From positions 1-41,127 of the IMG/VR virus record IMGVR_UViG_3300046385_000068: 41,127 bases of DNA; one strand, written 5' to 3'. The stretch is from a virus. Taxonomy: Duplodnaviria > Caudoviricetes. Below, piece after piece: positions 1 through 41,127 of this stretch (the stretch's first letter is position 1; every line of letters starts with the position of its first letter). Below the pieces are notes generated by a model. The model was not told the origin of the DNA. It saw nothing but the letters and a program-made list of their open reading frames with translations, and ran no database searches. The position numbers were made by a program, and so were the translations under genes.

Positions 1-520
1 CGCCAGCACCGCCGCCATCATAAGCCCCGCCACCACCGCCGCCACCGCCGCCAGCTATGCGGTTTATATTATTGATAGACGTAGCACGTTGAACTGATAA
101 CGCTAGTCCACCAGCTGTTCCAGCACCAGCAGGCCAGTACCCGCCATTACCGCCGTTACCGCCTTTTCCTAGAATTACCCCGCTATTATTTATTGTTATT
201 GTGTCTCCTGCAGTCCATGAAGTGTCGACAATAAAAGCCGCAGTGCCTGTTGAGCCTGAAGAGACAATAACTCCAGAGTTAATATTTAAAATAACGTCTG
301 TTTTACCTGCTACATAACCCGCGACTTTTGCGGTGTTTAAAGTGTAGTTTGCGGTGTTAGCCGAAATAGTAATTACTACAGGTATCCTATTAATAAAAAA
401 CTGTTTCCATGCGCCCGATTGTTTTACGTACCCAAACTGTACTATTTTCCACGTGCCAGATTGGTTTATATAAACCGTTGAATTTTTCCAGACGCCAGAT
501 TGTTTTACGTATGCAGGCAT
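1..520 (-). CDS. Glycine-rich gp38-like tail adhesin, truncated by window edge (not in ORF track)
   Basis: Manual translation from ATG at 520: MPAYVKQSGVWK...INNSGVILGKGGNGGNGG...RIAGGGGGGGGG; same motif order as 5669..6556. Confidence 0.75.
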   Translation of the reverse strand, partial: MPAYVKQSGVWKNSTVYINQSGTWKIVQFGYVKQSGAWKQFFINRIPVVITISANTANYTLNTAKVAGYVAGKTDVILNINSGVIVSSGSTGTAAFIVDTSWTAGDTITINNSGVILGKGGNGGNGGYWPAGAGTAGGLALSVQRATSINNINRIAGGGGGGGGGAYDGGGAG

Positions 521-1249
521 TTATGAGACCTGATACCAGATGTCACCGTCAGAACCGCCAGATGGGCCAGATGTTGAAACCGTTCTTGTGCCGTAGCTAT
601 TGGTCCCAATAGAAGTAACAGTTAATGCGTTTATTGCACCGCCCGTAATTGCTACCGCATTAGCGTTTTGAGTAGACATAGTACCAAGAGTGCCAGTTGC
701 GGTTGTTACAAAAGCCGTAGTTGCTATCTGTGTTGTATTGGTCCCAACGTTGGCTGTAGGAGCTGTAGGTGTACCTGTTAAAGACGGGCTTTCTGAATAA
801 ACAACGTTTTGTGTTCCAGTTGTCGCACCTGCTGGGATACCCGCAAGATAAAAACCATTACCGTCAGTAAACATATACGAAGTAACGCCAGAGGGGACTA
901 TTAGGCCCGAACCTGCAGGGATTGTATTACCTAAAACAGTTGAGTTATATATCGCAATTGGGTAGGCTCCAGCATTTCTAATAATATAGATCTTACTTAC
1001 TGGGGGTACAAAAACGTTAGCTGGGGCGCTAGAGCTTAATACCAACACGGCGTTTCTTGATTGGTCCACTGCACCATAAAATGCTGTAATGGCTTGATTT
1101 GTTGAAGTAATAGCAATGGTCTCAACCCCAGCTACAGCCTGTTCAACAAGACTGCCTAGATTCAAGTTAGTTGTACTACCCCATACGCCTGATTGCTCTC
1201 CTGGACCAATAAGTTCTAAACGTAAGTCGGGTGAATATGTAGATGCCAT
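521..1249 (-). CDS. Tail fibre / tail-associated structural protein
   Basis: SPSLTGTPTAPTA..TTQIATTAFV fibre repeat, LGTMSTQNA motif, C-terminal GDIWYQ. Confidence 0.7.
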   Translation of the reverse strand: MASTYSPDLRLELIGPGEQSGVWGSTTNLNLGSLVEQAVAGVETIAITSTNQAITAFYGAVDQSRNAVLVLSSSAPANVFVPPVSKIYIIRNAGAYPIAIYNSTVLGNTIPAGSGLIVPSGVTSYMFTDGNGFYLAGIPAGATTGTQNVVYSESPSLTGTPTAPTANVGTNTTQIATTAFVTTATGTLGTMSTQNANAVAITGGAINALTVTSIGTNSYGTRTVSTSGPSGGSDGDIWYQVS

Positions 1250-1259
1250 AATTTATTCC

Positions 1260-2066
1260 TTAGAATCCAATCGCCATCCAGTAACAAGCTGGAGAGTATG
1301 TTCCGCCAATATAAAAAGACGTTTTTGTTAAGCTATTTACGTACGCATTTTCGTATACGCCAGATGTTGTACCCGTTGTTACTGACGCACAAGCATTAGG
1401 GAAAGCTATCGGTAAAGTAACTGTTACGTTAATTGAAGAGACATAACCCCACTGAATAATTAAACCCCCTGGGAACTTTTGATACCCGTTAGAAGTTAAA
1501 GACCTGTCAAACGCGGATAAGCTAGATAACGGTGATGATGCCCAAGTTGCTCCGTTAGATGCAAGCACGTTACCTGAAGTACTAGGTGCAACGGGTTGTA
1601 CCGCGGAGATTCCGTTTCCTAAAAGTACGTTGTTTGCTGTTAAGCTATTAGCCCCAGTACCGCCTTGGGCGACCGAAAGCGGCGTAGTTAAACCAGATAA
1701 AGATGTAATGTCTGAGTTAGCACCTGAACTTGCTGCGCTTAAATTTGTTCTAGCCGCCGCTGCATTACTGGCTCCAGTACCCCCATCAATAACGGCTAGG
1801 TCTGTAATACCTGTTATGGTTCCCCCAGTAACTGTTACATTACTAAAAGAAACTGTGTTAGCGGTAACGTTCGTCATAGTACCGCTAGTAATAGCGATGT
1901 TAGCAGCAGTGCCGCCAGTAATAGCAACGTTTGCTAAAGGCTCTAAACCACTTCCAATACCGTTAATCGCGTTTGATACCGTTGTGAAGTTAGTGTCTAA
2001 TTGGTTTAATGGGATGTTATTTGTCGCCGTTGCGAACGTATTAGGTATACTAATTGGAAGTGCCAT
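1260..2066 (-). CDS. Tail fibre protein with gp53-like C-terminal domain
   Basis: GGTGA repeats; C-terminal NGYQKFPGGLIIQWG...PIAFPNAC...YWMAIG typical of fibre tips. Confidence 0.75.
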   Translation of the reverse strand: MALPISIPNTFATATNNIPLNQLDTNFTTVSNAINGIGSGLEPLANVAITGGTAANIAITSGTMTNVTANTVSFSNVTVTGGTITGITDLAVIDGGTGASNAAAARTNLSAASSGANSDITSLSGLTTPLSVAQGGTGANSLTANNVLLGNGISAVQPVAPSTSGNVLASNGATWASSPLSSLSAFDRSLTSNGYQKFPGGLIIQWGYVSSINVTVTLPIAFPNACASVTTGTTSGVYENAYVNSLTKTSFYIGGTYSPACYWMAIGF

Positions 2067-2080
2067 GTTAATTCCTTATC

Positions 2081-2779
2081 TTATGACGGTATATTATCCC
2101 AAATTGGTGATTCTGTGGTAGTTATTTGTGTCCAAGTAGGGCTTTCAGATGTTGTAATATTAACCCAATTTGGTGTTTGCGAGTCGTCAACTAAACCCCA
2201 AACTAAAACCTGAGCGGTAATACCTGTAGCAGAAACACCTGTAACTGTCACTAAAGCCCTACCAATAATACTTACATTACCTAAAGCCGTTGTTCCTACT
2301 ACCCCAGTAACAGGAGTAATAGCCTCTCCAACAACCGTAGCGGTGCCTAAGAATGTTGTACCTAAAATACCTGTTACATCAATGACGGCTTTTGATATTG
2401 TGCTTACATTGCCAATTTCGCCAATAGCCTGTAAGCCAGTAATTGTAACAACCGCCGCAGCATTAGCCGTAGCTGTACCTAAAGCAGTAGTCCCTTGAAC
2501 GCCAGTAACTGAGAATACAGCGGCACCTATAACAGTAACGTCACCAATCAACCCATTAGCAGGTAACCCAGTAACAGGAGCAACGACTTGACCGCTAATA
2601 GAAACAGTGCCTACAAATACCGTACCTTCAACGCCAGTAGTAGCCGTAGAACCTGTACCAGTTATAAATGGGGTGCCTGTTTGACCAGTAGCAAATACGC
2701 CTTCAGGATACGCAACCGTGCCTTCAGCTACCGTACCGCTGGCAAATGGGGCTTCTGCGAATGACGAGGCTGCGAACAT
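2081..2779 (-). CDS. Thr/Gly/Val-rich repetitive virion protein
   Basis: Repeated VTGxxgTxxLGxV units; lies in tail module. Confidence 0.6.
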   Translation of the reverse strand: MFAASSFAEAPFASGTVAEGTVAYPEGVFATGQTGTPFITGTGSTATTGVEGTVFVGTVSISGQVVAPVTGLPANGLIGDVTVIGAAVFSVTGVQGTTALGTATANAAAVVTITGLQAIGEIGNVSTISKAVIDVTGILGTTFLGTATVVGEAITPVTGVVGTTALGNVSIIGRALVTVTGVSATGITAQVLVWGLVDDSQTPNWVNITTSESPTWTQITTTESPIWDNIPS

Positions 2780-2780
2780 A

Positions 2781-3296
2781 CTATAGTGTACCTTCTATGA
2801 ATTCAACAATAAAGCCCCTATCCTGGTCGCTCCACGCAAATATTTGATTGTTATAAGCAAAGTCATCTAAAAGAGGTTTTTTGTCAGCTGGGATGGTGTT
2901 GTAATGCTGTGAATACTTGACCCATTGCTGCGTGTTGGTTGCAAAGTCGTATTCGCTAAAAGAAATGTCATCACCAGTTGTTTTATAGTAAGTGATTGGT
3001 TCGTCATTTTCATAGTAAACATAATCATATGTAATACCGTTTACGACAGCGTTTTCCTGGAATAGCTCCATGCTGTTGTCTGTAAAAACTCGAATTACAA
3101 AATCATCTGACACAAAAGATCGGCATAAAATCTGTTTGGTTGTGGCGTTATAAACAGAATTTAGGTATAAGCAATTAGGCTTAACTGTTTCAGCAATTGC
3201 CCTTTTTTCTGGGAATAGCGTGCTACTAGGATACTCACCAGGAATATTTAGGGCAATAACAGAGTTTGTTTCAAGTTGATAGATAGTTAAAGCCAT
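2781..3296 (-). CDS. Hypothetical protein
   Basis: 171-aa ORF tightly packed between neighbours. Confidence 0.6.
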   Translation of the reverse strand: MALTIYQLETNSVIALNIPGEYPSSTLFPEKRAIAETVKPNCLYLNSVYNATTKQILCRSFVSDDFVIRVFTDNSMELFQENAVVNGITYDYVYYENDEPITYYKTTGDDISFSEYDFATNTQQWVKYSQHYNTIPADKKPLLDDFAYNNQIFAWSDQDRGFIVEFIEGTL

Positions 3297-3297
3297 T

Positions 3298-3924
3298 TTA
3301 CACCCTTAGAGAATTGTAAATATTCATACCCATAACAATACGTTCTTTATCACTTGGATTGGGCTGTGTTTTATGGTACAGCCAGCCTGGAAATAACACA
3401 AGTTTACCTGGCGCTGGTGGCTCTACGTGGTCAAAAAAATAACGACCTTGCTTTGATTCAGGTGAATTATAAACAGGTAACCTTCCTTTAACAACCTCAA
3501 GTGGGTCTACCATAGCAACGCATCCCATATCTGGGGTCGCATTAACGTAAAAAGAACCAGCTATTTCAAACGGATTATGATTGTGTTGAATAATGTTCCC
3601 ACCTTTTGGCGTTAAGTTAGCCCACATGTGGTCTATTACAGGTACTGAGCTGGTATAAAACCCAAGCTCTTTCCAATACTCCTTAAGGTGGTGTTCTATA
3701 AATTCAACTATTTTTTGGTTTTTTAGTCGTTTGTGTAGGTCTCGCACTTCATGAGGAAGCGTACCTTCTAAGCTGTATGAATTATTGAACAAGCGGTGTT
3801 TACTAAAAGCTTCTCTGTCAACGTCAAAATACGCACGAATCTCCGCCTCAAGGTCAGCTTGAATTAACTCAAAATCCGGAAATTGGGCTGTATAAATCTT
3901 GATTGGGAATATTTCTTTAATCAT
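3298..3924 (-). CDS. Putative 2OG-Fe(II) oxygenase (TIGR02466-like)
   Basis: WAN...HNH...GSFYV and GKLVLFPGWLYH...R motifs. Confidence 0.85.
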   Translation of the reverse strand: MIKEIFPIKIYTAQFPDFELIQADLEAEIRAYFDVDREAFSKHRLFNNSYSLEGTLPHEVRDLHKRLKNQKIVEFIEHHLKEYWKELGFYTSSVPVIDHMWANLTPKGGNIIQHNHNPFEIAGSFYVNATPDMGCVAMVDPLEVVKGRLPVYNSPESKQGRYFFDHVEPPAPGKLVLFPGWLYHKTQPNPSDKERIVMGMNIYNSLRV

Positions 3925-4733
3925 AAAACCGCTTCCATTTCTTTATACGGGTAATTACCATTCCACTTACTACATCTAGGCTGTGCTGTACACTCTCTGC
4001 AAAAGGGGATGTGTACTGGCTCATTGTTTTTTCTTACTACATTACCATCGTAAGAGAAGCCATTACCATAAATGTATGTTTCAGGCCTGGTGTCGTCAAC
4101 TGGCTGTGTAGGGATGTTTCCATCTACATAAACATTTTTAACTAAAAAAGTAAGTATTGAAGGGATAGTCGGATGAACACCCCTACCCATAAATTCGTGG
4201 CAGGCTTCTGAGTCTACCCAAAACGGTTCTTCTTTATTATGAATAGCCCCAACAGGGCAAGCATTAGCACAATCATCACACCCATTGCAACGGCTCCACA
4301 TTTTAGTATTTACGCGCTTGTTAGTCGGCACATCGACTATTTCTTCATCAAACCTAATAACTGTAATATGGCAATCAAAACCAAACTTATAAGAATAAAT
4401 CAGGGAGTTTTTAGCTCTAACACCAAGCCCAGACAAAATGGCCGCTTCTTTATAGTTTGTGTAAACAGGATACCATCCATTTATACCGCTATTTTTCATT
4501 GTATTTTCTGCATCAGCATAAAGAGTGTAGTCCCATGTGTGCCCAGTTTTAATCAAAATAACAGCGTTTGTGCAATTGGCAAAATGTGTATGGTTAGTAA
4601 AATCCTCACCAACGTAGTTCCACTTTCGTTTTATAGGGGATAGAGCACACCTTAGCAGACCTTCTTTTGATAAATATCCTACATCCCACTCGTCTTCTGG
4701 GAATAAAGCTCTTATGGTGTTAAAAGAAATCAA
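3921..4733 (-). CDS. 4Fe-4S protein, epoxyqueuosine reductase (QueG)/reductive dehalogenase-like
   Basis: KEAAILSGLGVRAKNSLI segment, CxxCxxCxxxCP(VGAI), then C...CxxC-x5-C; TTG start overlaps upstream TGA. Confidence 0.7.
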   Translation of the reverse strand: MISFNTIRALFPEDEWDVGYLSKEGLLRCALSPIKRKWNYVGEDFTNHTHFANCTNAVILIKTGHTWDYTLYADAENTMKNSGINGWYPVYTNYKEAAILSGLGVRAKNSLIYSYKFGFDCHITVIRFDEEIVDVPTNKRVNTKMWSRCNGCDDCANACPVGAIHNKEEPFWVDSEACHEFMGRGVHPTIPSILTFLVKNVYVDGNIPTQPVDDTRPETYIYGNGFSYDGNVVRKNNEPVHIPFCRECTAQPRCSKWNGNYPYKEMEAVL

Positions 4734-5194
4734 GATATATCAACCATCGCTGTATGAGAATCACCACAAGTTTCCCCTTCCCAACGGATAGTTACGCTAG
4801 TTGGCTTAATACCCGCATCCCACTTTTCAAGGCTTAAAAAAGCACCGCCTCTTTCACCAACATGAAGTGCGTGAGTGTCACCACTATTAATAGTAGGACC
4901 AAGTACCCCAAATATATCGATATTAGCGGGTATCAACGTTGTTACGTTATTTTGCTTTGTCCCGATATCACCACCTAATAGCATAATAATATTATTAACG
5001 CCTGGATGGCTGTGGTCTGGAGAGCCTGTGTGTGGCCTTACCAAATAGAGCTCAGCCTGATATTGGCCTTCTCGGTAAAGTACATAGCTGTAGCTAATCT
5101 CAGTTACATAAACTGGGTCTTCTTTTGGTGGACGCATCGGCATACCACTGGCTTTATACCAAGCTGCAAATTCTTCAACCGTTTCCCACATCAC
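4730..5194 (-). CDS. Cupin-fold protein (paralogue 2)
   Basis: HSHPG and THAL His motifs; clear paralogue of 5175..5663. Confidence 0.65.
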   Translation of the reverse strand: MMWETVEEFAAWYKASGMPMRPPKEDPVYVTEISYSYVLYREGQYQAELYLVRPHTGSPDHSHPGVNNIIMLLGGDIGTKQNNVTTLIPANIDIFGVLGPTINSGDTHALHVGERGGAFLSLEKWDAGIKPTSVTIRWEGETCGDSHTAMVDIS

Positions 5195-5663
5195 TCATAC
5201 TCCTTGTAACATCGGCGTAGCCAGGTATTATATAGGCTTCAGGGTGGAACCTTTTAATTAGTTTTTCATGCATTGGGCCTGCTGTTTTACCTTTCCACTG
5301 AACTGCTGCAGTAGTAGGTGTTAATTTGGGGTGCCATTGTTGTATTGCTATAAGAGGATATCCAACTGTATTTGCTGTTTCTCTAATTCCGAAACCATGA
5401 CTTTCTCCTTCTTTTAGTACAGTCGCTTGAAAGCAAGAACCATTAATCCAAGGTGTTTCAATAAGTTCAACGCCAGGATGCTCGTGTACTTGAACCAAAG
5501 GTGTTGGATGAATTAAGTAAAGTTCTACTTGAAACTGTCCTTCTCGATACATACAAAAAGCTGTAGCATCATCCGATAAAAATGTTTCAACGCCGTCAGG
5601 CGGCCTAAATGGAAACCCGTTTGTTATGTACCAATCGGCAAATTCTTGTGTTGTACTCCACAT
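5175..5663 (-). CDS. Cupin-fold protein (paralogue 1)
   Basis: HEHPGVE (HxHxxxE) and GESHG motifs. Confidence 0.65.
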   Translation of the reverse strand: MWSTTQEFADWYITNGFPFRPPDGVETFLSDDATAFCMYREGQFQVELYLIHPTPLVQVHEHPGVELIETPWINGSCFQATVLKEGESHGFGIRETANTVGYPLIAIQQWHPKLTPTTAAVQWKGKTAGPMHEKLIKRFHPEAYIIPGYADVTRSMSDVGNG

Positions 5664-5668
5664 TATGT

Positions 5669-6556
5669 TTACCCCAACGGTCCATATCTATTTCCTGCAA
5701 CAGCCCATGTAATATATCCGTTACCGCTTGTACAATAACCTGCTGCACCACCAGCGCCACCTGTGCCTGCTGCATTAGCAGCTCCATTTCCAGCATTACC
5801 TGCAGAGCCCCATTCGCCACCATTACCACCTGCTCCACCTGTTAGCGTACCGTTTGCTCCATAGGTACCACCATATCCGAAACTTCCTGATGTACCTGAA
5901 CCGCCATTTGTACCAAGTGTACCAGCCGTGGCTGGAGATGCTGCTCCACCTGCCGAATTAGCTAAACCAGTTCTACCACCACCGCCACCACCGCCACTTG
6001 CAGTAGCTGCGTAAATTACCCCCTGGTTTCCACCGCCACCGCCACCGCCACCGCCAGCAATGTAACCATAGTTATAAATAGTTACATAAGCTCCTAAACC
6101 CAAAGCTGTGCCACCAGCCCCTCCTGCAGCTGCAGGTAATGCACTGTTACCACCATTACCACCCATACCAACAACATAGCCGTTATTAACAAAAGTAACG
6201 CCATTTGGCCATGAGCCATCGATAGTTAAAGCAGCTTGCCCTGTAGTAGAGGAGTAAAACCAATAGCCCCCCGTAAGTGTAGCTTGAACGGGTGACGATT
6301 GATTCCAGCCAGCTGCTACGGCTAATGAACGTAAGTTAGCTCTGTCTATGTGTTGTGAAATACTGAACGAGAATGTTGGTGAAGTAGCTCTTTTACCGTA
6401 GAAATCACTCATACTAAGAGCGCCTGTAGAGAAGGTACCTGAGCCACCTGCATCGGTGTACCAAGTAGTCCCACGGTATGCGTTTAAGTTGTTACCTCTA
6501 CCAAACTCAGCATTAATCTGCTGTATTGACAAAGGACCTGATGCTGGTAATGCCAT
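5669..6556 (-). CDS. gp38-like glycine-rich tail fibre adhesin
   Basis: VNNGYVVGMGGNGG, IAGGGGGGGGG and further polyglycine segments; TAATG-coupled to the fibre gene. Confidence 0.8.
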   Translation of the reverse strand: MALPASGPLSIQQINAEFGRGNNLNAYRGTTWYTDAGGSGTFSTGALSMSDFYGKRATSPTFSFSISQHIDRANLRSLAVAAGWNQSSPVQATLTGGYWFYSSTTGQAALTIDGSWPNGVTFVNNGYVVGMGGNGGNSALPAAAGGAGGTALGLGAYVTIYNYGYIAGGGGGGGGGNQGVIYAATASGGGGGGGRTGLANSAGGAASPATAGTLGTNGGSGTSGSFGYGGTYGANGTLTGGAGGNGGEWGSAGNAGNGAANAAGTGGAGGAAGYCTSGNGYITWAVAGNRYGPLG

Positions 6557-8514
6557 TATCTAGCCTTTAACAGTTCAATTTCTTTCTTAAGCTCAACAAC
6601 TTGTTTTGCCAATTCAATTGCGGCTACAAGGGCAGCGTTACCGTATGCAAGGGAAAGAGTATCATCACCAATAACAGTTTCGGGTAACAACTTTTGCATA
6701 TCCTGAGCTGATGCACCTGCCTGTCTTTCACCAGAATCAATACGAGTGTATGTACCAGACTTAACTTGTGCAAGTCGTTCCACAAAGTCAGAATCTACAC
6801 CAACCCAGTCTTTCTTTAAGCGTTCATCTGAATATGCTGTTATATTGCCAACAGCGTTAAAGTTTCCTGATGTGTTACAAGAAAATAACTCACTACCACT
6901 ACTGTTTAAAAGATAAAAGTAGTTACTGTTGTTATAAAGTGAAAAAGTATGAGCATCAGTATCTGCAAAATTCAAACTAGGTGCTGTGCCAGTAATTGAA
7001 AAACCAGCCACATTATAACTATTGCCTGTATTTAAAGCATTAGCAGTAGCGGCGGTTGTAGCGTTTGTAGCATTAGTAACAGCTGTTGATCCAATTTGGC
7101 TAACAATGTCAGCTGCTGAAGCAATGGTTACGGTATTAGCTGCACTACGGTATAGCAAACCATTTGATGACAAGTTAGCTACAGTTTGTAGAGTCGCGCT
7201 GTAAGCCTGAACGTTTGTACCAATTGTTAAACCTAAGTTAGTACGGGCATCTGTTGTGTTAGACGCCCCAGTACCGCCATAAGATACAGCAATTGCGTTA
7301 GCCGCCCATTCGCCTGTAGCAATCGTACCTACACCTGTAATACCAGTATAAGAACCAGTTAAACGCCCTGTCGGAAGCGTGCCAGAAGTAATGTTAGACG
7401 CATTAGCTGTGTCTGTTGTTGCTGAAGGAGCTAAACCAGAAACGTTAGTTGCAGCAATCGCGATAGCTACGTTAGAAGCCGAAGTAACCTGCCCTTGGGC
7501 ATTAACAGTGATTTGAGGTACTTGGCTAACCGTACCATAAGTATCTGCGCTTACACCCGTATTAGCTACACTAAAAGTAGTACTTGAAAGGTTTAAACCT
7601 GTACCCGCAGAATAAATTTGAGCTGAGCTAATTTGCGCAAATGTAATATTTGTTGTACCAAACGTAATACTACCTGGGGTGTTACATGTATAAGTCTCGC
7701 CCGCGCCAGTAGCACCTTGCTGTACAAACACAGTAGAGCCTTGACTTAGGCCATAGGGACTTGCGGTTTCAAATGTATCCGCGTCAGTTGCACGAGTTAA
7801 AACCCAATTAGTAGACCCTGACCCTGCATCGGTAACCGTATAGATACCATTTTGAGTAGCGTTAGTTTGTGTGTATATAAGAACTCGGTCATTAACACTG
7901 ACCGTAACCCCATCAATTACAAGAGCTGTTTGAGCACCCGCATTTGTGAGCGTAGCGCCTACACCTGCTGTACCGTTGTTATATGATGTGTTTAGCGCCG
8001 TAGGAGACTCAACCCGAACTGGGGCATGGAAATGAATCGCCGCTTCAGACATAGTATCTACATAGGTCTTGTTGGCAATGTCGGTGCCGCTAGCTGGGGT
8101 TGTTGAGATTGTGCCTGAAGTAAGTGTAGCTACGTTAATAGTAGCTGTGCCTGTAACACCTAAATCAACAAAACCATTTTGTACCACCTTACCAGAAGCG
8201 TCTTCAAATACAGCGCGCTCAGATGGGTAAGTAATAAACGCGTCTTTAGTACTAGCACTAAAGTTAACTAGCGCCCCAGCAGCTGAAGAAGAGTAAACGG
8301 TATCACGGCTTAATTGATCTGGGGCGGTAAACGTACCCGCGCCAACTTCCCATTCATCCGTACTATGGCTAGCAATACAGTAATACACCGTTGACCCCGT
8401 AGGGATAGCAGTGTTAAACGTTTGAAACCCAACAACCGCGCCTAATAGCGTGGCTGAGCCTGTGCTGGTTACGCTTGTAACCTCTTTAACGCGGTCTTTT
8501 AGTACAAGAGCCAT
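6556..8514 (-). CDS. Long tail fibre with C-terminal intramolecular chaperone (peptidase S74-like)
   Basis: MALVLKDRVKE N-terminus, QNGIY..LTRATDAD fibre motif, YSDERLK cleavage motif plus terminal coiled coil. Confidence 0.85.
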   Translation of the reverse strand: MALVLKDRVKEVTSVTSTGSATLLGAVVGFQTFNTAIPTGSTVYYCIASHSTDEWEVGAGTFTAPDQLSRDTVYSSSAAGALVNFSASTKDAFITYPSERAVFEDASGKVVQNGFVDLGVTGTATINVATLTSGTISTTPASGTDIANKTYVDTMSEAAIHFHAPVRVESPTALNTSYNNGTAGVGATLTNAGAQTALVIDGVTVSVNDRVLIYTQTNATQNGIYTVTDAGSGSTNWVLTRATDADTFETASPYGLSQGSTVFVQQGATGAGETYTCNTPGSITFGTTNITFAQISSAQIYSAGTGLNLSSTTFSVANTGVSADTYGTVSQVPQITVNAQGQVTSASNVAIAIAATNVSGLAPSATTDTANASNITSGTLPTGRLTGSYTGITGVGTIATGEWAANAIAVSYGGTGASNTTDARTNLGLTIGTNVQAYSATLQTVANLSSNGLLYRSAANTVTIASAADIVSQIGSTAVTNATNATTAATANALNTGNSYNVAGFSITGTAPSLNFADTDAHTFSLYNNSNYFYLLNSSGSELFSCNTSGNFNAVGNITAYSDERLKKDWVGVDSDFVERLAQVKSGTYTRIDSGERQAGASAQDMQKLLPETVIGDDTLSLAYGNAALVAAIELAKQVVELKKEIELLKAR

Positions 8515-8526
8515 GTCAGGCTCCTA

Positions 8527-8961
8527 TTAAGCGATGCGGATAATAGCTGTTGTGTTCGTAGCAGCTGGGAATTGAACTGTAAAATCACCAGTTGTAGATG
8601 TCTTGTCGCTACCAAAATCCAACACGGCTACAGCGGCATTCGCTTGAGTGCTGTTATAAATCAACGCGCCGCGGGCTGTGATGGTTGCTGCTGACCATGT
8701 AGTGTCTGCAAAGTCAATAAAAGCTGTTGTACCTGAACCACCATTAGTTGGGGTTGTAGTCACCGATAAAGTGTTTCCGCCAGTAACATAGTTACCACCA
8801 GAGGCTACTTCACCTGATGTTGTGTACGCAGTTGTGTCGGCATCTAAAGTCGCTGTGTTAGTGTACAAAGCAATTTTAAATGTGTTTGATGAAAAATTTT
8901 GCACGCCGTTCAAAAGTTGAATCTTGAAAGACGTTGGCATGTAGTTACCTGTAAAGGCCAT
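8527..8961 (-). CDS. Tail-associated structural protein
   Basis: FKIALYT...TARGALIYN...VLDFG conserved phage structural motifs. Confidence 0.65.
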   Translation of the reverse strand: MAFTGNYMPTSFKIQLLNGVQNFSSNTFKIALYTNTATLDADTTAYTTSGEVASGGNYVTGGNTLSVTTTPTNGGSGTTAFIDFADTTWSAATITARGALIYNSTQANAAVAVLDFGSDKTSTTGDFTVQFPAATNTTAIIRIA

Positions 8962-8974
8962 TTTTTACTCCTGT

Positions 8975-9655
8975 TTATAACTTGTTGTACTGCAAACTGG
9001 TTTGTCCAGCGCGATAAGCATCGTTTCTTTCTAAACCATCGCCAAGACGTTTTAATTGCCCAATAGCTTCTTGGTATTTTGCTTCAATGTTAGCAATCAT
9101 ATCAGGTTCACCACGCATGTAAACATACGCTTCACGGAGAGCTCCATATAACAATACCGGATCATAGTTATCCCCCAACCAGCTAGTACCAGCGGTAACG
9201 ATTGATTCTGGGTAGAAGAAGTAATGAAGTTCTATTGCCAAATCGGCATTTGGTGTTGGGCCAAGAATAAAAGATAATTCTGTAGGATTAGCTGATCTAG
9301 GACCAAACAAAGCGTAGTACTTAGGGGTTCCAGTATTATTTGGGTTTGGGTAAGCTTGACGAATAAAGTTGACATCCTTGTTTAACAAGTAATCGTAATC
9401 CCCATTAGCATCTACCACGGCCATTGAAAACACTGAAAGAAAATCCGTAGGGCAAGCTAAGTATTTATTAGCTGTGGTTGCTGTACCCGTTACGTTTTTA
9501 CGCAATCCTGGTAACTGGACGGTATTATAAATACGGTCTTCAGCTTGTTGAACAAATGTAGCTATCTGCTGTGCGGACGTCAAAGCACCAGCCGAAGCCG
9601 GAAAATCATTTTCAGCATACGCTTGAATTCTAGCGGATAACTCTGTGTAATTCAT
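8975..9655 (-). CDS. Putative head-tail adaptor protein
   Basis: MNYTEL..I, GTPKYYA, PTP, LLYGALREA motifs of podovirus adaptors. Confidence 0.65.
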   Translation of the reverse strand: MNYTELSARIQAYAENDFPASAGALTSAQQIATFVQQAEDRIYNTVQLPGLRKNVTGTATTANKYLACPTDFLSVFSMAVVDANGDYDYLLNKDVNFIRQAYPNPNNTGTPKYYALFGPRSANPTELSFILGPTPNADLAIELHYFFYPESIVTAGTSWLGDNYDPVLLYGALREAYVYMRGEPDMIANIEAKYQEAIGQLKRLGDGLERNDAYRAGQTSLQYNKL

Positions 9656-9915
9656 TAGGCCATTGGTCCACGTGCTTTAGTGCCTTTAGTAGCCGCACCA
9701 GTACCACGAATCTTGATTTCGCCATTTTTATTAATAACGTTATTGATTTTTTTAGTATATCCACCAACAGACATATTAACTTGGTCAACTCCGTTACCCG
9801 GTTTAGTTACTGCATCTTTAGAATTCTTCATCTTTTTACCGTCCATAGTGTGTGGCTCAGCGTAAACTTTGGCACTGCCAACTTCTTTACCGCCTTTTTT
9901 CATGCTGTATGCCAT
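9655..9915 (-). CDS. Small basic protein
   Basis: MKKGG and RGTGAATKG motifs; TAATG-coupled. Confidence 0.65.
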   Translation of the reverse strand: MAYSMKKGGKEVGSAKVYAEPHTMDGKKMKNSKDAVTKPGNGVDQVNMSVGGYTKKINNVINKNGEIKIRGTGAATKGTKARGPMA

Positions 9916-9924
9916 AATTTACCC

Positions 9925-10314
9925 TTAATTAGTCGTTACCGTTACTGTACCAAGTTGTGCGGTTGCAATCAAGTTATTTGGTGTTAAGCCTGTATCAAAA
10001 AGCCTAGCACCGCCGACTGGATTCCAACCCCATTGAAAAACTCTACTGCCGCCCGATGGGTCGCCTTCTACGTCTAAACCAGATACTTGATAACTTACGT
10101 CAGGTCTAGGATTTCTAATTGCCTGCGGGTCATTAACCGGATACATGCCCAAAGATAACTGTGGCTGGTCTGGTTCCCAACATTCAGGACAAACAAGTAT
10201 ATTCACCTGCTTGGTTTTAATCGTAAGCTTTTTTAACTGCTTAAGCTTATATCGTTGAGCACACCTATCACATTCCGCAATCGCATACTTACCAGAAGCA
10301 AACCGATTAGGCAT
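9925..10314 (-). CDS. Conserved CxxC/CxxC zinc-binding phage protein
   Basis: CDRC...CPEC. Confidence 0.65.
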   Translation of the reverse strand: MPNRFASGKYAIAECDRCAQRYKLKQLKKLTIKTKQVNILVCPECWEPDQPQLSLGMYPVNDPQAIRNPRPDVSYQVSGLDVEGDPSGGSRVFQWGWNPVGGARLFDTGLTPNNLIATAQLGTVTVTTN

Positions 10315-11230
10315 AATACATAGTCCTCGGCACGAATCTAATAGGAGCTTTCTCTCTATCTTCTTCTGATGCTAACTGGAACTGTTGCTCATAATCTGTT
10401 TTTAACATCATGATACGGTCTGGCGATACTTCAGGCTTTTTCATAGCAATGTAGTAAGCTAAACCAGCTACCATGCAAGGTATAAATCTAAATGGAATAT
10501 CTTGTTCTGTAACACCACTACCAGCATCTTGCATACGACGTAATCTATAGTATACAAACACGTAACCACCGCCAGCATTAGGGGTAGGCCATACGTTGAT
10601 TGAAGGTAAATTTTGTGTAAAAACAGAAGCCCCAATTAAATGAGAAGCTGCTGCTGTATTGGCCTGACCGCGGGCACAGTTTAATAACTGGTTGCCGCTG
10701 ATGTTTGAGTAAACGATTGTTTCGTTATCAACTTTAATAAACCCAGATGTAGCTAAACCAATTGTTGAAGTTAGGGTAATAGTTGTGTCATCCGCGTCTA
10801 TAACGCCGTTTAAAGTAGTTGATGCTACCCCATTAGTCTGCCCAGATTGACGGTTAATCCATACCTGAATAGGGCGTCCCTGAGTCAACTTGTTAGGGAT
10901 AGTCATGTAGGTAGGCTCAGAAATACGACTGATGTTAATGTCGGTCTGATTAGTTGTACCGTTGTTTTGACGAATAGTCTGGTCTAGAAGATCAATTGTG
11001 TTGTTAGGTAGGGCATAGGTAGCCTGACCTGTATTCATCGTAATCTGGCCCTGTTCTACGGTCCACAAATTGATTCCACGGTTAGCCCACTCTACAGTAA
11101 GTAGGTTTAATGAACGTCTGGCCGTTTTAAAGTCGTAACCAGAACGAAGCTCAAGCCCGCATCTCTCGAATGCCTCTTCGATTAAATCGTTTAGGTCAAG
11201 ATTAAATGCGCTTGTGCTTGAAGTTGTCAT
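10307..11230 (-). CDS. Putative tail tubular / head-completion adaptor protein
   Basis: LIEEAFERCG...ARRSLNLL..EWAN, WPTP, GLAYYIA motifs. Confidence 0.65.
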   Translation of the reverse strand: MTTSSTSAFNLDLNDLIEEAFERCGLELRSGYDFKTARRSLNLLTVEWANRGINLWTVEQGQITMNTGQATYALPNNTIDLLDQTIRQNNGTTNQTDINISRISEPTYMTIPNKLTQGRPIQVWINRQSGQTNGVASTTLNGVIDADDTTITLTSTIGLATSGFIKVDNETIVYSNISGNQLLNCARGQANTAAASHLIGASVFTQNLPSINVWPTPNAGGGYVFVYYRLRRMQDAGSGVTEQDIPFRFIPCMVAGLAYYIAMKKPEVSPDRIMMLKTDYEQQFQLASEEDREKAPIRFVPRTMYYA

Positions 11231-11478
11231 TACTTAACCTTTCGGTACGGCTTTACTTTTTGTTTTACTTTTGACGGCTGTGGCACGAACTGCTGTCCCT
11301 GTGCTTTTCCGGCTCGTTTGGCTTTTGTTGTCGCTGCGTACTCTTGTGGGCTTAGCGCTTTTATCGCTTTTTCCGGCAGGTACCGCTCTCCTGTTTCGGA
11401 CGACTTTTTTCCCGACTTGGTTGTCCACTTCTGGTTGCCCCACGCTTTCAGGGACTTCTGCGACTTTGCTAGTGCCAT
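11230..11478 (-). CDS. DUF5872-like protein, C-terminal half
   Basis: SQKSLKAW..QKW...RYLPEKAIKALSP.EYAAT...QFV. Confidence 0.7.
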   Translation of the reverse strand: MALAKSQKSLKAWGNQKWTTKSGKKSSETGERYLPEKAIKALSPQEYAATTKAKRAGKAQGQQFVPQPSKVKQKVKPYRKVK

Positions 11479-11502
11479 AAATTAGCCTTTTTAACCATTC
11501 AA

Positions 11503-11778
11503 TCATTTGTATCCCCCACCAGCTGCTTTATACTTTTTAGCTACTAGTTGCGCTTTACGAGCTGACCATTGACCAGCCCCAGTACCATGCGTTGCAGCAG
11601 CTTTTACCTGAGAGACAATACGCTTACGTAGGCTAGGCTTAGTATAGTTCCCAGCAGCATTAACTTTACCACCTTCGGCATACATAGTCACATCATCCGG
11701 ATTATCTTTCCGTTTGATGGTCTTAGCTTTAGGCATTTTAGAAGGGGATATTGCCCCCATACCACGACTAGGTCTCAT
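11503..11778 (-). CDS. DUF5872-like protein, N-terminal half (start reassigned to 11778)
   Basis: NYTKPSLR...GQWSARKAQL.AKKYKAAGGGY; ATG just after upstream stop at 11780. Confidence 0.7.
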   Translation of the reverse strand: MRPSRGMGAISPSKMPKAKTIKRKDNPDDVTMYAEGGKVNAAGNYTKPSLRKRIVSQVKAAATHGTGAGQWSARKAQLVAKKYKAAGGGYK

Positions 11779-11779
11779 A

Positions 11780-12049
11780 TTAAGCTCTTGTCTTTCCACG
11801 GATTGCACATCCGTCTGCGCGTTTAGAGGCTGAAGAAACTGAACCACCTTTAGCAAATTTACCGGCCTTTTTAAGGCGCTCTTTAGCTTCTTCGTTTTGC
11901 TTGTCAGTACCCATAATGTTTTCGTAAAGACGCTTACCAGCCTTTTTAACAGGCTCAACAATATACTTTTCCGCCACTGCGCGGTCTTCAGCGTTTTCTT
12001 GTTTGGCTATGTCGTCAACAAGCTTTTGAGGGTCTTTAACGTCAGCCAT
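11780..12049 (-). CDS. Small protein with KGG/RADGC motif
   Basis: FAKGGSV...RADGCAIRGKTRA. Confidence 0.7.
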   Translation of the reverse strand: MADVKDPQKLVDDIAKQENAEDRAVAEKYIVEPVKKAGKRLYENIMGTDKQNEEAKERLKKAGKFAKGGSVSSASKRADGCAIRGKTRA

Positions 12050-12051
12050 GA

Positions 12052-12249
12052 TTACTTCTTACCCTTAGCCATACCGCCACCACACATAGCAATCATCTTA
12101 CCTTTTGTGTGACCTTTAGTCACGCAACCATCAGCACGGGTTACGCCGCCTTTAGCCATTTTGTGCACTGATTCCTCATGCGCTTTAACTTCAGCTTTTG
12201 CCACTTTTTTCATCATGGGCATGTCTTGTTTAACGTCGTCATGTTTCAT
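12052..12249 (-). CDS. Small basic protein with KGG/RADGC motif (start reassigned to 12249)
   Basis: MAKGGVTRADGCVTKGHTKG. Confidence 0.65.
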   Translation of the reverse strand: MKHDDVKQDMPMMKKVAKAEVKAHEESVHKMAKGGVTRADGCVTKGHTKGKMIAMCGGGMAKGKK

Positions 12250-12250
12250 A

Positions 12251-12415
12251 TTAGCAAGCCTTTCCGCCTTTAGCCATCTTAACAATCTTGCCTTTGGTTT
12301 TACCCTTAGACTCGATACCACCACCTTTAGCCATTTTTTTAACTGGTGCGTCTTTCTTAGCAGCAGCTTCTTTTTTCTTAGCAATCATTTCCATAAATGG
12401 ATTTGTCTTTTTCAT
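12251..12415 (-). CDS. 54-aa basic protein (not in ORF track)
   Basis: MKKTNPF...MAKGGGIESKGKTKGKIVKMAKGGKAC; AAGGA RBS upstream. Confidence 0.65.
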   Translation of the reverse strand: MKKTNPFMEMIAKKKEAAAKKDAPVKKMAKGGGIESKGKTKGKIVKMAKGGKAC

Positions 12416-12430
12416 ATTAGTTCCTTTAAA

Positions 12431-12673
12431 TTATTTTTGACCCCAATAACCGGCAATAAAACCGGCAATACCTGTTACAAAACTAACCGCTCCACCTATA
12501 GCCATCAAGGTTTTCCAGCCACCTCTAGCTTCGGAAAGGGTCTTGTTAATTTCAGATAAAGATTTTTTTACTTCTTCCATATCTTTAACAAGCTTATCCA
12601 TGTCGTCCTGTAGATGCCTAATTTCCGATGCGTGCGTGGCTAATTCTCTAGCCTGTTCCATTAACTCACTCAT
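12431..12673 (-). CDS. Coiled-coil protein with C-terminal transmembrane helix (holin/XhlA-like candidate)
   Basis: Heptad pattern followed by hydrophobic Gly-rich segment. Confidence 0.55.
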   Translation of the reverse strand: MSELMEQARELATHASEIRHLQDDMDKLVKDMEEVKKSLSEINKTLSEARGGWKTLMAIGGAVSFVTGIAGFIAGYWGQK

Positions 12674-12931
12674 TTAGCACTTCCACCTTTTTAAAGAGGC
12701 TGCCTTACGAGTTGGCTTACCGTTTTCATCTTTCATAGGACCAGGCATGCCCGACATACGCGCACAGAATGACTTCTTACGTGGACCACCTTCAGGCTGT
12801 GGGGCCTTTAGATTAGATCCTGTAGCGGCGTTATATTTAGCACGGCCTTTAGCGGTAAGACCAGCCCCTTTCGAGACTGGTAGCTTCTCACCACGACCTA
12901 CTGCGAGAGAGACGCCTTTTTTCTTAGCCAT
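12674..12931 (-). CDS. Basic conserved phage protein (DUF6321-like)
   Basis: GLTAKGR, RKKSFCARM, LKRWKC motifs. Confidence 0.65.
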   Translation of the reverse strand: MAKKKGVSLAVGRGEKLPVSKGAGLTAKGRAKYNAATGSNLKAPQPEGGPRKKSFCARMSGMPGPMKDENGKPTRKAASLKRWKC

Positions 12932-13205
12932 AGAACATCGTTACTTTAGAATTATTTAGGTTAACCACATAAAGGCTATTAGCCAAAATACCCTCGCCAG
13001 GGATAGGAATAAATGTTGCAATTTGTACCGTCGGGCTAGTTATCTGAAATAAGTAGTTGGTTAGATTGCCCTCTGGATCACGGTCCATTAGAACAATAGT
13101 TCCATTTGTCGGGCAAGTAATCAAAAGACCTTTTATTCGGATTCTTTCATTAAACTGGTCACCTTGAGCTAGAGCTACCGATTTTACGTCATATTGCATT
13201 GCCAT
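12924..13205 (-). CDS. Small putative virion protein
   Basis: DVKS, RIKGL, IPGEGIL motifs; head-module position. Confidence 0.55.
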   Translation of the reverse strand: MAMQYDVKSVALAQGDQFNERIRIKGLLITCPTNGTIVLMDRDPEGNLTNYLFQITSPTVQIATFIPIPGEGILANSLYVVNLNNSKVTMFYG

Positions 13206-13222
13206 AATTAAATCCTTTTAGT

Positions 13223-13240
13223 GAGGGGCCGAAGCCCCTC
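13223..13240 (-). other. Intergenic cUUCGg hairpin (GAGGGGC-TTCG-GCCCCTC)
   Basis: 7-bp stem with UUCG tetraloop on the minus transcript; no U-tail on that strand. Confidence 0.6.
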
Positions 13241-13248
13241 TTATTTGT

Positions 13249-13770
13249 TTAGTAAACGTTTATGGCAATTACAAGGTCTGGTGAGCCAGGACCGTACCCA
13301 GATGGGTTTCCTGTGTCAAGGAATACCCAGTTTGTTGTGCCGTTAGTATTAAATGTGGCGCTAGTCACTACAACGTAGTGTGTCTGTCCGTCTGCTGTAG
13401 TAATAACAATTGTTGAACCAGTTGTTAAGGCGTTAAATGTGGCCAATGCCGCTGGCGAAATACTTGCGGAATAATCTAACTCTAGGTTAAATCCGCCACC
13501 CCAACTAACACCGCCGCTAAAACCATTAACGCCTGCAGGCCAATCACCGTTCGCAACAGAATATGCCACTCCTGGTAATGGTGCTGGGCCAGGAGGTGCA
13601 AACGCTTCTTGCCAGCCAGAATTACCATATACTTCGTAAATATTAGTGTCTGTGTTGTAAATCAACAAGCCTGTAACAGGTGTTAAAGCATCACGCTCTG
13701 CTGTTGAAAATGAGTTCTCAATGAACCCACCGTCGGACTTTACTGGTCCGCTAAATGTGGTTTGTCCCAT
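13249..13770 (-). CDS. Putative capsid decoration / head-fibre protein
   Basis: N-terminal TTFSGPV, GLLIYNTDT motif. Confidence 0.55.
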   Translation of the reverse strand: MGQTTFSGPVKSDGGFIENSFSTAERDALTPVTGLLIYNTDTNIYEVYGNSGWQEAFAPPGPAPLPGVAYSVANGDWPAGVNGFSGGVSWGGGFNLELDYSASISPAALATFNALTTGSTIVITTADGQTHYVVVTSATFNTNGTTNWVFLDTGNPSGYGPGSPDLVIAINVY

Positions 13771-13780
13771 GATTTTATCC

Positions 13781-13948
13781 TTATACCCAAGCTAAACCGT
13801 CGTAATACGTAACAGCATTTGTTGTGCTGTTAAATACCATCAAACCAGTTTGTGGGTTAACGATTGCGTTAACTTGAGTTGTTGTTAATACGGGAAGAAT
13901 AAAGCCGTTCTGAGATACGACTGGGCCGCTGAATGTGGTTTTTGCCAT
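13781..13948 (-). CDS. Short TTFSGPV-family decoration protein (start at 13948)
   Basis: MAKTTFSGPV...TGLMVFNST; AAGGA RBS. Confidence 0.55.
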   Translation of the reverse strand: MAKTTFSGPVVSQNGFILPVLTTTQVNAIVNPQTGLMVFNSTTNAVTYYDGLAWV

Positions 13949-13956
13949 GATAAATT

Positions 13957-14033
13957 GTCCTTCATACAAAGATAAGCTTATTAGTCTTGTATGCGTCTGC
14001 CGGGGCAGTCTAATAAGCCGGATTATTCCCGGT
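13957..14033 (-). ncRNA. Candidate cis-regulatory pseudoknotted RNA leader
   Basis: 9-bp stem 13976-84/14010-18, inner hairpin 13997-14008, 7-bp pseudoknot 13963-69/13987-93 abutting RBS. Confidence 0.55.
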
Positions 14034-14048
14034 TTCAGTAATATTACT

Positions 14049-14429
14049 CTATTTTAAAGAAGTTGCAAGTTTTTTATTCTTTTTTTCTTGTCGTTCATCA
14101 TAGTGATGAATCCTATGGCAGTTTGCACAAAGCACTATACATTTTTCTATTTCTCTCATAATCTTGGGCCAACAGTGCCCGTCTTTAACTAGCTCGTTTA
14201 CTTTTTGGTCTTCATCTACGGGGGTAACGTGGTGAAAATCTAAGGTTGCAGGGCGGGATTCTCCACAAATCGTACAGCTAAGTTGTTCCTTATAGCTTAC
14301 AAACCATTCTTTATGTGCTTTTCTTCTCGCGCGCACTTTCCGTATTACTTCTTTTTTATTTTTTTCATAGTACGCTTTTGAGTACTCTGCGTGCTTTGCC
14401 TTCCTTACTTCTGGGTCTTTATACGGCAT
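14049..14429 (-). CDS. HNH endonuclease-like protein
   Basis: CxxCG...LDFHH...LCANCHRIHH. Confidence 0.8.
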   Translation of the reverse strand: MPYKDPEVRKAKHAEYSKAYYEKNKKEVIRKVRARRKAHKEWFVSYKEQLSCTICGESRPATLDFHHVTPVDEDQKVNELVKDGHCWPKIMREIEKCIVLCANCHRIHHYDERQEKKNKKLATSLK

Positions 14430-14889
14430 TACGGCTCCAAACAGTAAACTCTTTGCTATCTAAAGAATAAACTCGTATATCCCCACCTGAATACAGGTCA
14501 CTCTGCGTAGCTGCCCAACAAGCCTCTTCGGCTGTATGTCCTAAAACCATAACAGATAAAACAGCCATTGTGCCACTACCTAAAGCCTCATAAGTTGGGA
14601 CTTTTTGAAATCTTAGGTCTTTACCAGAAACGAATAATCCTTCGTTTGTCAAAAGCATGAAATCGGCATCATCGACATCTTTGATAATTGGCGCTTTACC
14701 TTTTTTACCATCTCTGAAGTAATCAACAACCGTCTGAATACTTATAAAGTCACCTGCACCTGCAAGTAGTCCTTGAGGTACTCTAAATACTTTTTCGTTT
14801 TCAAAGTTTTTTGTATCTGAGTCATCATCTGATACTTGACTATCAGTAACAATAATCTTTCTAGTCCAGTCACCAATAATAGTGCTCAT
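14419..14889 (-). CDS. Ntn-hydrolase, HslV/proteasome beta-subunit-like protease
   Basis: M-STII, DSQ, K, GAGD, GSG, D.YSGG motifs. Confidence 0.7.
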   Translation of the reverse strand: MSTIIGDWTRKIIVTDSQVSDDDSDTKNFENEKVFRVPQGLLAGAGDFISIQTVVDYFRDGKKGKAPIIKDVDDADFMLLTNEGLFVSGKDLRFQKVPTYEALGSGTMAVLSVMVLGHTAEEACWAATQSDLYSGGDIRVYSLDSKEFTVWSRNAV

Positions 14890-14897
14890 ATTCAACC

Positions 14898-15110
14898 TTA
14901 TTTGAAAATGGTAATTATTCCGGCTATATAAAAAATTACAGCAACGAGCTCAACTAAAAATAATGGAGTATCTTTCTGAGCCCAACCTGCGAAAGTCCAC
15001 AATACACTGCCTATAAGGCTAAGCACTATATTAATCGGATATATATTAAAGCTTGTTAGCCCAATACCACTTAAGCACAAAATCGTACCTAACCATTTGA
15101 TTATAAGCAT
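14898..15110 (-). CDS. Small membrane protein (about three TM helices); start probably 15110
   Basis: Hydrophobic IKWLGT...YP.NI...LW segments; longer start would run through the terminator. Confidence 0.6.
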   Translation of the reverse strand: MLIIKWLGTILCLSGIGLTSFNIYPINIVLSLIGSVLWTFAGWAQKDTPLFLVELVAVIFYIAGIITIFK

Positions 15111-15168
15111 ATATTCTTTGCAAACATGTGTCATTACCTGTTTTTTATCCATAATATATTTTACAAGT

Positions 15169-15199
15169 AAAAGAAAAACCCCACGTCTTAGGTGGGGCT
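15169..15199 (-). terminator. Rho-independent terminator after major capsid gene
   Basis: CCCCAC/GTGGGG stem followed by TTTTTCTTTT on minus strand. Confidence 0.75.
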
Positions 15200-15242
15200 C
15201 TTCAACCAAAACCAGTTTTACCCGGTAAAGGTGGAGTGGTGC

Positions 15243-16145
15243 TTAAGCGCCAGATGAACCAAACATACCTAGTGGGTCTGAATAGCCAAATGAATAACGC
15301 TCACGAGCCTTGTAACGTACGTTACCAGTGTCAAAGTCACCGTCCATGCCTGTAGACATAGGTGTACGAACAAAGTGCTTCATACCGTTAGGTACATCAG
15401 TGCACAAGAACCATGCGTTGCTATCTGTCAAGTAGTTGTTTACTGTGTAACCACCTGGGATAGAACCGTTGTTCTTAATCGCGTTGATGTCGTTATCGGC
15501 TGTGCCTACACGAAGTTCAGTTTCCAACAAGCGTGTTGCAACGAATTGCAATGCAGGTGGAACGATTAGCTTACGTGGCTTAGCAGCGATCAAAAGACCA
15601 CGCTCATCTGTCCAAGCAGCGATTTGAATAACAGCATTTTCCAATGAAGTTTCGTTCAAGTCAGCTTGAGTAGAAGGAGTGTTGCTGTTTACGCCACCAG
15701 AGATTAACGGGTGCTGTGTAGAGAACAATGCAACGCCGTCACCGCCAGTTGCTGTAAAGCCTGTATTTAACACGTTAGCAGCTTTTACTTGCTTTGTGTA
15801 GGCCATAGAGCGAGCTAATGCTCTTGTGTAGCGAGCAGACAAGCTGTCATACAAGTTATCTTCAATAGCTTCTTCAGTTAAGCTGAAGCCCATTGCAATT
15901 GTCTCGTGTGTGTAGCGAGCTGTGAAAGCTTCTTGCGCGTTGTCATATGACAAAGCAGAACCTTCGTTCTTTACTGGAGCAGCACTGAAGCCTGACAACT
16001 TAGTCTCTTCTTCGAACGAACGCTCAGAAGTTTCTGTATCGTAGATTTCTTTATGTTGCTCACCGTATGTTGCGTACTCAAGTCCGAACAATGCGTTCAA
16101 TCCTGGTAATAGCTCTTTTAAGAGTTGTGCGCGTGAAATAGCCAT
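15243..16145 (-). CDS. Major capsid protein
   Basis: MAISRAQLLKELLPGLNALFG, DGVALFS, KLIVPPAL, RERYSFG; followed by terminator. Confidence 0.9.
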   Translation of the reverse strand: MAISRAQLLKELLPGLNALFGLEYATYGEQHKEIYDTETSERSFEEETKLSGFSAAPVKNEGSALSYDNAQEAFTARYTHETIAMGFSLTEEAIEDNLYDSLSARYTRALARSMAYTKQVKAANVLNTGFTATGGDGVALFSTQHPLISGGVNSNTPSTQADLNETSLENAVIQIAAWTDERGLLIAAKPRKLIVPPALQFVATRLLETELRVGTADNDINAIKNNGSIPGGYTVNNYLTDSNAWFLCTDVPNGMKHFVRTPMSTGMDGDFDTGNVRYKARERYSFGYSDPLGMFGSSGA

Positions 16146-16156
16146 TATCTAGCTCC

Positions 16157-16768
16157 TTATGCGAATACGTTACCAGCAGAGCCGGTCAACTGTGGGTTAG
16201 TCAAAACAACCAAAACTTCGCGGAAGTTAGTTGCGTTAATAGCTGTTTCTGGAACAACTGCAATTACCTTAGCTGGCAATGTAGATGCGTTACCTGAGCC
16301 ACTTGATGGGGCCAAGATAGAGACACCTGAGTTACCAGTAGTTGCAGAACCCGCACCTTGAACAACTTGAACGTTTACGCCAATAGCGCCTAGTGTTGTT
16401 GAAGAAACGTTTGCACCATCTGTAACAACAGCTTTAAATGCCGCGTTACCGTCAACAACTACATAAGCAACTGGAGAAGAGGCTGCAGCGTTACCTGGGT
16501 AATACTGTGACTGAACTGTTTGGCCTTGAGTGTTTACGTACTGGCAACCTACAAATACACCAGCTGTTTGTGTGCTAACGTTTGATGCGTCGTTTGTTAC
16601 TGTTGATTTAACAATTTGCCCATCGGTAATAAGAACTAGATCGCCGTTGTAGATAGCAGCATTGCTAGAAGCGACTACGTATTGTGTAGTAGCGCCAGCG
16701 TATGGCATGCCGTCTTGACGGTTAACTGGTTTAAAACCATATGGAGCGCTTACTGTTGGATAAGCCAT
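16157..16768 (-). CDS. Putative capsid cement / minor head protein
   Basis: APYGFKPV, GVFVGCQY motifs; directly upstream of capsid gene. Confidence 0.6.
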   Translation of the reverse strand: MAYPTVSAPYGFKPVNRQDGMPYAGATTQYVVASSNAAIYNGDLVLITDGQIVKSTVTNDASNVSTQTAGVFVGCQYVNTQGQTVQSQYYPGNAAASSPVAYVVVDGNAAFKAVVTDGANVSSTTLGAIGVNVQVVQGAGSATTGNSGVSILAPSSGSGNASTLPAKVIAVVPETAINATNFREVLVVLTNPQLTGSAGNVFA

Positions 16769-16795
16769 TTAAATACTCCTAATAATTAATAAAAT

Positions 16796-17245
16796 TTACT
16801 TGCCTTTACCAAACGATACGCTTGACTTCTTGTCGTTAAACAATGGCATGCGTGGGTCGTTGGCTCTCATCAAATTATTATCTACAGCCGTCGTTTGGTC
16901 ATTCGTTATCTTTTGGAAGTGTGCGTTCCGCTGGTTAACGAGTTCAATTGGCGTCTTGCAAAGTAATAACCCACCGACTTCAATGTTGTCTTTAAAACGA
17001 CTATTTGGGTCGATTAGCAGTTGTAATGCGGGTTGTTCCTCAGCTCTCACGGGTTCCCAGCCTTCTCGTAATTTCGCAGAGAGGTTACGCGGGTCAGCGT
17101 TGTTAAGCATTGAAACACGGATCCAGCGGTAAGCAAAACCGTCTTGTTTGTCTGGTTCAGGCAAAAGTTCTGCTGGCGCCCACTGCTTTGGACGTTCAGC
17201 TGTTACACGAGTTTCTGTACTACGTGGTTTACGATTTTGTTCCAT
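16796..17245 (-). CDS. Conserved head-module protein
   Basis: YRWIR, EGWEPV, VGGLLLCK motifs. Confidence 0.65.
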   Translation of the reverse strand: MEQNRKPRSTETRVTAERPKQWAPAELLPEPDKQDGFAYRWIRVSMLNNADPRNLSAKLREGWEPVRAEEQPALQLLIDPNSRFKDNIEVGGLLLCKTPIELVNQRNAHFQKITNDQTTAVDNNLMRANDPRMPLFNDKKSSVSFGKGK

Positions 17246-18237
17246 TACTGGTTTCCTTTCATTTGTTCAGCAACCTTTTTGGCGTATAGTTCTAGTGGTA
17301 CTCCCAATTTCTTAGCAATGGCCACTTGAGACTTAGTAAGTCTTACCTTACTTGGAGCAGTACTACGAGTAGCCGGGGCCACTACGTTACTTGCTGGTTT
17401 GGCACGAGCTTGAGGTTTTTCCTCTTCCTCGGATAGATTTTCTTCAACTTCGCTCCCGAAATATTCGGGGAAACGGCGCTTCATAGTGCCGTCAATGGTC
17501 TTAAAATACTCTTCGGAACCGATGTACTGTTTTCCGAACTGCTTTTCTAATTTCTTATGCAACCCAAGGGCTGAAGCACTCATTTCATCATCGTCACCGT
17601 ACCAAGGGTTTTCATCTAGCCACTTAGAAGTACGCGGATCAACTTGAGGTTGTTGCTCTTGCGTGTCGTATGATGGTATTTGTACATCAAATTCTCTAGC
17701 TTGTAAAGGTTTTATTGCATCAGCTTTCTCAATTCTAATTGTAGCCTGAGAAATTCTTGCCTGCGCATCTGCTAATAAGTCGCTGTCACCTGCCTCATAA
17801 GCGTCTTTAAAAGCGCGTTTTGCGGCTTCTAGTTCACCCTGAGCGGCTGATTTACCTTGGTCAATAAAGACTTTAGTACCCTCTTCGAGCTGCCTTTGTA
17901 GATTTTTAGCCTCATCCGCCATAATTCTAGCTGCGCGGATGGCTTCATCACGCTCACGTTCTGCCGCTTCTTTGGCGCGGCGCTCATCGTGATAACCCTT
18001 AGTAAACTTTTTCATACGAGCTTGAATGCTCTCGTCGTACTTGTTTAGCTTAGCTTCTGGGATTTCTTCTGGGGCTTCGCCTGGTTGACGGTTACGGTCT
18101 TCTGGAGGTGTATCATCTACAATCTCAATTTCTGACTCGGGTTCAGCCACATTCGCTGCGTCTTCTGCAACCTTCGTAGCTTTGTTTTCCTCTTCTAGTT
18201 CGTGAGGAAACTTAAATTCTTCCATATATTCTGCCAT
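17245..18237 (-). CDS. Putative capsid scaffolding protein
   Basis: Acidic coiled coil, NPWYG, C-terminal VRLTKSQVAIAKKLGV; between portal and capsid. Confidence 0.7.
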   Translation of the reverse strand: MAEYMEEFKFPHELEEENKATKVAEDAANVAEPESEIEIVDDTPPEDRNRQPGEAPEEIPEAKLNKYDESIQARMKKFTKGYHDERRAKEAAERERDEAIRAARIMADEAKNLQRQLEEGTKVFIDQGKSAAQGELEAAKRAFKDAYEAGDSDLLADAQARISQATIRIEKADAIKPLQAREFDVQIPSYDTQEQQPQVDPRTSKWLDENPWYGDDDEMSASALGLHKKLEKQFGKQYIGSEEYFKTIDGTMKRRFPEYFGSEVEENLSEEEEKPQARAKPASNVVAPATRSTAPSKVRLTKSQVAIAKKLGVPLELYAKKVAEQMKGNQ

Positions 18238-18247
18238 TTTTTACTCC

Positions 18248-18646
18248 TTAAGCACGTTTAATACCACGAGGATCCAGTACAGTACCTTCTACTGAGTCAT
18301 CATTGATAATACGGAATTCGCGACCATGAATTTTTAAGCGTGTACCTGAATTAGGTCTAGCCAAAACAAAGTCGCCCACTTTACACCAAGGGCCATTAGG
18401 GAAACGTACTGTGTCCTTATAGCAATCTGGTCCCATTTTCACTACGAAAAAAACCGTTGATAGGATTTCTTCATGGTGCATTGTTGCGTCAGCTTTAATA
18501 ATGCCACTGTCGTATTTTTCCTCAATCTCAGGAATTGCACAGAGAATGCGGTAGCCAGATGGGTCCGGCAGTTGTGTAGCTTTATCGTCATCGGTCTTAT
18601 CTAGTACAGCAGATAAGTCGACAGCTTGTGACAAATCAATCGTCAT
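18248..18646 (-). CDS. groES: GroES-like co-chaperonin
   Basis: PSGYRIL, SGII, VVKMG, KVGDFV, GT, RIINDDSV motifs. Confidence 0.8.
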   Translation of the reverse strand: MTIDLSQAVDLSAVLDKTDDDKATQLPDPSGYRILCAIPEIEEKYDSGIIKADATMHHEEILSTVFFVVKMGPDCYKDTVRFPNGPWCKVGDFVLARPNSGTRLKIHGREFRIINDDSVEGTVLDPRGIKRA

Positions 18647-18827
18647 CAGAGTTCTCCAGTCTTTGCACGAGGTCTTTAGTTATTTGAATAGCGGACTCCA
18701 GACCCCGGATTGTGCCCACTACTTGCCGGTATTCCTCGATGGTTTGAGGTCTACCAGCTATGATCGACTGTGAATGAATAACTACTTCATCCTGAAACTC
18801 TTTAATTAAATAATCAAAGTTGTTCAA
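18636..18827 (-). CDS. Small conserved portal-adjacent protein
   Basis: EYRQVVGTIRGL; ATGA overlap with portal stop. Confidence 0.65.
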   Translation of the reverse strand: MNNFDYLIKEFQDEVVIHSQSIIAGRPQTIEEYRQVVGTIRGLESAIQITKDLVQRLENSDDD

Positions 18828-21316
18828 TTATTTTCCTTTTTGTTGGGTTCATTTTTTTGGCGATTTTGCGCAGCCATTTGAGCCCTATCCCTAGCAATAT
18901 CTTTACCGATACGTAGTCCTTCTAATTGGTTACGTGAAGATAAATCTTCCTTATCCTTGGCAACCTTGGCACCAACCTGCATGCCAGCAATTTCTTTTTG
19001 CGATGCAATACGTTCTTGCTCGACCTCAATCTGGTCGGCTTTAGCAGCTGCATCCATGATGTCTTTTTGTTTCTTACGCTCAAGTTCAGCCTTCTTAATA
19101 GCCAACTCTTCCTGCTGCATTTGGATGAGTGGGTCTTGGGCTTGCTGGGCTGCCTGTTGAGCTTGCTGCTCTTGGACATTCTTCTGTAATAACTGTTGAG
19201 CTGCTTGAGCAGATGCTTGCGCCACGCGAGCGGCAACCATTGGGTCCATACGCGGAGCGTCTTCACCTGGTTCTGGTAGTTGAGGCAACGGCATACCAAG
19301 CTGGGCTTCGATCTGTCTTCTGTACTCAAACCCTAAGTGTTCCGCGATATGAGCTGACATCGCCGCACCAATCTGCTGTGCCAATGGGCTTGATTGAACC
19401 AACTGCATAATCTTTGGATCCTGCATGGCCGCCATATGAACGGTAATATGTGATTCGTGGTCCTGCTCAATAAATGCTTTTACTGGCTTCATCTTTAAAA
19501 GATTCTGGTTTTCGGACACAGGGTCGGTCGGCACCATGTCATCTTCCATCGGGATAAGCTTGGCCGCGTTCTTGATGCCGAGGACCTCGACCATTTGACG
19601 GTGTAGGAGCGGGAGATTGTATAGTTGAGGAGCTGACTGTGCCAACTGCAATACCGCTTGGTACTGAACAATCTTTTGCGCCATTGTCGCTGCATTTGGG
19701 TCAGAGACAGGTATAACTTCGACGTTGTCGTAATCCGACTTCTTCGCAGCACGTGAGCCTTCTTCTGGTTCATAGTCATATTCTTCTGGTGTGTAATCCG
19801 CAATGATGTTCTTTAATAACTTGAACTCAACCTTCATAGCGTAGTGAACGCGCGCTTGAACAGCTGACATTACCTTGAGGGTTCTTTCCAAAATAGCTAG
19901 TGTTGTACCAACCGGAGCATTAGCGCCCATGTCAGAAATCTTAGTGTCACCAGCCGTTGCAAACGCGCGTCCTTCGGCCACAATATTCTGGAACAAAGTG
20001 TAAAGAACTTGTGATGGCTCTTTGTAAGGTAACGGTAAGATGTTATCTCTGATTGAGCCGCTAGGTACGTCTACGTCTCTGAATTCACCTGGAGCGATTG
20101 GCGTGTCGTCGCCTTTGACTCGTAAGCCTCTTGATTTAAGTCCGCCGGGTAGGTTTGATAAAGTTCCAGCATCAACAAGCTGGCGAATAATACTAGTAGC
20201 AGAGCGAGCATAGCCACCAATAAGATGAATAAGTCCATAGCCGTAAAACCCGAAACCTGGGATATATTGGTAATGTACAAAATGATTCCTCTTTAGTTTA
20301 AGAACATCTTCCTCGTACCAGTTTCTTCTGATAGCTAGGATTGTGCCTGACTGTTTCTCAATTGTAATAACGTATGGCAAGCCAATGCCAGTCTCTTCGC
20401 CGTCTCTCTCATCTTCATAACCTGGCATGTCAAAGTTAATGTGCATCTCAAGAATACGGTAGCGATTATCAGTCGTCGCAGTATAGCCAACACCTTCCGC
20501 TTTTTTCTTCTCGATATCATCCAACTCACCCGACGGTTCTGGTAAATCTACGTCACGGTAAAAGCCAGCTGCCATTAGCTTTTTCATTTCATTCTTAGTT
20601 TTACGCATTACGTGGGTTACACGGTCTGCTGTTTCTAAGTTAGCTGCGCCGTAAGGTACAACCATATCTTCTGCTGGAATGAACATGGCTACTTGACGGC
20701 CTAATGATGGATCGTAGTAAACCTTTTTAAATGCTGAACCTGCTAATGGTAAATTCCACAATAGCTTCTCATGTTCTGGGCGGTACTCAGTCATCTGCTC
20801 AGTCAACTTAAAGTTCATGTCTTCGCGTACACGGCTAGCAGCTTGTTCTTTATCGCGGGTATCTTTACCAATGATCTGAGTCTTAACTGGACCCTGTGCT
20901 GGGAAAGTCTCCATGATTGATTCTGATTGGAAGCGCACTACTGACTCTGTTAGCATCGGGTGGAATACACCGCATGCGCCTTCCCATGGCTCAGTCTTTT
21001 CTTCTAGCTTAAGACCAAGTAACTTTAAACCGTCTGAATATGTATCAACCCAATCTTTGCGGGCGCCAACGTCACCATCAAACATACCAACTAAATCACC
21101 AGCAATTTCTTGCAGCTCACTGTCGTCCATATCCTCGGCAAGGTTACGGCCAAATTCTGGGTCTTCTGCCTCTTGCTCCATCTCTAGGATTGGCTGACCG
21201 TCCAGACCAATTGTTACAGACTCTGGATCCTCAATCTCAATCTCGATCTCTGGCATATCTTCTGCCATCTGTTCAAGACCCATTGGGGCTGCATATAAAC
21301 TCTTTTCAATTGCCAT
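18824..21316 (-). CDS. Portal protein
   Basis: 830 aa after terminase; PWEGAC, GSAFKKVYYD, GFYGYGL motifs; Gln-rich C-terminal coiled coil. Confidence 0.88.
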   Translation of the reverse strand: MAIEKSLYAAPMGLEQMAEDMPEIEIEIEDPESVTIGLDGQPILEMEQEAEDPEFGRNLAEDMDDSELQEIAGDLVGMFDGDVGARKDWVDTYSDGLKLLGLKLEEKTEPWEGACGVFHPMLTESVVRFQSESIMETFPAQGPVKTQIIGKDTRDKEQAASRVREDMNFKLTEQMTEYRPEHEKLLWNLPLAGSAFKKVYYDPSLGRQVAMFIPAEDMVVPYGAANLETADRVTHVMRKTKNEMKKLMAAGFYRDVDLPEPSGELDDIEKKKAEGVGYTATTDNRYRILEMHINFDMPGYEDERDGEETGIGLPYVITIEKQSGTILAIRRNWYEEDVLKLKRNHFVHYQYIPGFGFYGYGLIHLIGGYARSATSIIRQLVDAGTLSNLPGGLKSRGLRVKGDDTPIAPGEFRDVDVPSGSIRDNILPLPYKEPSQVLYTLFQNIVAEGRAFATAGDTKISDMGANAPVGTTLAILERTLKVMSAVQARVHYAMKVEFKLLKNIIADYTPEEYDYEPEEGSRAAKKSDYDNVEVIPVSDPNAATMAQKIVQYQAVLQLAQSAPQLYNLPLLHRQMVEVLGIKNAAKLIPMEDDMVPTDPVSENQNLLKMKPVKAFIEQDHESHITVHMAAMQDPKIMQLVQSSPLAQQIGAAMSAHIAEHLGFEYRRQIEAQLGMPLPQLPEPGEDAPRMDPMVAARVAQASAQAAQQLLQKNVQEQQAQQAAQQAQDPLIQMQQEELAIKKAELERKKQKDIMDAAAKADQIEVEQERIASQKEIAGMQVGAKVAKDKEDLSSRNQLEGLRIGKDIARDRAQMAAQNRQKNEPNKKENN

Positions 21317-21323
21317 AATTTAC

Positions 21324-22862
21324 CTATACGTTGTAATAGCCGGGATTGCGCTTGGACTTAAAATATTTAATATCTTCTGGCTCATCTGTGGGGAGCCTCA
21401 TGAACCCACCTTGCCTAAATCGCATCAAAGCTAAAGTCATCGAGTCTGTTAAGTCATCATGTTCGCCCGCGGGGAACGCAGCAACTTCATCAACGAGTTC
21501 TTCAGCCCAACGTGTAGCTGGTGCCCATACTTTACCAGATGCAAATAAATCTGCAACACTATTTAATCTAGAAATCTTATCCTGGCCTTTGCCCGGGCTA
21601 TACTCCGTGGCCGAAATTCCCATACGACGGAGCTCTTGGATAAGTGGAGCGCCAGCAGCTTTTTTTTCAACCAGGAAGGAATCCGGTTCGTATTCTTGGT
21701 AATGCTCGAACGCTTTTTTCTTAAGTTCCGGGAACTCCATGCGTGCTTTAAAGGCGTCGAGAAGTATGATATTCGGTAACATGTTGTCCTCTTCGTAATA
21801 CCATACGCCCCACGTTGTGCACGCCGAGTAGTCGTTAACCGTCTTCTTTTCATGAGCCGTATCCCACGCCTGAATTATAAACTCACACTGCGGCGGGTCA
21901 TCCGCTTCCCATATCTGCCACCATTCACGCTTAATAATAGCTGAGCTGTCTGACACTGGGTCCTGCATATACTGAGCCATCCACTTACCGTTAGGTAACT
22001 CGTTACGCAAAACTTCTAATTCTTTTAGTGACCAGAACTCTGGCCATAGGGGTTTACCCGTAGGTAATATAGCTGGAAAGTCAATCACTCGCCACTCACT
22101 ACCACCTCGTTGGGCTTCCGCCTTAATTACTTGGGCTGTCAAATCTCTTAGTGACCATCTAGTCATAACAACTACAATCGCACCGCCCGGCTGCAAACGC
22201 TGTCTCGGACCCGATGTGTACCACTCATAAGTCTTGTCATAAATCTCTGGGTTGAACGCAGCTAGTGCGGCTTCTTGTTCTGAGTGTGGGTCGTCAATAA
22301 TAAGTAAATCCGCGCCTTTACCCGTAACAGCACCGCCCACACCAATAGCGAAATAATCACCACCGAAGTTAGTGTTCCAACGACCAGCAGCTTTAGAATC
22401 TGACTGAAGCTGGACACTTGGGAATATTCTTTTGTACGCATCTGAGTCCACCAAGTTACGCACCTTACGACCAAAGCCAACCGCAAGTTCTGCTGTATGT
22501 GATGTTTGAATTACTTTCTTTTTAGGGAACTTACCTAAAAACCATGAGGGTAAAAGATATGAAGCAAACTCTGACTTGGTATGGCGGGGTGGCATGTTAA
22601 TAATAAGGCGTTTACACTTCCCGTTAGCCACATCTTCAAAAGCTTCTGCCATCTGAGCATGGTGTCTACCCGCAATAAAGTCTGGCCACACCTCATTAAC
22701 AAACGCTAAGAAGTCTGTATCACAAAGCTCGCGCACTTCGCGGGTTTCAATCTCTCCAATGATCTCAATTAACTCAGCCTTTTCATCTTTTGGCATCGCT
22801 TCGAGCATATTATTGCGCTCTAACTCTGGCATGTTACGGAAGGCGTCAATCATTGGGTTCAT
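21324..22862 (-). CDS. terL: Terminase large subunit
   Basis: Walker A MPPRHTKS, Walker B LLIIDD, nuclease WDTA and HDDLTDS. Confidence 0.95.
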   Translation of the reverse strand: MNPMIDAFRNMPELERNNMLEAMPKDEKAELIEIIGEIETREVRELCDTDFLAFVNEVWPDFIAGRHHAQMAEAFEDVANGKCKRLIINMPPRHTKSEFASYLLPSWFLGKFPKKKVIQTSHTAELAVGFGRKVRNLVDSDAYKRIFPSVQLQSDSKAAGRWNTNFGGDYFAIGVGGAVTGKGADLLIIDDPHSEQEAALAAFNPEIYDKTYEWYTSGPRQRLQPGGAIVVVMTRWSLRDLTAQVIKAEAQRGGSEWRVIDFPAILPTGKPLWPEFWSLKELEVLRNELPNGKWMAQYMQDPVSDSSAIIKREWWQIWEADDPPQCEFIIQAWDTAHEKKTVNDYSACTTWGVWYYEEDNMLPNIILLDAFKARMEFPELKKKAFEHYQEYEPDSFLVEKKAAGAPLIQELRRMGISATEYSPGKGQDKISRLNSVADLFASGKVWAPATRWAEELVDEVAAFPAGEHDDLTDSMTLALMRFRQGGFMRLPTDEPEDIKYFKSKRNPGYYNV

Positions 22863-23470
22863 TCAGGTGATCTCCCCAATTCTTTATCTAAATCAATAAT
22901 CATAGCTTTGCGTTTTGTCTTTATCGGGGCTTCTACCAGGTCGACTGGGCCCATATAACGCGCTAGTTTCTTAGCAAGCTCTTCTTCTAACTCTGCTGTG
23001 CTCTTCATATTGACTGAAATATCAATTTTATCGGCAAACATACCCAAATCTGATAATTTTCCTAAGCTTTCTAGCGCTTTTAGTCGGTCAGAAGCCTTTT
23101 CACCTAGGGATTGTGGGTCAGATTCCTCTACTAGACGTGTTTTTACGTATGTCCGTAGCTTAATTGAGTCCTCAACTACCTGATTATGGTACTTATCAAC
23201 TAAATTATTCAGCCACAAAGTAGTTTCTGAGTTGAATGGTCTGCGCATCGCAGTTGGATGCCCGGTAAATTGCTTTGCTGCCTCTCGTGCGGCGCTTTCT
23301 ATGTGCTGCTTGTCTTCTGGTTTGCTAGGGTCTGGCTCAACTAGGCCATTCTCCAATAGAAATTGTCTTGTCCTAAAGGCGGCTTTGGCTCTTTCTTGGA
23401 CAGTCGTCATCTCCTGTGGGGTTAAATCCACTGGGATCGGAATAGAGAACTCCGGTGTTACAACAATCAT
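22859..23470 (-). CDS. Putative terminase small subunit (start probably 23470)
   Basis: RLKALESLGK..DLGMF motif; ATGA overlap with terL. Confidence 0.65.
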   Translation of the reverse strand: MIVVTPEFSIPIPVDLTPQEMTTVQERAKAAFRTRQFLLENGLVEPDPSKPEDKQHIESAAREAAKQFTGHPTAMRRPFNSETTLWLNNLVDKYHNQVVEDSIKLRTYVKTRLVEESDPQSLGEKASDRLKALESLGKLSDLGMFADKIDISVNMKSTAELEEELAKKLARYMGPVDLVEAPIKTKRKAMIIDLDKELGRSPE

Positions 23471-23624
23471 ATTTTGGCAACCTGATTTAGCAAGGCGATG
23501 ACTGAAGTATATACTAAATTGGGCTACTAGCAACTAACTATTAAATAAAAGCAACAAAATTTAAAACATACAGGATATTTTAAGTCGCCGAGCCGACTCA
23601 CTAATTGCGTTCGCCCGAACCATA

Positions 23625-23732
23625 CTACTTTATTTTAAAGTTCTTCTCAACCAATTCAACCCACGTTTCAAAAAACTGCACTGTGAATTTACGATACCCT
23701 TCTAACATGCTGATGACTTCTTTGAATTCCAT
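23625..23732 (-). CDS. 35-aa peptide (not in ORF track)
   Basis: AGGAG RBS; MEFKEVISMLEGYRKFTVQFFETWVELVEKNFKIK. Confidence 0.45.
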   Translation of the reverse strand: MEFKEVISMLEGYRKFTVQFFETWVELVEKNFKIK

Positions 23733-23773
23733 TTGATACTCCTAGATTAATATTGCACTGCAGCAATTATATC

Positions 23774-23920
23774 CTAAATACCTTCTTTGCAATTTTTTAA
23801 TATGTATACCTGGTCTCGGTACACAAACCCACACTCTGATTTGCGTAGTATTTTTACATCGCGCAAAGGCGCAGCGCACCCTAAACATATGCAAGTAATA
23901 AGTATGAGTAAGGCTTTCAT
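23774..23920 (-). CDS. Possible 48-aa lipoprotein
   Basis: MKALLILITCICLGC signal with lipobox-like LGC. Confidence 0.4.
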   Translation of the reverse strand: MKALLILITCICLGCAAPLRDVKILRKSECGFVYRDQVYILKNCKEGI

Positions 23921-24184
23921 ATATAAGATTTTACCTAAAAAATATATAGGTGGGGGTAGGATTCTTTTACTTTGATGACGGGGGGTATTTGCATGAAACG
24001 TTAAGTTAGTGGTTGCTAACAAATCAATAGGGGGACGGGGTTCCGTTGTAAAAATGCTGGTAGAACGTGCAGAACTCAGTATATAGGTAGATGGGATGGG
24101 ACCCAATTTGGAAAAGGCGGGGTGGGGTCAAACTATCATTTTGGAAATCGTGATTTTTTCTAGCGGATTTTTTGGATTTTGTTT

Positions 24185-24199
24185 TCCCTATGATAGGGA
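24185..24199. repeat. 15-bp palindrome copy 1 (TCCCTATGATAGGGA)
   Basis: Read directly. Confidence 0.9.
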
Positions 24200-24227
24200 T
24201 TGAATACCTGACTAACTTATAGGGCTA

Positions 24228-24255
24228 TTGACAAGGTTTATCAATCTGTTATAAT
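24228..24255 (+). promoter_or_regulatory. Sigma70 early promoter
   Basis: TTGACA-16 bp-TATAAT with extended TG. Confidence 0.8.
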
Positions 24256-24309
24256 ATAGTCATAGTTAGGAATGGTTCTTAACTATATAAACTTTAAAGG
24301 AAATACAAA

Positions 24310-24858
24310 ATGACTAAGACTAACAACGCAATTCTTACAATGGTTCAATCAGTTAAGACAACAAGCCAAGGTGCGACGGTTAAGACAACAAGCGCCAAAC
24401 CAAGCCTAACCGCTATCGAAACGCTTAACCTCATTACCGAATCCGCTATCGCTTGCGCCTCAGGTGAAAAAGCAAAGGTAGCATTGGGCGAATCATTAGA
24501 AGCATTTAACAAGGGCGCAATTAACCTCCACAGCGCGGGCGTGCGCTTATTAGACGGGCGTAAAAAGGATGCTAGCTCAATGGCTAACCGTAAAGCGTTT
24601 TTAGACCAAGCCGAGAAAAGCGGGTTATCACCTAAAACCGCTCAAAATTATTATGAGTTGTTTTTCAAAGTGGTGAACTCAGGCAAGGCAATCAAATCTT
24701 TTGACTTTAAAACCAATGCCAAAAAATCAGGCGATAAAGTTGAACAGGAATTCGCCAAAGTTTTAGCGGGTTTATATAATCACTCAGAATTTGATTCGCT
24801 AAGCGAAGAAGCGCAAACAGAGATAACAGAGCTTTTGGTATCTGCTAATTATCTATAA
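24310..24858 (+). CDS. First early gene, hypothetical
   Basis: AAGGA RBS, own promoter and terminator. Confidence 0.75.
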   Translation: MTKTNNAILTMVQSVKTTSQGATVKTTSAKPSLTAIETLNLITESAIACASGEKAKVALGESLEAFNKGAINLHSAGVRLLDGRKKDASSMANRKAFLDQAEKSGLSPKTAQNYYELFFKVVNSGKAIKSFDFKTNAKKSGDKVEQEFAKVLAGLYNHSEFDSLSEEAQTEITELLVSANYL

Positions 24859-24873
24859 TCCCTATCATATGGA
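24859..24873. repeat. 15-bp palindrome copy 2 (TCCCTATCATATGGA, one mismatch)
   Basis: Read directly, between stop codon and terminator. Confidence 0.8.
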
Positions 24874-24876
24874 TTG

Positions 24877-24901
24877 ACCCCGCCAAGCGCGGGGTTTTTT
24901 T
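24877..24901 (+). terminator. Rho-independent terminator
   Basis: ACCCCGC/GCGGGGT stem plus T-run. Confidence 0.85.
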
Positions 24902-24952
24902 CCGCCTTCTTTTTATTCTTGATTTTGTTTTCACAAAATATTTTTCTTTAAA

Positions 24953-25330
24953 TACTATCATTACTATCATGCTGGCTCAGTAGTCGGGCAGGTGAGTAGT
25001 CAGGTAGACGAGTAGGCTAGTTTGTAAACTTAATCGAATGCCAGAAACTTGTTCAACTTAGTACAATGCCACAAACTTAACCGAATGCCACAACACACTT
25101 TTAAAAAACTCGGAAAAACCGACAAATCAATAAGCATAAGGGTTTGCGAGGTGCAAGGTGTATAATTTCTGAGTTATATAATATATGACTATTCTATAAA
25201 AATATATATAGTAAGACAATGTATATACATGAATTATTTTATTTCCAAACTCACCTTGGAAAGGGGTCTTTTTTCGGAAATTCCGCAAAATCAATGTTTA
25301 TAAGGGGGTATTTTCCTAATTTCCGATTTG
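24953..25330. repeat. Origin-like region: short direct repeats, 33-bp imperfect direct repeats, AT-rich core
   Basis: AACTTA-N4-AATGCCA x3; TCGGAAA-N7-AAATCAAT-N4-ATAAGGG at 25110 and 25274. Confidence 0.55.
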
Positions 25331-25382
25331 CACAATTTTTAAGCAGGTGTTTTTACCCCTAAAACAGCCAAATTCGACCTAA

Positions 25383-25397
25383 TCCCTATCATAGGGA
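25383..25397. repeat. 15-bp palindrome copy 3 (TCCCTATCATAGGGA)
   Basis: Read directly. Confidence 0.9.
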
Positions 25398-25497
25398 ATA
25401 AAACTTGTATTACAAACAAAATACTTCTTTACTACGCTTGTGGGTTGTGGCACACTACGCTTGTAGTAAATCTATAACACATTGTAAGGACAATTAA

Positions 25498-25842
25498 ATG
25501 ACCCAAAGAACCCGAAAATCACATAACAACGCAATCCTAAACATCAGATTGCCCGAACCAGTCCTAACCCAACTGACCACAATTTCAGACGCTCAATACA
25601 AATCTGTTAGCACAGTCGTGCGAGATTTAATCGTTCAGCACATCCAACAGAACTCAATCTTTTTGACCACACAGACACAAACCCAATCAACCCGAATTGG
25701 TAAACCCATGAGTGACAAAGAATACAAGTTTATGCGTGAACAAGAAATGCGTGGTGCATCACCCCTCCGACCTCAATCACCGAGCAATCAACAAACCCTT
25801 GAAATGCGACTAACACCTGATGAACTTTCTGAGTGGGAATAA
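25498..25842 (+). CDS. Ribbon-helix-helix (Arc/CopG-like) DNA-binding protein
   Basis: LNIRLPEPVLTQL...SVSTVVRDLI pattern; AAGGA RBS. Confidence 0.7.
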   Translation: MTQRTRKSHNNAILNIRLPEPVLTQLTTISDAQYKSVSTVVRDLIVQHIQQNSIFLTTQTQTQSTRIGKPMSDKEYKFMREQEMRGASPLRPQSPSNQQTLEMRLTPDELSEWE

Positions 25843-25844
25843 CT

Positions 25845-26054
25845 ATGCACCGCACCACAAAAGAATTAGCCGAACTAATCCACAAGTCCAAGCTAAAGAA
25901 GCGAGGGGTAAAACTATCACTTTTTGCTGAGATAGATGGGGAGGTTCGGTCACTTCAACAATGGGCTAAAGACTTCGACCTCAAATACTACACCGTGCTC
26001 AAACGCCACAAGAAGGGCGTAACTGGCAGAGAACTCATCAAACCAGTAGATTAA
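25845..26054 (+). CDS. Small HTH-like DNA-binding protein
   Basis: IDGEVRSLQQWAKDFDLKYYTVLKRHKKG, as seen in HNH-associated DNA-binding tails. Confidence 0.55.
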   Translation: MHRTTKELAELIHKSKLKKRGVKLSLFAEIDGEVRSLQQWAKDFDLKYYTVLKRHKKGVTGRELIKPVD

Positions 26055-26104
26055 AAACCACTAGCTCATGGTAGCTCACGCCTAACCTCACACCAAAACA
26101 TAGC

Positions 26105-26133
26105 TTGACAAACCTAGTATAAGCTGGTATACT
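26105..26133 (+). promoter_or_regulatory. Sigma70 early promoter
   Basis: TTGACA-17 bp-TATACT with extended TG. Confidence 0.8.
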
Positions 26134-26173
26134 TTAGTTATAGTTGGAAGTAGTACGTTTTGGTGTAGCCAAA

Positions 26174-26188
26174 TCCCTATGATAGGGA
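26174..26188. repeat. 15-bp palindrome copy 4 (TCCCTATGATAGGGA)
   Basis: Read directly. Confidence 0.9.
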
Positions 26189-26223
26189 ATAGCCCTTGAT
26201 GAGTAGCCAACCCTCTTTAACAA

Positions 26224-26520
26224 ACCGCATAAATGCCACTAAACAAAGTGGTGCAAGGTAGGCGTAGGTAGCAACAGTCATAAATAAGCGTGACGAGTTT
26301 TGTTGTTCGCCGAGCAGTAGCCTTGCGGTATCTAGTGTGTAGGTGGTTATTTGTATTGGGTTTATTTGTAGTGCATGCCGCACCGATAAGACCTTTTATA
26401 AATACCATGTGACCATACACATTACCGACCCACGCCCTAACCTCTTACAAGAACTGCGTTCATAGCAGAAGGCAAACAACATAGAAGATTTATAGAACAC
26501 TTGGGCAGCCGAGTGTTCAC
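26224..26520 (+). ncRNA. Candidate structured non-coding RNA / long leader
   Basis: Two long nested irregular hairpins plus 3' hairpin, downstream of a promoter, no plus-strand ORF in track. Confidence 0.5.
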
Positions 26521-26545
26521 TTAAGTTTTTTACAAGGAGAAGTAA

Positions 26546-26752
26546 ATGAGTAAGTACAAGCCGACCTGTAAGTTATGCGGTGATGAGTTCGCTACGGCGC
26601 GCTTCAAACTGGGCATAGCAGTATGTCTTGAGTGTGGTGATGCCATAGCAAAAGAACGGAAGTTCACAATCGTACCAATGAACAAGAGTAACTACATTCC
26701 AGTTACAAACTTTGAGATTCTTAAACAACTTAACCCAAAGAGGACAACATGA
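26546..26752 (+). CDS. C4 zinc-finger protein (DksA/TraR-like finger)
   Basis: CKLCG...R..LG...CLEC; AGGAG RBS. Confidence 0.65.
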   Translation: MSKYKPTCKLCGDEFATARFKLGIAVCLECGDAIAKERKFTIVPMNKSNYIPVTNFEILKQLNPKRTT

Positions 26753-26967
26753 ATACCCTAAACAAAATATATAACCCTGAGTGGTCAGCCCGTAAGCGTA
26801 GGAACCGTAATGAGTTAGAAGCCTTGCGTATGCTCGTCGAGCTAATGAAAGCTGATACGCCGAAGGAGAAGCGTAAAGTAATTAAGACTTATAACCCGTA
26901 CCACTACATATTTGGTAACAAACTTAACCCACGAAAGGAAGTAAGCCATGAGCAAGAATCAGTATGA
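26749..26967 (+). CDS. Hypothetical protein
   Basis: ATGA overlap, GAGG RBS. Confidence 0.6.
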   Translation: MNTLNKIYNPEWSARKRRNRNELEALRMLVELMKADTPKEKRKVIKTYNPYHYIFGNKLNPRKEVSHEQESV

Positions 26968-27175
26968 ATCCATTTATAAAAATACAGGCACGGCACCTCG
27001 CACAACGGCAGAAGCATATAGGAACGCCGACTATGCCACACCGATATACCGCATGAGAACAGAGTGGGATGATGCGAAAGACTTCTTTATTGGTCTATGC
27101 GTATTCGCAATGTTCGTTGTGTGTTTCCTAGCCATAGGTTATGGCTTCATGGAGTGGCTTGATATTAAACTGTAA
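26948..27175 (+). CDS. Small protein with C-terminal TM helix
   Basis: FFIGLCVFAMFVVCFLAIGYGF. Confidence 0.6.
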   Translation: MSKNQYESIYKNTGTAPRTTAEAYRNADYATPIYRMRTEWDDAKDFFIGLCVFAMFVVCFLAIGYGFMEWLDIKL

Positions 27176-27187
27176 GCCTGTTATAAT
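27159..27187 (+). promoter_or_regulatory. Sigma70 promoter
   Basis: TTGATA-17 bp-TATAAT with extended TG. Confidence 0.7.
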
Positions 27188-27221
27188 GTAGTGTAAGTAG
27201 AGTTATGTGTGTTCAACCAAT

Positions 27222-27236
27222 TCCCTATGATAGGGA
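27222..27236. repeat. 15-bp palindrome copy 5 (TCCCTATGATAGGGA)
   Basis: Read directly. Confidence 0.9.
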
Positions 27237-27254
27237 TTAACTAAGGAAATTAAA

Positions 27255-28133
27255 ATGTTAAATGATAAAGACTATGCCTATTCTAAAATCAGTTCGTCAG
27301 CCATGTTGGTTGATGTTTCCATCTCTGTGTGGACAGGGCGAAAGCTAGACAAGTCGGTGAGTGCTGAGATTGATTCAGCCAAGCAGACCAAGACCAAGGC
27401 AGGCAACTACCACAAGAATCTTTTGGCAGGCTCTGAGAAGTTAGCCGAGATTGGTAAGATTGCATCAGCAGTTCGTAATTGGCATTACACACAGACCTCG
27501 CCTTGGAATGATGCGGGTTCACGCTTGTTACCTAGTTCTTTGTTCATGGACTACAAGCTACGCTTAACAGAATACGAAAAGATGTTTACACAAGCGGTTA
27601 CATCATTTCTGGCGGAGTACGACACACTTATAACCAAGTCAGCGTTTCAGTTAGGTGACCTATTCAATCGTGAGGACTACCCACAAGTAGACAAGATAGC
27701 GACCAAGTTCGGGTTTTTGTATTCATTCAGCCCTGTACCTGAGAGTGGTGATTTCCGAGTGGATATTGGTGAGGCGGGTATGGCAGAGCTACGCAACAAC
27801 TACGACCAAGCCTACCGATTCAAAGTAGCAACGGCTATGGAAGATGCCAAAGCACGCTTACACGACCAACTTAAACATATGAGTGAGCGACTAAGTGGCG
27901 TACAAGGTGACACCAAAAAGATATTTAGAGATAGCTTGATTGATAACGCAGTCGAGCTATGCCAAGTATTGAAGCACCTGAACATTACGCAAGACCCTCA
28001 GCTTGAACAGATGAGGTATGACCTCGAGCAAAGCATTAAACATATTGATGCCCAAAGTCTACGAGAGAGTGATGAGTTACGCCGAGCCACTAAGAATAGA
28101 GTGGACAGTCTTTTAAATAAATTTGCATTTTAA
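27255..28133 (+). CDS. Conserved phage protein (DUF3150-like), partner of the AAA/VWA pair
   Basis: SVWTGRKLD, PW.D.G.RLLP, LF...DYP, IFRDSL, LNIT.DP motifs. Confidence 0.6.
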   Translation: MLNDKDYAYSKISSSAMLVDVSISVWTGRKLDKSVSAEIDSAKQTKTKAGNYHKNLLAGSEKLAEIGKIASAVRNWHYTQTSPWNDAGSRLLPSSLFMDYKLRLTEYEKMFTQAVTSFLAEYDTLITKSAFQLGDLFNREDYPQVDKIATKFGFLYSFSPVPESGDFRVDIGEAGMAELRNNYDQAYRFKVATAMEDAKARLHDQLKHMSERLSGVQGDTKKIFRDSLIDNAVELCQVLKHLNITQDPQLEQMRYDLEQSIKHIDAQSLRESDELRRATKNRVDSLLNKFAF

Positions 28134-28159
28134 TTAAACCAACCAAAGGAGTAGTAAAC

Positions 28160-29236
28160 ATGGACTTATATAAATCAATCACATTGAAGCAGACCGCCGA
28201 GCTTATCCTAGCAGTAGGCGATAAGGTAACTGTACTTGCACAAGGCGAGATGGGTATTGGCAAATCATCTATCCTCAAGACACTTAAAGATAAATTAGGT
28301 GACAAGTACCACTACTGTTATGGTGACATGACCACTAAAGATGTGGGCGACTTTCTTGTACCTAAGATTCGCACCATTGATGGCACAGAGGTATGTAGCT
28401 TTATACCTAACGAGGAGTTCGGCTTTCACTTTGACAAGCCTATTGTGTTGATGCTTGACGAGATTGGCAAAGCACCCAAGGCAGTTATGAACGCTTGCTT
28501 ACGCCTGATGCTTGAACGACAGCTAGGTATCTATTCATTACCCAAGGGCAGTATTGTGTTCGCTACAACTAACCTAGCAGTAGAGGGTATCGGTGACAAC
28601 TTACCGCCTCATGCACGCAATCGTATCTCGGTAGTGAAAGTAGCTAAGCCAAGTGCTGAGGACTGGATAGAGAACTATGCTTTAGATAATGGCATCTTGC
28701 CTGAAGTTATCCTAGCAGTAAAACAATTCCCTCAGATGTTGCAGTCATTTGAAGATGTAACCGACCCCAAGGACAACGAGTATATCAACGACCCTCGTAT
28801 GCCTAGACCCGCATTTGTGACACACCGCTCACTAGAGAAAGCTAGTGACATTCTCAAAGCAACCAAGGGCATGAGCGATACTATCACCTCACACGCTCTT
28901 ATCGGCACAATCGGTGCAAGAGCAACTTACGACATGATGGCTATGGTCAGACTAGCTAACGACCTACCTGATTGGGATAGCATTGTTAAATCACCAATGA
29001 CCGCACAAGTACCTGATTCACCAAGTGCCGTATGTATGTTGGTCTACTCAGCCGTACAACGCATAGAGAAAGATTCAGTTAATGCGTGGGTTAAATACAT
29101 GAGCCGTATCAGTAAGGAAGCACAAGGCTTATTCGCCACAAGCGTGATGCGAACCAAGAAAGCAAGCACAGTAGGCACAAGCAAGGAGTTCATAACATGG
29201 GCTACCGACAACAACTATTTATTCGCTAGAGCTTAA
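28160..29236 (+). CDS. MoxR-like AAA+ ATPase
   Basis: Walker A GEMGIGKS, Walker B LMLDE, sensor ATTN, RNR. Confidence 0.85.
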   Translation: MDLYKSITLKQTAELILAVGDKVTVLAQGEMGIGKSSILKTLKDKLGDKYHYCYGDMTTKDVGDFLVPKIRTIDGTEVCSFIPNEEFGFHFDKPIVLMLDEIGKAPKAVMNACLRLMLERQLGIYSLPKGSIVFATTNLAVEGIGDNLPPHARNRISVVKVAKPSAEDWIENYALDNGILPEVILAVKQFPQMLQSFEDVTDPKDNEYINDPRMPRPAFVTHRSLEKASDILKATKGMSDTITSHALIGTIGARATYDMMAMVRLANDLPDWDSIVKSPMTAQVPDSPSAVCMLVYSAVQRIEKDSVNAWVKYMSRISKEAQGLFATSVMRTKKASTVGTSKEFITWATDNNYLFARA

Positions 29237-29251
29237 TCCCTATCATAGGGA
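29237..29251. repeat. 15-bp palindrome copy 6 (TCCCTATCATAGGGA)
   Basis: Read directly; abuts AAGGAG RBS. Confidence 0.9.
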
Positions 29252-29262
29252 AAGGAGATGTT

Positions 29263-30438
29263 ATGCAAACAACCATAAGTAAACTTACAGCAGAACAACG
29301 CATTGAACGCTGTCACATTGACCTGATGAACCACCCGAACTTTGTCGCATATAGTGGCATCTTGATGATTGGCTCAGTAAAGATATGTGACGATACACCT
29401 ACGGCTTACACTAATGGCAGAGATGTTGTGTATGGCAGAGAGTTCTTAACTAAGCTAACTGAACCTCAGTTGCGTGGTCTTATCTTGCATGAGAACAAAC
29501 ATAAGATGTACCGACACATAGCTACATGGCAACACTTATGGAAACAAAATGCTCGTAAGGCTAACATGGCTTGTGACTATGTAATCAACATAGAGATTGT
29601 TGATGAGGGTAAGGCTACTAACGGCTTTGTCGAAGTACCTGATGGCGGTCTTGTTGATGAGAAGTATCGTGGCATGGACAGTCAGACGGTGTTCAGTCTA
29701 TTACCTGATGAAGATGAACAAAGTGGTGGTCAGGGTGGAGGCTCGCTTGATGAACATGGTTGGGAAGATGGTCAGTCTATGTCAGCCGAAGAAGTTAAAG
29801 AGTTAGCCGAGGAGATTGATAACGCAGTTCGACAAGGTGCAATCCTAGCGGGTAAGTGTAACGGTAATCTTAATCGTTGCTTTACCGACTTGATGAGTGC
29901 CAAGGTCAATTGGAAAGAAGCCTTGCGTGAGTTTGTATCGTCGGTTGCCCAAGGTAAAGATGATTCCACATGGCGTAAGCCTAATCGTAGATGGTTGCAA
30001 CACAACATCTATATGCCAAGTACTATCAGCGAGAGCATGGGGTCTATCCTTATTGCCGTAGATACATCAGGCTCTATTCGTGACGAGGACATCAACAAGT
30101 TCTTATCCGAGGTAGTAGGCATCATGAACAATGTGAACCCTGAGCAAGTGCATCTGTTGTATTGGGACTCAGCAGTAGCGGGGCATGAGGTGTATGGCGT
30201 TGGAGATGGTGACAGACTAATGAGTTCTACCAAACCCAAGGGCGGTGGTGGTACAAGCCCTAGTTGTATTACCGAGTATATGAAAGCCAATAAGCTAACA
30301 CCTGAATGTAGCGTTGTGCTTACAGATGGTTATGTAGGTGGCGATTGGGGTGGCGATTGGTCTAGCCCTGTGTTGTGGGCAATCGTTGGCGGTTGTAAAG
30401 ATGTGCCGACTAAAGGCTCAGTTATTTATGTTGATTAA
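29263..30438 (+). CDS. Metallopeptidase-like (HExxH) plus VWA domain protein (DUF2201-like)
   Basis: TAYTNG, LHENKH, N.ACDYVIN; MIDAS DTSGS, GGGGT, LTDG. Confidence 0.85.
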   Translation: MQTTISKLTAEQRIERCHIDLMNHPNFVAYSGILMIGSVKICDDTPTAYTNGRDVVYGREFLTKLTEPQLRGLILHENKHKMYRHIATWQHLWKQNARKANMACDYVINIEIVDEGKATNGFVEVPDGGLVDEKYRGMDSQTVFSLLPDEDEQSGGQGGGSLDEHGWEDGQSMSAEEVKELAEEIDNAVRQGAILAGKCNGNLNRCFTDLMSAKVNWKEALREFVSSVAQGKDDSTWRKPNRRWLQHNIYMPSTISESMGSILIAVDTSGSIRDEDINKFLSEVVGIMNNVNPEQVHLLYWDSAVAGHEVYGVGDGDRLMSSTKPKGGGGTSPSCITEYMKANKLTPECSVVLTDGYVGGDWGGDWSSPVLWAIVGGCKDVPTKGSVIYVD

Positions 30439-30447
30439 GGAGATGGT

Positions 30448-30678
30448 ATGAGTTTAGCTGATGATGTAGCAGACTTGGAAGAATCGTATGAGCAAGCAAA
30501 ACAAGATTGTAGAAACCTTGAAGAACAGCTTGATGAGGTTGAGATGGAGTTAGAAGATGTGACAAATCAATTAACCGACCTGAAAGCATTTAAGGAGTGG
30601 GTTGAGCTTGCTTACCCTGTCGTGGTTAAAGATTACGAATGTGTGAAAGTTATTGAGGAGGTGGCACATGGGATATAG
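30448..30678 (+). CDS. Acidic coiled-coil protein
   Basis: AGGAG RBS, heptad pattern. Confidence 0.65.
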   Translation: MSLADDVADLEESYEQAKQDCRNLEEQLDEVEMELEDVTNQLTDLKAFKEWVELAYPVVVKDYECVKVIEEVAHGI

Positions 30679-31069
30679 AAGCGAAGTTGCATACAAGATT
30701 AAGTTTTACGAAGAAGCCCAATGGAATGTATTTATTCTTGAGGCTAAATCTAAACCTGAAACACGAGCGTGCTTTGAAGATGAGTACCTAACTGTTGATT
30801 ATGACAAGCAAGCAATCATGTTTTACGCTGATGATGTGAAGTGGTACGAAAGCTACGAAGATGTGCAATGTCACCATAATCTAATGAGTTTGGTAGATGA
30901 GTACAACGAAAGAGCTACTGACCAAGATAAAGATGCGGGTTATGTAGGTGGGTATTTATATAGGCGTATAGGTGAAGCAGAAGATGATGTAGATACTCAG
31001 CATGGCGGTGACCCTGATTGGGATTGGATTGGGTTAAGCCGTAGCCTTCATGTTGATTGGCAAGCGTAA
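30668..31069 (+). CDS. Hypothetical protein (MGYRSEV start)
   Basis: GAGG RBS before ATG 30668. Confidence 0.65.
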   Translation: MGYRSEVAYKIKFYEEAQWNVFILEAKSKPETRACFEDEYLTVDYDKQAIMFYADDVKWYESYEDVQCHHNLMSLVDEYNERATDQDKDAGYVGGYLYRRIGEAEDDVDTQHGGDPDWDWIGLSRSLHVDWQA

Positions 31070-31098
31070 GTTTTTTAATTTAATGGAAAGGAATTATT

Positions 31099-32121
31099 AT
31101 GAGTTTCGGTGGATATGGAAGAAGCCCTGAAGATGTGCAACGCAATAACGGACAGCGTTACGACTTTAAAAAGATAGCAGAGCGGTATGAGAATACTGTG
31201 CCTTTGCGTGGTAAACGTAAGGCGCAAAACATTAGACCACATGGTGAACGTAACCGTGATTGGGAACGTATTGTTAAGGTTAGTGACCACGAGTATTACT
31301 TAACTAACAATGCTTACAGATGGTATGACAAGCATGGATACTCACCCAATCGTGCGATTACATTCAAGAGTGATGACGAGGGTAACGAAACAATTATTGT
31401 GCATACACCGAGAGTGTATTGGGGTGACAAGCCTGAAGATAGAGAGCGCTTGCTACCTAGGCAGTTAGGTGTGCCGTCTAGCTTTTTCTTTTACCATTGC
31501 AACTTACCTGACGAGTTAGGCATGGCTAAGTATCACAGCAAAAACTATTTAATGGTGAGGGTTGAGGAAGGCTACGACCAAAGCTGTTGGAAATACTACA
31601 CAGTTGATAAGGGTGACGTAGTGCTGACCCGTGGTGCGTTTGAGAAGTTCTTTAAGCCATTGATTGTGCATCGTGAGTTTCACCGCTCGCTTGACCGCAA
31701 GAAGACTAAGGCTATCCGTGAGGAACTATCATCGTTCGCTGAGTATGTGCGTGTCATGATGCCGATTGTTGAAGCTAATAGACAATCTATGTATAGCCCA
31801 CCTATCTATTGGGCTACTAGAGAGAGTGATGAAGGTTTATATGTATCAGGTGGCATAGCTAAGGAGTGTTTGGGCAAAGGTTGGCGTGGTTTGTTTGCGG
31901 GTGAGCCAAATGAGTTGTCGTTCAAGCTAGTTCAGTATTACAAGCACAGATGCCAACGCAACAGATGGAACGCTGAAACTCGTTCTTATGAAGCACTAGA
32001 TGTGACACCGCAACGCATAGCTAGCTACATAGCTAACGAAGTTTACAGATACGAGAAGCCCTTGCACGAAGAACCTGTTGAACTAGGCGTAAAAACATTT
32101 GATAAATATAGGACATGGTAA
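31099..32121 (+). CDS. Hypothetical protein
   Basis: 340-aa ORF with AAGGA RBS. Confidence 0.75.
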   Translation: MSFGGYGRSPEDVQRNNGQRYDFKKIAERYENTVPLRGKRKAQNIRPHGERNRDWERIVKVSDHEYYLTNNAYRWYDKHGYSPNRAITFKSDDEGNETIIVHTPRVYWGDKPEDRERLLPRQLGVPSSFFFYHCNLPDELGMAKYHSKNYLMVRVEEGYDQSCWKYYTVDKGDVVLTRGAFEKFFKPLIVHREFHRSLDRKKTKAIREELSSFAEYVRVMMPIVEANRQSMYSPPIYWATRESDEGLYVSGGIAKECLGKGWRGLFAGEPNELSFKLVQYYKHRCQRNRWNAETRSYEALDVTPQRIASYIANEVYRYEKPLHEEPVELGVKTFDKYRTW

Positions 32122-32131
32122 GGAGAAAAGT

Positions 32132-32974
32132 ATGAACCCACAAGAACAACATGAATATGATGTAGCCGTGCAAGTTGGGCACGAGCATTTTTACGAAAAC
32201 ATACCCGTATTCAAATCAGAGGCAATCGACTTACTCAATGCGATTAAAAAGAAAAAGCCTGAGTTAATAGTAGTAGGTGGCTCAAGACGGCGAACACACT
32301 ACGCCGAGAACAACGTGCAAGTGCACACCTATCGGGAGCTTGAGCTTGCCTATGCCAATATGCCTAATCAAGTAGTTGGCGCTATTGGTTTTGATGGTGA
32401 GGTATACACGGTAAATAGCCGACTGATTGAAAACGCTAGGTTTTCAGCGTGGAGTAGCTATGACCACCATACCAAGAAATCTAAGCACATGAATAACATA
32501 GTAAAGGAAGCCCTTAAATACTTATTGCCGACCCAATTAAAAGAAGTAATTGCTGAGAGTAAAGATAAGTTTAACTCTGAGATAGGGAAAATTCGGGAGA
32601 AGGCTAATTACGGTATGCGTAACGTATTGGGGAGTACCAATCTTGCCTTGCGTGATGAGCTGTTTCATATGGTTGAGCAGGGGTATAAGCCTAAGAACGC
32701 CTCCTTTGCTAGTGCTATGGCGTATGTGGTTGAAACCAAAGATGAGTATGACCGTAACCAATACTACGACCCACCTAAAGCCTTTGTGTGGATTAAGCCT
32801 GATTCGGTTGTATATAAGATAGACAAGGGAGAGCTACTCTCAGTCGCTACTACCGAGGACTTACCTGAAGAAATACGTGGAAAGTTGTTTGTGCTTATGG
32901 TTTCAGACAAAGATGTATTCATTGATGAGGTAGGTATGAAAGCAGACGACAACAAGTTTTGGGTAATCCTATGA
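32132..32974 (+). CDS. Hypothetical protein
   Basis: AGGAG RBS before ATG 32132. Confidence 0.75.
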   Translation: MNPQEQHEYDVAVQVGHEHFYENIPVFKSEAIDLLNAIKKKKPELIVVGGSRRRTHYAENNVQVHTYRELELAYANMPNQVVGAIGFDGEVYTVNSRLIENARFSAWSSYDHHTKKSKHMNNIVKEALKYLLPTQLKEVIAESKDKFNSEIGKIREKANYGMRNVLGSTNLALRDELFHMVEQGYKPKNASFASAMAYVVETKDEYDRNQYYDPPKAFVWIKPDSVVYKIDKGELLSVATTEDLPEEIRGKLFVLMVSDKDVFIDEVGMKADDNKFWVIL

Positions 32975-33438
32975 ACAAGATAGCAAAAGATGCTTTGAGT
33001 ATGATATTTGATGAGGTATTCGCCATGTGGGGGGGTGATAAAAAGTTAGATGACCAAGTAGCTACCGAGTTGCAAGTCCCTGTATTTGCGGGGGAACGGT
33101 TAAAAATGATAACCAAAAAGGTTAATGCAATTATGGGTAGACAAGAAGAATTACCTCTAGACAACGTTTGGCGTGTTGAAATTAAGCAAAACGCTAGAGT
33201 AATGTTAGATGACTTTACATTGCCAAGTTCTTCCGATATCATGCGTAAAATAATTAATCTTGTTGATGCACCTAAGTTTATTCAAGATGGGGTGTCGGTG
33301 TTACAGATTGCACCTGATGGCACATCTATTGAGGGTGTAGGTAAGAAGATTAGTGAAGACGTTTATTACATAGTGGAGAGTAACGATGGCAAGCACACCA
33401 GAGAAGAAGGTAAAAGACGATGTCAAAAAGATACTTAA
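32971..33438 (+). CDS. Hypothetical protein sharing C-terminal domain with upstream gene
   Basis: ATGA overlap; similar C-terminal ~38 aa. Confidence 0.7.
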   Translation: MNKIAKDALSMIFDEVFAMWGGDKKLDDQVATELQVPVFAGERLKMITKKVNAIMGRQEELPLDNVWRVEIKQNARVMLDDFTLPSSSDIMRKIINLVDAPKFIQDGVSVLQIAPDGTSIEGVGKKISEDVYYIVESNDGKHTREEGKRRCQKDT

Positions 33439-33718
33439 ACTACACAACGCATACTACTTTTCGCCCGTCACAGGGGGCTTTGGCACATCGGGCGTTCCAG
33501 ACCTTGTTGCGTGCATCAAGGGAAAGTTCATCGGAATCGAGTGCAAAGCGGGAAAAGGTAAACCTACAGCGTTACAAGAAAAAAACTTAATTACTATCAT
33601 GAACGCAGGTGGCATCGCTGTGTTAGTGAACGAAAGGGGCGTAGAAACCCTGAAGATGTTTTTAGATGCCGAGATGCCCGAACAGGGTATGTTTTTAGAT
33701 TTATTAAAGGAGAATTAA
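33386..33718 (+). CDS. VRR-NUC / PD-(D/E)XK nuclease (resolvase-like)
   Basis: TPEKKVK, GVPD, FIGIECKA, PTALQ. Confidence 0.85.
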   Translation: MASTPEKKVKDDVKKILKLHNAYYFSPVTGGFGTSGVPDLVACIKGKFIGIECKAGKGKPTALQEKNLITIMNAGGIAVLVNERGVETLKMFLDAEMPEQGMFLDLLKEN

Positions 33719-33720
33719 AC

Positions 33721-34104
33721 ATGAGCTGGACTAAAGTTGAACCAAAAGAAGTAACAGATGTATTAGATTTACAAGAAGTAGCGGACTTAAGCGTAGCCGA
33801 AATAATACAGGCTAGTGAAAAAACAAACGTTGAAACTATGGCAAATGTTGCACACAAACTAACACAAGGGAAATCTAAAGTGCGTAAAGAAAAAGTAAAA
33901 GCAGACATGGTAAATAACCCACCGCATTACACATCACACCCAAGTGGCATTGAGTGTATTCAAATTACTGAACATATGGGTTTTAACCTAGGTAATGCGT
34001 TGAAGTATATTTGGCGTGCTGACCTAAAGGGTAGTGCCGTTGAAGACCTAGAAAAGGCTATCTTTTATATCAATCGTGAGCTAGACAAGAGAGATGCGAA
34101 ATGA
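33721..34104 (+). CDS. DUF3310 (SaV / T7 gp1.7-like) protein
   Basis: DMVNNPPHY, IECI, GNALKYIWRA..K, EDLEKA. Confidence 0.85.
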   Translation: MSWTKVEPKEVTDVLDLQEVADLSVAEIIQASEKTNVETMANVAHKLTQGKSKVRKEKVKADMVNNPPHYTSHPSGIECIQITEHMGFNLGNALKYIWRADLKGSAVEDLEKAIFYINRELDKRDAK

Positions 34105-34595
34105 GCGACTTAAGAACTGAAATTGTAACCAAAGTGTTAAACGGTTGGGATGCCCCTAACACGCAAGTTGAATCATCACTTACAGAAAGTGTATTTACAT
34201 ACGTTCAAAACAATCCTAGCTGTACGGCTAATGATGTAGTAGATAATACTCGTGCTGATTTGGGTAGAGCCTCAGCTATATTGTTGTCGCTTTATCAGAA
34301 AGGTAAGTTAGACCGCAAGGAATATCCTAACCCTAAGCCTGATGGTAAGCGACATACTGTATACGCCTATTGGCCTGCTATTAATAAGTTCAAGGATAAG
34401 GGCGTATCACGCCTACTAAAGAAGCCTAAGAAAACAATTCGTTTAAGAGATACTTTTGAGATGCCAAGGATGAAACAAGTTGCGCTTGAACAAGCCCCGA
34501 TTAAGAAAGAGTTTGACCCGCACGCTTTTGTAAAAGGCTTAAATGTTCATGACGCTAAAGAAGTTTACCTGCTGTTAAAAGATGTTTTTGGATGA
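34101..34595 (+). CDS. Winged-helix-like protein
   Basis: VFTYVQNNPSCTANDV...LLSLYQKGKL. Confidence 0.55.
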   Translation: MSDLRTEIVTKVLNGWDAPNTQVESSLTESVFTYVQNNPSCTANDVVDNTRADLGRASAILLSLYQKGKLDRKEYPNPKPDGKRHTVYAYWPAINKFKDKGVSRLLKKPKKTIRLRDTFEMPRMKQVALEQAPIKKEFDPHAFVKGLNVHDAKEVYLLLKDVFG

Positions 34596-34771
34596 TTGAT
34601 TACAGGTTTGTAATAAGTGACGAGGACGGCGAGCTGAGAAGGTTCGCCACCAAGGTAGATGCTTGCGAGTTTATGAAGGGGCAAGATGGTATGAAGCTAA
34701 CTGTGTTGCCACCTTCCCGCAAGTGTATGCCGATTGACCCATTAACTTTAGTAGGGGAGTGCAGATTTTGA
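34592..34771 (+). CDS. 59-aa hypothetical protein (not in ORF track)
   Basis: ATGA overlap; MIDYRFVISDEDGELRRF...; fills the gap. Confidence 0.55.
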   Translation: MIDYRFVISDEDGELRRFATKVDACEFMKGQDGMKLTVLPPSRKCMPIDPLTLVGECRF

Positions 34772-34947
34772 ATGAAGATGACTTGAGAGATTGTTTTGCT
34801 ATGTTTGCCCTAGCGGGTGCAGTAATGGCAGGTAAAAGTAGAACCGCCGACGAAGTGTGGCAGATTGCTGATGAGATGATGGAAGCCCGTAAGGCGAAAG
34901 ACGAGGCGGGTATTGCCTCAGTTAAACGTACAAGGAAACCAAAATGA
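34759..34947 (+). CDS. Small conserved phage protein
   Basis: LRDCFAM.AL...IADEMMEAR motif. Confidence 0.7.
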   Translation: MQILNEDDLRDCFAMFALAGAVMAGKSRTADEVWQIADEMMEARKAKDEAGIASVKRTRKPK

Positions 34948-35405
34948 GAACTGAAATTAATATAGACAAGCCCGACTTTTACTTAAAGGGTGAGCCTGTT
35001 TGGCATCAGAATTCTGTTATAGAAGTAAATACCAATCAAATGGTTATTGCCGAAGACGGCGGTATAACTGTAACTAATAGGGAGTTAACTAAAGTGAATA
35101 AAAGAACAGAAGAGTGCATCAAAGAAGTAGACGCTACTATGGAGCAACTGCGTAAGTCGGTTGAGATGATTCAAAATGCCGCTGACGCTACGCAAGAGCA
35201 TCTTAAAAAGAAGACTGCTCAGATTAAAGATTACCAATCTCAGCTTGCTACTGCAATCGTTAACCTAAACAAGACGATGAACGACAAGCAATTAGAAACT
35301 ATGGTTAGTAACGCTGAGCGTTTAGTTACCGCACTACAAGCATTGGATAGCTTGAACAAGCATGGTAGTTTAGACAACATTCTGAAAGCATTGGGGAACA
35401 AATGA
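34944..35405 (+). CDS. Coiled-coil hypothetical protein
   Basis: ATGA overlap, heptads. Confidence 0.65.
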   Translation: MRTEINIDKPDFYLKGEPVWHQNSVIEVNTNQMVIAEDGGITVTNRELTKVNKRTEECIKEVDATMEQLRKSVEMIQNAADATQEHLKKKTAQIKDYQSQLATAIVNLNKTMNDKQLETMVSNAERLVTALQALDSLNKHGSLDNILKALGNK

Positions 35406-35626
35406 AACAACTTGTTTGGAACACAACAACCAAAAGCTTTTTAGTAGGTGCGGTTGTAGGTGCCGTGCTTGGCGGGGTATATGCCACATATGCAACTAAC
35501 ATGAACCTGTATTATGACTGTCGCTATGCAGGGGTTACTCGTGTTGGGGAGGCTGCTTTTAAATGTGAGCAGTTCTCCAAAGTGGTAATGCTAATACCTG
35601 ACTCCAAGAAGGAGGCTAAAAAATAA
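35402..35626 (+). CDS. Small membrane-anchored protein
   Basis: N-terminal hydrophobic helix; ATGA overlap. Confidence 0.6.
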   Translation: MKQLVWNTTTKSFLVGAVVGAVLGGVYATYATNMNLYYDCRYAGVTRVGEAAFKCEQFSKVVMLIPDSKKEAKK

Positions 35627-35853
35627 TGTGGAATCATAGAATAGTTAGTACCCTTGACGAGATGGGTAACGAATACTTTGAGATTGCTGAAGTGTTCTAC
35701 GATAGCGAGGGTGAAGCCTATGCTTATGGGCAGGCAACAATAGGCTCTGATGATATAGAAGGCATCTACGCCCAACTCGAATGGTTTAATGCGGCGGATA
35801 CAAAGCCTATATTAAAGTACCCCGAACACTTTACTGGAGATGTAAACAAATGA
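35626..35853 (+). CDS. Hypothetical protein (MWNHRI...EVFYD family)
   Basis: TAATG coupling, GGAGG RBS. Confidence 0.65.
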   Translation: MWNHRIVSTLDEMGNEYFEIAEVFYDSEGEAYAYGQATIGSDDIEGIYAQLEWFNAADTKPILKYPEHFTGDVNK

Positions 35854-36098
35854 AATACATGGATATTGATTGTTACGAGCGAGGATGTGCCTGTGCCTCA
35901 AGCAGTAGAGTCGCAGGGGAAGACACCGAAGTCGTTGAGGTAGTTAGACTTAAAGAGTTAAGCAAAGAAGAGATTGAAACCTTGTCTAAGGAATGTATGT
36001 CTTACTTGCCGTGTATTCAAAGGTGGTTTTCCAATACGCATGAGTTAGATATTTATAAATTCGCCAACGCAATACTAAAGAAAGCGAGTGAGAAATGA
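35850..36098 (+). CDS. Hypothetical protein
   Basis: ATGA overlap; ELS.EEI...FANAILKKASEK. Confidence 0.6.
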   Translation: MKYMDIDCYERGCACASSSRVAGEDTEVVEVVRLKELSKEEIETLSKECMSYLPCIQRWFSNTHELDIYKFANAILKKASEK

Positions 36099-36295
36099 CT
36101 CATAAAAGAAGCATTAACCCACTTAAGGACTCATTTATGAACGAGAACCAAAAGAAAACTACTGAACAGTATCGTAGTAACTTTGACAATATCTTTGGAA
36201 AAAAACATGAACAACTTAGTGAGGCACCACAGGCTACGAATGATGATGAAGCTGACGTGGCGGGCGGAGTATGCCCTAGCAATACTACAAGCTGA
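36095..36295 (+). CDS. Hypothetical protein
   Basis: ATGA overlap; YRSNFDNIFGKK motif. Confidence 0.45.
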   Translation: MTHKRSINPLKDSFMNENQKKTTEQYRSNFDNIFGKKHEQLSEAPQATNDDEADVAGGVCPSNTTS

Positions 36296-36485
36296 AGGTG
36301 AGTGCAAGACACAATATTTACGAGAAGTTGGCTCAGGCTACGACATTATTGATACACTCAACGTTCTTGAAGAGCGGGGTTTAATTAAAGTGCGTAGACC
36401 AAATGGCAAGTTACGGCTACACAGTTTGACTGATTTAGCTAAAGAATATTTACAACAAGTCGAGGATATATATGTTAAGTCGTGA
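36207..36485 (+). CDS. Winged-helix-like small protein
   Basis: LNVLEERGLIK...SLTDLAKEYL. Confidence 0.55.
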   Translation: MNNLVRHHRLRMMMKLTWRAEYALAILQAEGECKTQYLREVGSGYDIIDTLNVLEERGLIKVRRPNGKLRLHSLTDLAKEYLQQVEDIYVKS

Positions 36486-36636
36486 ACAGGTGGTACTTTG
36501 GGCGTATGAAGCGGGGTTTCCTACTAACTACGCTCGTAATGAAATAACAAGGTTTGAAACCTTTGCAAGGTTATTAGAAAAACATGTAAGCAGTGAACTT
36601 TATAAGGAAAACAAAGATGGAAAAGAAAACACCTAA
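36472..36636 (+). CDS. 54-aa hypothetical protein (not in ORF track)
   Basis: GAGG RBS; MLSREQV...AYEAGF...FARLLE. Confidence 0.5.
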   Translation: MLSREQVVLWAYEAGFPTNYARNEITRFETFARLLEKHVSSELYKENKDGKENT

Positions 36637-37369
36637 TTTATTTGTAGCTACACCTATGTATGGTGGTATGTGTATTGGTAACTACGCTTCCGCTCTTATG
36701 CAGATGCCTTTAATTTGTAGCAAAGCGGGTGTGAAGATGTACTACACCTACATGATGAATGAGAGCTTGATTACCCGTGCTAGAAATAGTTTGGCTCATG
36801 ACTTCTTAGCATCAGACGCAACACATTTGATGTTTATTGATGCGGATATTGGGTTTAACCCTAACGACATCATCGAGATGGTGAAGCGTGACGTGGGTAT
36901 TTGTTGTGGCTTGTACCCTAAGAAAGAAATACATTGGCAACGTGTAGCTGATGCAGTAAGTAAGGGTGTACCCGCTGACCAACTAAAAGACCATACAGGA
37001 ACATTCGTGGTGAACTTAGTTAATAACGAACGCCAAGAAGTAAAGATGAATGAGTTGCTTGAGATTCAGAACGGTGGTACTGGCTTTATGTTAATTAAGC
37101 GTGAGGTGTTTGAAGCCCTAGCTGATAAAGTACCTGAGTACAGCAACGATATGTACTTAGCTGTGGATACAGAGCGTAAACCTAAGACGATTAAAGAGTT
37201 CTTTGCTACAAGTATTGACCCTGATTCAAACAACCGCTTGCTATCTGAGGACTACCACTTCTGTAAGTTAGCCCGCCAACATGGCTTCAAGGTTCATGCG
37301 GCTCCTTGGGTTCAGTTATCCCATACTGGGACTTACGTATTTAGTGGTGCATTACAAAGGGTAAGTTAA
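36617..37369 (+). CDS. GT-A fold glycosyltransferase-like protein
   Basis: ATPMYGG, ESLITRARN, FIDAD (DxD), GTGFMLIKR, SEDY.FC, H.G. Confidence 0.8.
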   Translation: MEKKTPNLFVATPMYGGMCIGNYASALMQMPLICSKAGVKMYYTYMMNESLITRARNSLAHDFLASDATHLMFIDADIGFNPNDIIEMVKRDVGICCGLYPKKEIHWQRVADAVSKGVPADQLKDHTGTFVVNLVNNERQEVKMNELLEIQNGGTGFMLIKREVFEALADKVPEYSNDMYLAVDTERKPKTIKEFFATSIDPDSNNRLLSEDYHFCKLARQHGFKVHAAPWVQLSHTGTYVFSGALQRVS

Positions 37370-39189
37370 TGAACATATTGTCTCTCGATTTCGAGACGTA
37401 CTACGACAAGCAGTTTAGCTTGTCCAAAATGACTACTGAGGAATACATACGCAGTCCTGAGTTTGAAACAATCGGCGTAGCTATTAAGGAGAATGAGGGT
37501 GAAACAAGATGGTTTAGTGGTAGCCACGATGAGATTGCTGAGTTTTTGGCTGGGTATGATTGGGCTAGTAGTGCTTTGCTTGCCCATAATGCTATGTTTG
37601 ATGCTGCTATTCTCAATTGGCGGTTTGGTATTAAGCCACGTGCCGTGCTCGACACGCTTAGTATGGCTAGGGCGTTGCATGGGAGCGAAGTGGGTAACTC
37701 TCTTGCAAAGCTATCTATATATTATGCGCTTGGGGAAAAGGGTACGGAAGTCGTCGACGCCCTCGGTAAGAGACGCCTCGATTTTGATACTGACGCTCTT
37801 AATAAATACGGCGGATACTGCATTAACGACGTGGAATTGACCAGCAAATTATTTAAAAAATTAGCGCCTAGTTTTAAATTGACCGAGCTACAAGTTATAT
37901 CTTTAACTGTAAAGATGTTTTCAGAACCGTTATTGCATCTGGATAAGAAACAACTTGAAGCCCACCTACTTGAAGTGCAATATCGTAAAGCTAAGTTATT
38001 AGAAGATTGTGGCGTTGAATCTCGTGATGAGTTGATGAGTAACTTAAAGTTTGCTGAGCTACTACGTGGCTTTGGTGTTGAACCGCCAATGAAGATAAGC
38101 CCCGTGACAGGTAAAGAAGCCTTGGCATTAGCCAAATCAGACGAAGCGTTTAAAGCCCTTGCTGAGCACCCCGATGAGCGAGTTCAGGCCTTAGTCGCAG
38201 CGCGTCTTGGGAGTAAGTCTACCCTAGAAGAAACCCGAACACAACGATTTATTGAGATTTCCAAGCGTGGCGGTTTGCCTATACCTTTAAGTTACTATGC
38301 GGCGCATACAGGTAGATGGGGTGGGGCTGACAAGATTAACTTACAGAACCTACCTAGCCGTGGAACAAACGGTGGCAAGTTAAAGAAAGCTATTGTTGCC
38401 CCTGATGGGTACGTCATGATTGACTCAGACTCATCTCAGATTGAAGCTCGTATGTTAGCGTGGTGGGCTGGTCAAACCGATTTAACCGAAGCATTTACTA
38501 GGAAAGAAGATGTATATAAAAAAATGGCGTCGGCTATCTACAACAAGCCTATCCCCGAGATTGAAGCACATGAAAGATTTGTGGGTAAAACAACTATTCT
38601 CGGCGCAGGTTACGGCATGGGCGCTCCGAAATTCCAAGCCCAACTTAAAACCTTCAACACATATCTTGAACTCGAAGAGTGTTCATTAGCTATCGGTGCG
38701 TACCGAACTACGTACGCTAAGATTCCTGAGTTATGGAGTGCGGGTAAGAAAGCTATCGAAGCTATGGTAAAGAATCAGACTGTAGACTTTGGTAACGGTG
38801 TGGTACAGGTCATGGGTTCAGAGGGTATCTTGTTACCTAATGGGCTATACCAACGCTATCCGAACTTGCGCAAGGTTCAAACCGAAGAAGGTTGGCAGTA
38901 TGTATATGATAATCGTAAGGGGCAGACTAAACTTTACGGTGGCAAGTTAGTAGAAAACGTTTGCCAAGCACTAGCAAGATGTATTATCGTAGAGCAGATG
39001 CTACGCATAGCTAAAAAATATAGACCTGTACTTACAGTACACGATGCGATTGCATGTATAGCCCCCGAACAGGAAGCCGACGAAGCTATGGCATATGTCA
39101 TGGAGTGTATGAGTTGGACACCTGATTGGGCAGAGGGATTACCAGTAGCCTGTGAAGCGGGTTATGGCAAGAGTTATGGAGATTGTTAA
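37369..39189 (+). CDS. polA: Family A DNA polymerase with 3'-5' exonuclease
   Basis: LDFET, HN.MFD, YC.ND; HTGR, NLQNLP, DSSQIEAR, K...LG.GYG, TVHD. Confidence 0.93.
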   Translation: MNILSLDFETYYDKQFSLSKMTTEEYIRSPEFETIGVAIKENEGETRWFSGSHDEIAEFLAGYDWASSALLAHNAMFDAAILNWRFGIKPRAVLDTLSMARALHGSEVGNSLAKLSIYYALGEKGTEVVDALGKRRLDFDTDALNKYGGYCINDVELTSKLFKKLAPSFKLTELQVISLTVKMFSEPLLHLDKKQLEAHLLEVQYRKAKLLEDCGVESRDELMSNLKFAELLRGFGVEPPMKISPVTGKEALALAKSDEAFKALAEHPDERVQALVAARLGSKSTLEETRTQRFIEISKRGGLPIPLSYYAAHTGRWGGADKINLQNLPSRGTNGGKLKKAIVAPDGYVMIDSDSSQIEARMLAWWAGQTDLTEAFTRKEDVYKKMASAIYNKPIPEIEAHERFVGKTTILGAGYGMGAPKFQAQLKTFNTYLELEECSLAIGAYRTTYAKIPELWSAGKKAIEAMVKNQTVDFGNGVVQVMGSEGILLPNGLYQRYPNLRKVQTEEGWQYVYDNRKGQTKLYGGKLVENVCQALARCIIVEQMLRIAKKYRPVLTVHDAIACIAPEQEADEAMAYVMECMSWTPDWAEGLPVACEAGYGKSYGDC

Positions 39190-39827
39190 TGACGCCTAAG
39201 ATGTTACACATTGTATGGATTGGCGATGAGTCAAAGATGCCAGTTAAGTGTGTTCAAAGTTGGATAGACAAAAACCCTAGTTACGACGTACATATATGGG
39301 GCAACGGTCATCTAACTAACTACCCTTGGCATAACCAAAAACAGATTGACCAAATGATGCTTAAGAAAGATTACGCAGGGGTAGCTGACCTTATGCGCTA
39401 TGAGATTCTGTATCGCTTTGGTGGTATTACTCTAGATGCTGATAGCTACTGTAAGCGCCCCTTAGAAGATTGGTTACTTGAAGCACCCGCCTTCTCAGCA
39501 TGGGAACAAGAACACGTTAGGAATAATCTAATTGCTACTGCGTTTATGGGTGGTGTAAAGCGCCAACCGTTTTGGAAAGAATGTATTGATAGGCTACATG
39601 AAACAGATTGTAGTAAACAGGAATTGGCGTGGTTGATTACAGGACCTAGACTTGTAACCGAAGTTTATTTTGATAACGTAGCACCGCTTACCGTGTACCC
39701 GTCACATTTCTTTATCAAGCACCATCATTCAGGTTTTATTAGTAAGGCTGAAGGTCATCATTTTGCTGACCACCTATGGGGTTCATCTATAGGTTATGAC
39801 GATATGGATTCACACATTAAGGAATAA
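39189..39827 (+). CDS. GT32 (OCH1-like, DxD) glycosyltransferase
   Basis: PK.LHIVWIG, ADLMRYEILYRFGGITLDAD, TGP, H.W. Confidence 0.85.
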   Translation: MTPKMLHIVWIGDESKMPVKCVQSWIDKNPSYDVHIWGNGHLTNYPWHNQKQIDQMMLKKDYAGVADLMRYEILYRFGGITLDADSYCKRPLEDWLLEAPAFSAWEQEHVRNNLIATAFMGGVKRQPFWKECIDRLHETDCSKQELAWLITGPRLVTEVYFDNVAPLTVYPSHFFIKHHHSGFISKAEGHHFADHLWGSSIGYDDMDSHIKE

Positions 39828-39828
39828 T

Positions 39829-40506
39829 ATGCCCGCATGGTCTTATAGTAGTATCAGTTTATTCGAGCAATGCCCTAAGAAGTACTATCATATTCGGGTA
39901 GCCAAAGACATCAAAGAACCTGAATCAGACGCCATGAACTATGGTAAAGATTTGCATTTAGCAGCGGAAGAACATATCCGTGATGGCAAGCCACTACCTG
40001 AAAAGTATGCGTATATACAACCTATGTTGGATAAACTCAAAGCAATCCCAGGTGAAAAGCTTTGTGAAAACAAACTTGCAGTTAAGCTTACGGCGGATCA
40101 GCGTTTAGTACCCTGCGATTTCTTTGATAAAAACGTCTATTGGCGGGGTATCGCTGACTTAATTATCATAGACCATGAGAACCAAGAAGCTAGAGTAATT
40201 GACTATAAGACAGGTAAAAGCGCCAAGTATGCTGATACTAAACAATTAAAGTTATTAGCGGCGGCTACGTTTTTAAAGTACCCCGAGATTAAGGTTATCA
40301 AGGCGGGATTGCTATTTGTAGTATCCAAAGAGTTTATTAAAGAAGACTACGATACCCACTTCCGCCTAGCTTATTTTGAGCAGTTTAAACCCCTTGTGAC
40401 CCAGTTAGAAGACTGCCATAATAGTGGGGTATGGAACCCGAAACGTAACTTTAGTTGCAAAGCGTGGTGCCCCGTGTTAGATTGTGCGCATAATGGAAGG
40501 TCGTAA
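39829..40506 (+). CDS. Cas4-like PD-(D/E)XK exonuclease
   Basis: WSYSS...CPK, G...H, IAD, IDYKTG, QL, C..WCPV..C. Confidence 0.85.
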   Translation: MPAWSYSSISLFEQCPKKYYHIRVAKDIKEPESDAMNYGKDLHLAAEEHIRDGKPLPEKYAYIQPMLDKLKAIPGEKLCENKLAVKLTADQRLVPCDFFDKNVYWRGIADLIIIDHENQEARVIDYKTGKSAKYADTKQLKLLAAATFLKYPEIKVIKAGLLFVVSKEFIKEDYDTHFRLAYFEQFKPLVTQLEDCHNSGVWNPKRNFSCKAWCPVLDCAHNGRS

Positions 40507-40507
40507 T

Positions 40508-40792
40508 ATGACAGCTAGAAACTACAAACGTGAGTATGAGTTATATCAAGGTACGGATGAGCAGAAAAAGAACCGTGCTCAGCGTAATTCAGCCCGCGCA
40601 AAGATGATGAAAGAAGGCAAAGTAAGCAAGGGTGACGGTAAAGACGTAGCTCACGTTAAAGCATTTGATAAGGGCGGCTCTAATAAGACTGGCCTTAAAG
40701 TCGAAGATGCGAGTAGTAACCGTTCATTCAAAAGAGATTCAAAACGTAATCTTGTTTCCGAGGTAAGTAAACGAGAGCGTAAAAAGAAATAA
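40508..40792 (+). CDS. HNH-like endonuclease
   Basis: RNYKREY, GDGKDVAH, GGSN, NRSF. Confidence 0.7.
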   Translation: MTARNYKREYELYQGTDEQKKNRAQRNSARAKMMKEGKVSKGDGKDVAHVKAFDKGGSNKTGLKVEDASSNRSFKRDSKRNLVSEVSKRERKKK

Positions 40793-40799
40793 GAACATA

Positions 40800-40966
40800 G
40801 TAACGACTACAGGATAAGGTGTGAGTGCCTAGCTAGTCGGGGGTTACGTGAGAGTGACTCTTCATTGGTAAACCACGCCTGTTAGTAATGGGTCTTTGTA
40901 GCTGGTGTTATAAATTTGACCAGACTCCTTTCCGCCTAGGCGCTAACTGACATTCGGGAAAGACCG
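40800..40966 (+). ncRNA. Candidate structured RNA upstream of tRNA
   Basis: Several complementary blocks including a possible pseudoknot 40817-23/40874-80. Confidence 0.35.
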
Positions 40967-40972
40967 ATGCTC

Positions 40973-41046
40973 GCCCCTTTAGTTAAATGGTATAACACTT
41001 GACTTGTAATCATGGATTAGCAGTTCGATTCTGTTAAGGGGCACCA
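40973..41046 (+). tRNA. trnT: tRNA-Thr (anticodon UGU), CCA encoded
   Basis: GCCCCTT/AAGGGGC acceptor, GTTA/TAAC D stem, loop CTTGTAA, TTCGA T loop, ACCA end. Confidence 0.92.
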
Positions 41047-41097
41047 AAATTATTGACTTCAGAGACCACTCTGGAGCGCTTGTGCATTGGAGAAAAT

Positions 41098-41127
41098 ATG
41101 GAAATCGTTGATAACAGAGGGCTATTA
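41098..41127 (+). CDS. Start of a gene truncated by window edge
   Basis: GGAG RBS; MEIVDNRGLL; too short to assign. Confidence 0.5.
   Translation, partial: MEIVDNRGLL

Follow-up and report, generated by a model that had tools for sequence, protein, structure and literature searches.

A conserved, boxA-led structured RNA family predicted downstream of an early promoter in freshwater tailed phages

The rrn operon of Escherichia coli is associated with a NusA/B/E/G-SuhB complex and carries RNase III stems. In phage T7, RNase III sites of the R1.1 type are placed just before the ribosome-binding site. boxA elements are described as acting in rRNA folding and in the service of long leaders that are non-coding (PMC4807359, PMC8632103), and the Nus factors as blocking Rho termination in long non-coding leaders, with their chief role in aiding rRNA folding (PMC4807359). 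The phage-encoded RNAs GOLLD and ROOL are described as structured, with a conserved core and variable parts, 600-800+ nt long, containing multiple pseudoknots and located in tRNA islands (PMC12286853).

A stretch of 41,127 nt from a partial tailed-phage genome (IMG/VR record IMGVR_UViG_3300046385_000068), hereafter the window, was analysed. Its positions 26212-26533 were one member of a structured phage RNA family, here called family A, with 56 distinct copies (Table 1). Analogues are known for parts of family A, namely in rrn boxA, RNase III stems and the large phage RNAs; the core has none. As in the E. coli rrn leader and spacer, a boxA of the same sequence precedes a long structured non-coding RNA, and a processing-like stem stands at the end; unlike rrn, family A is phage-borne, shows no boxC, and has an unrelated cargo of 250-490 nt followed by protein genes. 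With lambdoid nut/N and HK022 put it shares the place as first element after the early promoter and the order of boxA, then hairpin, but its core is much larger, downstream terminators are few, and relatives dispense with it. No N-like protein, as in the lambda system, was common to the family A loci within the flanks examined, and HK022 put is a factor-independent double hairpin of ~65 nt, whereas family A has a multi-domain core of 251-491 nt (boxA to junction) plus boxA. Like GOLLD and ROOL, family A is phage-encoded and structured, with a conserved core and variable parts; unlike them it is smaller, has no Rfam match, forms a chain of hairpins in which no pseudoknot was detected, and lies at an early promoter. 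The T7 R1.1 sites resemble its 3' stem in having two helical turns and an internal loop just upstream of a ribosome-binding site, but the predicted family A stem ends a long RNA and often has a U-tract.

Table 1 Features of the RNA locus and its surroundings in the window, with their positions, strand and main evidence.
Feature	Position	Strand	Evidence or remark
Sigma70-type promoter, extended -10 (TTGACA-17-TG-TATACT)	26105..26133	+	11/12 consensus matches; predicted start ~26140
Operator-like palindrome, copy 4 of 6	26174..26188	.	6 copies vs 1.16 expected by chance
rrn-type boxA, predicted NusB-NusE site	26212..26223	+	Window copy has C for the first G of the consensus
P1 hairpin after conserved AAAU; variable length, A-rich loop	26235..26252	+	3/6 pairs covary at E ≤ 0.05
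P2: 6-bp stem, internal loop, apical domain	26253..26326	+	Stem paired in 38/38
P3: long rod hairpin, variable sequence (domain 2 of the sequence-only reading)	26327..26429	+	z -3.4 for 26327-26430
P4 three-way junction: closing stem, AACC linker, 3-bp hairpin with NACA loop, CUGC/GCAG hairpin	26433..26474	+	Covariation
3' stem, 11 bp + 2x3 loop + 10 bp	26482..26533	+	Sole such hairpin on the plus strand of the window
Ribosome-binding site and first downstream gene (68-aa Cys-rich protein)	26534..26752	+	In most loci the RNA is followed by gene cluster c0 (42 loci)

The window comes from a lake-water phage. All 24 runs listed for the region were freshwater metagenomes; 13 of them contained at least half of the region's words, two being possible sources. 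Positions 25900-26800 were recovered in one contig of an independent run, with three differences and none within the RNA core; therefore, the stretch is not an assembly artefact. An RNA run gave one contig at 25692-25866 and no contig over the RNA itself, and such contigs show neither absence nor level of the RNA. The nearest deposited terminases, 52-57% identical to that of the window, were from DSL-LC04, 023Pt_psg01, HTVC027P and HTVC023P.

An earlier reading, made from the letters alone (the sequence-only reading), had proposed a novel early non-coding transcript of ~390 nt at this locus, and the motifs it listed for the region were all found in place. Folding of 26140-26530 against shuffles gave z = -3.6 on the plus and -1.7 on the minus strand, and the core (26235-26430) gave -4.5 and -0.6, with the plus strand favoured in both. 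The first 96 nt had no folding excess (z = 0.07). Among 273 scanned tiles of 150 nt, 26435-26584 ranked first and 26285-26434 eighth. By itself, folding was suggestive, not decisive; the homologues decided. No plus-strand ORF of at least 60 aa was present in the region, which contained two plus-strand ORFs of 40 codons and three minus-strand ORFs. Conserved small ORFs, a competing explanation named at the outset, were looked for and none was conserved: matches to the window ORFs in the closest relative were broken by stops and frame changes, and segment lengths varied regardless of frame. ARAGORN detected neither a tmRNA nor a tRNA in the RNA region. Rfam 15 returned only one tRNA for the window at the gathering threshold and nothing over the RNA at E ≤ 10, consistent with the claimed novelty, and 18 family A homologue loci had no match near threshold.

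The first nine syntenic homologues were reached through neighbouring proteins, with no RNA pattern used. A pattern of the 3' junction matched 58 viral, 44 metagenome and 5 genome loci; among these, the family profile gave E < 1e-10 at 30 viral, 39 metagenome and no genome loci. Nearly all profile matches began at the 5' end, a region outside the junction pattern. From the 56 distinct copies, L226 and L260 (cut by contig ends) and L229 (not parsed) were dropped, leaving 53, of which 38 were below 90% identity. Over the gapped alignment, these 38 homologues were 23-66% identical to the window. Distant homologues were sought by sequence profiles only. The junction-pattern scan of genome contigs gave five matches and no homologue, and therefore no prophage or host was found. 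A blastn search of the window region and one homologue against 50,697 deposited phages gave no match. In the four nearest deposited phages by terminase (up to ~19 kb around the gene) and in phiEco32 (66000-77554), the profile matched boxA words only. Exact-word scans with the variable RNA parts were also tried, and their matches were at chance level. Within the flanks examined, no protein family was common to all RNA loci, or tied to the RNA alone across contexts.

Covariation was tested by G-test with APC in a 96-column core of 38 sequences, with the pattern-imposed AACC and CUGC/GCAG columns excluded. The 13 top-scoring of 4,560 column pairs were all proposed base pairs, and nine pairs reached E ≤ 0.05 when 200 simulations along the family tree served as the null; the alignment anchors came from conserved motifs, and the P2 and P4 registers were partly picked for pairing. 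In an unfitted MAFFT alignment of 21 short members, 95.4% of the cells paired, compared with 84.8% in shuffled and 32-45% in slid registers, and 15 of 33 pairs had changed on both sides. There was no pseudoknot among the top covarying pairs. These homologues support the sequence-only claim of a novel early phage ncRNA, showing it to be conserved, structured and encoded on the plus strand; its transcription is predicted.

From 5' to 3', the element is a chain of boxA, AAAU, P1, P2, the rod P3, the three-way junction P4, an A/C-rich linker and the long 3' stem. In P2, four of the six stem pairs and one apical pair covaried at E ≤ 0.05. Its internal loop (26259-26267 opposite 26311-26319) is non-canonical, with nearly invariant columns, and its apical domain is variable, with 7-239 nt between anchors and a UAAGCG-type loop motif in 26 of 38 homologues. 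A GGCG/CGCC pair had been drawn in this region. It was complete in the window copy only (1/38), and 26267-26268 covaried with 26310-26311 instead. The long P3 stem was also found in the homologues inspected; its basal pairs were kept in 92% (MAFFT, 21 members) and were not significant in a fixed register. P4 was present in nine of nine members found before the junction served as a search pattern. A pair of its small hairpin covaried at E < 0.005, and the closing-stem pairs were kept as GC, AU or UA in 38/38. Three of these parts were missing from the sequence-only reading: the rrn-type boxA, the internal loop that hardly varies, and the 3' junction, which is conserved.

Two further structural ideas were rejected. 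A long-range helix closing the 5' and 3' ends, predicted by RNAalifold in the 21 short members, had no double changes and competes with the covarying P1 and P4. Likenesses to SRP helix 8 and twister needed pairs that were broken in variants, and Rfam had no match. ACA triplets recurred in the unpaired loops and linkers of family A, including the 3' linker; ACA is the site of E. coli MazF.

The near-consensus promoter claimed earlier was confirmed (26105-26133), and a similar one lay 60-175 nt upstream of boxA in 34 of 38 homologues by pattern, with a -35/-10 pair seen by eye in the other four. The adjoining palindrome (26175-26187) was indeed the fourth of six copies, which lie close to promoters and gene starts, at 24186, 24860, 25384, 26175, 27223 and 29238. 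The palindrome is a different one in each related phage, and we infer that it is the DNA site of a phage regulator. Candidates for the palindrome binder are the product of the ORF at 25498-25842, whose fold looks ribbon-helix-helix-like by eye, and that of the ORF at 25842-26054 (weak HNH-family match). Palindromes lie within the RNA element in many copies, often at RNA hairpin tips; in L157, L217, L180, L211 and others, the tips of P1, P3 or the 3' stem hold the palindrome of the phage. At those tips, the same letters may be both DNA site and RNA stem.

The boxA consensus GYTCTTTAANA, as given in 10.1101/091223, was exact in 20 of 38 homologues and had at most one mismatch in 34 of 38, at a fixed place. 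The two variants common in family A also occur in E. coli, where the record has them as boxA of the rrnB leader and of its spacer. Because the window copy is mismatched and the window contains 14 boxA-like words with one mismatch, the case for boxA rests on its fixed position across the family. It is followed by a spacer of 9-11 nt and then by P1, which has an A-rich loop and is ~16 to 80 nt long. Four exact boxA copies were also observed on the minus strand of the cultured coliphage phiEco32 (L278:6788-8731), in and near an ORF-free gap that is unlike family A except for boxA.

At the 3' end, the sequence-only reading had a 10-bp hairpin before a T-run. The hairpin is there, but the full structure is longer (Table 1), and the T-run lies inside its lower helix. 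A 3' stem of at least 19 bp was found in 35 of 38 homologues, typically of ~11 bp, a small internal loop and ~10 bp, and it ended 0-34 nt upstream of the ribosome-binding site. RNase III substrates are described as spanning about two helical turns; an internal loop is allowed, in which case only one strand is cut and a 3' hairpin remains as protection (PMC1540722). The geometry of the 3' stem agrees with such a substrate, and its two turns were kept even in members with no U-tract. A U-rich stem base was present in 27 of 38; of the 11 members scored as lacking it, two have a U-run masked by a longer predicted fold. In the window, the U-rich base lies 7 nt past the GC-rich stem. We predict an RNase III site and/or a weak intrinsic terminator, with plain termination as possible as cleavage given the frequent U-rich base.

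The slot behind the early promoter is not always filled by family A. In relatives with a placed early promoter, it held family A, family B, family C or a short leader; left out of this count, as cut short or with no placed promoter, were L002, L003, L006, L015, L018-L020, L022-L024 and most of the 42 loci lacking the marker gene. boxA was present in all 17 distinct family B loci and all three family C loci, and absent from all 16 distinct loci with short leaders (78-147 nt). It thus went with the long RNA rather than with the genes that follow, and relatives carried the same early genes with no long leader. In a tree of the downstream 292-aa protein, read with L135 as family B, family C fell among the family A carriers (support 97/94), and five short-leader phages fell within the family B clade (100/99). 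From this distribution and tree it follows that long RNA and boxA were acquired, exchanged and lost as a pair, with the early genes retained, in few events rather than dozens, as kin share labels. Because the two come and go together over constant early genes, boxA is read as serving the RNA, and the RNA as accessory cargo.

Family B is a structured, boxA-led RNA of ~510-740 nt with invariant motifs of its own, found in the same slot of sister phages (L107, L109, L110, L112, L118, L120, L121, L123, L124, L127, L130-L135 and L140; for example L133:4415-4964). It has one 7-nt word in common with family A, and no Rfam match was obtained in the nine loci scanned. Family C is a boxA-led leader of ~600 nt (L089:4483-5112, L090, L093). 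Its carriers are closer to the window than most family A carriers, and the 3' stem is the only part common to families C and A. Eleven family B and C loci together gave no relevant Rfam match.

What the family A RNA does can be approached from these patterns. To the reading that we prefer we give about an even chance: a conserved structured non-coding RNA gene with an rrn-operon-like layout, made early and set free to act in trans as a decoy or scaffold for a host protein. Host polymerase would start at the early promoter under control of the operator. boxA would then very probably load NusB/NusE together with NusA, NusG and SuhB, which would shield 400+ untranslated bases from Rho and aid folding. 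The 3' stem would probably make the RNA end, through an RNase III cut and/or partial termination, and leave the next ribosome-binding site free. In the weakest step, the invariant loop and the junction would bind a host protein, which the RNA might titrate or reorganise for takeover or counter-defence; the variable arms would be tolerated decoration. Protein binding is suggested because unpaired and non-canonical letters are invariant amid freely changing helices, and cargo status because three different RNAs fill one slot and relatives lacking a long leader keep the same genes. Of the four functions offered by the sequence-only reading, decoy or anti-defence is the one preferred here. Against action in trans, every copy of the RNA comes first behind the early promoter, with genes downstream of it, like nut and put sites. 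The Nus and RNase III rules used here are borrowed from E. coli and may not be those of the host.

That same placement, seen in all members, is what speaks for a cis-acting processive antiterminator, another of the four suggested functions, in which boxA and the core would stay on the polymerase and take it past the 3' stem and then past terminators further along the early operon. The order of boxA, short spacer and hairpin with A-rich loop resembles that of lambda nut, although P1 varies widely in length, and swappable elements in one slot resemble the exchange of nut and put. We consider antitermination possible but doubtful, as short-leader relatives keep the same genes with neither boxA nor RNA, the core far exceeds put in size, and the loci have no N-like protein in common within the flanks examined. 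There would also be little to pass: intrinsic terminators were rare with or without the RNA (within up to 6 kb downstream, in 1/8 family A loci and in 2/11 loci scored short, the latter including the family B locus L135), and in 22 of 30 loci the next operon had a second promoter ahead of it, ~0.6 kb on. A riboswitch or protein-sensing attenuator is improbable. It would use the alternative pairing of 26261 with 26432 proposed earlier, set against the junction stem, to control the 3' stem and first genes, and the invariant loops could make a pocket. The pairing is indeed fully possible in 27 of 38 homologues, and in the window the alternative fold (-96.8 kcal/mol) lies 1.9 kcal/mol above the best (-98.7). 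However, it had zero covariation, was broken in 11 of 38 homologues and where the competing junction stem changed on both sides, and overlaps neither the 3' stem nor the ribosome-binding site; downstream genes vary, and no Rfam riboswitch matched. The idea of a switchable leader thus found no covariation support, and the alternative pairing is possibly a folding intermediate.

As a special case of the decoy reading, the RNA could mimic 5S rRNA and bind L25 (perhaps L5/L18) or the ribosome, which we hold to be quite improbable. L25 is described as binding 5S loop E (PMC4408793), and the invariant loop resembles loop E in being symmetric and non-canonical, its 3' strand equalling that of E. coli loop E plus one inserted base. 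Some junctions resemble loop C, and a G.G to A.A double change fits the register. Unlike loop E, the family A loop has an extra mid-loop pyrimidine pair and a different, partially matching 5' strand, and there is no 5S fold. The likeness is post hoc and marginal: for the two loop strands, 2 and 5 of 71 rRNA slices gave scores as high, the resemblance of the junction weakens with two other 5S rRNAs, and Rfam 5S gave no match. The compact, sequence-invariant junction and loop might also suit a new self-cleaving or self-splicing ribozyme, but no Rfam ribozyme or group I/II intron matched over the RNA, the top covarying pairs held no pseudoknot, and an RNase III-like stem would be redundant; this is very improbable. 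Least probable of all is a DNA-level element or a set of hidden small genes. Operator palindromes do lie inside many copies, but strand-biased folding with G-U pairs, compensatory changes and the lack of any conserved ORF largely refute it.

Literature searches found no description of the family A RNA. The part of the Fremin 2023 supplement (PMC10690425) that was searched contained no motif match, and part of the RNA may be among the 10,006 unnamed candidates of that study. The function of GOLLD and ROOL has been a mystery for years; with family A, the role of such RNAs becomes directly testable, as it offers a small invariant core, natural deletions (apical domains of 7-239 nt), natural knock-outs (sister phages) and two swap-partner RNAs. 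If the trans-acting reading is true, phages use the host rRNA Nus complex, with no N protein, to make RNA effectors. More broadly, and only tentatively, widespread freshwater phages might keep a dedicated early-promoter slot for interchangeable large RNA genes of at least three unrelated folds, made with borrowed host machinery for rRNA transcription and processing. Family A would then be an RNA-only effector of takeover or counter-defence, one that captures a host protein by imitating a host RNA such as, possibly, 5S loop E.

Several minor observations were made elsewhere in the window. A MoxR-like ATPase followed by a 391-aa protein (28160-30438) is kept across the family; by eye, the latter looks like a metallopeptidase/VWA partner, and its PHROGs label is HNH. 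The tRNA nearest to the RNA is 14 kb away. A tRNA gene at 40973-41046 was called Thr(tgt) by ARAGORN, and the Rfam alignment centres its loop one base off. In the ORF-free gap 24860-25497, three short direct repeats (25026-25093) adjoin an A+T-rich stretch, possibly an origin or genome-end region. A direct repeat of ~11 nt at 25427-25470, upstream of the ORF starting at 25498, is possibly an autoregulatory site and is kept in L061.
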